From Squalus acanthias (Eukaryota): a DNA stretch of 64,000 nt. The translations under genes were made by a program, and so were the position numbers. The stretch is taken from assembly GCA_030390025.1 (NCBI GenBank), contig CM059432.1, forward strand, positions 24,368,001 to 24,432,000, given 5' to 3'. Below are positions 1 through 64,000 of this stretch, piece after piece. Below the pieces are notes generated by a model. The model did no database searches, had not been told where the DNA came from, and saw nothing but the letters and a program-made list of their open reading frames with translations. Within the stretch, counting starts at the first letter, position 1. Each line of letters opens with the position of its first letter.

Positions 1-1792
1 AGACTGCACCAACTCTGCATGGGCGGCAGCAGTCTGTCCTACAGGCGGTGGCAAGTGCAGTGGAGAAGTGACAGTGTAGGCAGCAGGAATGCTGTCATCG
101 TGAGAGAGGCCAGCAACTCCCTGCTCGCCCGACACACTGGCACTCCCACGGGGCAGCACTTCAGCATCCGGAGCAATCTGCCGGAGAACAGATTTCTGGC
201 CTGCTGCGGCGCGGTGACAGCCCCGGGGACATGTGCACGAACCATCGAGGTTGGCAGCAGTCTGTGCTCGCGTGGCCTCCATCTGAGTCTGTATGAGAGC
301 AGTCAGAGGTGGGATCACGGCAGCCAGTGACTGAATTGCAGCACTAAGCGTTAGTGTGGCATCCGCCTGTGCTACAGCGAAGTGCTCCACACTCCTTGCC
401 AGTGACTCAATGCAATCGGGCACCCTTCCCACTGCACCCATGAGCTCAGTGTGCATGCACACCGCCTGGGTGTTCATTTCTGCAATCAGCCGCTCCTCCT
501 CTGCGTCCATTGCAGTAGGAGTGTCTGGCATACTCTCCCTCTGGGGAGAAGGCCCCCGTTCTTTCCTACCCCCCCATGGCATTGCTGCAGCCCGCTGGGT
601 CCTGGAGCTTCACCATCATCAGCCCCTTCCCCCCTGCTCCCCTCCGGGGAAGGCGTGTTCCCAGTGTGGGCATGGGCTTCCTCGGGAGAGGGTGGCACTG
701 ATGCTCTGGCTTCCTCTTCCTCCTCAGCTGCAGCATCACTCCCAGTGGCAGCTTCAGGGCCCGTCTCCTCAGCTGGTGAATCACCATCTGAAAGCAGGAA
801 GGTACAAAAGTGGCTTTAGCGTGAGGACAGGGTGGCAGTAAGGGAGGAATAAGTGCAGCGAGTTAGCAAGTTGGATTGAAAGTGTCAAAGGCTGGTGTTG
901 TGAGGGACAAGTGGAAGGACAGAGGACAAAAAGGTGATGACCTTACCATTGCTGTCCAGAACGGGGTCGGCGTCTCCAGTGGCGACGGGACCGATCACCC
1001 GGCTTGCCACAATCCTGTGGACGCGCTCCTCCAGATCGCTGAGGGGTTGCAGCTGAAGCCGCCTTCCACCTGTCCGTTGCTGCTGTCTCCTATTATGAGC
1101 CAGCTTAGCCTGCAAGAAAAAGGACAGCATCTGAGTAAATATGCAGCCATGGTCTTGCCTGATGTGCCTCCCATAGGTGAATAGCCCTTACAATATACAG
1201 CCATGGTCTTGCCTGATGTGCCTCCCATAGGTGAATAGCCCTTACAATATGCAGCCATGGTCTTGCCTGATGTGCCTCCCATAGGTGAATAGCCCTTACT
1301 GTATGCAGCCATGGTCTTGCCTGATGTGCCTCCCATAGGTGAATAGCCCTTACAATATACAGCCATGGTCTTGCCTGATGTGCCTCCCATAGGTGAATAG
1401 CCCTTACTGTATGCAAAGTGTGGAATGTGTGTGTGTGTTTGATGAAAGGGCCATAGGTGTTGGATGAGTGTTGTGCTTTGGGGTTTTAAGACCCTCTGGC
1501 CATAGAGTGAGGTTGAGATGGAGGGATGGAGAGGTATTGAGAAAAAGCCACTCACCCTGACGACCCGAGTGAGGTCGTTGAACTTTTTGCGGCATTGAGT
1601 ATGGGTCCTGGGCACCATGCTCCTGGAGGAGACGCTCTGAGCCACCTCCCTCCACACTCTTCTGAACTCGCGTGGCAAAGGCCTCCTGCCACTCTCAGGG
1701 AACAGCATACATCGTCTGCGCTCCACTGCGTCAACCAGAGCATCCAAGGCCCGCTCGGTGAAGCGATGAGCGCGTTCTCTCACCCTCTCCAT
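1..1792 (-). pseudogene. Harbinger Myb/SANT (MADF-like) DNA-binding protein gene; exons 1792-1556, 1109-947, 787-<1
   Basis: MERVRERAHRFTERALDALV...W..VA..VS...RT..QCRKKFNDL is the Harbinger Myb/SANT motif. GT-AG sites (gtgagt, ttgcag, gtaagg, ttcag) give an in-frame join. A C-run at ~569-575 is 2 nt longer than in the sister copy and shifts the exon 3 frame. Confidence 0.8.
1141..1415. repeat. 54-bp minisatellite x5 in intron 1 of the Myb gene
   Basis: CAGCCATGGTCTTGCCTGATGTGCCTCCCATAGGTGAATAGCCCTTAC(A/T)(A/G)TAT(A/G) recurs at 1144, 1198, 1252, 1306, 1360. Confidence 0.95.
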
Positions 1793-2167
1793 GCTTGGCA
1801 GCAAAATGGATTACAGGTCTCTCCAGGCTGAGATTCAAGGCTGCAATGAGCAGGGTGTGGCTGGGGAGCAAGTGGCCCCCCCCGCTTTAAGAAGTGTCCG
1901 GCGCCAGTGTGTCTGTGTTCCCTCGCTAACTGGCAGCAGCTGCGCTGCGCTCGCGCGCTGAGTTAGCGCCTCACTCCTTGGCCTTTGCGCCTTAAGAGAG
2001 GTGTGCAGCGCCTGCTTTAGCGCTCCACTCACCTCCCGGGGCAGTAAAAGTGAAGTTTCCTGTCAGTGCCGATAATTAGCGCCAGGCGCTAATATTTGCG
2101 TCCGGACGATATTTGCGCCCCAAATGGGGCGCGACCTAATTTCTACCCCTATGCCTCTATTTATGAA

Positions 2168-2283
2168 AATGAGAAGTCGCACAACACCAGGTTATAGTCC
2201 AACAGATTTATTTAAAATTACAAGCTTTCGGAGCTATCGCCCCTTCTTCAGGTAAAGTTACAATGAGTGAATTTTACAATGAG
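2168..2283 (-). mobile_element. Short Penelope-like (pLTR-derived) insertion in the CR1
   Basis: Same sequence family as 9783-9991 and 52273-52583. Flanked by a 12-bp duplication TCTATTTATGAA (2156-2167, 2284-2295). Confidence 0.75.
2218..2255 (-). ncRNA. Minimal type I hammerhead ribozyme motif
   Basis: Revcomp reads TTAC-CTGAAGA-A-GGGGC(GATA)GCTCC-GAAAGCTT-GTAA: stem I TTAC/GTAA, core CUGANGA and GAAA, stem II, palindromic AGCT stem III. Confidence 0.7.
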
Positions 2284-3319
2284 TCTATTTATGAAGCCCA
2301 GGATCCTGTATGCTTTTTTAACCGCTTTCTCAACCTGCCCTGCCACCTTCAATGATTTGTGCACATATACCCCCAGGTCTCTCTGTTCAATCACCCTTTA
2401 GAATTGTACCCTTTAGTTTCTATTGCCTCTCCTCGTTCTTCCTACCAAAATGTATCACTTCGCACTTTTCTGCATTAAATTTCATCTGCCACGTGTCCGC
2501 CCATTCCACCAGCCTGTCTATGTCCTCTTGAAGTCTATCACTATCCTCCTCACTGTTTACTATACTTCCAAGCTTTGTGTCATCTGCAAATTTTGAAATT
2601 GTGCCCTGTACATCCAAGTCCAAGTCATTAATATATATCAAGAAAAGCAGTGGTCCTAGTACTGACCCCTGAGGGACATCACTGTATACCTTCCTCCAGT
2701 CTGATAAACAACCGTTCACCACTACTCTCTGTTTCCTGTCACTTAACCAATTTCGTATCCATGCTGCCACTGTCTCTTCTATTCCATGGGCTTCAACTTT
2801 GCTGGCAAACCTATTATGTGGCACTTTATCAAACGCCTTTTGGAAGTCCATGTACACCACATCAACCGCATTGCCCTCATCAACCCTTTCTGTTACCTCA
2901 TCAAAAAACTCAATCAAGTTAGTTAACCATGATTTGCCTTTAACAAAACTGTGCTGGCTTTCCTTAATTAATCCACACTTGTCCAAGTGACTGTTAATTT
3001 TGTCCTGGATTATCGTTTCTAAAGCTTCCCCACTACTGAGGTTAAACTGACTAGCCTGTAGTTGCTGGGTTTATCCTTACAACCTTTTTTGAACAAGGGT
3101 GTAACATTTGCAATCCTCCAGTCCTCTGACACCACCCCAGTATCTAAGGAGGATTGGAAGATTATGGCCAGTCCCTCCACAATTTCCACCTTTACGTCCC
3201 TCAGCATCCTGGTTTGTAAGGATTAACCCTTTAACTTGATTATCCTTAATAACATGCTTAGCTTTATTGGACTCAAACGTTCACTGGTCGGGGACTTTTT
3301 GTAACGATGGTGTCTACTT

Positions 3320-4930
3320 AGACTTCAGCAGCGTACAGCTCCCTCACCTTCTACCTCAATGATTTGCACATGTGAACTGGCTAGAGCTATGGAGCGGTGG
3401 TTCACCCAGATGAATGCTAATATTGTATACATTGCATCTGCAATCCATGAAGCCATATCCACAACTGAAGCAAGCCAAACAACTACACTCTTACCTGCTC
3501 TGGACGGATTGGCTGTCAGAGCGCAAGAAACCATCAAGACTAATTTTTACTCGGGGTTGTGGGTGGGTGACTCTGGGGGAAGGAGTGGAGAGCCGTGGGG
3601 AGGGGATGCAGAAATTTGTGCAGCTGAAAAAGGACCTGCTGATACAGGACAGCCTCATTCTCTGATCGGCACATATAATGTTTGGCACCCCTGCTGGCAA
3701 GTCTCCTATACAGCCATGGCGTTCAAAGCAACTGTCTGGTTTATGCAGCTTCGAATCCTTGCGAGGAGGGCAACAACATCCCAGGTCAGTTTTCACCCAA
3801 AGACAGCAAATCTTCATCCAGTAATCCTTAGATTGCAGCAAATATGGCAGTGTCTATATATATATTGCACCAGGAAGCACTTGGAGGCAAAGGTAGAGGC
3901 AAATACTTATACAAAGGCGCAAGCACAACAGAAGGGGAGCATAGAGTGACCTACACACTAAACACTTTGGACCTTAAGCTCTTGGTGTCCACCCTCAACA
4001 CACAGTAATACCTGCACTACCCAAGTATGATCCATTAAATAATGGTTTTGTATCAGACACAAGACAGGCTAGCCTCTTACAAGCAACTAGGAGACAAAGG
4101 TGAAGTCAGTGCCATCCCACAGAAATACTACCTTTAGTTGTTGGGGAGCACCTGACAGTCATCAGTTCCAACAATAGATCATAACCTTTCCTATAAACTG
4201 CAAGGTCACATCAGCACTGCAAAGCACAAGCAGAGGGACACTCTTCATTAGCCCCATGGCATTTCAACAGTGACAGTATTGGAGTTCATTCAAAGAATGC
4301 TGCAGTGATCTGCTGATGCTGCTGGCTCTCTGGCTGTACTGCCTCATCCACATCTACCATATCCTTGAGTCTCCTTTCACCATGCTGATTAACATGCAGC
4401 TCATTGGTCTCCACTATGCTAATGCTTCTCTCAATTGTGATATTATGGACCATACAGCCCACAGTCATTATTTTGGACATCTTCTCTTGGCTGCACTGCA
4501 AGGTGCTCTGGAGTGATGCTCCAAAACCTTGCACATGGTTTTGGCACGGGCCTCACGCTATTGGTTACCTTGAGTAACTGGCATCATCAGCCAAGATCAA
4601 AGAGGATAAACAGAATCCCTCAGGAGCCATCCATTCCACCTGCTGTGTCCTTGAATATTGAAATGTTGCTGGGTGTGAGAGTCATGGTAGTTCTCAGGAT
4701 ACCTGGCATTAAATGGAGTCTCACGTTGACATTGCACGCTATCTGCACATTGATTTAGCGCAAGCAGCTGTCCTTCTCTATTTTTGTATGGCAAGGCTTG
4801 GCCTGGTGGAACATAAACGGCCAAGTTGCCAGAATGTACTGCACCCTTAGGAAATGATCTATGCAGCCAGGATCTCTGCTGCTTTGCCTCCCTGCCAAAT
4901 CATGTTCAGAGGTTTGTGTTCCATTCTTCT
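3320..4930. mobile_element. Highly degenerate Harbinger remnant (transposase on minus ~4286-4824; possible Myb-gene last-exon remnant on plus ~3359-3540)
   Basis: Minus-strand fragments NARYPENYHD, WNGWLLRDSVYPL and CMVHNITIER parallel [21 protein letters not shown] and CCILHNLAI in the better copies. Confidence 0.55.
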
Positions 4931-4943
4931 AGCTATCTTGACT

Positions 4944-6065
4944 CTCTCCTCAGTAAGATCCCCGCTGGAGTGGAGCTAATTTACAGAACAAACGGGAACC
5001 TGTTCAACCTCCGTCGCTTCCAGTCCAGATCCAAGGTCGTCGCATCCTCTGTCGTCGAATTACAGTATGCAGACGATGCTTGCGTCTGCGCTCACTCGGA
5101 GGTCGAACTCCAAACCATCGTCAACACCTTCACCGAAGCGTACGAGAGCATAGGCCTTACACTAAACATCCGTAAGACAAAGGTCCTCTACCAACCTGAT
5201 CCCACACAGTACTGCCCCCCCGGTTATCAAAATCCATGACAAGGCCTTGGACAACGTGGACCACTTTCCATACCTCGGGAGCCTACTGTCAACAAGGGCA
5301 GACGTCGATGACGAGTTCCAAATCCGCCTTCAGTGTGCCAGTGCAGCCTTCGGTCGCCTGAGGAAGAGAGTGTTTGAAGACCAGGACCTCAAACCCGGCA
5401 CCAAGCTCATGGTCTACAGAGCAGCAGTGATACCCGCCCTGCTGTATGCCTCAGAGACATGGACCATGTACAGCAGGCACCTCAAAGCACTGGAGAGGTA
5501 ACACCAACGCTGCCTCCGCAAGATCCTGCAAATCCATTGGCAGGATAGGCGCACCAACGTCAGTGTTCTCGCTCAGGCCAACATCCCCAGCATCGAAGCT
5601 TTAACCATGCTCGATCAGCTCCGATGGATGGGTCACATCGTCCACATGCCCAATACGAGACTCCGAAAACAAGCGCTCTACTCAAAGCTCCGACACGGCA
5701 AGAGAGCCCCAGGTGGGCAGAGGAAACGCTTCAAGGACACCCTCAAAGCCTCCTTGAAAAAGTGCAACATCCCCACCGACACCTGGGAATCCCTGGCCCA
5801 GGACCGCACAAAGTGGAGGAGAAGCATCCGGGAAGGCGCCGAACACCTCGAGTCTCTTCGCCGGGAGCAAGCAGAAGCCAATCGCAAGCAGCGCAAGGAG
5901 CGCACGTCAACCCAAGCATCCCACCCACCCGCCCCTTCAACCATCGTCTGCCCCACCTGTGACAGAGACTGTAGGTCCCGCATTGGACTCATCAGTCACC
6001 TGAGAACTCATTTTTAATGTGGAGGCAAGTCATCCTCGGTTCCGAGGGACTGCCTAAGAAGAAGA
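4944..6065 (+). mobile_element. RTE-clade LINE, 5'-truncated, frameshifted
   Basis: LIYRTNGNLFNLRR...ELQYADD RT motif, C-terminal CPTCDRDCRSRIGLISHLRTH zinc finger, (AAG)n tail, TSD AG(C/G)TATCTTGACT (4931-4943, 6066-6078). Confidence 0.9.
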
Positions 6066-6139
6066 AGGTATCTTGACTACCCACGTATGTCTGTGAATTT
6101 TCTGATGCCCTCTGTCAGAAACTGCTTGGGGAGTCAGTG

Positions 6140-6400
6140 ATGAGGAGTCAGAAATTTAAAATTATCACTGAGAATGAGGAGGGAGTTTAGGAGAAACACA
6201 GAGATTGGAGTGCTTGGTCACAAGAAGTGTCTGAGGCAGAGATCATTGCATCTTTTAAGGAATGAGTAGATATGCATTTGGAACAGAGGACGATACAGGG
6301 CTATGAAGAGAAAGTAGGGCAGTGGGATTAGTTTTGGATTACTCTAGGAAAGAGCCGACATAGCCAAATGGCCTCCTTCTGTGTTGAAAACTTTTTATAC
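6140..6400 (+). mobile_element. Degenerate CR1 3' end
   Basis: Eroded match to the CR1 3' ends elsewhere in the window, ending ...AATGGCCTCCTTCTGTG. Confidence 0.5.
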
Positions 6401-7169
6401 GTCTTCAAATGGATTAATTCAGTATGATTCAATGCCTGACTCAAAACTATTGGGCGTTGCTGGAAGCAAACAGCAGGGCTTCTTGAGAGAAGAGACAAGT
6501 TATTATTTTGATTTCTGGCATTCCTTCAAAAAGATGAACAGTATTTTAATAGAATCAGAACAAAGCAGAGGGGTGAGGGACAGAGATAAAGTGTCAGTGC
6601 ATAAAAGAAAAAACAGGAGATGGATAGATCTCTGAGAAGATGATTACATCAGACAATAGCCAGAAGAGGAAGGGTGAAACATTGAATGGAGTTCAAGTGG
6701 TATGGGTTAGAGCAGTAGACAGGTGCTGAGAAAAGAGATGTGGCTTTAAAAACTTTTTTGAAACAAACTGTTTCAAATAAGAGTGGTCGCAATATCGAAA
6801 AGTAGCCACAGCAGGGAAAATATAAAAAAATAGCAGCAAATATTTTTGTGGCTCTTATCTGGTTTTCATTGGAGATATTGAGGTACATGCAGGGGGCCAG
6901 AGTGAGTCAGTTACGCCTGACAGCAGCACAGTCTCAAGAAAAATCACAGCTACAGCAGCAGAGGCAATGTGATGGAGACTGTTGTGCAGACTAGAAATGA
7001 TAAAAACCCGATGTGATTGCTAATCCACGCAGCACATTTGGGAACCATACGGTGCCCAAGGACTGGATCTCAAGGTTTGTTGCACACCTTTTGCAAATTC
7101 ATGATGAGTGTCAGTAACAGCAATGCAAATCTTGCCTGACGATATCCTGCGCTGGATAGAAAGTCATAA

Positions 7170-7810
7170 ACCATGGCCTTTATTACAAGAGGATTTGAGT
7201 ATAAGAGTAAAGACGTCTTACTGCAATTATATAGCGCCCTGGTGAGACCACACCTGGAGTATTGTGTACAGTTTTGGTCTCCTTACCTAAGGAAGGATAT
7301 ACTTGCCATAGAGGGAGTGCAACAAAGGTTCACCAGACTGGGATGGGGGATTGTCCTATGAGGAGAGATTGAGGAGACTAGGCCTATATTCTCTCGAGTT
7401 TAGAAGAATGAGAGGTGATCTCATTGAAACATACAAAATTCTTACAGGGCTTGACAGGGTAGATGCAGGGAGGATGTTTCCCCTGGCTGGGGAGTCTAGA
7501 ACCAGAAGTCACAGTCTCAGAATAAGGGCTCGGCCATTTAGGACTGAGATGAGGAAAAATGTCTTCACTCAGATGGTGGTGAATCTTTGGAATTCTCTAC
7601 CCCAGAGGGCTGTAGAGGCTCAGTAGTTGAATATATTCAAGACAGAGATCGATAGATTTTTGAATATTAAGGGAATCAAGGAATATGGGGATAGTTCAGG
7701 AAAGTGAAGATGAGGTAGAAGATCAACCATAATCTTATTGAATGGCGGAGCAGGCTCGAAGGGCCAAATGGCCTACTCCTGCTCCTATTTCTTATGTTCT
7801 TATGTTCTTA
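7170..7810 (+). mobile_element. CR1 LINE 3' fragment
   Basis: LVRPHLEYCVQFWSP, LGLYSLEFRRMRGDLIETYKIL; 3' tail (TTCTTATG)n. Confidence 0.93.
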
Positions 7811-9782
7811 ACCAGTGCAGATGTACAGTATCTGTGACAGGGTTATGGTTCTGTGTCATTATTAGCAAGAATGATGGCGCACAGAATTGGAGGTAACCTT
7901 GCGACAAGGGTTGGAAATTGGTTGGGAGTAGAAGACAGAGAATAGGGATAAAGGGTTCGTACTCTGATTGGTGGGATGTGGCAAGTGGTGTTCCCCAGGG
8001 ATCTGCACTGAGGGCCTCAGCTTTTCACCATATTTATCAATGACTTGGATGAAGGTATAGATAGTTGTATATCCAAGTTTGCAGATAACACTAAGTTGAA
8101 AGGCACAGTAAGTAGTGCAGATTGGAGCAGGAAGTTACAAAGGGATATAGACAGATTAGTTGAGTGGGCACAACCGTGACAACTGGAACTCAATGACGGA
8201 AAGTGTGGATTCAAGAAAGACAAATAGGAGTATTTTCTAAATGGTGAGAAACTAGGAACTGTGAAGGAGCAAAGAGATTTGGTGGTCCATGCACACAAAT
8301 CACTAAGAGCTAGTGGACAGGTGCAAAAAACAATCAAGAGGGCTAATTGAATGTTGGCCTTTATCTCAAGGGTTCTGGATATACAAAGTTGAGGAAGCTA
8401 TGCTTCAGTTGTATAGAGTCTTGGCCAGACCCCATCTGGAGTACTGCATTTAGTTCTGGGCACCGCATCTCAGGATATATTGGCCTTGGAGGGAGTGCAG
8501 CGCAGATTCACCTGAATGATACTGGGACTTAAAGGGTTAAATTATGAAGATAGGTTGCATAAACTTGCAAAGTATTTACAGCACAGAAACAGGCCATTCG
8601 GCCCAACAGGTCCATGCCGGTGTTTATGCTCCACATGAGCCTCCTCCCACCCTTCTTCATCTAAACCTATTAACATATTCCTTTCTCCATCATGTGTCTA
8701 TCTAGCGTTCCCTTCAATGCGTCTATGCTAGTCGCTTCAACTATTCCTTGTGGTAGCAAGTTCCACATTCTAACCACTCCCTGGGTAAAGAAGTTTCTCC
8801 TGAATTCCCTATTGGATTTATCTTATATTTATGGCCCCTAGTTCTGGTCTCCCCCACAAATGGAAACATCTTCTCTACTCTACCCTATCAAACACATTCA
8901 TAATTTTAAATACCTCTATCGGGTCACCCCTCAGTCTTCCTTTTCTAGAGAAAGGAGCCCAGCCTGTTCAATCTTTTCTGAAAGGTATAACCTCTCAGTT
9001 CTGGTATCATTCTGGTAAATATGTTTTGCACTTTCACCAGTGCCTTATATCCTTTTTATAATATGAAGACCAGAACTGTTCACAGTACTCCAAGTGTGGT
9101 CGAACCAAGGTTCTATACAAGTTTAACATAACTTCTTTGCTTTTCAATTCTATCCTTCTAGCAATGAACCCTAGAGCTTTGTTTGCTTTTTTTTATGGCC
9201 TCATTAACCTGCATTGCTGCTTTTAGTGATATGTGTATTTGTAACCCAGAGCCCTCTGCTCCTCTACCCCACTTAGACACTTTTTCAAGGAGTATGTGGC
9301 CTCCTTATTCTTCCTACCAAAATGTACCACCTTACACCTATCTATATTGAAGTCCATTTGCCAATTACTTGCCCATTCTGCAAGTTGATTAATGTCTTCA
9401 TGTATTTTGTTTAGTCCTCCTCTGTATTAACTATATCCCGCAATTTGGTGTTGTCTGCAAATTTCAGAATTGTATTTCCAATTCCCGAGTCCAAATCATT
9501 TATGTAAATGATGAACAACAGTAATTCCAGTGCCAATCCTTGTGGAACTCCACTACCCACCTTTTACCAGTCTGAGTAACTACCTTTAACCCCTACTCGG
9601 TTTTCTGTTTTGTAGCCAGCTTGCGATCCATTCTGCTACTTGTCCCCTGACTCCACATGTTCTGACCTTAGTCATGAGTCTACTATGCGGTACCTTATTG
9701 AAGCCCTTTTGAAAATCCAAATATATTAAGCCTGCATTACCTTTGTCTACCCTTTCTGTTACCTCTTCAAAGAATTCAATAA

Positions 9783-9991
9783 GTTTCCATGATGCGGAGA
9801 TGCCGGTGTTGGACTGGGGTGGACAAAAGTGAGAAGTCGCACAACACCAGGTTATAGTCCAACAGTTTTATTTGAAATCACAAGCTTTCGGAGCTGCTGC
9901 CCCTTCACCTGACGAAGGGGCAGTAGCTCCGAAAGCTTGTGATTTCAAATAAAACTGTTGGACTATAACCTGGTGTTGTGCGACTTCTCAC
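9783..9991. mobile_element. Penelope-like inverted pLTR insertion (near-perfect hairpin, arms ~9828-9906 and ~9914-9993)
   Basis: About 80-bp inverted arms, with the extra terminal segment GATGCGGAGATGCCGGTGTTGGACTGGGGTGGAC on one arm. Flanking TTCAATAA duplication (9775-9782, 9992-9999). Confidence 0.8.
9905..9942 (+). ncRNA. Minimal type I hammerhead ribozyme motif
   Basis: TCAC-CTGACGA-A-GGGGC(AGTA)GCTCC-GAAAGCTT-GTGA. Confidence 0.75.
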
Positions 9992-10743
9992 TTCAATAAA
10001 ATTTGGTCAAGTATGACCTTCCCTTTTGAAATCCGTCCTGACTGCTCTTTATTATATTTTCAGTTTCTAGTTGCTTTTCTATTACATCTTTGAGTAAGGG
10101 TTCCATTATCTTCCCTACCCCTGATGTTAAGCTAATTGGTCCATATGTAATACCCTTCTTCGATCTCCCTTTTTAAATATGGGAATCACATTAGCTTTCC
10201 GGCAGTCCTCTGCCACTATTCGCTTTTCTAATCAATTGTTATATATATGTAATAGTGCCTCTGCTATGTCTGCCCTAACTTATTTTAATATGCACAGTGC
10301 AATACATCAGGACATGGGGTTTTATCCTCTCTAAGTTTGATTAGTTATCAATTATCTCCCCCCTTTCTATCTTAAATGTCTTTGGGGGAGAAATTCGGTA
10401 TCGCCCCGTTTGGGGCGCAATTATCGGCCGGGCGCAAAGTTTAGCGCCTGGCACTAATTATCGTCTCCGACTGCAAACTTGGCTTTTATCGCCCCGGAGG
10501 TGATTGGAGCGCTAAATCAGGCGCTACACACCTATCTTAAGGCGCAAAGGCCGAGGAGTGAGGCGCTAACTCAGAGTGCGGGCGAAGCGCAGGTGATGTC
10601 AGTTAGCAATGGAACACAGACACACTGGCGCCGGCCAGTTCTTAAAGGGGAGGGTCGATCTTGCTCTCCATCCACACCCTGCTCATTGCAGCCTTGAATC
10701 TCGTCGTGGACAGACCTGTGCCTAAATTTTCCAGCCAAGGACT

Positions 10744-12598
10744 ATGGAGAGGGTGAGAGAACGAGCTCAGCGCTTCAGCGAGCGGGCCTTGGAGGTTCTG
10801 GTTGGCACGGTGGAGCGCAGAAGAGTTAAACTGTACCCTGAGAGTGGCAGGAGGCCTTTGCCGCACAACTACAGAAGAGTGTGGAGGGAGGTGGCTCAGC
10901 ACGTCTCCTCCAGGAGCATGGTGCCCAGGACCCATACGCAATGTCGCAAAAAGTTCAACGACCTCACTCGGGTCGTCAGGGTAAGTGGCTGTTTTTCAAT
11001 ACCTCTCCATCCCTCCATCTCAACCTCACTCTATGGCCAGAGGGTCTTAAAACCCCAATGCCCAACACCCATCCAAGACTTAGGGCCATCTCATAAAACA
11101 CACACGCTCATTCCACACTTTGCATACAGTAAGGGCTATTCAACTATGGCAGGCACATGAGGCAAGACCATGGCTGCATACAGTAAGGGCTATTCAATTA
11201 TGGGAGACACATCAGGCAAGACCATGGCTGCATACAGTAAGGGCTATTCAACTATGGGAGGCAAATCAGGCAAGACCATGGCTGTATATTTACTCAGACA
11301 CCGTCCTTTTTCTTGCAGGCCAAGCTATCTCATAACAGGAGACAGCAGCAATGGACGGGTGGAGGGCCGCTTCAGCTGCAACCCCGCAGTGAATTTGAGG
11401 CGCGCGTCCACAGGATCGGTCCCATCGCCCCTGGAGAGGTCGACCCCATTTGGGACAGCAATGGTAAGGTCATTAGCTATCTCTCCTCTCTCATTCCACT
11501 TGTCCCTCACAACACCAGCCTTTTACACTTTCAACCCAACTTAATAAATCGCTCCACTCCTTCCTCCCTTACTGCCCACCTGTCCTCACGCTAAAGCCAC
11601 TCTTGTACCTCCCTGCTTTCAGATGGTGATTCACCAGCTGAGGAGACGGGCCCTCAAGCTGCCAGTGGGAGCGAAGCCGCAGGCAAGGAGGCAGAGGAAG
11701 AGGAAGCCTCAGCGCCACCCTCTCCCAAGGAAGCCCATGCCCACACTGGGAACACGCCTTCCCTGGAGGGGAGCAGGGGGGAAGGGTCTGATGAGGGTGA
11801 AGCTCCAGGACCCAGCGGGCTGCAGCAACGCGATGGGGGTAGGGAAGCTCGGGGGCCTTCTCCCCGGAGGGAGAATATGCCAGCGAGTCCTACTGCACTG
11901 GACGCAGAGGAGGAGCGGCTCATCGCTGAAATGAACACCCAGGCGGTGGACATGCACACTCAGCTCATGGGTGCAGTGGGAAGGGTGCCCGAATGCATTG
12001 ATGGACTGGCAAGGAGTGTGGAGCACTTCGCTGCAGCACAGGCGGATGCCACGCAAATGCTTAGTGCTGCAATTCAGTCACTGGCTGCCGTGATCCAATC
12101 TCAGACTGCTCTCATGCAGCTTTAGGTTGAGGCCACGCGAGCACTGACTGCTGCTATCATCGATAGTTCGTACACATTTCCCCGGGGCTCTCACGGCGCC
12201 GCAGCAGGCCAGCAATCTGTGCTCCAGCAGATTGCTCCGGATGCTGAGGTGCTGCCCCATGGGAGTGCCAGTGTGTCGGTCGAGCAGGGAGTTGCTGTCC
12301 TCTCTCAAGATGACAGCATTCCTGCTGCCACCACTGTCACTTCTGCACTGCACTTGCCACTGCCTGTACCCAGACTGCTGCCGCCCATGCAGAGTTGGTG
12401 CAGTCTGCAGCTGGGCCCTCCAGGTCCAGAGCTGGTCGAGGCCGTCCTTCAAGGGCATCTGCAGTCTCAGGTTCTGACAATCAGCAGCCTTCCACCAGCC
12501 TTGCTGCAGCCACTGGGGCCCCATTACGGAGGAGCAGTAGGGTGGGAAGGGGGCAAGTGGGCAAGGGAAGGAGATCACCCTCGAAGGGCAAAATGTAG
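10744..12598 (+). pseudogene. Harbinger Myb/SANT-like gene; exons 10744-10980, 11319-11463, 11623-~12598
   Basis: RFSERALEVLV...VW.EVA..VS...RTHTQCRKKFNDL|AKLSHNRRQQQWTGGG with canonical GT-AG sites in phase. Premature TAG at 12123-12125 where the sister copy has CAG. Basic NLS-like tail LRRSSRVGRG. Confidence 0.85.
11121..11288. repeat. 54-bp minisatellite x3 in intron 1
   Basis: TGCATACAGTAAGGGCTATTCAA... at 11121, 11175, 11229; revcomp of the unit at 1141-1415. Confidence 0.9.
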
Positions 12599-12925
12599 GA
12601 GGTCTGACGAAATGTTGGGAATGTTTTTATTAAAGGCCGAGATTCGTCTGATAACTTTTGTTTAGTGTTTTGGCCATTATCTCCAGGTTGTGAGAACCAG
12701 TTATGTTAATTAATGATTTTTTCTGTTTGTTTCTATTAGTTTGTCATGAATAAATGACACACAGAGTTTGTAAAATAAAAAAGTTGTTGTATTGAAAATG
12801 TACATGTTTCGCCTTTGGAATCATTGCTGTCTTGGCCGGCTATAGGTGTTGCAGGTTGCTTTCCATCATGTTGTTCTCCATGCCAGAAGCCATTTCCTGA
12901 GTAGGGGCCTAGAAGCGGCTTGTTA

Positions 12926-14053
12926 TCAGTCTTTGACGGACGGCCCTTGCAGTTTCAACATTGTGGGCCTCCCTCCCGCCTTGGTGCTGCTGCTGATCAT
13001 CCTCTCCTCTTGCTCCTCCTCCGGTGTTGCACCAAGGCCTGGTGGTATTGGCTGGGTCGTGAGGATTGCAAGGTTATGAAGAATGCAGCACACAACTATG
13101 AAGAGGAAGACTCGCTCAGGCGAGTACTGCAGGGCTCCTCCTGAGTGGTCCAGACAGCGGAACCGTTGCTTGAGCATGCCGATCGTCTACTCAATGATGT
13201 TCCTGGTGGCGAGATGGCTCTCATTGTACCACAGCTCAGCAGGGGTGTTGGGATTACGGAGCGGTGTCATCAGCCAGGTTCACAGTGGATAACCCTTGCC
13301 CCCGAGGAGCCAACCACTTGGCTGATGTGCTGCCTGGAAAAGCTCTGGCACACCAGTCTGGCGCAGGATGAAAGCATCGTGGCTGCTGCCAGGATAGCGG
13401 ACATTGACAGCGAGTATCAGCTGTCTGTGGTCACAGACCAACTGGACATTTAAGGAGTGGAACCCCTTGCGGTTTTGGAAAACCTCTGCATTCTCCTGCG
13501 GTGCCCGCAATGCCACATGCGTGGAGTCAATGGCGCCCTGCACCATGGGGATGCCCGCTATCCTCGCAAAGCCCAATGCGCGTTCATGCTGTTTGGCCCG
13601 GGTCATCGGGAAAGAGATGTACTGGCGTCTTCTTTTATAGAGGGCATTTGTGACCTCCCGGATACAGCAATGGACTGCGAACTGGAAGATATTGGCGATG
13701 TCCCCAGTAGCTGCTTGAAAGGAGCTAGTGGCATAAAAATTCATAGCCACTGTGATCTTCACTGCCACCGACAGAGACGTCCTGGTCCTCAGCAGAGGCT
13801 GCAGATCTGGCTGCTGCAGGTGGCAGAGCTCAGTGACCACCTCCTTGCTGAAGCGCAGCCTGTGCAAACACTGCTCCTCAGACAAATGAATGTAGGAGAA
13901 TTATTCCCAGAGTACTCTGGGAGGGTAAGGTCTCCTGTACAGAGGCCTGTTGGCCCTCCTCCGTCTGGCCATGATTGCCACACTCTCTCTGCATCTCTGA
14001 TGCCTCTGATTCTGCAGGCGCAGGACGATGCCCTGAATAAGTGCAGCCCCCTT
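12926..14053 (-). pseudogene. Harbinger (HARBI1-like, DDE_Tnp_4) transposase with in-frame stops
   Basis: [44 protein letters not shown] (D>G), LKQRFRCLD. ORFs 13901-14122, 13280-13885 and 12926-13177 are in one frame. Confidence 0.92.
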
Positions 14054-15339
14054 AGTCTTTTGACAATCGAAGTAATGAAGGTCAAATCCAAAAGAACCTG
14101 CAAAGTCATGCTCAGTAGCCAAAACTACTTCACACAGCGTTGACTCTATGCAGAGGTCTCTCTATCTCTCTCTCTCTCTCTCTCTGTCAGAATGAGTGGT
14201 GCAAAAATGTCTCCCACAAAAAAGGCAGGAAGAGGGCAGCTTTAAATAGCGCTCCCCCAGCCCCTTCCCGACTGCAAAACATTCCATTCTCCCTGTCGTT
14301 ACTTGCGGCAGGCGGAAAGGAGGGGGGAGCCACTCAATATCCGGTCCGGGGTGCCACCGGGGCGTTGCACGCTCGACTGACGTCACGTTCTGCGGGTGCA
14401 GGAGATCGGAGCGGTAGAGTTTTGCACCGCCGCAAAAACCCTGGTCAATTTCACGAGCGGCGCAAACATCACCGCGCCCAGGCGCTAGTTGCGTTGCGCC
14501 CCATTAGCGACCTCTTAGGGAACTAACGGGAGGCGCTAAGCAACCGAATTTTTGATCTCTTCTTCATGTCCACCATGTTAGTCTCCCTAATAAATACTGA
14601 GGATAAGTAATTAATTAATATTTCTGCCATTTCGCTGTCGTTACCTATGGGTTTATTGTGTGTATTCCTTAGTGGCCCTATCCCTGTCCTAATTTTTCTT
14701 TTGTTATTTAGGTGTCTGTAGAATATTTTACTATTTCTTTTTATATTCCTTGATAATTTAATTTTGTAGTTTCTCTTTGCTTTCCTAATTGTTTTCTTAA
14801 CTTCTTTCCTGACCTTTTTGTATTCCCTCTTGTCATCCTCTCCTTTGTTGTCTATGTACTTAGTCTATGCCTTTTACTTTTGTTTCAATTTTGGCCTTAT
14901 TTCTTTATTTATCCATGGTGTGTCATTACTGGCTAGTTTGTTCCTGCTTTTGAGTGTGAAATATTTCTCCTGGACTCTATTAATCACCATTTTAAATGTT
15001 TCCCACTGCTGTTCTATTTCTTTTTTTGTCAGTAAATTTTTTCAGTTTATATTCCCTTGTTCCATTCTCATCCCCTTAAAATCAGCTTTTTCACTTTATT
15101 ACTTTGGTCTTTGTCTTACTTATGTCCTTCTCAATCATTATCTTCAAACTTGGTTTGTATTCCCTTGAGTTTAGAAGATTAATGGTGATCTAGTCGAGGT
15201 GTTTAAAATGATAAAACGATTTGATAGGATAGATAAATAAATAGAAACTATTTCCTCTGGTGGGGGAATCCAGAACAAGGGGGCATAATCTTAAAATTAG
15301 ATCCAGGCCATTCAGGAGTGAAATCAGGAAGCCATTCTT

Positions 15340-16590
15340 ATAGAAACATAGAACATAGAAAAATAGGAGCAGGAGTAGGCCATTTGGCCCTTCGAGCCTG
15401 CTCCGCCATTCAATATGACCATGGCTGATCCTCTATCTCAATACCCGCTCTCTCCCCATACCCCTTGATGCCTTTTGTGTCTAGAAATCTATCTATCTCC
15501 TTCTTAAATATATTCAGTGACTTGGCCTCCACAGCCTTCTGTGGTAGAGAATTCCACAGGTTCACCACCCTTTGAGTGAAGAAATTTCTCCTCATCTCAG
15601 TCCTAAATGTCCTACCCTGTATCCTGAGACTGTAACCCCTCGTTCTAGAACCCCCAGCCAGGGGAAACATCCTCCCTGCATCCAGTCTCTCTAGCCCTGT
15701 CAGAATTTTATACGTTTCAATGAGATCCCCTCTCATTCTTCTAAACTCTAGTGAATACAGGCCTAGTCGACCCAATCTCTTCTCATACGACAGTCCTGCC
15801 ATCCCAGGAATCAGTCTGGTGAACCTTCGCTGCACTCCCTTTATGGCAAATATATCCTCTCTTAGGTAAGGAGACCAAAACTGTACCCAGTACTCCAGGT
15901 GTGGTCTCACCAAGGCCCTGTATAACTGTAGTAAGACATCGTTGCTCCTGTACTCAAATCCTCTTGCAATGAAGGCCAACATACCATTTGCCTTCCTAAC
16001 TGCTTGCTGCACCTGCATGTTTGCTTTCAGTGACTGGTGTACAAGGACACCCAGGTCCCTCTGTACATCAACATTTCCCAATCTATCACCATTTAAATAA
16101 TACTCTGCCTTTCTGTTTTTCCTACCGAAGTGGATAACTTCACATTTATTCATGTTATACTGCATCTGCCATGTATTTGCCCACTCACTCAACTTAACTA
16201 AATCGCTTTGAAGCCTCTTTGCATCCTCCTCACAACTCACAATCCCACCTAGTTTCATGTCGTCAGCAAACTTGGAAAAATTACATTTGGTTTCCTCATC
16301 CTCATCATTGATATATATTGTGAATAGCTGGGGCCCAAGCACTGATCCCTGCGGTACCCCACTAGTCACCGCCTGCCACCCCGAAAAAGACCCATTTATT
16401 CCTACTCTCTGTTTTCTGTCTGTTAACCAATTTTCAATCCATACCAGTATATTACTCCCAATCCCATGTGCTTTAATTTTGCACAATAACCTCTTATGTG
16501 GGACTTTATCAAAGGCCTTCTGAAAATCCAAATACACCACATCCACTGGTTCTCCCTTATCTATTCTACCAGTTACATCCTCAAAAGACT
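15340..16590 (-). mobile_element. Young CR1 LINE 3' ~1.25 kb with open RT/C-terminal frame
   Basis: ORF 15410-16636 (YLDFQKAFDKVPH, SGVPQGSVLGP, FADD); tail revcomp of (ATAGAAAC)n at 15340. Confidence 0.95.
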
Positions 16591-17669
16591 CCACCTTCAC
16601 ACAAAATGTGGTAGAAATCTGGAGCTCTCCCCCCAAAAAAAACTGCGGATACTGAGTTAATTGAAGCTTTTAAGACTGAGATTGATAGAATTTTGTTAGG
16701 TTAGGGTATCAAGAGATATGGCGCAAAGGCGGGTAAATGGGGTTGAGGTGTTGATCAGCCTTGATCTAGTTGAATGATGCTTAACCCAAAAATGGGGAAA
16801 TCCAACAGGGTAGGCAGTTGCATTTTTTTCAAGATTCTAATGAGGCTTCATCTGGCCAGAGCGCAGTCTTCCTCACAGTCCTGAAAGTCTAGGCTCCATA
16901 TCAGATATTTCTGCATCCCTAACACATGGGCCTGCAGACCCATTTTTATAGTTCAGTCTTGTTCCTACCGAGGAGAAAGCCTTGCACAATAGGCTCAATA
17001 GACTAAATCTAACTATCTGACAATGTGGTATTTACTCACTTTTGGATTAGACTGAACCTGGGCTCCAGTGCACTATATTATATTTAAGAGCTAATTTTTA
17101 ATCCCATGGTTGTTATCTCACTAATGGTGTCCATAAGGATGAGGCTTTGCTTCCTAGGAGGCTTGGACTGCTTATGTAAACAGCCTTTTTGCTATGAACG
17201 CAAGTTGAAAATATTGGGAGAAAACATGAACCATAATTGCACCTTTCAAGAGTTTGCTGAAAGCCCAGTTGGACTGCTAGACTGCTGGTTCTCCTTCCAT
17301 TAGCCACTCCATTCTGTAAGGCAGCTGAACCACAGTTTATGGCCATCTATCTAATGCGAGGAACCTGTTCCTTGTTTTTTGGCCTGTGGGTCTCCCTATT
17401 ACCAATGGAGTCCAGCAGCGTTAAAAGGACTGGCTCCCCAACACAGCATGTAAAAAGAGGAGAGAAACATCATCAATAATCCTTAGCAACATAAAAGTGC
17501 TCACATACTCCTGATGCTGTGCTGGACAAAATGGCGCAGTTTCGTCAAGCTGCAAAGACACTGACCAAGCAATGACTTGCCTCAGATATTTATTTTTAAG
17601 ATGCAAGTGCAGTAATCAGGAACATTCAAGGGGATTTGAGGCTGAAGGTTTTTCATCGACAGCTTATGT

Positions 17670-17910
17670 AAAGTTGCTTAGTGGTTGCGGTACTAGCCTA
17701 GCAAACAGAGGTCTTGAGTTCAAATTCTACCAGGCCAAGTTGTGAAGCTGAATTCAATAAATCTGGTAATTTGTGGGTTGGGACCAGAGAAAATGTCCCT
17801 GAAAGCTTCTGTATTGTTGAACAAACCCAATTGGTTCACTAATATCCTTCAGGGAAGAGAACCTACTCCCCTCTTCATGGTACGGCATACATGTGACTCC
17901 AGTTCCGCAC
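17670..17910 (+). mobile_element. Probable degenerate tRNA-derived SINE
   Basis: A-box-like TGCTTAGTGG and B-box-like GAGTTCAAATT; family not identified. Confidence 0.35.
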
Positions 17911-17913
17911 TAT

Positions 17914-19655
17914 GGCCGTAATTTTGCCAGCCGTGGTGAGTCCAGTGTGGCCGGAGTAGGAAGCGACATCAAACCCTGCTCCCATCTTCATCCCGCCTCC
18001 TCCAAGTGATTTTGCCCTGATTGGGCTTGTTAAGCCCGCCCTGCGAGTTTCCCGGCCAATTAAAAAGAAGCAGGCCTAATGACATCATCTGATGACGCGT
18101 CCTTAAAGGGGCCATGTCCACATTCATTTTGACAGTTGTGCTGTCAGTGCTCTACAGCATTGAGCTGCAGCAAATACTGACAAGCACTCCACAGAAGTGC
18201 AGGGCTGCACCGAGACTCTCCCACGCAGGGAGGTTCTCTTCCCTTCCAATGGGTGGAAGAGACCTCCCCAGGACACCAACACAGCCTGGTTACACATTGC
18301 ACAGGAGGGCACAAGCAGGGATGTTGTCAGGAGGACCTGGCTGCAGTGGTGCAAACCTTTCAATGATCTCAGTAGATCACGAAACGTTACTGCAAAGCCA
18401 CACTCAACCTCATCCTCCTGTGCCACTCATCACATCCCCATCACTCTGCCTTCCCTACCCTACTCCTGCACATCCTTACTCACACCAACTTACCTTACAC
18501 CTCTATCCATCCCTCTCTATCTACATTATCACTTCCCCATCTCACTAGCCACCCCTTATACTCACCCTCATCCTTGTCCAATCATTCAAACTAACAACAC
18601 ACAAGGGTTCGCACTTGTGTACTTTAGCCAATGTTCATGTAAAGTTTCTGTTAATATGTTGTCAAGCATTGAAATCCTTATTTTCACCCCTTGCCTTCTT
18701 GGACAGATTTGTGTGCACCTTTGAAAGTGTCTTAGTGAGTTGCCGTGAATGGTGAGACATAACGTCCCCACCCACCCCACCACCAACCAATGGAGGTGAG
18801 TGTGAAACGAATGACTTGGACATTGTAGGAATGCTTTATGGTGCTGGTGTGGGGTGGTACCAACTTGGTGCATCATGTGGCAGCCAGGGTGTACAGTGTT
18901 AAGTGAAGCAAATCTGGACATGGTGAGGCCATTCCTGGCGTCCCGGGCAGCAATGTGCATGGGTGATGATGGCCTGTGCCCAGTGCAGCATCAGTTGATT
19001 GCGGAGAAGGTTGGTGTTGATGTTGGTGCTGCTGGTGTGCCTGGTGATGCTGGTGTTGGGGCTGATCGTGGTGGGATTCTGAGGACCAAGGTGAGATTTT
19101 TTCAAGGGCACCGATGCTGATGGAATAGATGGCAGGTGACGTTGAGATGACAGAAGCGATGTGTCAATGGTGAGAAAGGTTGTTCCACTGAGGTGACACT
19201 GGATAGAGAGTTTGCTCCAAACACTTGCCAGCTGCATAAAGCTCAATCTGTCTTCTGAATGCAGTAAGCAACAGCTTCTAACCTTGGAAAGTGAAGACCT
19301 ATGAAATGGGAGCTTTCATAGAACATTTGCAGCTGTCAGGTTAGTAAATCATTCCATGCTGACACAAAACCCGACCTACTTACCTGACGTGATCCCCGCG
19401 CTCCGGGAAACTTGTGGAAAAGCTGGTAAAATGGTAAGTACATGGGAAAATGGTGCTTAACTACCTTTTATTAAGCTTTTAAGTATCTAAATTGGCTGAC
19501 CTGCTACTTGGTGTCGGGTCTGTTTAGGGATGACACTTGGGAAACTGACAAGGAGGTGGGTTTACAACGGGGTACCGACCCGCCGTCAATCTTTTTGATT
19601 TTGACAGCAGACCTGCCTCCAAACCTGCATTCTGAGCGCCGGCAAAATTCCGGCC
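17914..19655. mobile_element. Internally deleted Harbinger element (GGCCG-TIR subfamily)
   Basis: TIRs GGCCGTAATTTTGCC / GGCAAAATTCCGGCC, TSD TAT. Myb remnant EVLFPSNGWKRPPQDTNTAWLHIAQE..RTWLQWCKPFNDL (18197-18370). Transposase C-terminal remnant ARDARNGLTMSRFA on minus. Confidence 0.85.
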
Positions 19656-20208
19656 TATATGGCTGATGCTTAATCCTCGCTGGGATGGGCAATAAATACT
19701 GCCTTTTCTGTGTTGGCCACATACCAAGTACTAATAGAAAAAAAAACACCCTAATGTTCTAAAATTTAATGTCTTGTTTCAAAACAGACCAAACCTCCCT
19801 ATTCTATGTGGAGAACTTTGCTCATGTATAGAATATTCCTGTGCAATATTTACACTCTCTATAGAGGAGATAGATGCAAATGATGAAAGCTTGCTCCTGC
19901 CTTTCACACTATTTAATCTAACAGAGCAGACTGTAAGGTAACAGTTTGCCAACTGATGAAATATGGAGAAGAACAGGTAGGTTCTATCCTTCTGATGTCA
20001 GTGCAAACGCTCTGTCTTGCATCTCGTCAAGAATTTCTGAAAACAATTCTTTTTGTGGACTTTGGGGACTAAATCTAAAAAAATATAGAAGCGTTAGCTC
20101 CAAAAAGAAAACAAGGATCATTTTCAGGGGTAGTTTTTGCCCTTAGCTAACTGGTTTTGTGATATAATGGAGCAGTCAGACACAGACAGCAAGCTGATGG
20201 AAGACTAT

Positions 20209-20945
20209 GGGGTAGAAATTAGGTCGCGCCCCATTTGGGGCGCAAATATCGTCCGGACGCAAATATTAGCGCCTGGCGCTAATTATCGGCACTGACAGGA
20301 AACTTCACTTTTACCGCCCCGGGAGGTGAGTGGAGCGCTAAAGCAGGCGCTGCACACCTCTCTTAAGGCGCAAAGGCCGAGCAGTGAGGCGCTAACTCGG
20401 AGCGCTGGCGAAGCTCATGTAATGTCAGTCAGCAATGGAACACACACACAATGGCACGGGCCAGTTCTTAAAGGGGATGGTTAATCTTGCTTTCCATCCA
20501 CATCCTGTTCATTGCTGCCTTGAATCTCGGCCTGGAGAGACTTGCACATCAAATGTGCTGGAAAGAACAATGGAGAGCACCAGGCAAAGAGCTCAGAGTG
20601 CAGCTCCCACGGTCTCTGCTAAATCGATACAAGGAATGGCAAATCAAAATGAACCTGCAAAGTGCTGCTCAGTACCCAAAACTCCTTCACACAACGTTGA
20701 ATCTCTCCAGAAGTCTCTCCCTCTCTCTCTCAGAATGCGTAGTTCAAAAATGCCACCAACAATAAAAGACCGGAAGAGGCCCCCTTTAAATAGCGCCCCC
20801 CCCAGCCCCACAGCGATTGATAGCGTTCCAGTCTTCTGGTCGTTGGAAGCGCCAGGCGGTAAGGCAGGGGGCGCCACTCAATTTCCGCTACGGGGCGCCC
20901 CAAGGGCGTTGCACCATGGAATGACGTCACAATCTGCGCGCGCAG
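20209..20945 (+). mobile_element. Non-autonomous Harbinger derivative, right end truncated, mosaic
   Basis: First ~190 bp nearly identical to revcomp of 1960-2149; the remainder matches the 44646-45524 MITE. Confidence 0.85.
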
Positions 20946-21088
20946 AGTTAACGTTTCAGGTCGATGACCTTTTGCCAGAACTGGATTTCTGATGTTTTCC
21001 AAACTCACTATAGTGTAGCATGTCCTGTTACCTGGAGTATTGATATAGAGCAATAGCTCAGTAAAGCAAAAAAAATTAGAAATGCGCT

Positions 21089-21863
21089 GGCCTAGAAATT
21101 CGATGGCTCTGCGCCTGTTTTTTGGGCGCTAAATGGGCGCCAAACCTCCAATATGGCTAGCAGAAAGTGCACTATCATTACGAGCCGGTAGCTGTGCTGC
21201 CCATCATAGTGGCACAAGCAAAAACATAGGTGTCCAGACCCGCGCCTGAAACAGACGTTAGACCTTTTGCATATGTGAATAAAGGGCCCAACTTTTGTTT
21301 AAGGCCCCCTCTGCAAATTTCAGCCAGCGTCAGCTGAATTCAGGAAAACCAGGTCTACATGTGGCCTAAAAGGCGGTCCTTAAGGAACCGCTGCAGGCCG
21401 CAAACAAAAAGGTAAGTTTGTTAAAAATACTTATTTGAATGTGGAGCCGGGAGGAGCAGGTGTGTTCCGCCCACCTCCACATTCAAACCACACAGGCCGC
21501 AGCCGGCCATCACTCGGACCCTCCCTCCAAACATGATCGTGACCCTCCCCCGCCCCCGAATCACCGCTGCCACTCTCCCCAATCACAGACGTCACCTTCC
21601 CCAAACCCAGCCACCACTACTCTCCTTCCGAATCACGGTCCCTGTCGGTCGCCCCCTCTCTTAGGAATTTGCTGAAGGCCGCAGCCAACGACGCAGCGGC
21701 CCGATATTTGAGGCCTTTTCTCTGGTGAGCTGCTTGCGGATGCCCATTAGCTTTCCGCAGCTCTCTGGTTTGAGGCCCAATATTAGGCTCTATCCAGTCA
21801 AGCGTAGGAATCGTGCTCCGCGAACTTTGCATAACCGTTTATGGGCACAAATGAATTTTCTCC
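21089..21863. mobile_element. Probable degenerate Harbinger-type MITE
   Basis: Starts GGCCTAGAAATTCG, ends GAATTTTCTCC; GC-rich interior similar to other non-autonomous elements here. TSD not clear. Confidence 0.4.
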
Positions 21864-22505
21864 TCTTCACTGACTAAGTAAATAATACAGAAACGACTTA
21901 AAACCAGATTACTGAATACTTTGCCGCATGAGGCACTCTGCAAGTTTGAGGAAGAGTTTTTATGACTTCAAATCCATTAAGAAAATTAACTCAGACTCGT
22001 GGTCAATATTACAATCCTGTGAGCCATAGACTACGGCTGGGTTTTGGCAGAATCCCAGCGCATATTGATCTTGGCAGGAGTTTCACCTGTTACAACGATG
22101 CGGCCCTAACCCTGTCTGATTTCATGAGATCAGGTTCTTTTGCATAATTGATGCAGAGTCCAGCAAGGCCAAGGGATCCACCTGACGTGCTGCCGTGAAT
22201 GGCTGCGACGCATCTCAGAAGACTGCCTCAGCATACTGCGGCTGGTGGCCTCTGTGTCGGCCAAGGAAATGATTTTTAATTTAAAAAATAGCATCTTAGC
22301 ATACAATCAGAGAATTGAGCATCCTGCAATTGATTGTCCAGGCTGAGGTAGCCCTTTCATTTGCAAATTCCTCCCTGCCCCGCCCTTAGCAACACTTTAT
22401 GCAATAAGTGCACAGATGTTGTTTGAGACCAACATCGCTCGGGTGCAAATCAGAGAAATTATATTGCACCAAAGAAAGGGAAAAAAAGCAACTTGCATTT
22501 ATATT

Positions 22506-23195
22506 GGGGTGGAAACTGCGATCGGAGGCTTGCCGGCAAACGCCTCCGAACCGCAAGAAAACTCCGCACCTATCTGATTGGTCCGGACCTTCGAAGACTC
22601 GTGCTCCTGGGTCTGCAGTCGTACACCTGCGTAAAGGCCCACGTATCCCAGAGCACATACGGTTCGCAAGCGTCCCTGGGATCACGTGGGCCAGCCCATC
22701 ACAAAGGGGGATTCCCATTATGCTTACGGGGATTCCATTTACGTACGGAATCTTCATAAGCATAATAGGAATCACCCAAAAAATACATTTTCACAACACT
22801 TAAATAAAATAAATCATCACAGGTTCAAAATTAATGAAAATACCATTTAATTAAACATTTAAAATAAAAATTAAACGTTTTGAAAAATAAATTTAACATT
22901 TTTAAAACAGGACAAAATTAACCTAAACTAATTTTTACATTTATTTTAACCCTTACGCTGGTAAAAGAAGGCCTTACGGGTAAAACAAACCCTTACCAGG
23001 CGTAAGGGTTTGGTGGGTATTCGCTGGGCAGTAGCTGGACAAATAGCCCAACTCTGCGCCAGCGAATGTCAATTTCCAGTGGCTGGGTATGATCTGCCCA
23101 GCAGAAACTTGACAGATCGCAAGTTCCGGGTTTTCGTGCACGCGCTTTGCATGTGGAAACCCGGAACTTGCGGAGCACTTACGATGGCGTACACT
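22506..23195. mobile_element. Probable non-autonomous DNA transposon fragment
   Basis: GGGGTGGAAACTGCG start. Interior AAGTTCCGGG...CCCGGAACTT palindrome resembles AACTTCCGGA...TCCGGAAGCT in the 60587-61339 MITE. Confidence 0.35.
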
Positions 23196-24307
23196 GTGCT
23201 TTTTGAAGTGTAATCACTTTTGAAAGGTCTCACAACCAACAACAAAATACATTACCAGATAACCTGTCCTTTAGTGATGTTGGTTCAGTACTGCACTGGA
23301 GTATTTTCATCATATGATTAGTATTTGAATACGCCAGGTTATGTATTCTATACCATCCTCAACTACTGATGGAACAGCTCCCAAACAATTCTCTGCCAAA
23401 TTCTACCTGTCTTATGCTGGGAACCTGGCATACTTGAGCAGAACATCTAGTCCTGTGTGTTCAATCACCCTTTTGGAAAGGAATGTATATGTTTGTCTTC
23501 TAAATATCGTATCTTAGAACATTACAACACAAGGATTGTAGTTGCAGTAAATGCTGGGTTCAAAAAAGGAACTGGATAAACATCTGGGGAGACTGAGATT
23601 ATAGTTTATCGGGATAAATTCAGAATAAGATTTTATACTCCACTGGGATGCAAAGTTACCTCTGCTGATGGGATTGCGGAGAGCATCATCTGTGGAGGGC
23701 AGCTGGCCTGGGTTGACCATGGAAATGAAACAATGGATAAATATTATGGGATTTTTCTTGGATCTCTTTGGTGACCGTGAAGCAACTATCCTAAATTTTC
23801 TTCAGTAGATTAATAGGAGGGGTATAGTCCACGATAGAGAAAATTATTTACGGTCTGAGGAATAAGTCGACTTGAGGGGCTGAATAACACTTTCTTCTTC
23901 CCTGCTTCTTAATGGTTTTATTATTTTTATTTTTGTAGTATCATAAGACTGAAGATGGGTCTTCAAGACAGTCTGTACAACAAAATAAGAACATGTTTTC
24001 CACTATGGTTACAGAATGTCAGCATCAAATACCCCAGGGTCGAATATAGCAAAACATGCAGAACAAAGTTCTCTTGATCCAGTTTCTGCAGAGCAAATAA
24101 AAAGCTGCATCATATTACAAAATCAGCAGAGTATAATTTGGAAGATGTCAAGCTGAAACTTTGTAGTTTCGGGTCAGACTGCATCTTGGGCAAGCTCACA
24201 GGGGAGTGCCAGTCAGAGAATCAGAGCTACAGTACTGTAACATCTTCAAACCATGCTCCTTGTGAGTGCAGCTCCCTGCTGCTAGACCAGGATTGGGGAT
24301 TTACCTC

Positions 24308-24430
24308 TAAAAGAAAGACATACTTGCATTTATATAGCGCCTTTCTCGACCTTCGGACGCCCCAAAGCGCTTTACAGCCAATGAAGTACTTTGTAAAGTG
24401 TAGTCACTGTTGTAATGTAGGAAATATCGC
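24308..24430 (-). mobile_element. DeuSINE 3' tail fragment
   Basis: Matches 42150-42245 (AAAGAAAGAC..TTGCATTTATATAGCGCC...CCCAAAGCGCTTTACAGCC...TGTTGTAATGTAGGAAA). Confidence 0.65.
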
Positions 24431-24942
24431 TTGAATAATAGGCCCTGTTTTGGCCACTGAAAAACATTCAAACTGTGGAGGCAATGCAGTGAAGATCCTG
24501 AGGGTCAGAGAATTAAGTTATTTGGAAAAACATGAGAAACTTGGGCTCTTCTGCCCTGAAAAGAAATGACTGAGAAGGAATGGAAGTGTATAAGATAAAA
24601 CATGTAAACCTAGCATGTCACTGCAAAGTTAACTGACAATAGGGGGGAGAAAACACAGATTCACACTAGACGATACCCAGCTATATCTCACGACCACCTC
24701 TACCTCACCACCACCTCTCTTGACCCTCCACTGCTTCTGATTTCTCCTGCTGCTTGTCCGACATCCAGTATTGCAAGAGCAGAAATTTCCTCCAAATAAA
24801 TATCGGGAAGGCGAATGCCATTGCCTTCGGCCCCCCGCCACAAACTCTGTTCCATAGGCACCAATTACATCCCTCTCCCTGGGCACCGTCTGTTCCCAGC
24901 CTCGGAGTCCTATTTGAACCTAATCTGAGCTTCCGACCACGT

Positions 24943-26352
24943 GGGGGGAATTTTCACAGGATAAAAATGGGTGGGTTGGAGGCGGGGGGTGGGGGTGAGA
25001 GGGGGGGGAAGTGAAAGTCGGAAAAATCTAAAACCTGACCCCAACCCGCCTCCAACCTGCTCACTTACACCTTTTACTCAGGTAGCACAGGGGCGGGCAG
25101 CCAACCCGCTGCCAGGAGGCGGGTTGGCCATTTAAATATTATAATGAGGCCTGAAGCTTCTACTTTAACCTGCTTTCCAGGTTTAACTGCAGGCGGCTGG
25201 GGATCCCGGGGCTCGGGATTCCCGGCAGCAGCAACGAGGCGACCACAGCCTTGGGGAGCAATCTTTGTGGGCCGGGAGGAGCAGGAGTGTTTCCTCCTGG
25301 CCCACCAAGCTCCCCAACCAGCAGCCTGCATCCCCTGGGGTCGGGGATCAGACCCACCCTCCTCCCCCCCAGGAATCGTAACCTCCCCCCACCCCGGGGA
25401 CAGGGATCGGACGGACCCCTCCCAGGGATCGCGACTCAGCCCCGGGGTCGGAATCGGACCCCCAGGTCGGGGATCAGACACCTCCTGGGGATCAGTCTCA
25501 CCCTCCTCTGGGGTCAGGGATTGGACCACTCCTGGGGATCGTCGGACCCTGCCGGGATCAGACACCCTCCCCTGCCCGGGGGATCGGACCCCACCCCACC
25601 CCAGGGCTTGCCCCCACATGGGCTTGGCGCTCCCTCCGGTCAGGTTGAGCAGGTTGGGCCTATACTCATTGGAGTTTAGAAGAACGAGAGGGGATCTTAT
25701 TGAAACATATAAGATTCTGAGGGGGCTTGACAGGGTAGATGCAGAGAGGATGTTTCCCCTCGTGGGGGAATCTAGAACTAGGGGGCATAATTTCAGAATA
25801 AGGGGGCACCCATTTAAAATGGAAATGAGGAGGAATTTCTTCACTCAGAGGGTCGTGAATCTTTGGAATTCTCTTCCCCAGAGAGCTGTGGAGGCTGGGT
25901 CATTGAATATATTTAAGGTGGAGATAGACAGATTTTTGAATGGTAAGGGAGTCAAGGGTTATGGGGAATGGGCAGGGAAGTGGAGTTGAGGCCAAGGTCA
26001 GATCAGCCATGATCTTATTGAATGGCGGAGCAGGCTTGAGGAGCTGAATGACCGACTCCTTCTCCTACGTCTTATGTTCTTGGAACGCACCCCCCCACCC
26101 ACCCCCCACCCACCCCCCCCCACCGACCCCACCTCACCTGGACCCAGCACTTCCAGCACTTAACTGTTGCTGCGGTGTCCAGCCTGCGTTCCCCACCTGA
26201 CTGAAAGCCAGTCCGTCAATCAGGCTGATGTCCTGGACAAGGAACCCACCCCTTACGTCACACACACACGCTGTGGAGTTAAAACTCCGGGATTCCGGCT
26301 GTCTACTGGGTCCACCTGCACCGTGCAGGTGGGAACTGAGTAAAGCCCAGCC
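24943..26352. mobile_element. GC-rich non-autonomous DNA element (Harbinger-like ends) inside the L2
   Basis: Begins GGGGGGAATTTTCAC. The L2 sequence resumes at ~26353. Contains GGATC-rich short repeats (25330-25640) and a CR1 insert. Confidence 0.45.
25641..26080 (+). mobile_element. CR1 LINE 3' end
   Basis: RLSRLGLYSLEFRRTRGDLIETYKIL...LWNSLPQRAV; tail CTTATGTTCT. Confidence 0.92.
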
Positions 26353-29300
26353 GATCTGTTCTCCATCACAAAGAGTGCCTACCTCCCGCCTGTCTCCACT
26401 CTGCCTCAGCCCATTTGCTGCTGCAACCCTCATCCAGGGTTTTGTTACCTCCAGACCCAATCTTCCACCCTCCATAAACGTTAGCTCATCCAAAGCTCTG
26501 CTGCCCATATCCTGACTCGAACCAAATCACATTCACCCACCTGTACTCATTGATCTACATTGGCTCCCGGACCAGCAACACCTCAAGCTTAAAATTCTCA
26601 TTCTTGTGTTTGAATCCATCCCTATCTTGGTAACCTCCTCCAAACCTACAGCCCTCCCAGAACTTTGCGTTCCTCCAATTCTGACCTCCTGTGCATCCCC
26701 GATTTCCTTCCCTCCATTGGCAGCTGTGCCTTCATCTGTTTAGGCCCTAAGGTCTGGAAATCCCTCCCTAAACCTCCGTGCCTCTCTCTCCTTCTTTAAG
26801 ACGCTACTTAAAACCTACGTCTTTGATCAAGCATATGGTCACCTGTCCTAATACCTCCTTATGTGGCTTGGTGTCAAATTTCATCTGATAATGCACCCGT
26901 GAAGCACCTTCGGATGTTTTACTACACTAAAGGTGCTATGCAAATGAAAGTTGTTGTTGTTTTTTGAAAAGCAAATTTAGGACTGATATCGGGAAGCTCT
27001 TCTTCATGCAAAGAGCAAGCAAGACATGGAAAGGACTTCCAGGCAGAAGATTGGAGCCAAAACCTTGGAGTCACGTGAGGAACAGTTGGATGATGTGATG
27101 GGGAGCTGCAGATTTTTGTGCTTGGATGAGCTAAGAAGGGCTGAATGGCCTTCGTCATCATTATTTATCTTTTGATTTCTTACTGCAGTAATCTGAGATT
27201 CTCTGCTTCCCACAACTTGTGGCCTCTCTCAACGAGGCTGCTAATTTGTTGCAAGCTCATTCCTACTCGGAAATTGATTGAAATAGCCCAAACTCATTTT
27301 ATTTGGGATTCCCACAGTCATTGGCGATTCCAACAGTTTTCAGCTGGATTCAGCCAAACTCCCTGAGGTGAATGGACTATGATTGAAACAACAGAATCAT
27401 CCAGTTTCTCCATGAAATGTATTTCAATGTTGACTGGTCAATAATAAAAAAAGCCTGTTGATTGTTATTGTTACTGTAATTATAGTGCAAGGAAGCTGTA
27501 GAAATATGTTTATGTGATTACAAGGATAAAGCTGTTTTATATGCTGAATGCAGTTGTATATTACCGAATATATAAGCAGCAGCTCTTTTATCTTCCTTTC
27601 AACTAAAAGAAATATATATTTGAAGATTGCTACTAATTGGGATGAGCTCGCCAAATAAGCCCTCCTCAGTGTCAGGCCCAAGCCATTTTGTGGGCCCTGC
27701 CCTCATTTCCATATTTCCGATGCTCACAGGAAGCTCACTGGTCGGAGGACAGGCAAGCATTGCGGCAGTCCTGATGCGAAGCTGAGCCAGAAAGTTTATC
27801 CTGGAGGAGGGGTGGTGGAAAGGGATCAAGGAGAGGGGCATGTGGATGGGCCGGCAGTGGAACCGGAAGATTTTTGTGGGGCTATTTGTGCCCCTTAAAA
27901 AGACAAACTTACCTGTTCCAAAGCGGACACATTGAGGATCGCTGATTAGGCCACTTGACCTCTAGCACTAATTGGCGGAGCTCGTGCATTGATTGACACC
28001 TCAAAATTCTGTCATGGGACCCCAATTACCATATTTATGCTCCCGCCTAAAACCGCTGGGAGCCTGGGCTGTCCATGCAGAGGCCCTTGAGATAATGGCG
28101 GTGGGCGGAGTGAAGCGGGAACAGGGCGGTAAGTGTAGCAACGTGTTTTTTGTGGGTACTACCGCCCCATCCTCACCGGGAGGAGTGAGTTAAAATCGAT
28201 CCCGCTATGTTTGTTTGATGTTACAGCGGAGAAAGGTGACAGCACCAGCCCTGGAGCAAGTAAGAATAACGGGCCTTTCCATTATCATTACACTATTACC
28301 CAATGATTTCTAAGTAGTCGGGGCTTGACAGTGTTACCAACACAAGGATTTTAATATATTATATAGAGATAGACAGATGCTACTGCCAAAAGGAAACAAT
28401 TGAAAAGAGCTCTTTAAATTGTGGGACAAAATACTGGTCGGAATTACAGAAACCTCCGCAGCAATGATTACATCATTATTTCCACTGCTAAATTCCAACA
28501 AGGTTTACCTTCTGTCTGGTAAGATGAAATATGAATATTAAAAAATTACCATTGTAAACAATTGAATCACAACAATTTCCCCAATATTACCCCCCAATGT
28601 TTGTAATTTCAAGGTGCTGTCATTTTAATGTCATAATTGCAGATTGTGGTGTCACAGGAGTTGTCATCCCACTGTGCTGAATTGCAGTGGCTGCTGTAAC
28701 TCACTAAATGTATTATTACAAAGTGTTCTGTATTGTAAGCATGCACTGAGTTTAATATGATGAGCATCATGGGTCATTGCTCCGCACTGCCTCTAAAAGA
28801 CACAAAACTGCTAAACATCAGACTCTTTTGATTGGATCTAATGGGATAGTTGGAGTGAAGTGCATTCCTGCTAGGTAGAAACGTCAAATCAAGAAGGCGA
28901 CTGCAGTTTTCCGAGACCAGCACATGTTCTTGCATCAACTCTTGCTGTTCTCATTTTCAGAATGTGTATTTTGATGTCTTCCTTTTAGGTTTACTCCTTT
29001 GCCCCATTCCAATTCCGGCGGCTGTTACTCTTGCCCCATTCCTTGCCCCATTCATGTGAGATTCGGAACTACACTGACTAGTCACAGGCGTGGCTACGGC
29101 AACATTGTTTTAGCCTCATACGCTAATTTGAATATAAAATGCTTTACATACACTCACACAATGCAGGTAAATGTATTGCATATGTGTATATTTAGCTAAC
29201 AACCATCTACCACCATTCAGTAACCAATTTGCCACCATTCAGTAACCGAGGATGCAAAGCACTCACAAAAATCAAAACTCTTTCTGCTTTTAATTTTATC

Positions 29301-30099
29301 GTTTTACCAACAAATGCAAATGGATGTTAAAGTATGCATGCATATGCTATACAAATATGAGTATTGAGATCACATGCCCAAAAACGATGTGTAGTACTCA
29401 TTCCTTTTTAATTTAATAATCAGAAATGCAATTTGCCACGTAAGTATTCCAAATTCACCTGCCACATGTGTCTCGTGGCTAATGTATTGGACAACACTGC
29501 ACTAAGGAATAGTAGAAGGAAATGATGGGATAGCAATTCATCTGGGCCAGTCTTTGGGCCGAGACTCGGCTCTGTGCGAGCAGTGCATGCCCAGACAGAA
29601 AGGCCTGAGTCCAGCCCAAAATTGGGCCTCATCTAAATATTCTAAGCGAGCTGCCGGTGGCTGTTACTCATGTACAGGGCTTTTGCCCTTCTCTGGGACT
29701 GAATTTTGGGCCACTAGTCTTGCCAAGAGTGGCCCTCAGGAAAGTTCAGGGAGTGGATTTGGAGCGGGCAACTGAGGAGTGGGGACTGTGGAATTGGAGG
29801 AAGCACTTCTGGCTCCATAGGAAGGGGTCTTGGAAATGATGGCTTGATGTTCGGTAGTGGGGGTCCTGGTCCAGAGGAGGTAGGAGGAGGTGTCAGCGGG
29901 TTGGCATTCAGCCTCCGCAAGGTAGAGGCTGGTTCGCCAAAAAACAACCGTGCCACCCTTGTCAACAGGTTTAATGACAATGTTAGGGTTGGATCTGAGA
30001 GAACGGGGTTCCTAGAAAGGGTATTTTTTTTAAGTCAAAAGTAAACTCAGCTTTAGTCAGTAGTGGCGGGAGCCACTAAAGAATCATGAGTGGGGCAGG

Positions 30100-30533
30100 C
30101 CCAATGCCTCATTTAGAATACTGTGTCCAGTTGGTCTCTCACATTGGGGGATATTGAGGCTTTGGCAAACATGCAGAGGAGGGCCACAAGATTGATTCCC
30201 AGTTTCAAACACCTTAGCTACCCAGATAGGCTGAAAGAGCTGGGTCTGTATACTTTAGAGAAGCTTAGGGCTGGATTTTGATACTGGGGCGGGTTGGGGT
30301 CGTGTCATCCGCATTTCGTGTTAGCCACCTGCCTGCAATTGGATGTGGGAGATTGATGCAATTTTCACTTAATTGGGCATTGAGTTCCAGCATGTGGGAA
30401 CCCATGAACCAATTAGTGGTTTTAGCCTGAAAGTCGCCTCTGATGATGTCATCATTGCAGGTCAGAGACTGCCTGGTCTCAGAGATTGCCTGGCCTTTGC
30501 TGTGAGAGGACCTGGATGCAAAATGAGCAGCAT

Positions 30534-30570
<37 letters not shown>

Positions 30571-31460
30571 TTTTTTGCAACCAAGTCCTCCCAGGCAGTC
30601 TCTGAAGACATTCAATGCAGTAGCATCAGAGGCGACTTTCACACCTAATACTACTACTACCTTCATCACAATACTACTACTACCTTCATCACAATACTAC
30701 TACTACCTTCATCACATCTCCGTTGTAATAGTGGACCTGCAGCTGATAGTCAGCTATCCACTTGTGCTCACGCCAGGTTTCACTGGCATGTTTCACATCA
30801 GGCGTACTTCACGTTGGAAAAGGGTTAAACGAGCTAAAACATTTCAAAATAGCATTACAGAGCCAATTTAGGGCTTGTTAAGGGCTTTAATGGCCTCTCC
30901 CGCCTCTTGGAGGCGGGACGGAGTCGGGAACCCCGCGACCGATTTTGTCAAAATTGCGTGGCGGCGGAATGGAGTCGGGATAGGGTTGGGACCCCCGAAT
31001 CTGCAACTTTAACCCCCCTACAGGCCTCCAAACCCGACTCCACGGGTCATTGAAAATCCAGCCCTTAGACTCAGGGGAGATTTGATTGAGGTTTATAAAA
31101 TAATGAAGGGACTAGAGTGTTTAAGTGGACCAATTATTTTAACTGAATATGTGAGGGAGGCCCAGGAGTCATGCTTACAAGTTATGTAAGGACAGAACTA
31201 GGTTGGCTGTTAAGAGGTTCTTCTTTTCCCAGAGAATAGTGGACCCTTGGAACAGGTTGCTGGCTTGTGTGGTGAATGCTGATTTCGCTGTCTTCCTTCA
31301 AGCGTGAGCTGGTCCTGTTTCTGGCTGGGATGGAGATTACCTTGTACAAGAGGTACATACCCTGTAATATAAATCAGGGCTAATGTGGTCTCCTGGATGA
31401 GTTGTGGTCACCTAAAGAAGTCGGAAAGGAATTTTTGCAAATTGGTCTGGGTTTATTTAT
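30100..31460 (+). mobile_element. Old CR1 3' fragment split by a MITE
   Basis: HLEYCVQ, LGLYTLEKL|RLRGDLIEVYKIMKG resumes exactly across the MITE. Confidence 0.75.
30268..31064. mobile_element. Harbinger-type MITE (797 bp)
   Basis: Perfect 12-bp TIR GGGCTGGATTTT/AAAATCCAGCCC, TSD TTA; excision restores the CR1 frame. Contains (GA)n at ~30537-30567 and CTA/TCA microsatellite at ~30648-30715. Confidence 0.9.
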
Positions 31461-31549
31461 CTGGATTTCCATCATTTTTATATGCTCATAGGAATGTTTT
31501 TCAAACTGAGTCACACCCATCTACACTTAGACATATATTGCTATTCCTT

Positions 31550-31720
31550 TGTCACTGGTTCAATATTGTTGAATTCCTAACATCATTGTGGGAGCACCAT
31601 AACAACAAGGACTGCAGCATTCAAGGAGAAGGACCATCGCCACCTTTTAAGGAGATCTATGGAAGGGTAATAAATGCCAGCCTTGTCAACATTGTCCACA
31701 TCCCGAGACCAAAAATAAAA
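31550..31720 (+). mobile_element. Degenerate 3' end of the 34430-38490 LINE family
   Basis: GGACTGCAGCATTCAAGGAG...AATAAATGCCAGCCTTGTCAAC resembles 38370-38470. Confidence 0.55.
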
Positions 31721-33921
31721 ACATGGAAGGTAGGTTAGTGTTAACAGTTGGATGTTGTGATGGGGGGATGGGGAGACTGTTGGTTCTTTTTGGATAGGTA
31801 GGCCAAATGACCTTCCTCGTCTATATCTATCTTGTGATCTAATAAGGTACGTAAGACTGGCTCAGGGTAACATGCCTTCTTGAATTTTCTCTCTCGCGCT
31901 GTCTCTCTCCATATATATATGCCTATGTGGAAGAGCCTGATTTCTGCTTCTAATCTCTTTCTAATGCAACAGTCTTTGGTAAATCATTGGGCAGAACCTT
32001 TAACTTTGGCGAGGGCGGAAGACAGCCTTGACAATTCATTATACTTCTCGCAAAATTTTCCTTTCCATTGGATGGCTGATCAGCGACTGTCAGTTTTACA
32101 CCCCCGCTGGAGTTGGAATTTCCGCCTATTGTGTTTCAGATTTAAGGCATAAAATTATATCCTGTCTCTCAACTACCAATACAATTCTGCATTGTGGCAC
32201 CCAAAAGCTGACCTGTTAAGTTTATCTCATTAATGGCGATCAAGGCACAGAATGTTTCATCGTCTATTTAGACAAAACAAGACAGAGTCACATGCCACCT
32301 TACCGCTCCTGTTCATCTAACTTCTACCATTAGGTTTACACACCTCTCTTGTATCCCTATAAATATCCTGGCCTGTGCTCACTTCTCTGTCTACCTGCCT
32401 TTCCTTTTCTACAGGGTCTCCCTGGAGAAGGCCTACTAGCCAAGATGCCCTCTAGCTGGTGTCCTTCTCTGTCTGTATCCTAGAACTACCTGTGTCACAT
32501 CTTACTTCAATCGCACAGTTGGATTTTTCAGAAGCAGCATCTGGCTATTAACGTTCCTGTAAAGGAAATGACATTTCTATTTTTCTTTCCAAAAAATGGC
32601 TAAACTGCCTGATTTTTGTTGAAGTTAATGAGCCACTAATGAAATAATGGGAATCAGTTTTTTAAAAATATGCAATGCCTGAGAAATCAATTTCATTAAC
32701 TGTAGCATAAAATAGCAGCCAATGTTAAATGTGCCTACAATAATGATCTTTTAACACTGCTTAAACAGCTAACAAACCACCTAGCTGGCATGAATGTCAG
32801 AAACTTCATCAAATGGAGGAAGCAATTGCAATAGGCAATAGCACAATGACAGTAGCAGAGAAAAGCATATTGCACCAACTAGCATTGGTGATCTCTGTAA
32901 TTGAGTACTGTAGAGACATTCTTGATGACTGAGGAAGGCCACCGAGTTAAGCAAAGGAGATGACAAGCATGGTGGTCACCCTAAGCGCAATTTTCCGGAT
33001 TTCCGCTCTTGGCGGGGAGTCTCACCCTTTGGGAGCACACATCCAAAATTCGACATTACCTGGATATGATTTTCTGACCACTTAAGCTAATGGTCAGAAA
33101 CCCATGCACAGCACGTGCCTTAATTCCCAATATGTACTCAACAACAACTTGCATTTATATTGCGCCTTTGATGTAGTAAAACGTCAATGCTCCCTGCCAA
33201 AAATGTAGTCATAAAATTACCCTTTCTATATCAATCATCTGTAGCACCCAGACATAAATATCAAAGAAGCTGCAGAACTTAAAAAAGAGCACAAAACTAA
33301 TGCATAGATCACTAATGCACAGTTGCAGTTCAGTACATACATGCGTGTGCGAGTAAGTTATAATTCTTAATGATATATAAACCCTCTATTTTCGCTGGTG
33401 CTTTTTAAAAAATTGTACAAACTCTCCCAGATGTCTGTGGGGTGGTGAATGGGTTCACAGTTTCTGTCCATGCATCTTGCCTTCCTGTCTTGTTGTGGGC
33501 CCTCTGACCATAACAGAAGGTTGCTACCAGGTCTCCAGTCCGTAGTCCACTAAGACAGTCAAGGTCTAGTCCGTGATAACCTTTCTACTCAGCCAATGCA
33601 CAAAAATAATGTGCAAACCCCAGCTGGATTAATGAACTTTTCATAATTTATATTGGTTAAGTGGCTCGTTAGCTGCTTGAGAAGTGTTAAAGGATCATTA
33701 TTACAGGTGCATTGTGATGGGCTGATATTTTGCAGTTTGAGCTAATGAAATTGTACAGCATGAAATCACCCATTTACAGATGATGCACAGCAGCCATTTT
33801 CTTAATGGGTCATCAATTCTTATACAATTCTTTTTATTAACCTTTCTTTCAAACAAAGAAGAAAATACAGCCCATAGACATTTACAGGCTCGGAGACAAG
33901 CCCCTCTCGCTGTTACATATT

Positions 33922-34420
33922 CAACAACAACTGCTTGCATTTATACTGCGCCTTTGAGGTAGAAAAATATTGCAAGATACTCTACAGAGTGAAAACTAAA
34001 AAGGAATGGTGAACAATGGTGGGAGAGTTAGGAGTGGCGACAGAAATCTTGATCGAAAAGTTGTGTTTTATGGAGATTTTAAAATGTGGACATGGAGGAG
34101 AAGTGAAAGGGTTTAAGGATAGGGAGTTCCATAGAGTGGGGTCAAGTTGCCTGAAAACTCTGACACCAATGGTCTGGCAAAAGGACAGAGGGCTGCATAG
34201 AAGACCAGATTTGGATCGAAAAGGTGCATGAGGGAATATAAGTGTGGAAGAGGCTCCTAAAATAAGGTCAGGTGAGACCATGGAGGGATTTGAAGATGAG
34301 GATTTTAAATTCAATCTATTGGAAGAGAGGGAGCCAGTATAGATCAGCGAGGGCAGAGTTTATGGGTAACCTGGTAACCTTAGTGCAGGACAAGATACAA
34401 GGATCTGAGTTTTGAATGTA
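33922..34420 (-). mobile_element. Degenerate L2 3' end
   Basis: (CAA)n-CTTGCATTTATACTGCGCC tail; minus ORF with PTLWNSL..FK. Confidence 0.6.
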
Positions 34421-34429
34421 TTATTAAGT

Positions 34430-37400
34430 ATTCGGCCACCCGTCATTGAACTCGGCACCAGCTACGGACACGGCAACGGCACACCCAGCCCAGTCAAACC
34501 TGCAAAGTCCTCCTCACCAACATCTGGGGACTTGTGCCAAAATTGGGAGAGCTGTCTCACAGACTAGTCAAGCAACAGCCTGACATAGTCATACTCACAG
34601 AATCATACCTTTTAGCCAATGTCCCAAACTCCTCCATCACCATACCTGGGTATGTCCTGTCCCACCGGCAGGACAGACCCACCAGGGGTGGCGGCACAGT
34701 GGTATAAAGTCGGGAAGGAGTGGCCCTGGGAGTCCTCAAAATTGACTATGGACCCCATGAAGTCTCATGGCTTCAGGTCAAGCATGGGCAAACCTCCTGC
34801 TGATTACCACCTACCGCCCTCCCTCAGCTGATGAATCAGTACTCCTCCATGTTGAACACCACTTGGAAGAAGCACTGAGAGCAGCAAGGGCACAGAACGT
34901 ACTCTGGGTGGGGAACTTCAATGTCCATCACCAAGAGTGGCTCAGGTAGCATCATTACTGACCGAGTTGGCTGAGTCCTGAAGAACATAGTTGCCAGTCT
35001 GGGCCTGTGACAGGTGGTGAGAGAACCAACATGAGGGAAAAACCTACTTGACCTCGTTCTTACCAATCTACCTGTCGCAGATGCATCTGTCCATGACAGC
35101 ATTGGTAGCAGTGAATATCTTCACACTGAGGACACCCTCCATCGTGCTAAATGGGATAGATGGGCTCTTCTCGATCTTCCTGGCTGCAATGCTCCATCTC
35201 ACCTCAGTAAGCTCCCCGCTGGAGTGGAGCTAATCTACAGAACAAATGGGAAACTGTTCAACCTCCGTCGCCTCCAGTCCAGATCCAAGGTCGTCACATC
35301 CTCTGTCATCGAATTACAGTATGCAGACGACGCTTGCGTCTGCGCACACTCTGAGGTCGAACTCCAAACCATCGTCAACACCTTCAACGAAGCGTACGAG
35401 AGCATGGGCCTTACACTAAACATCCGTAAGACAAAGGTCCTCTACCAACCTGCCCCCGCCACACAGTATTGCTCTCCAATTATCAAAATCCATGACGAGG
35501 CCCTGGACAACGTGGATTACTTTCCATACCTCGGGAGCCTACTGTCAACAAGGGTAGATGTCGATGACGAAGTCCAACACCGCCTTCAGTGTGCCAGTGT
35601 AGCCTTCGGTCACCTGAGGAAGAGAGTGTTTGAAGACCAGGACCTCAAGTCCAGCACCAAGCTCATGGTCTACAGAGCAGTAGTGATGCCCTCCTGTATG
35701 CTTCAGAGCATGGACCATGTACAGCAGGCACCTCAAAGCACTGGAGAGGTACCACCAACGCTGCCTCCGCAATATCCTGCAAATCCATTGGCAGGATAGG
35801 CGCACCAACGTCAGTGTTCTTGCTCAGGCCAACATCCTCAGCATCGAAGCTTTGACCACGCTCGATCAGCTCCGATGGACGGGACACATCGTCCGCATGC
35901 CCGATACGAGACTCCCAAAACATGCGCTCTACTCGGAGCTCCGACACGACAAGAGAGCCCCAGGTGGGCAGAGGAAACGCTTCAAGGACACCCTCAAAGC
36001 CTCCTTGAAAAAGTGCAACATCCCCACCGACACCTGGGAATCCCTGGCCCAAGACCGTGCAAAGTGAAGGGGAAGCATCCAGGAAGGCGCGGAATACCTC
36101 GAGTCTCTTCGCCGGGAGCAAGCGGAAGCCAAGCGCAAACAGTAGAAGGAGCGCATGTCAACCCAAGCACCCCACCCACCCGCCCCTTCAACCACCGTCT
36201 GTCCCACCTGTGGCAGAGAATGTAAGTTCCGCATTGGACTCATCACCTGAGAACTCATTTTTTGAGTGGAAGCAAGTCATCCTTGGTTCCGAGGGACTGC
36301 CTAAGAAGAAGAGAAATGGGTTAGATTCAGAACAGATCTAGCAGCTCAAAACTGGGCATCCATGAGGCACTGTGGGCCATCAGCAGAAACAGAATTGTAT
36401 TCCACCACAATCTGTAACCTCAATACCTGGCATATCCCTCACTCTACCATTACCATCAAGCCAGGGGACCAACCCTGGTTCAATAAGGAGTATAGAAGAG
36501 CATGCCAGGAGCAGCACCAGGTGTACCTAAAAATGAGGTGCCAACCTGGGGAAGCTGCAACACAGGACTACATGCATGCTAAAAAGCGGAAGCAGCATGC
36601 TATAGACAGGGCTAAGCGATCCCACTATCAACGGATCAGATCAAAGCTCTGCAGTCCTGCCACATCCAGTCGTGAATGGTGGTGGATCATTAAACAACTA
36701 ACAGGAGGAGGAGGCTCGATAAATATCCCCATCCTCAATGATGGTGGAGCCCAGCACGTGAGTGCAAAAGGCAAGGCTGAAGCATTTGCAACCATCTTCA
36801 GCCAGAAGTGCCGAGTGGATGATCCATATCGGCCTCCTCCTGAGGTCCCCACCATCACAGAAGTCAGTCTTCAGCCAATTTGATTCACTCCACATGATAT
36901 CAAGAAATGGCTGAGCGTACTGGATACAGCAAAGGCTATGGGCCCCGAGAACATCCCGGCTGACGTGCTGAAGACTTGTGCTCCAGAACTGCCGCACCTC
37001 CAGCCAAGCTGTTCCAGTACAGCTACAACACTGGCATCTATCCGACAATGTGGAAAACTGCCCAGGTATGTCCTGTCCACAAAAAGCAGGACAAATCCAA
37101 TCTGGCCAATTATCGCACCATCAGTCTACTCTCAATCATCAGCAAAGTGATGGAAGGTGTCGTCGACAGTGCTATCAAGCGGCACTTACTCACCAATAAC
37201 CTGCTCACTGATGCCCAGTTTGGGTTTCCGCTAAGACCACACAGCTCCAGATCTCATTACAGCTTTGGTCCAAACATGGACAAAGGAGTTGAATTCCAGA
37301 GGTTAGGTGAGAGTGACTGCCCTTGACATCATGGCAGCATTTGACCGAATGTGGCATGAAGTCGTCTCGTAAATCTGAAGTCAATGGGAATTGGGGGGAA

Positions 37401-38490
37401 AACTCTCCACTGGCTGGAGTCATACCTAGAACAAAGGAAGATGGTTGTGGTGATTGGAGGTCAATCATCACAGCCCCAGGACATCGCTGCAGGAGTTTCT
37501 CAGGGCAGTGTCCTAGGCCCAACCATCTCCAGCTGCTTCATCAATGACCTTCCCTCCAACATAAGGTCAGAAATGGGGATGTCGCCAATGACTGCACAGT
37601 GTTCAGTGTCATTCGCAACTCCTCAGATAATGAAGCAGTCCATGCCCGCATGCAACAAGACCTAGACGACATTTAGGCTTGGGCTGATAAGTGGCAGGTA
37701 ACATTCACGCCACACAAGTGCCAGGCAATGGCTATCGCCAACAAGCGAGAGTCTAACCATCGCCCCTTGACATTCAATGGCATTACCATCGCCGATTCCC
37801 CCACCATCAACATCCTGGGGGGTCACCATTAACCAGAAACTTAACTGGGCCAGCCACATAAATACTGTGGCAACAAGAGCAGGTCAGAGGCTAGATATTC
37901 TGCAGCGAGTGTCTCACCTCCTGACTCCCCAAAGCCTTTCCACCATCTACAAAGCACAAGTAACGAATGTGATGGAATACTCTCCACTTGCCTGGATGAG
38001 TGCAGCTCCAACAACACTCAAGAAGCTCGACATCATCCAGGACAAAGCAGCCCGCTTGATTGGCACCCCATCCACCACCTTAAACATTCACTCCCTCCAC
38101 CACCAGCATACCGTGCCTGCAGTGTGTACCATCTACAAGATGCATTGCAGCAACTCGCCAAGTCTTTTTTGGCAGCACCTCCCAAACCCACGACCTCTAC
38201 TACCTAGAAGGACAAGGGCAGCTGGCCCATGGGAACACCACCACCTCGAAGTTCCCCTCCAAGTCACACACCATCCTGACTTGGAACTATATCGCAGATC
38301 CTTCATCGTCGCTGGGTCAAAATCCTGGAACTCCCTACCTAACAGCGCTGTGGGAGTACCTTCACCACAAGGACTACAGCGGTTCAAGAAGGCGGCTCAC
38401 CACCACCTTCTCAAGGGCAATTAGGGATGGGCAGTAAATGCTGACCTTGCCAGCGACGCCCAGGTCCCATGAACGAACGATAAACAAAAT
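34430..38490 (+). mobile_element. CR1/L2-group LINE (distinct from the HER1-type CR1): APE endonuclease + RT ORF2, frameshifted, interrupted by an RTE
   Basis: QPDIVILTESYL, TYRPP, VGNFNVHH, LDLVLT (APE); KAMGPENIPA, NYRTISLLSIISKVME, QGSVLGP (RT); 3' end FKKAAHHHLLKGN plus short tail. Confidence 0.9.
35162..36313 (+). mobile_element. RTE-clade LINE, 5'-truncated; same family as 4944-6065
   Basis: LIYRTNGKLFNLRR..LQYADD; (AAG)n tail; TSD AAATGGG(A/T)TAGAT (35149-35161, 36314-36326). Confidence 0.9.
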
Positions 38491-39543
38491 ATTCAGAGAT
38501 TCAGATACACACACACTCACTCAGTGGACCTTCACTGACAGCTGAGTTTTGTATGAGTTGTTATTTATTTATAGAGTTAGATACTTACCCATATTCCCAG
38601 GGGACCTTTATTGACTCAGAAAGATGCTCTTTCTTTCCCCATTAAATCTTCAAAGATCTGAACCTAACTTCGAAATGCAATTCATTGGACACTAGGCACT
38701 TTGGGATGTCCTGGGTGAAATGATAATACCTAATCAAATTTCCCTCAACAATAACTTTCAAAATAGTGTTTAATACAGCTAACCTTCATTATCAGTGATC
38801 ATTCTGATTCACCACTTAGTGTAATTGATGATGCTTAAGAATGAGCTGCACTTCCTCTAAGCTCCAGTTTGTTAGGTTGCCTCTTCAGTATTTGTAGCCT
38901 ATGTTAATGTGTCTTTTATTATGTCCATTCAGGAGGGTCTGGTCTGTGGAGCATGACCAGTGTCAGTGCCATACTTTAGTTAGGCAATCGTAAAACTGAG
39001 TGGATAATTTATTTTCGAACTGCTGTGCTGGCACACAGTGCCTCATCTCACAGCTAAGACAGCAGTTAATAAAACTCTAAGGGGGTTAAATTGGATAACC
39101 CCCCCACCCCCGAAAATGGGAGCCAAGATCACGGTTCGTGATTAACCCGTGCCTGTTCATTGCACTGCAGGCGGAACATTAAATTGGTGCTGGCTGCTGT
39201 TTTACACGATTGCTACGTGCAGCCAGTGCTACCTGCGCTGTTCATTGGCTGCACACGTCAGCAGGGGGCCCAATATCATGGGTGACTAGTGCTACTTAAA
39301 GGCAGCCTGCACCTCTTAAAGGGGAGATGCATTGTGGCTGTAAGAAGTGTTGGGAGTCATTTGAAAACTGAATCTGTGCTGTGATACTTTAAGGAATTGC
39401 TGAACATGTGAGAGAGCTTGCACCAAGGTTTACTGATAATGCACTGGAGGTCTTAGTGCAAGAGGTGGCGAGAAGGAGAGACATCCTGTATTCAGAGGGG
39501 GACAGGAGGCTCTCCAGGCATATGCTCTGGAGGCAGTGGAATG

Positions 39544-40556
39544 AACATAAGAACATAAGAAGTAAGGGCAGGAGTAGGCCATACGGCCCCTCGAGCCTGC
39601 TCCGTCATTCAATAAGATCATGGCTGATCATCGACCTCAACTCGACTTTCCCGTGCAATCTCCATAGCCCTTGATTCCCCTAGAGTCCAAAAATCTATCT
39701 ATCTCAGCCTTGAATATATTCAAAGACTCAGCATTCACAGCCCTCTGGGGCGGAGAATTCCAAAGATTCACAACCATCTGTTTGAAGAAATTCTTCCTCA
39801 TCTCAGTCTTAAATGGCCTACCCCTTATCCTGAGACTATGTCCCCTAGTTCTAGAGACTCCAGCCAGGGGAAACAACCTCTCAGTATCTACCCTGTCAAT
39901 CCCCTTCAGAATCTTGTATGTTTCAATGAGATCACTTCTCATTCTCTAAATTCCAGAGAGTATAGGCCCATTCTACACAATCTCTCATCATAGGACAGCC
40001 CTCTTATCCCAGGAATCAATCTAGTGAACCTTTCTTGCACCGCCTCCAAGTCAAGTATATCTTTCCTTAGATAAGGAGAGCAAAACTGTGCACAGTACTT
40101 CAAGTGTGGTCTCACCAAGGCCCTGTACAATTGTAGCAAGACTTCCTTACTCTTATACTCCAACCCCCTTGCAAGAAAGGCCATCATGCCATTTGCCTTC
40201 CTTATTGCTTGCTGTACCTGCATGCTAGCTTTCTGTGTTTCTTGCACGAGGTCACCCAAATCTCTCTGAACACCAACATTTGAAAGTTTCTCACCATTTA
40301 AAAATATTCTGTTTTTCTATTCTTCGTACCAAAGTGAATAACCTCACATTTCCCTACATTATACTCCATCTGCCACCTTACTGCCCACTCACTTAGTCTA
40401 TCTATATCCCTTTGCAGACTCTTTGTGTTCTCCTCACAGCTTACTGTCCCACCTAGCTTTGTATCATCAGCAAACTTGGATACATTACACTCGGTCCCTT
40501 CATCTAGGTCATTAATATAGATTGTAAATAGCTGAGGCCCCAACACTGATCCTTGC
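39544..40556 (-). mobile_element. CR1 LINE 3' fragment inserted in Myb exon 1
   Basis: ORFs 40298-40546, 39939-40259, 39637-39942; tail revcomp (AACATAAG)n. Confidence 0.93.
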
Positions 40557-42147
40557 GGCAGAGGTCAATGCCAGTAGTATAGGTCCAAGAACATGGATGC
40601 AGTGTAGGAAGAAGTTTAATGATCTGACACGAGTTGTCAAGATGAGTGAGTTCCATCTTCAAATGGCATATCCTACCAACTGCACCACTAGCCTCATCCA
40701 CTACACCCACCCTCATCACCCACCTAACAACAATCTCTATCAATCAGTACTCAAACCTTCAATTCATATGCTTTACCTCATCCTCAGACACTTAGCCACA
40801 TCACATGTTGCAGGACACTCATTGATACACTTCCCTCTTTCTTGCAGGAGAAGGAGGCGCATAACAGGAGGCAGCAGGAAAGAACTGGAGGAGGACAAGC
40901 ATGCCTGCACTTTTTAACCCCCATGGATTGCTGGACATCATGGGAAGGGGCATTGCTGAGGCCGTGGCCACTGGCAGCGTTAGTGGGATCGATGATGAGG
41001 GTTTCTGCATTCCTAATCCTCCTTATCTCTTCCCACTTCTCCCTCATCCCACAATTTCTTCTGACTCATAAGCTGCAGATAGTGTAAGCACGCACTTCTT
41101 ACTTTCACCTCTCCCCTCACCAGAACCCAACTCTTGTCCCTTTTTCATTTCAGGTACCCAAGAACTGGAATCTTCCCAGCCAGAGAAGGAAGAGGAATAA
41201 GACAGTGATAATGAAGAGACACCGTCAATTGATCTTACACTTGCAGCTACCAGCTCAGAGACTGACATTGATTTAGAGGTTAGGGTAGAGGAAAGATCTG
41301 CAAGTGGTGAGACACTGGGCACAGTGCACAGGAACCAGGGAGGGGTGAAAGGATTCCACAGGTGTTAGCTCACTGGAGGGCGAGGTTGCACACTAGTTCT
41401 GCTGCAGAGGAGTCAGGTGAGGACTTTGAAGACCCAGGCTACAGAAGAAAGCTGATGGGCGCACACAACCAAATGCATGGTGCGCTTCAAAGACTGCCAG
41501 CAAGCCTGCGCACAATGTCAAGGAGCACGGAGGAGTCATACGTTGCGCAGAGCTTGGATCCCATCCTTTCCAACATGGAATGGCTGGCCACCTCCATCAG
41601 CACACCTGTGGAAACCACCATGATGTATCGTCTGATAACAGATGTGACAGCTTCCATTGCAGCACGAGTAGCTTCCAAACAGATTCCACAGAAGCTCTGA
41701 CTGCTGCATTGGAACCTTAGACTGCTGCCTTGCAAGTTCAGACTGCTGCCATCGTGATTTGAGTACCACTGTTCAAAGGAGCTTCCAGGTCCACCAGATT
41801 TCCAACAGATCACCAGGATTGCTGAAGCGTCACCCTGGGAGAGTGGCAATAGCTCTATGGAACAGGAACCTATTGTCCTCTCTCAGGATGACGGCAATCC
41901 TGCTCCCACCCCTGCCATTCCGCCAGTGCCCTTGCTGTTGTCTGTCAGCCAGCCTGCCCAACTAGGCCGAGATGGTGCAGTCTGAAGCCAGCCCTCGGCC
42001 CAGAGCTACTCGAGATCATCCTCCAAGGCCATCTGCAGTCTTCTCAATTGAAAATCAGCAGCCTCCCACCTCACATGCTGCAGCCACTGGGGAAGCACCT
42101 CGTAGGAGCACTAGGAAAGGTAAAGGCACACGGAAGACAGCCACTAG

Positions 42148-42512
42148 AAAGAAAAGAAAGAAAGACTTGCATTTAGATAGTGGCTTTCATGACCACCAGA
42201 CATCCCAAAGCACTTTACAGCCACTGTTGTAATGTAGGAAACGCGGCAGCAAGTCCACACAAACAGCAATGTGATAATGACCAGATAATCTGTTTTTAGA
42301 GATGTTGATTGAGGGATAAATATTGGCCAGGACACCGGGAATAACTCCCCTGCTCTTCTTTGAAATAGTGCCATGGGATCTTTTACATCCAGCTGATAGA
42401 TCAGACGGGGCCTTGGTTTAACGTCTAATCCGAAAGACGGCACCTCCGACAGTGCAGCACTCCCTCAGTACTGCACTGGAGTGTCGGCCTAGATTTTTGT
42501 ACTCAAGTCTCA
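42148..42512 (-). mobile_element. Deu-domain SINE (SacSINE1/AmnSINE1-related), 5'-truncated
   Basis: Revcomp GACACTCCAGTGCAGTACTGAGGGAGTGCTGCACTGTCGGAGGTGCCGTCTTTCGG...AAAGATCCCATGGCACTATTTC is the recalled Deu domain. L2-type tail; flanking CACTA repeat. Confidence 0.8.
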
Positions 42513-42654
42513 AGTCACTAAGGGAATGCACAAGGGTGATTAGTTTCATTTTTTATGTATTATTTAATGATTGAATTAATAAATTTGGATTTGAATTTGC
42601 ATTTGTTGGTGGTTTTTATTTCTCCAGTGAACTGAGGGAGGAACCAATAAGTTT

Positions 42655-43480
42655 TTTAAATTTGTTTATGGGATCAGGGCGTCGCTGGCAATGCCAGCAT
42701 TTATTGCCCATCCCTAGCTGCCCTTGAGAAGGTGGTGGTGAGCTGCCTTCTTGAACCGCTGCAGTCCGTGTGGTAATGGTACTCCCACCGTGCTGTTAGG
42801 TAGGGAGTTCCAGGATTTTGACCCAGCAACGATGAAGGATCGGCGATATACTTCTAAGTCAGGATGGTGTGTGACTTGGAGGGGAACTTGGAGGTGGTGG
42901 TGTTCCCATGCGCCTGCTGCCCTTGTCCTTCTCGGTGGAAGAGGTCGCGGGTTTTGGAAGTGCTGCCGAAGAAGCCTTGGCGAGTTGCTGCAGTGCATCT
43001 TGTAGATGGTACACACTGCAGCCACAGTACGCCAGTGGTGGAGGGAGTGAATGTTTAAGGTGGTGGATGGGGTGCCAATCAAGTGTTGTCAGGAAGAGGA
43101 TGATGTGGTGGTCAGTGGGAGAGGAAAGGTAAGGAGTGTGGAACTGTTGGTGAATGGCTGAGGTTTCAAGTCTCGCTCATGAATAATCTGATCACATAGA
43201 GCTCTGGGAGAAAGGGGCAGAAATTGATGATGCAGCTGCAGATGGTTAGGCCAAGGGCACTTCCCTGAGGAATTCCTATTGTAATGTCCTGGGTCTGTGC
43301 TGACTAGCCTCTGACAACCACAACCATCTTCCTTTGCATCAGGAAGGACTCCAGTCGCCAAAGGTTTTTCCCTTTGACCTATACCTTTATGTTTTGCTAG
43401 GTCTCCTTGGTGCTCTATTCTATCAAATTCTAGCTTTGGTGCACAGGGCTACCGTACTTGTCCTGATAATGACATTGTTG
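42655..43480 (-). mobile_element. Fragments of the 34430-38490 LINE family (young 3' end 42655-43085; older RT piece to ~43480)
   Basis: ORF 42714-43082 is nearly identical to the C-terminus of ORF 37777-38424. Confidence 0.85.
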
Positions 43481-43813
43481 TCATGATGGAAAGCTGTGCA
43501 TGGCACTCCAATGGTTGAGTGGGTCAAAGTAGTGTAGCACTAAAACTGGATCAGAAAGTCCCAGGTTTGGTTCCTTGTTAGATGATCTCAAATGGGATCG
43601 AAGTTGAGTTGCTATAATTGGTATCAGTGCTCTTGCCGTAGGGAGGCAAGAAATCAGCCAGGATTCCTTCTCCTTTTGGTTATCCACGGACTCCTGGAAA
43701 GTGTGCATTTTGGACATCAGTTGTAAAAAAAAGATTGGGCCTGACTGACTGGGGAGCTTCAGTTTCATGTTGATGACGCCCGAGACCCAATTTCCATTGG
43801 GCCTTGAGTCAAT

Positions 43814-44495
43814 GGGGGAGAAATTCTCCTGGGGGGGCCATTTGGGGCGCTAAGTCAAAAATGTTTGAAAAGTTAGCACCAATCAAGCGCCCCACTTGCT
43901 TCTTGGAGCGCAAGAGGCGGGGAATGTCCCGATCCGGGGCGATGTGCTCAGCAGCGCCACGTGTGGCCATGTGTGGTGCTGCCGCATTGCAGGGGGTCTT
44001 CCCTCAATTAAAGGGAAGGGCTCCCCGCTGCGAGCTCTGCATTTTTTTTTGGCATCTGCTGGAGCACCGGGGTGCGGGAGTGCCGCGCGATCAGCTGAGT
44101 GCCGGGCTGACCAATCGCGGCACTCAGCCCGCGTCCGGTGCTCAGAATTTTTTTTTTTTCAAATCGTCGCTTTTTTTCATGTTGGCCGGCCACCGCGCCT
44201 TTAAACGGCGTCCCGCGAGTGGCCGGCCTCACTGTTCGCGACCCCTGCAGCAGTCGGTAACATCGCCTGGCGCTGCTGCGGGGCACGAGGGGGAATTTTT
44301 CTCCTGAGGCGCTACCGAGACATTGCACCCAGAGATGATGTCATGATCTCCGGGCGCAGAAGATCGGGGCGATACCCGGGAGTGCCGCCGCTAATCTGCA
44401 GAATTTCGCGGGAGGCGTGGTTCCTCGGGGAGGGGGGGGGGGCAAAAAGCCATTTGCGTCCTGTTAGTGCCTCCCATGATGGGAATTTCGCCCCC
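43814..44495. mobile_element. Harbinger-type MITE (682 bp, CpG-rich)
   Basis: TIR GGGGGAGAAATTC / GAATTTCGCCCCC, TSD AAT. Confidence 0.85.
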
Positions 44496-44645
44496 AATGT
44501 CTTCGGGTAGGTGGCACGATCATGTCACCCATTTTGTGCCAACAACTGGCACTGCTCCAATTTTTCCCCCTGTGGTCCAGCAGGAGCTGCCACCTTCTGG
44601 AGAGGATGGCAGAAATTTGGACAAAATGAATAAATGTGAACTTTA

Positions 44646-45524
44646 GGGGGAGAAATTCGGTATCGCCCCGTTTGGGGTGCAATTATCGGCTGGGTGCAAA
44701 GTTTAACGCCTGCCGCTAATTATCGCCTCTGACTGCAAACTTGGCTTCTATCGTCCCTGGAGGTGATTGGAGTGCTAAATCAGGAGCTATACACCTCTCC
44801 TAAGTTGCTAATGCCGAGAAGCGAGGCGCTACCTCAGAGCGCCGGCGAAGCTCATGTGATGTCAGTCAGCAATGGAACACAGACACACTGGCGCCGGCCA
44901 GTTCTTAAAGGGAAGGGTCGATCTAGTTCTCCATCCACACCCTACTCATTGCAACCTTGAATCTCGGCCTGGAGAGAACTGTACATCAAATCTGCTGGAA
45001 AGAACAATAGAGAGGCCCAGGGAAAGAGCTCAGAGTGCAGCCCCCATACTCTCTTTTGAATCGATGCAAGGAAGGTCAAATCAAAGTGCTGCTCAGTACC
45101 CAAAACTCCTTCACACAGCATTGAATCTCTCCAGAAGTCTCTCTCTCTCTCTCTCAGAATGCGTGGTGCAAAAATGTAGGCGACAAAAAAGGGCAGGAAG
45201 CGGTTGCCTTTAAATAGCGCTCCCCCAGTCCCTTCCCAACTGCAAAACGCTCCCCTCAACCTGTCGTTGCTAGCGGCAGGCGGTAAGGCAGGGGGCGCCA
45301 CTCAATATCCGGTCCGGGGCGCTACCGGGGCGTTGCACGCTCGACTGATGTCACGATCTGTGGGCGCAGGAGATCGTGGCAGTAGTGTTTAGCGCTGCCG
45401 CAAAATGTCTGGCCAATTTTGCAAGTGGCGCAAACATCGTCGTGCCCGGGCGCTAGTTGCATTGTGCCCCATTGTGCCTCTTAGGGCGCTAACGCGAGGC
45501 ACAAAGCAACCGAATTTTCCCCCC
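44646..45524 (+). mobile_element. Non-autonomous deletion derivative of the 10384-14553 family (879 bp)
   Basis: TIR GGGGGAGAAATTCGGT / ACCGAATTTTCCCCCC, TSD TTA. Left ~390 bp match 10384-10770 and right ~490 bp match 14040-14553. Confidence 0.93.
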
Positions 45525-45607
45525 TTAGACTTTTGCTCACAGTGATGATAATTCTTGCCTAGATTCAGATGCAATGAATATCCCAGTAATATAAATCAAG
45601 ACTCAAT

Positions 45608-47114
45608 GGGGAAAAAATTTGGTTTGTTAGTGCCTCCCATTAGCGCCTGCAGAGGACGGTAATGGGGCACTGATGCAATAGTGCCGAGGCGAGGCGAATC
45701 CAGCCCCGTACGACAAATCCGGCCCCCCCATTGCGCCACCGGTACGAGGTACCGCCATGGACTTCAACGCCAGGCAGATTGTGATGTCAGTGAGCAGGGT
45801 GCCAGAACTGGAAAATTCATTGTCGCCACTTACCTTTGTACCTCGACCAGACAGCGACAGGGAGAGCTGGTGTGCAGCTGCAGGAAGCCGGCTCCAGCGA
45901 CGTTATTTAAAGGCAACAGCATTAATCACTCGCATCTGTCAGGGCAGGTTAGTCTCAGTGGTTTCTTGTCAGTTTCACCCAGTGGATGAGTTTGTATAAG
46001 TAATTTCAAGCTTCTTTTTTATCAGCAGTCTTCTGGCAAGTGCAAAGTGGCTACATTCATTGTTCAAAGATTCAAACTGCTACACTTGGCAACATTAATG
46101 GGGGCTATACTGGCATGTCACCTCGCCCTCCAGGATCTACTGTGGAGGGAGCATAGGCAGCAAGAAATACGGGAATATGTGCGCAGAGAAGAGGAGGGAC
46201 ATCAGGGCTCTCACCAGGAGGCCTTACCCTCTGAGGGTATTCCGACAGCACTTCTCCTTCCTTCAATTAAGCGAGGTGCAGTGTATTAGACTGCTCCGCA
46301 TCACCAAGGTGGTGGTCACAGAACACTGCCACCTCCTCCAAACAGACCTCCAGCCTCACACCAGGATGAATTAAACCCGAGATCCCTTTTGCTCACCACA
46401 TGCCCATCGTACCACCCCTGTGTCATGCCATATCACAGTGTCCTCCTGGGTGCAAAGGTGAAATGAGAGAGACCACAAAATATTGCAAACTTCATCAATA
46501 AATTTATCCATAAACATATTACACATATCACATGAATTCTAATAACTAATGACCCTTGTGCCTGCCATAGTTGAATAGCTGTCATTGTGTGCAAGGCATG
46601 AGATGTGCATGTGAGTGTTGGTAGGTCGAGATTGTTAGTGGGTGAGTGCTGAGGGTGTGATGCTTTGGGCAGTGTGTGAGGCTTGTGGTACAGATGGTGG
46701 TATGTTGCATTTGTTGAAGCATTCAATCACCCTGACCACCCGACTGAGGTGGATCTGCCATGAGCACATCTGCTTCAGTCCTCCGGCACCTTCTCCTTGT
46801 TGTGCTTCTCCTTGCTGAGGCACAGCCAGCAATGCTGAGAATGAGGTGCTGCAGTATCAATGAACCTCCCTTTTAAATACTGGGAAACGCCTGTGGTAAT
46901 GATGAGTTGAGATAAGACTGCACCCGATATTGGTCCACCCTTGGAATGTAACACCACTGAGCTAGGCCTTTAATACTTGATTTAGCGCCCCAATCATTTC
47001 TTTGAGTAGTGAGAATGAATTTTCTGTGCAATCTAAAGCATTAGCTCCTGGCGCTAATTCTCAAACTTTTCAAAAGCTACCGCCCATTCTTGGGCTATAA
47101 TGAATTTCTAGCCC
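45608..47114. mobile_element. Internally deleted Harbinger element, inverted relative of 61643-63790
   Basis: Ends GGGGAAAAAATT / GAATTTCTAGCCC. Transposase N-terminus on plus (MGAILA...RRPYPLRVFRQHFSFLQLSEVQC); 46380-47114 matches revcomp 61643-62560. Confidence 0.8.
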
Positions 47115-48398
47115 AACATCTCTCAAAAGATCCTACTATGTCCAGTACTGTTCTTGTTAGTGTTTCCTTTCCAAAGCCATTCGTTCTCAAGGCATCTGAA
47201 GGTAGTTGGCAGTCATTTTTTCCACTTAATAGGACTTTACAATTAGGCATCATTTATGCCATACAAAATTAATTAGAAATGTCTGTAGCTGTTTATGAAT
47301 ATGCAGTTATGCAAAAATAAATAGAGAGTTGAGTCTATGTTCTAAACCTTTGTGGTTTGCTATTTGCATATGTTTTAGATGACTGCGCTGAAAGCCAGCT
47401 GTCTTGATCAGCTATGGCAGAATGCATATGCAATGCTCTAATGAGAATTGCAAATTTATTAAAAACCATATTTTTGCAATTTGCTTGCATAAGTGGTTGC
47501 AAAACCAAATGATTCCATAGTATTAAATGGGTAAGAATATGTTTCTGTGTAGTGACATCTTCATTGAAGAGTCTTTCATGACGTTGCTTATGAACTTTTA
47601 TGGATGGCATCTGTTGTTTTGCACTTGAATGGGAACCCGGTCCTCACACTGTCAACTTGTCAATCAAGGCCATTGTTGGGATTGACGTTCTTGCCATTAG
47701 ATGTTCTATCTGCTGCAGCCTTTTACCAAATGATGCACAATGGATATTCCTACTGTGAGTCTGCTGCATGTCATTCAGTTAGATAAATACGATGTCAATA
47801 CTTGCGGTGCATCTCACTCCAAAATGTTTTTTATTTTCCTATTTTTCATCCTTTACTGAAAGTGCTAATTCTTGTTTGGACTTGGACCCTGAATGCTGGA
47901 AGCCCTCAGACAACCTGTCCAAATGGGCATTCTTCACATGTGAGCCTAGACAGTGTGTGTCGGCAGGCTATCTGATCAGTCGAATATGATTTTATTATCA
48001 CATGCCTCCGCACATCCATTTTCTAAGTGATCACTGAATATCATTTAGCAGCCGAATCCTAGCTGATGTTTCACCTTCCTAGCTAGGGGCTCGAGGTCCA
48101 ATTGTAACACCCCCAACAACCCCAGGTCAGATCAGCTAACTCAGTACATGCTGTGGGTTGATCCTGAAACCATAGCTCATCATAATGAGCTGTGGATTTA
48201 TTTACTGAATCATTAGGAGAGTTTTCTGATCTAACGGCCGCGATTTTACCATCGGCGGCAGGTTGGAGTCGGGTTGGCTGGTCGGTGGGTTCTGGTCTGG
48301 CTGCCGTTTCATCCACTCTGAATTAACTATTTTCCCTTAACTGGGCGTGTCGCCCTGCCCAGTCAGTGGGTTCGGGTCTGCTGCTCGCCTCTGCTGAC

Positions 48399-48627
48399 TG
48401 ACATGAATCTTGTCATTCATGTGGAAATGACTTATGAAATAATACTAGGCGGCCTGCTGGTGGCGCTGTCCAGGGAGAGTATAAATACTCGGGCATGGGC
48501 CCAGCTTGCTCAGGACATTCTTTAACAGGAACTAGTGAAGGACACAACTAAATCTCCATGTTGAAAAACAGTTGATTAATGCTTTGTTTAACGCTTAGAC
48601 CAAGTGCCTAGTAGTTTTCTTACGTCA
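48399..48627 (+). mobile_element. Solo LTR (229 bp)
   Basis: TGAC...GTCA termini, 5-bp TSD CTGAC, TATAAATA box, near-identical to 58803-59031. Confidence 0.85.
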
Positions 48628-48721
48628 CTGACGTCTTTCATTCAGTTGCATTTAAGGGGCCCATGCAGCCTTATGGTTTTTCATTCATTTTCTGATGCTT
48701 CTCAGTGTGGCAGATAGAGAG

Positions 48722-50650
48722 ATGACTGGTTTAAGAGCAAAGGCCTCTCCAAGATTTGATGATGACTCCCTCCATGCTCTTGTGGAGGGAGTGAGAGGGC
48801 GCAAAGGGGTTCTGTTCCCCTCAAATGGATGGAGGAAGCCTCCTCAGCAGACTAATGCAGCCTGGCTGTAAATTGCTGAGGAGGTTAGCGCCAGCTCTTT
48901 GTACTCACACACCTGCCGCAAAAGGTTCAATGATCTGCTACGCTCAGCACAAGTGAGTATAACATCACACTTACCTTCAATCTGCTCCCCATCTCCTCTC
49001 ATCACCAGCACTCTGCATTGTCAACCTACTCCTGTACATCCCAACTTACCCTTACATCCCTTGTACCCTTAACCATCCCTCTCTCTCTATGTACAGAATC
49101 ACTCCACCATTCTACTATGCACCCCTCACACTCGCTATCACTGTTATGCAATGGTAATAACTAACAACGCACAGGGAGGGCCCTTGGTATTGGCACCTCA
49201 CTCCATCTTTGTCTCCCTCTAAGCATCTATGCTATGGATACTCTACACTCACTCCAACATTCTTGCTCAAACTCCACTTGTGTCCCTCATTGCAGGAAAA
49301 GAGAGCCCACAATAAGAGGGAGAGGGAGAGGGGGAGGACAGGAGGTGGGCCACCTTCCATGGGGCACTTGACCACCACTGAGGAGGCTGTTATTGACATT
49401 ATCGGAGGTGCTGAGGAGCTGGAAGTGGCCAACGAAGAGACAGGCGCAGTAGAGCAAGCTGGTGAGAGAATAGATTTACAACCCTCTCATTTAGATTGCA
49501 TGAGTGACTGATATGGCTTCTGATGTTCATACAGATTGAGTTCTGATCATTGCACAATGTGATGTGCCTGCTATGTTAATATCACATGTCTAACTCATGC
49601 CTTTACTCCCCCACAGGACCATCAAGAGCCCCCCTCCCCACTGTCCAGGAAGAAGAGTCTGAAGACACCTCAGAGGAAGCTGCAACCTCTGAGGGTGCAG
49701 CATCAGCAGAATTGAGCGCACCCAGCACCAGCGCAGAGCCGGGCACCTCGGTGGCTCATTCGCGAGATAGATTAGTGTTGTCACTTGGTGTATCACAGCT
49801 CACAAGTGAGCATCAGCAGATGGTGGAGACAGGGACAGCAGTGGAGAGTTCTCATTGGAGGGTGTGGGGTGCTCCTAGGTCTGCTCAGCTGCATGTGGAC
49901 CCTGTGCCTCTGGGGCCATCCAGAAAGAGAGCAGTGCTGGAACTTCAGGAACAAGTCTAGGAGTCTCTGACAGGGTTTGCAACCATGGTAACTGTGAGTC
50001 TGCAGAGAATGGAGGAGTCCATCTCAAACATGAGCAATGCGGTGGTGCACTCAATGGCAAATGTAGGTGCCGCCATGGAAAGGATGGCAACCTCCATGGA
50101 GGACATAAATCGCCAGATGCAAATGAACATGGTGACTCTTCTAAATAGATGGTCTACTATGAAGGATGGAGGATAGATGGGCATCTATTGAGGAGAGGAA
50201 CCAGAGGTACATGGACGTTCCCGTTATAGAATCATAGAGTCATATGTTATGAGGACAGTTAGTACAGAGATGGGTCCTCATGGCCCCACTGATGTGCAGC
50301 AAGGTGCTCACCAGCCATTTGCTAGCAGTGAAGTGCAGCTGACCCATGAGAGGGATGTTAGTGGTCAACAGCAAAAAAGTGCGGGCTCCTCTCTAAGTGC
50401 TCACACTCCCATGCCACTGCGAAGCCCTCAGTCAGAGCCCCAGATTCCTCACCCAACTGAGATGGCCGTCTCAGCCCCTGCACAGCTGCAGGAGGAGCAG
50501 ACTGTTGCCGAGCCCTCACAGGCTCCAAACCCAGAGGACACCCGCCAAAGGCGTCGAAGCAGGCGCAGCATGGAAGTGAGCAAGGTGCCTCAACATCTGC
50601 TGAAGCCACAGGGGAAGCACCACGTAGTAGCACGTGTAAGAGAAAGTTAA
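48722..50650 (+). pseudogene. Harbinger Myb/SANT-like gene; exons 48722-48952, ~49296-49461, ~49617-50650
   Basis: SPRFDDDSLHALVEGV..VLFPSNG..AAWL*IAEEVS..TCRKRFNDL|gtgagt; ttgcag|EKRAHNKRERE..RTGGG; acidic and coiled-coil exon 3; several stops and shifts. Confidence 0.8.
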
Positions 50651-50947
50651 CACACAAATAGTCACAAGGGTAGTCACTTGGGTGTTTTGATCTCATACAA
50701 AGTGAAGATTATCATCGTTAATTCAACTGTAATAAAGAAATGCAATGGCAAAGATTCAAAGAGTTGGCCGATGTGTGCTCAGAAATGGAAGTGTCACAGT
50801 GAGGTGTCAGGGCGCCTTTCATCTGTAATTATGGTGCTGAGAGTGATAGGAACCCACAGTTTATTGTTCAGATGCTGTATGGTGTGTTAAGAAGGTCGGC
50901 CAGACACTCATTTCCATGTGCTAGCCACATGTGTTTGCTGCGTAAAC

Positions 50948-52150
50948 TTACGCAAATCTGACGTGGATTGGTGTATTCCTTGTCTCACGGCCAGCAATGT
51001 GCTCACGCACTGGTGGAACTGGCACATCCGCCTCCGCAAGGTCTTCCTCATCTGCATCCTCCTCTGAGGAGGAGGAGGAGGCTGTGCATTGAGCCACTTG
51101 TTCCTCAGGCAGCGATAAGCTATGCTGCTGTGTGATGTTCCACGATGATTCTGGAGACCCTGGTTGATGAGTGCTGTAGGGATCCACCAGATCTGTCGAG
51201 GCATCTGAATCGTATTTTGAGCAAGCCGATGGTTTGCTCTATGATGATTCTTGTGGAAATGTGGCTCACATTGTAGCACTCCTCAGCTTCGTTTGATGGG
51301 CTCCTCATTGGTGTCACTAGCCACGTCTTCAGGGGATAGCCTTTGTCTCCAAGTAGCCATCCATTGGGTTGGCGGATTGAACAGCTGAGGCACAGTAGAT
51401 TGCCGCAGGATGAATGAGTCATGGCAACTGCCAGGGTACTTTGCGCAAACATGCATAATGTTCTTCCTTTGGTTACACACCAGCTGCACGTTAAGGGAGT
51501 GGAAGCCCTTGCGGTTGACAAATACAGCTGGGTTGTGATGGGGTGCCCTAATGGCCACATGTGTGCAGTCTACGATGCCCTGCACCCTTGGGAAGCCTGC
51601 CATATTTTCAAAGCCAACCGCACGCGTGGTTACACTTGCTTCATCCGTGGAGAAGTGGATGTAATTGTGCGACCTTGCAAAGAGGGCATCGGTAACCTGT
51701 GTGATGCAAGTGTGTGTGGCCGACTGGGAGATGCCGCTTATATCTGCTGCTGATTCCCTGGAAGGACCCTAAAGCAAAGAAGTTGAGTCCGGTGGAAACT
51801 TTGACAGCCACTGATAAGGAGTGTCCACCAGCTCCTCTGGGCTCCAGGTGTTGGTGCAGCATTGCGCAGATGTCAGCGACTACCTCTCGTAGAAGTCTCA
51901 GCCTCTTTTGGCACTGCTGCTCACTCATGTTGAGGAAGCTCATCCTCTGCCTGTAAACCCTGTGTTGGGGGTATCTCCTGCGGCGCGGTGCAGTCCTGCG
52001 CTGACACCCACTGCCCTGTGTATCATCAGGTGGCCGAGGAGAAGCTTGGCGCTCCTGTTGTTGCTGCTGCTGTTGTGCCTGGTTCTGCTGTTGCCGCGGC
52101 TGCTCTTCCTCCGATTCTGAGAACTAGGATGAGATTGTGTAGATGGTTCC
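50948..52150 (-). pseudogene. Harbinger DDE transposase, frameshifted
   Basis: [66 protein letters not shown], acidic tail. Confidence 0.9.
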
Positions 52151-52325
52151 CATTCCGCTGGTATATATCTCAGTTGAGGAATAGATGTTATAAGCGGTCA
52201 GTCAATGTGAGGAGAAGGCTTTCCAAGGAGGTCACAGTGCATATGGATCTCAGCTTAAACACTTACATGCTCGAAAGTGAGAAGTCGCACAACACCAGGT
52301 TATAGTCCATCTGTTTTATTTGAAA

Positions 52326-52363
52326 TCACAAGCTTTCGGAGCGGCTGCTTCTTCGTCAGGTGA
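52326..52363 (-). ncRNA. Minimal type I hammerhead ribozyme motif
   Basis: Revcomp TCAC-CTGACGA-A-GAAGC(AGCC)GCTCC-GAAAGCTT-GTGA; one stem II mismatch. Confidence 0.65.
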
Positions 52364-52459
52364 AGTGAAGAAATACAAATGGGCACAGCATATATAGACA
52401 GAGAACAATGCCTGTGCAGAGAACAAGATCTTTCTGACTGCCCTTTATCACACCTCACT

Positions 52460-52497
52460 TCACCTGATGAAGGAGTAGCCGCTCCGAAAGCTTGTGA
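52460..52497 (+). ncRNA. Minimal type I hammerhead ribozyme motif
   Basis: TCAC-CTGATGA-A-GGAGT(AGCC)GCTCC-GAAAGCTT-GTGA. Confidence 0.75.
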
Positions 52498-53027
52498 TTT
52501 CAAATAAAACAGTTGGACTATAACCTGGTGTTGTGCGACTTCTCACTTTTGTCCACCCCAGTCCAACACCGGCATCTCCACATCACTTACATGCTCAATA
52601 GACCTGCAAAATTTGTTCCAAAACTTCAAAACACAAAGTTCTGGCATCAGCCTTGTTACAGATCCACTTTTATGCTGCAGGTGCAGCTGTCAAGAGTTCA
52701 GGTAGTTGCTGAACCCGGCACAATCGGCTGGAGTGTTTGTCACATGACGTGCAACACGCTGAAAATGTAGTAAAATGGGAAGAGCCTGTAAAAATGGGAT
52801 TATGTAGGCAGTTAACAAGCTGCCTTAAGTGCCTCTCCCGCCGCTTGGTGTCGGGTCTGATTAGGACTCGCAGACCCGACACTTTGCAAAGTTGCGTGGA
52901 GGTGGGATGGTGGCAGGCTCGCAACCCGCCGTCAATCATTTAGATTTTCACTCTTGACCTGCCTCCAAACCCGCCCTCTGAGCAAAATCGCGGCCAACAT
53001 GTTTGGCACATTTAGTAGAAAATCATT

Positions 53028-53194
53028 GGGGGTGAAATTGGTCTTCGTTAGTAGCGTGAAACATGCTCATAGCAAGTTGACAGGCTCTTTTACATGGTGA
53101 ACCATTTCCTTTACCATTGAAGTCAATGAAAAGAAAATCGAGTGTGATGTTATGAGCATGTTTCTTGATACTGGCGATGACCAATTTCACCCCT
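53028..53194. mobile_element. Tiny Harbinger-type MITE (~167 bp)
   Basis: 15-bp TIR GGGGTGAAATTGGTC/GACCAATTTCACCCC, flanked by ATT. Confidence 0.8.
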
Positions 53195-53544
53195 ATTATG
53201 TGAACTGTGTGCTACAGCAGGTTAAAACACTGTCATTTTGTTTCCAGGACTTGGGTATGAATATACCTAAGATTGGTGAGATCGCTCCCATTGGTGTAAA
53301 GAGTCCTGTGTTGTGTGAGTCTGGGGCAGTCTGAACTTGATTTCCATTAGCTAGTATCTAATGTCTGCCGCAGCAAATATTTGGTATGGTGGAGCAGTGT
53401 GTGCACAATGTTGTGACTTACCAATTTAAAAAAAAGTTCATTCATTACTAAGACCTCAAAGTGAGTATGTTTGAGCTCCTTATCTTCCTCAGCTTTCCTT
53501 TACTCCTATTAAAACCCAGACCCCAGTGATAGTCTGGAATTATG

Positions 53545-56345
53545 GAAATCTGGGGCTCTTTTCTCTAGAAAAGAGAAGGCTGATGGGTGACCTGATCGAG
53601 GTCTTTAAGATTATGAAAAGGTTTGATAAGGTAGACGTAGAGAAAATGTTTCCACTTGTGGGGAGACCAAAACTAGGAACCATAAATATTACATAGTCAC
53701 CAATAAATCCAATAGGGAATTCAGAAGAAACTTCTTTACCCAGAGAGAAGTTAGAATGTGGAACTCGCTACCACAGGGAACGGTTGAGGCGACGAGCATA
53801 GTTGCATTTAAGGGGAAGCTAGATAAACACATGAGGGAGAAACAAATAAAAGGTTATAGATACATAGATAGATAGAAGATAGGAGCAGGAGTAGGCCATC
53901 CGGCCCTTCGAGCCTGCTCCGCCATTTAATGAGATCATGGCTGATCCTCCAATTCAGTATCCCGTCCCCGCCTTCTCTCCGTAACCCTTAACCCCTTTTG
54001 CCTGTAGAAATATATCTAATTCCCTCTTAAATATATTTAATGAGCTGGCGTACACTGCCCTCTGTGGCAATGAGTTCCACAGGTTCACCACCCTCTGAGT
54101 GAAGAAATTCCCCCTCATTTCTGTCCTAAATGGTTTAGCCCTTATCCTTAAATTATGTCCTCTAGTTCTGTTCTCACCCGCCAAGGGAAACATTCCTTCT
54201 GCATCTAGTCTGTCTAGACCTGTCAGAATTTTATACACTTCTATGAGGTCCCCTCTCAATCTTCTAAACTCCAGTGTGTACATCCCTAAACTACATAGTC
54301 TCTCCTCATATGTCAATCCCGCCATTCCTGGTATCAGCCTGGTGAATCGCCGCTGCACCCCCTCCATGGCAAGAACATCTTTCCTCAGATGAGGCGACCA
54401 AAACTGTACACAGTACTCGAGGTGTGGTCTCACCAGTGCCCTGTACAGCTGCAGCAAGGTATCCCTGTTCCTGTATTCCAACCCTTTTGCTATGAAGGCC
54501 AGCATACCGTTTGCCTTCTTGACCGCCTGTTGCACCTGCATGCTCGCCTTCAGTGACTGGTGTACAAGAACACCCAGGTCTCTCTGTACTTGCCCCTCTC
54601 CCAATTTATTGCCATTTAAATAATAATTTGCCCTCCCGTTCCTGCACCCAAGGTGGATAACTTCGCACTTGTCCACATTATAGTGCATCTGCCATTTATC
54701 CGCCCAATCACCCAGTCTGTCCAAATCGCTCTGGAGCTTCCTGGTCTCCTCCTCTGAGCCCACCCCCCCTCCTAGCTTAGTGTCGTCTGCAAATTTGGAA
54801 ATGCTGCATCCGACTCCCTGATCCAGGTCATTAATGTAAATTGTGAACAGCTGGGGACCCAGGACAGATCCCTGTGGTACCCCACTTGTTACTGCCTGCC
54901 ATTCAGAAAATGAGCCGTTTATTCCAACTCTCTGTTTTCTATCTGACAGCCAGTTCTCTATCCACGTCAATACTTTCCCCTTTATCCCATGAGCTTCAAT
55001 TTTCCATGCTAATCTTTTATGTGGGACCTTATCGAAGGCCTTTTGGAAGTCCAGGTACACCACATCTACTGGCTCTCCCCCATCTATTTTACCAGTTACT
55101 CCCTCAAAAAATTCCAATAGATTAGTCAAGCACGATTTACCCTTTGTAAATCCATGTTGACTCTGTCCTATCCTGTCCCCATTTGCTAAGTGCTCCGCTA
55201 TTTCATCCTTAATGATGGACTCCAGCATTTTGCCCACAACTGATGTAAGGCTTACAGGTCTGTAATTACCTGCTTTTTCCCTACCCCCCCTTTTTGAATA
55301 GTGGGGTAACGTTAGCTACCCTCCAATCCATGGGCACTGTTCCCGAGTCTAATGAATTCTGAAAAATCATACTTAGTGCATCCGCTATCTCTAGGGCCAC
55401 CTCCTTCAGTACCCTAGGATGCATGTTATCAGGCCCTGGGGATTTGTCCGCCTTCAATCCCTTTAGCTTCCTTAACACCATATCCTTAGAGATATTGATT
55501 TGCGTCAGTTCCTCCTTTGCCAATGTCCCTATTTTTCCCGATATCCCAGGGAGGTTTTTTGTGTCTTCCTTCGTAAAGACTGACCCAAAGTATGCATTTA
55601 GTTGGTCTGCCATTTCCTTATTTCCCGTTATATATTCCCCCGTATCTGACTGCAATGGGCCAACTTTGGTTTTCACCAGTCTTTTCCTCTTGATATACTT
55701 ATAAAAGCTTTTGGAGTTAGTTTTTATATTTTCCGCCAGCTTGCTTTCGTAAGCTATTTTGCCCCTCTTGATTAAGCCCTTTGTCCTCCTTTGCTCTATC
55801 TTAAACTGTTCCCAATCTTCCGCTCTGGCGCTTTTTTTTGGCTATTTTATACGCCCTATCTTTGGATTTTATGCTGTCTCTAATTTCCCCTGTTATCCAC
55901 GGTTGAGTCACCTTTTTAGATTTCCTTTTATGCCAGATTGGTATAAACAATTTTTGCAATTTTGTCATTCTATCTTTAAATGCTTGCCATTGTTTATCTA
56001 CCTCCAGTCCTCCCAGGAACGTTGTCCAATCAGACCTACTCAGTTCCCGTCTAATGGCATCATAATTCCCCTTGTTTAAATTCAGGACCTTAGTCTCTGA
56101 GTCAATTTCTTCGCTTCTCATTGCACAGTACCCAGTCCAATATAGCCTGTTCCCGAGTTGGTTCCTCGACATATTGATCCAGATAACCATCCCTTAAACA
56201 CTCAAGGAATTCCTCCTCCTCATTATTTTTACTGATAGAGTTAGATGAAGATGGGCTGGAGGAGGCTCATGTGGAGCATAGAAGCAGCCTGAACCAGTTG
56301 GGTCGAATGGTCTGTTTCTGTGTCGTAAATTCTATGTAATTCTAT
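53545..56345 (+). mobile_element. Old CR1 3' end (53545-53856, 56236-56345) split by a younger CR1
   Basis: LGLFSLEKRRLMGDLIEVFKIMK..FKGKLDKHM; 3' UTR and (TTCTATG)-like tail resume after 56236. Confidence 0.75.
53857..56235 (-). mobile_element. Young CR1 LINE ~2.4 kb (APE end, tether, RT)
   Basis: ORFs 55801-56190, 55281-55676 and 53954-55237 (427 aa open RT); tail revcomp (ATAG)n. Confidence 0.95.
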
Positions 56346-57199
56346 GCAATCCTGTAGCATAACAGATAAAGGGGTCTTGTGACCTTTCGAGCCATTGGCT
56401 ATGCAGTACACCTGGTGGAGCTGGACTGCAGGTTGGGTTGCCACATGTTGCATTTTTCAGTGATGGCTTCCTTTCATGGTAAGTCAGATGATAAGATATT
56501 TTACAATAATATGAGTATTATACAATGTAGCCCATACTGTATTATTCTGCTCAAAGTTTTGAGGGTAGTCTGGAAACAATGAGGTGCATGCAGGGTTTGA
56601 CAATATTGAAATGGGATCTTGCAGCATTGAGCGGAGTGGCCCAAGCTAATGTGACATGATTCATTCCTGACCTGCACTGGCCAGTTCTCAATCACCAGGT
56701 GCCTCCCAATAAGTTCCCAGGCCATCAGCATAGGTCCTGGCCTGAAGCCTGCATACAGTCAGCAAGGTGTTTTTCACATTTAAACAGGCTGGGACTAGCC
56801 GAGAGCATTCCTAGGACAATTATATAAGTACATAATTAGGTGAGGGCTGATAGTTAGGAACAAGCCAGGTGGAACGGTAAATACGTTTGGGCTGGGAACA
56901 GAGATTTGTTTCACTTGGCTAGTCTCTGCTTTCAATATACATGTGAATCCCAATGAATATGTCACCCAATCAGATGGATGAAATTATCTTGAGGTGGCAC
57001 ATATTTGCATATCAGCCAGTTAACTGCACGGATTTTAGATACGTTTATAAATCAGTACATCTGACTATGATTATGTGCAAAACAAATGCGTTATACAGAA
57101 ACATTATACAGAAACATTACTAGGAAGTGTTCAAGGAAGTATGTGATGGTACACATTCTACAAATCTTTTAATGCATTTATTTAATATATATACATCAG

Positions 57200-57506
57200 T
57201 CCCAAACCCGCAACCTCTACCACCTAGAAGGACAAGGGCAGCAGGTGCATGGGAACACCACCACATGCAAGTCCCCCTCCAAGTAACACACTATCCTGAC
57301 TTGGAAATATATCGCCGTTCCTTCATCATCGCTGGGTCAAAATTCTGGAACTCCCTCCCTAACAGCACTGTGGGAGTACCTTCACCACACAGACTGCAGC
57401 GGTTCAAGAAGGCAGCTCACCACCACCTTCTCGAGGACAATTAGGGATGGGCAATAAATGCTGGCCTTGCCAGTGACACCCACATCCCATGAATGAATAA
57501 ATAAAA
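57200..57506 (+). mobile_element. 3' end of the 34430-38490 LINE family
   Basis: PNPQPLPPRRTRAAGAWE...FKKAAHHHLL; tail ATGAATGAATAAATAAAAA. Confidence 0.88.
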
Positions 57507-58802
57507 AGTTGATTTGCTGTGGTGTTGGGCATGGCGAGTTCAGGTTTTCCAGTGTTAGAGAATGGGGAATAATTGGGCCAGGGAGCAAAGATGTAAAGTA
57601 GCCCCCATTTTAAAGTCCTTTGGAGATGGGCTAGGTGAAAGGCATTAAAGCCTGTATCTTTCAGGTGTCCCCTCCAAAATGGATGCCCTGCCAGTGAAAC
57701 TACAGAAAAATGTAGGAGGAGTGGTAGGAATGCCCTCTCCCACCTCATTTGACCGACTATGATTTGTCTGGGCCTATTGAAGTCTCAGGCACTCGCACTC
57801 TCTCAGGGTGGGGGGCGGGGGGGGGGGGCAGGGGGATTCTTGGAAATCCTGGGAACATGTAAAGGTGAGGAAACTTGACATCATGGGTCTCCATCCTTAT
57901 ATCCCTTCATTTGCACCTGGGGCAAAAAAGCACTTAAGACTGCAAAGTTGACTCCATGAACTCCAAGTTTGAGAACATATCTTTAGTGCGCCAACAAAAG
58001 CAAATCAGCAGGACGCCGTGAAGAGAGAAATAATTAATGGCCTATTTATATTGCAGAACTGCTTTACGAAACAGTTCTGCAATATTGCCTGAGGGCTCCA
58101 GTGTTGTGAAAATCACCCCATTTGTATCATGGATGGATTCCATAGCGCCAGAATAACAGAAAAAACTACTGCACATTTGTTTTAACATAATGATTCATGA
58201 CTTTGAAGCTGGCTGTGTACCTTTGCTAATGGCTATATATGTAGAGCAGAAAACCTCACTGGCTTGCACAGTCAGGTTAAGCCACTCAACTTGCCAGAAA
58301 ATAAGGTGGCCTTCATCTCTGACACTGTTTATAACACTTCTGGGGCATTGCTGCCTTCAGAGGTGCTGCTGAAAACCATCTACTTATAAGTGGGTCTCAG
58401 ACCCTCGGGAGGCAGCATCACTGCTTCACTTACTTTACCATGTTGTCACCAAAGTCAGAGGTGGTGTCGGCGGGAGCACAGTAAAGTAAATAAGGTATTA
58501 ACATAATTCCTCAGTGATGGATATTCCACCTGGATTTTGTTGCTGGAAGAGCTCATGGATAGGAAAGACAGGAAGTGGGACAGAAACACAAAGCGAAATT
58601 TAGCTCTGGCAGTCAAAACCATGAACCTCGCGGATCTCAGAATAAGGAAGAATAGTGAAGGGAAGCTTAAGGAAGAATAGTGAAGGGAAGCTAACAAAGA
58701 TAGGAAAATATAAGGGCGCTGAACTGGAGCGCAGTGAACTATTTGCTCGCTGAACTTGTGCTGGGCAACCTCACCGTATTTCCTGAGGACAGCCATGTTG
58801 TG

Positions 58803-59031
58803 TGACATGAATCTTGTCATTCATGTGGAAATGACTTATGAAATAATACTGGGCGGCCTGCTGGTGGCGCTGTCCAGGGAGAGTATAAATACTCGGGCAT
58901 GGGCCCAGCTTGCTCAGGACATTCCTTAACAGGAACTAGTGAAGGACACAACTAGATCTCCATGTTGAAAAACAGTTGATTAAAGCTTTGCTTAACGCTT
59001 AGACCAAGTGCCTAGTAGTTTTCTTACGTCA
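58803..59031 (+). mobile_element. Solo LTR (229 bp)
   Basis: TGAC...GTCA, 5-bp TSD TTGTG, TATAAATA, ATTAAA poly(A)-like signal. Confidence 0.85.
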
Positions 59032-60586
59032 TTGTGTATGCACAACGAGCTCCCGGCCCGCATGTGGCTTGCCGGTGGGATCTCGCTGTCAACGGGAGGG
59101 TGGGAAATAGAGCTATCTAAAATAACTGCTCAAGGATGCAGACCACATCCATTCTCAGGAACAGATGAGGGATGGGCTTTTTATGGCTCATGGGGGGAGT
59201 CACTCCCCATTACCTCACAGGGGACCTGAACACAGGTAGCACCACTGCCCTGTCAGACAGATGTGAAAATGTTTAATAGCCTCATGAGGTCTGTCAAAAA
59301 AAGTCGAGCCAGTGTTATACTCTACCAAGTGTGTGAGCAAATTAAGCAAATCACAAAGAGTTTCCTCTCACCATGTTAAACCATGACCGTGGCTGTATAC
59401 TAAAGGGAAACAACACATCCACACCAGCAAGCCAGCCACACTTCTCAAATAAGAATGGTTGTGCCAGACACCCACTGCAGCAGCAGACATAGTACTGTAG
59501 AAGCAGTTGTAGCACATCTTTTGACACAGCACAAGGAGGTAGAGAGCTGCCTCACTTGGAAAAGGCTCCTACTGACACCAAGGAGCTGGCCACTTCACTT
59601 AGAGTACCTAGAAGGAGCACAAGGTTAAGCGCTAAATCATATAAAACATTCAGGGGCAAAAAAAACCGCAGCCTTCTGGCACAATCCCGCTGTAATGGCT
59701 GGGTTCTCGATTTATTGGAGGGTGATCTTTGACTTCCGCCCGTTTTTGCTAGCATGAGGCTCGAGCCATTTTGACTCCCAGACCTTGTTTAAATGGCACC
59801 AACGCGTGGTAGGTACCAGGTGGACGCCCTACTGCAGCTCACCCCTTTGTGGGAAGGTGTCAAATCAGCTGGCTCCCAGACTGAGCGGTCAGCAGGTCAG
59901 GTCTAAGGGAGCGGAGGTGATCCAGGGGTGGCCTCGAATGGGTCAGCAGCAGCTTTTGCATGTCCAGAAGGAGCAATCCTGCTCCTCCCAGCACCACCAA
60001 AAAATAAATTAACGCTTGCCAAGGCTGCTCATCACCTGGCATAACTAAGCAGAGTGCGTATGGAGCACCGGCTACCCATTTGTACCTGAAAATTGTAATC
60101 AGGATCCTACAACTGGCAATTTGCATATTCAAACAGCCTCCGGCATGATTCAGGTCAAAGGGCTGCTCATCTAGTTACAAGACCACCTGAAACTTTCATC
60201 GAGCAGGTCTTTAGTGTTAATGGAGGTAAAAAACGGGTGGCCGGCAATTGAAAATTGTTGCCACGGAGTCACTGGTCAATGATCATCAGTGGGTGGATCT
60301 TGGCATTTACACTGGGATCAAAGGCCTGTGGGTTTTTGGCTCTTCACTGTTCGCAAAGCGAAGCACCAGCGCAAAAGAACACTTGCAAACTTCATTTTTA
60401 CGGTATCAAATTTGGTTGCACTTTATTTCAACTGTGTGCAGAGAGTTTTCTTACGATTATGCAAAGTCAGGTTTTAACAAATTATAGATTGGCTTCCCTG
60501 GTAGTTGTGTTGCTGCAGCGTCCAATGTTGTTGACGGTGTCCTGGCCACTACATTGTTCACAGGTGAAGAGCATTTTTAATACATT

Positions 60587-61339
60587 GGTCTGGAATTTGC
60601 ATTAAGAATAACGGTGAGGCTAACAGCGCTCACCGTTATTATGGAGTAAATCGGACAGCAACTTCCGGAGTCTGCACATACGCAGTTAAATGCGGAAATC
60701 CGGAAGCTGCTGTCCAATTTGCCCAGCTCCTCCACAAGCTACCTACACCGATACCTCCCTCAGAGACTCAGCATTGAAATCCATGTAAGGGCATGAAGTT
60801 ACTGTACTTACCCACAAGATACCCACTAAACACGCCAGAAAAAGTTAGGGCTGGTGCAAGTGAATTATTAATGCGTGATAAGTCTTAATTAGTGCCAAAC
60901 AACCTCTCTAGCACTGAAAATTTAATTTTACAAGTGTGGAGTGTCATTGCTTCAGATTATTGTTGGAGATTTAAAAAAAAAAGTTTTTACTTTTCTTTCT
61001 GTCTCTTTTATCTCTCACTCTTAATTCCATCTTTATTTCCATCTCTTTATTTCACTTTCTGTGCATGATTTTACAAAGAATTAAATATTGTAATTTATAC
61101 TTCCTGCTTTAGACTCTGCGTGACTCAGTGAGGATTCTTCAATCTGATTGGTTGAAGAGACACGCTTTTGCTTCCCTTGCTCACACATGTCACAGATCCC
61201 CTGTAGAGGGCGCTGCACTGGAAATGATCTCTAAATACTGTAAGTTGCCGCTCAAAAGCGCGAGAAAAGTCTGTGGGCAACTGTAAGCGTAATAAATGAT
61301 GAGCGCCGTTTCTTCACAGCTGACCGCAAAATCCAGGCC
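60587..61339. mobile_element. Harbinger-type MITE (753 bp)
   Basis: TIR GGTCTGGAATTTGC / GCAAAATCCAGGCC, TSD ATT. Confidence 0.8.
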
Positions 61340-61642
61340 ATTGAATTTAATGCGGCTCTTAGTGAAAGGCTTTGTTTACGAGAGCCTGCTGTATGCCTTT
61401 TGTTGCCTGCAAAGGAAATTCTATGTAAGGATATTTTCCGGCTCTTCTTCAGGGTCTTGGCTGCAGGTGGGCTCCTCCTGCTCCAAGAAACCTTTGGCTT
61501 TGCTGTATCTTTGCTCAGACGCTGTACACAGTAGTTTCAATGGTGTCAGAACCTTGGCTGAAGAGGGTAGCCTTAGTTTCCTAGATCCATTCTTGCTTCA
61601 CCTTCAAAAGACCTGGAAAAAAGGAATCGTTTTAAACACCTT

Positions 61643-63790
61643 GGGCTAGGAATTTGTTATAGCCAAGGAATGGTGAATTAGCATCAGGTGAAAATCATCT
61701 CGACTGCACGCAAAATACATCCTCACTCCTCATTAAAATGATTGAAGCCATAAATCTAATCTAAAAACCCAAGTTCAGTGGCGTTACACTGAAAAAATGA
61801 ACAATATTGGGTGTAGTCTAAACGCAAGTAATGATTGCCAGAGGCTTTTTTCACTGCTTAAAGGGGAGGTCCATTGATGCTGCAGCACCTCATTCTCAGC
61901 ATTTTTGGGTGTATAGCTGCCTCAACAACAATAAGAAGAAGGACAAAGAGAAGGAGCACTTATTTACAAATTCTGATGGCAGATCAACACTCCAGGGAGA
62001 GAGCCCGGAGGTTTTCCGAGGAAGCTTTGGAGGCATTGGTTTTAGTGGTAGAGAGAAGGTGGATGGTCCTGTATCAACAAGTCTGCTGGATTATGTGGAG
62101 GGAGGTGTCACACCATGTCATGGGCAGCACCTGTCGTCCCCAGGTCCCACACCCAGTGGAGGAGGAAGTTTAACGAGCTCACACAGGTAGTCAGGGTGAA
62201 TGAAGGCTTCAACAAATGCTACATACCACCATCTGTATCACAAGCTTCACACACTGCTCAATGTACCACACCCCCAGAACTCACCCACCAACAATCTCTA
62301 CCTAACAACACTCACACCCACATCTCACATCTTGCACACAATGACAGCTAATCAACTATGGCAGGCACAAGGGTCTTTAGTTATTAGAATTCATGTGATA
62401 TGTGTGATATGTTTATAGATAAATTTATTAATGGTGTTTGGAATAATTTGTGGTCTCTCTCATTTCATCTTTTTGCCCAGGAGGATGCTGTGATACACCA
62501 TGAGACAGAGATTGTATGATGGGAATGTGGTGAGCTATGGGGAAGTGAGGTTTCATTCATGTCAGTCGGAGTCTGATGAGTCGGTCAAGGACAGCCCGTC
62601 CAGAAGGCCAATTGTCTTGCTGCCTCTGCCCTCCCTCCTGATCCTCCTCCTCATCCTCGTCCTCCTCCTCCTCATCCTCCTCCTCCTCTTCATCCTCCTC
62701 CTCCTAGTTCTTTTCCTCCTCCCCCTCTCCCTCATCCTCCTGAGGTCATCCCGCAATCCCTGGTGGCAAGGGCTGCGCCCTCATGATGGCCAAGTTGTGG
62801 AGCTTGCAGCAGACCACCATGAAATGGGTTACCCGCTCTGGCGAGTACTGGAGGGCTCCTCCTGAGCGGTCAAGGCAGCAGAACTGTTGCTTCAGTAGGC
62901 CGATGGTCTGCTCGGTGATGTTCCTGGTGGCAGCATGGCTCTCATTATATGAGTGCTGAGCAAGAGTGTTGGGGCGCGAAGGGGAGTCTCTGAGCTTGAT
63001 GTGGTGGCTGAAAGAGTGCTGGCACACCAGTCTGCCGCAGGATGAAGGCATCGTGGCTGCTGCCAGGATAACGGGCATTGACGGTGAGGATTCGCTGTGT
63101 GTGGTCGCACTCCAACTGCACATGAAGTGAGTGGTAGCCTTTGCGGTTACCGAAGATCTCAGGATTGTTATATGGTGCCCACAAAGCCATGTGGGTACAG
63201 TCAATGGCGCCCTACACCATGGGGAATCACGCTATCCTGGCAAAGCCACGTGCACGCTCATCCTGCTTCTCTCTGGTGCTGGGGAAGCCAATGTAGTCCC
63301 TTCTACTGTAGAGAGCCTCACTGACATCCTGGATGTAGCGATGGATGGCGAACTGCGAGCTGTTAGCTATGTCTCCTGTGCAGGCTGGAAGGATCTGCTG
63401 GCAAAGAAATTGAGGACGACGGTGACCTTGACTGCCACTGGGAGAGCCGTGGTCACCCTGGTCTGAGGCTGGAGGTCTGGTTGCAGGAGGTGGCAGAGTT
63501 CTGTGACTACCTCCTTGGTGAAGCGAAGCCTTCTAATACACTACTCCTCGTTTAATTGAAGGTAGGACACGTACTCTCGGAATACCCTGGGAGGGTAAGG
63601 CCTTCTGTTGAGAGCCCGGATAACCCTCCTCCTCCCTCTGTGCACAGGTTCCCGTCTTTCTTGCTGCCTCCGCTTCCTCCACCATTGATCCTGGAGGGCA
63701 AGGTTGACTGCCAGCACAGCCCCATTAAACTTAGCAAGTGTTGCAGTTTGAATCATTCCAGAACTAATTATGCAGCTTTGTACTTGCCAA
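61643..63790. mobile_element. Partial Harbinger element: Myb exon 1 remnant (+, ~61975-62195) and transposase pseudogene (-, ~62562-63726)
   Basis: Left end [85 protein letters not shown]; (CTC)n acidic tail at 62630-62745. Confidence 0.85.
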
Positions 63791-63792
63791 AA

Positions 63793-64000
63793 ATGTGTGG
63801 GTTAGGTTGATTTGGCTATGATAAATTGACCCTTAGAGTTAGGGGGGATTAAATATGTGGGGTTATTGGGATATGTTAGGGGGAATTAAATACGTGGGGT
63901 TACGGGGGTAGGGTGGGATATGTGTACTGTGGGGATTAAAGCAGGGACAGGGTACTGGATTTGGATGATCAGCCATGATCGTATTGAATGGCGGAGCAGG
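63793..64000 (+). mobile_element. HE1-like (V-SINE) fragment followed by a CR1-type 3' UTR, running off the window
   Basis: GTGTGGGTTAGGTTGATT..GGCTATGATAAATTGACCCTTAG followed by GATCAGCCATGATCGTATTGAATGGCGGAGCAGG, which is shared with CR1 3' ends here. Confidence 0.55.

Follow-up and report, generated by a model that had tools for sequence, protein, structure and literature searches.

Two hammerhead-bearing, 5′-truncated element ends lie head to head within a decayed Harbinger-like transposon of Squalus acanthias, most likely through a single Penelope-like insertion

The window analyzed here, a 64,000-nucleotide stretch of Squalus acanthias DNA (assembly GCA_030390025.1, contig CM059432.1, positions 24,368,001 to 24,432,000), is eukaryotic repeat DNA that contains LINE-type reverse transcriptase (RT) fragments, Harbinger-type transposases, and Myb/SANT domains. 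At 48236–52995 it harbors a PIF/Harbinger-like DNA transposon with DDE_Tnp_4 matches, which is delimited by 12-bp terminal inverted repeats (48236–48247 and 52984–52995) and carries AAC, three identical bases, on both flanks. This host element is apparently complete but decayed. A Myb/SANT-like gene, read by eye, lies on its plus strand and the transposase on its minus strand. The transposase ORF (50950–52153, left end approximate) is broken; its putative ATG, at 52153, is followed nine codons later by a premature stop (52126–52124), and frameshifts are present near 51750 and 51370. Other repeats were noted in the surroundings. A 232-bp repeat is found in two copies that are 97% identical (48399–48630 and 58803–59034), one of them within the host transposon, and is likely a SINE, while a 165-bp element at 53029–53193, whose 46-nt inverted ends are 85% complementary and begin like Harbinger terminal repeats, is likely a MITE. 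Tandem repeats of ~54 nt lie at 1138–1415 inside a Myb/SANT-type Harbinger ORF and are fewer in the paralogue at 11121–11290.

The host transposon contains a 311-bp stretch, 52273–52583, bounded by identical 13-bp repeats on the plus strand (52260–52272 and 52584–52596), the left of which lies 107 nt from the putative transposase ATG. From composition, an exact 13-mer at one fixed offset has P = 1.7e-8. Comparison with a paralogous Harbinger copy at 18977–19655 shows that the latter is shorter at this site, with 79 nt between the anchors compared with 395 nt at the insert locus, and the 316-nt difference is compatible with the insert plus one repeat (324 nt). On the left, its alignment with the flank reaches the duplication (score 187, shuffle maximum 36); on the right, the alignment begins at 52667 (score 180, shuffle maximum 37), and the right-flank sequence closest to the insert does not align when taken alone. 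At ~70% identity to the host, this insert-free copy is a paralogue and not an allele, and no loose end marking an empty site at 52584 is present among the public-contig loose ends listed. At 19380–19425 the paralogue shows a weak local resemblance to the insert (score 47, shuffle maximum 37), which does not include the hammerhead core and was set aside as chance. The 311-bp stretch is an insertion, and the 13-bp target-site duplication assigned to it by the initial annotation is upheld by the exact repeats and the insert-free paralogue. In public contigs the 3′ end of the arm family takes in the first 2 nt of the right repeat, so that the duplication can be counted either as 13 bp, overlapping the element by 2 nt, or as 11 bp.

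The insert is organized around two inverted arms, 52274–52368 on the minus strand and 52455–52549 on the plus strand, that are complementary at 91 of 95 positions. Public contigs were compared over 52369–53020, which covers the middle, the right arm, the tail, and the right flank and leaves out the left flank and left arm, in 4 runs of 20, representing three organisms; 11742, 1590, 6046, and 18706 contigs matched in the four runs. Among the loose ends listed, heterogeneous continuations appear behind 52585 (129, 23, 46, and 481 contigs, agreement 0.36–0.43) and further heterogeneous ends behind 52550 (42 contigs, run X1) or 52545 (6 contigs, run X18), with 53 ends at 52582 in run X6. As the continuations diverge both behind 52585 and behind 52550/52545, the arm family has two alternative 3′ ends, separated by ~35 nt. 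The right arm, which begins at an initiator-like motif, extends into a tail (52550–52585, plus strand; 34 nt within the insert plus the 2-nt overlap with the duplication) that is confined to this arm. The left arm is tail-less, its family 3′ end corresponding to the equivalent of 52550, and finishes in a single base, 52273 on the minus strand, that was substituted or untemplated. The junction of each arm with the duplication falls on one or other 3′ end of the family.

The 86-nt middle (52369–52454) has the appearance of a spacer, but the contigs that cover it run leftward into an arm, which identifies it as the upstream pLTR sequence of the left, minus-strand arm. Loose ends before 52372 match the family arm in 11 contigs of run X1 (agreement 0.97) and in 8 of run X18 (0.90). 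The layout is one of a tail-less minus arm of 181 nt and a tail-bearing plus arm of about 130 nt, placed head to head, and since each holds sequence absent from the other, 86 nt upstream in one and the 34-nt tail in the other, neither is a plain copy of its partner. Both arms also carry a rare A, at 52511 and at its mirror position 52312, where the contigs read T (94–99.6% of depth over the four runs, 99.4% in X1), and so they come from a common source or were homogenized later. We attach practically no weight to the notion that the inversion is an assembly or chimeric-read artefact. Although no public contig in the four runs spans all of 52369–53020, the arms differ from each other at 4/95 sites, the duplication is exact, a second such pair is present in the window, and opposite-strand joints were found in two public runs (1 contig each).

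Around the tail, within 52538–52587, a pyrimidine tract ends in AG (52561) and is followed by an ATG at the family 3′ end, an ATG that is also seen at 9788–9790 and in loose ends. The tract and ATG could be the splice acceptor and ORF start of the parent element; were that so, the parent's hammerhead would lie in an intron or 5′ UTR. The 31-residue translation of the frame towards the tail-end ATG gave one match among 1.84 billion proteins, P0001, which was rejected as spurious, being a repeat protein whose score adds up from 25 weak stretches, each of ≤4.7 bits.

Additional copies of the arm family are found in the window. The second head-to-head pair, at 9788–9993 in a LINE fragment, has an 8-bp exact flanking repeat and the same tail asymmetry as the 52273–52583 insert, with a tail-bearing arm on the minus strand that is cut inside the core and a tail-less arm on the plus strand. 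Its arms are joined inside the ribozyme via a 4–5-nt overlap and have a G.U stem II variant in common. A single tail-less copy at 2166–2258 on the minus strand has an 11–12-bp duplication and, at its 5′ junction, 25 nt of filler in which a 9-mer from the flank recurs; this copy, within 2166–2294, shows a two-sided change in helix I and an A at position 7. Over the three inserts, the duplication measures 13 (or 11), 8, and 11–12 bp. This spread bears on whether the insert is a MITE-like fold-back DNA element, made of the ends of a Penelope-like element (PLE) and moved as a unit, a reading that would explain long inverted arms inside a direct repeat and to which the hairpin model MIR821 (RF00885), at 97.8 bits, might seem to lend weight. 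However, that score is a generic hairpin match far below the gathering score of 249, the ends of the insert are asymmetric, and the three inserts differ in length and junction as well as in duplication size. A MITE would show symmetric terminal inverted repeats, with length and duplication size constant between copies; the inserts show neither, and we regard such an origin as extremely improbable.

Each arm of the insert contains a minimal type I hammerhead motif. The plus-strand motif, 52460–52497, consists of helix I (52460–52463/52494–52497), the core (52464–52470), an extra A (52471), stem II (52472–52476/52481–52485), GAAA (52486–52489), and G15.2, C16.2, U16.1, and U17 (52490–52493; numbering as in PMC4209133), with the predicted cut after 52493. 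The minus-strand motif, 52326–52363, has its predicted cut between 52330 and 52329 and an A.C mismatch in stem II at 52350, which is private to this copy because stem II is fully paired in the family contigs. The initial annotation placed both motifs correctly, but its description of them as intact does not extend to the minus copy. To a strict descriptor (4-bp helix I, core, ≥4/5 stem II pairs, palindromic 15.2–16.2, and UH) the window returned four matches, all of one family, compared with none in 200 first-order Markov windows, and the assignment to the minimal type I architecture is sound on this measure. The loose core pattern alone is not significant (four matches versus 1.7 expected; 15/100 shuffles as high). 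All four whole copies retain the CUGANGA and GAAA-N-N′-UH core with palindromic 15.2–16.2; N7 varies among them (U, C, C, A) and the remaining core bases are invariant. Helix I (4–5 bp) and helix II with G10.1–C11.1 are paired in 35 of 36 cells, the minus copy at 52350 being the sole exception, and the one two-sided change in helix I among the four copies amounts to covariation that is not significant (136/500 shuffles as high).

The C3 positions of the opposite-strand motifs are 105 bp apart, and no second motif on the same strand, as a dimeric fold would use, occurs within 40 kb. Two scans with the Rfam hammerhead families gave no match at E up to 10, which we infer is to be expected given that the motif lacks helix III. 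The exact pattern was absent from the metagenome, viral, and prokaryotic collections scanned (0 loci), and no paper containing a 16-nt arm string was found. The AGCT stem III and CUU triplet had initially been singled out as unusual, and this does not hold against published hammerheads. Cervera and de la Pena (2014) define the minimal hammerhead with a palindromic 15.2–16.2 as the rule and already describe dual motifs on opposite strands about 100–700 bp apart (PMC4209133). In the 56 rows counted in Fig. S3 of that paper, exact G-C-U-U stands in 2 (Philodina roseola and Chrysemys picta), G15.2–C16.2 in 5, including S. mansoni family 1 (the family tested in vitro), the CUU triplet in 3, and U17 in 24 (PMC4209133). 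The AGCU/CUU core variant is, by virtue of those G-C-U-U rows, already in print.

The insert combines several traits of PLEs, namely a hammerhead motif near the pLTR 3′ end, a tail at one end together with two 3′ ends, a head-to-head inverted and 5′-truncated copy, and a short duplication of variable length. An inverted 5′-truncated copy with a 30–40-bp tail, often at one end only, is described as typical of PLEs (PMC8557442), and inverted pLTRs have been reported that have a 31-bp tail and 8–10-bp duplications and in which a TATA box precedes an initiator-like TCACT by 20 bp (PMC3846280). For D. virilis Penelope, a 34–37-bp repeat and a TATA-less internal promoter are described (PMC2377424). 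The insert is an ordinary case of this published insertion pattern, and the Penelope-like origin proposed at the outset is borne out by its anatomy. None of 149 window frames of ≥95 aa (309 frames of ≥70 aa) matched the GIY-YIG family in Pfam; as the parent RT/GIY-YIG ORF was not found within the window, it is on anatomy that Penelope-like membership rests. A retrozyme would comprise at least two hammerhead-bearing units arranged head to tail, and the insert does not. A literature search for Penelope hammerhead ribozymes of sharks turned up a single paper, in which “shark” concerns only a name. We conclude, with a probability of roughly 80%, that the insert represents two 5′-truncated 3′ ends of one high-copy family, set head to head in a 13-bp duplication, and that it is most likely a dead remnant left by a single insertion event of a Penelope-like retroelement with an endonuclease. 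The enzyme of this element likely used both strands of a staggered cut to prime reverse transcription.

Such a reaction has a biochemical counterpart in PAc, the Poseidon of Anolis carolinensis (Frangieh et al. 2024). Purified PAc cuts and extends both strands, which was ascribed to a predicted dimer, and begins reverse transcription at two internal sites, by which the tail is defined; the RNA that PAc uses is uncleaved, and the PAc hammerhead cuts only with the protein (PMC11167929). Following this precedent, a 13-nt-wide staggered cut would leave two 3′ ends, of which the bottom strand would prime at the tail-end site, aided by 2-nt pairing, and the top strand at the tail-less site. The two cDNAs would then be joined at their 5′ breakpoints, and the hammerhead motifs would be passengers of the family's pLTR. 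Alternatively, in the same element, the inversion may go back to self-priming or fold-back synthesis, as modeled by Arkhipova et al. (2013), or to gene conversion that later took place between the arms. A published argument holds that palindromes at inverted junctions serve for self-priming (PMC3846280), and either fold-back synthesis or conversion could also give the rare base common to both arms; the overlap through which the 9788–9993 pair is joined fits as well. It is harder to reconcile these routes with the 86 nt upstream in one arm and the 34-nt tail in the other, each absent from its partner, or with the abutment of each arm on the duplication at one of two family 3′ ends, and the extension of both strands by purified PAc (PMC11167929) speaks for priming on two strands. 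We judge self-priming or conversion to be unlikely.

Folding predictions bear on what the motifs could do at this locus. The whole insert folds at −192.5 kcal/mol (z −26.8), and in read-through RNA the ensemble cost of stems I and II is 66.6 kcal/mol (plus) or 60.0 kcal/mol (minus), with pair probabilities <1e-13. Both motifs are thus predicted to be buried by the 95-bp hairpin and inactive in read-through RNA, in agreement with the masking by inverted arms that had been envisaged. The companion idea, that a transcript crossing the site in either direction, close to the Harbinger ORF, would include a ribozyme, survives insofar as each RNA has one sense motif. The regulatory hint attached to it is weak, since the antisense arm is transcribed before the sense motif in either direction, the two motifs are never in one RNA, and the ORF has a stop and two frameshifts. 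With the motifs on opposite strands, a cis dimer is impossible. For the right motif, the dimeric active fold has a nearest-neighbor energy of −17.5 versus −20.0 for two monomers, multiloop energies being rough. CUU belongs to the weakest class of NUH triplets (PMC8879150), and single minimal hammerheads showed no cleavage in vitro, with low cleavage for dimers (PMC4209133). The hammerheads of the parent element would likely cut weakly, as dimers or with the element's protein.

The arm also contains putative promoter motifs. On the minus strand, an initiator-like motif (52362–52368, A(+1) at 52366) lies 3 nt before helix I and a TATA-like box (52390–52396) lies at −30 from the initiator A. A TATA at −30 occurs in 29/20000 spacer shuffles, and the window has three TATA-plus-initiator pairs. 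Relative to the initiator A, the arms start at −2 (52455), +2 (9903, ambiguous by the ~5-nt overlap), +1 (2258), at least −88 (left arm), and +12 (9907), so that three of five arms in the window begin within 2 nt of the initiator (post hoc, n=5). In run X9, the loose-end consensus before 52459 starts with a TATA box at a similar distance (44 contigs, agreement 0.57, weak). The clustering of arm starts at the initiator, together with the TATA at −30, suggests that short copies may be run-offs at the RNA 5′ end, with the ribozyme at +4 to +41. Extending this, short genomic copies might be complete run-offs from the internal RT start sites to the transcript 5′ end and not random truncations, the head-to-head insert would be two primings, one on a 5′-terminal ribozyme copy and one on a read-through copy, and cleavage at +37 would decap the element mRNA, acting as a protein-assisted off switch and not as a unit-length cutter. 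We offer this proposal, drawn from sequence patterns, tentatively and consider it possible but doubtful. No published statement of such a transcription-start reading for short PLE copies was found in a search that covered subscription journals thinly.

The same promoter motifs underlie the best version of a different reading, in which the insert controls the Harbinger transposase transcript as a ribozyme or promoter switch. The minus-strand TATA at −30 and initiator point towards the transposase ORF, and RNA begun at 52366 would lack the antisense arm, escape the hairpin, and read into the transposase 213 nt downstream. Such an RNA would indeed be the exception to masking, though with the mismatched stem II copy. 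Yet helix I pairing in it is predicted at only about 0.03, the motif lacks a partner for a cis dimer, CUU ranks in the weakest NUH class (PMC8879150), single minimal hammerheads go uncleaved in vitro (PMC4209133), and the ORF that would be controlled is broken. A switch at this locus is, in our estimation, very unlikely.

The locus itself matters little, since the insert and its host transposon are both dead and the anatomy and core variant have both been published. Its value is that of a clean genomic record of PLE integration, in which both RT start sites and both target strands are captured in 311 bp. It also bears on the role of PLE hammerheads through a testable idea; should the ribozyme lie right at the transcript's 5′ end, short copies would mark where transcription begins.

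Comparison of the insert with known systems places it closest to insertions of PLEs. With the reported insertions of EN+ Penelope/Poseidon, Neptune, and Nematis (PMC3846280, PMC8557442, PMC2377424) it shares the head-to-head inversion, a 34–35-nt one-arm tail, an 11–13-bp duplication, a hammerhead near the 3′ end, and TATA plus initiator in the pLTR (as in Pen2a_Av); it differs in that only two pLTR ends are left, with no ORF. Non-LTR retrozymes, as described in bioRxiv 10.64898/2026.07.22.740005, are likewise non-autonomous and pLTR-derived and have a type I hammerhead, but they form same-strand tandem arrays, whereas the insert is an inverted pair with one motif per strand. The likeness to metazoan PLE minimal hammerheads (PMC4209133) extends to the core, the extra base between 9 and 10.1, G10.1–C11.1, the 4-bp helix I, the palindromic 15.2–16.2, the U-rich 5′ and AU-rich 3′ flanks, and the opposite-strand pair, and the lamprey Poseidon row of that paper has the same helix I letters as the insert motif. 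In contrast, the exact family of the insert is absent from the 56 rows of Fig. S3, and its minus copy has the stem II mismatch. With respect to PAc (PMC11167929), the insert differs in that no frame opens from an ATG at stem II, its sole candidate start probably lying at the tail end. The insert and PAc are nonetheless alike in having two 3′ ends split by the tail, in the apparent use of both target strands, and in keeping the whole ribozyme, as an uncleaved template would give. Moreover, the distance from the predicted cut to the tail end, 92 nt at the insert, compares with 85–92 nt obtained by subtraction from the PAc numbers (PMC11167929).
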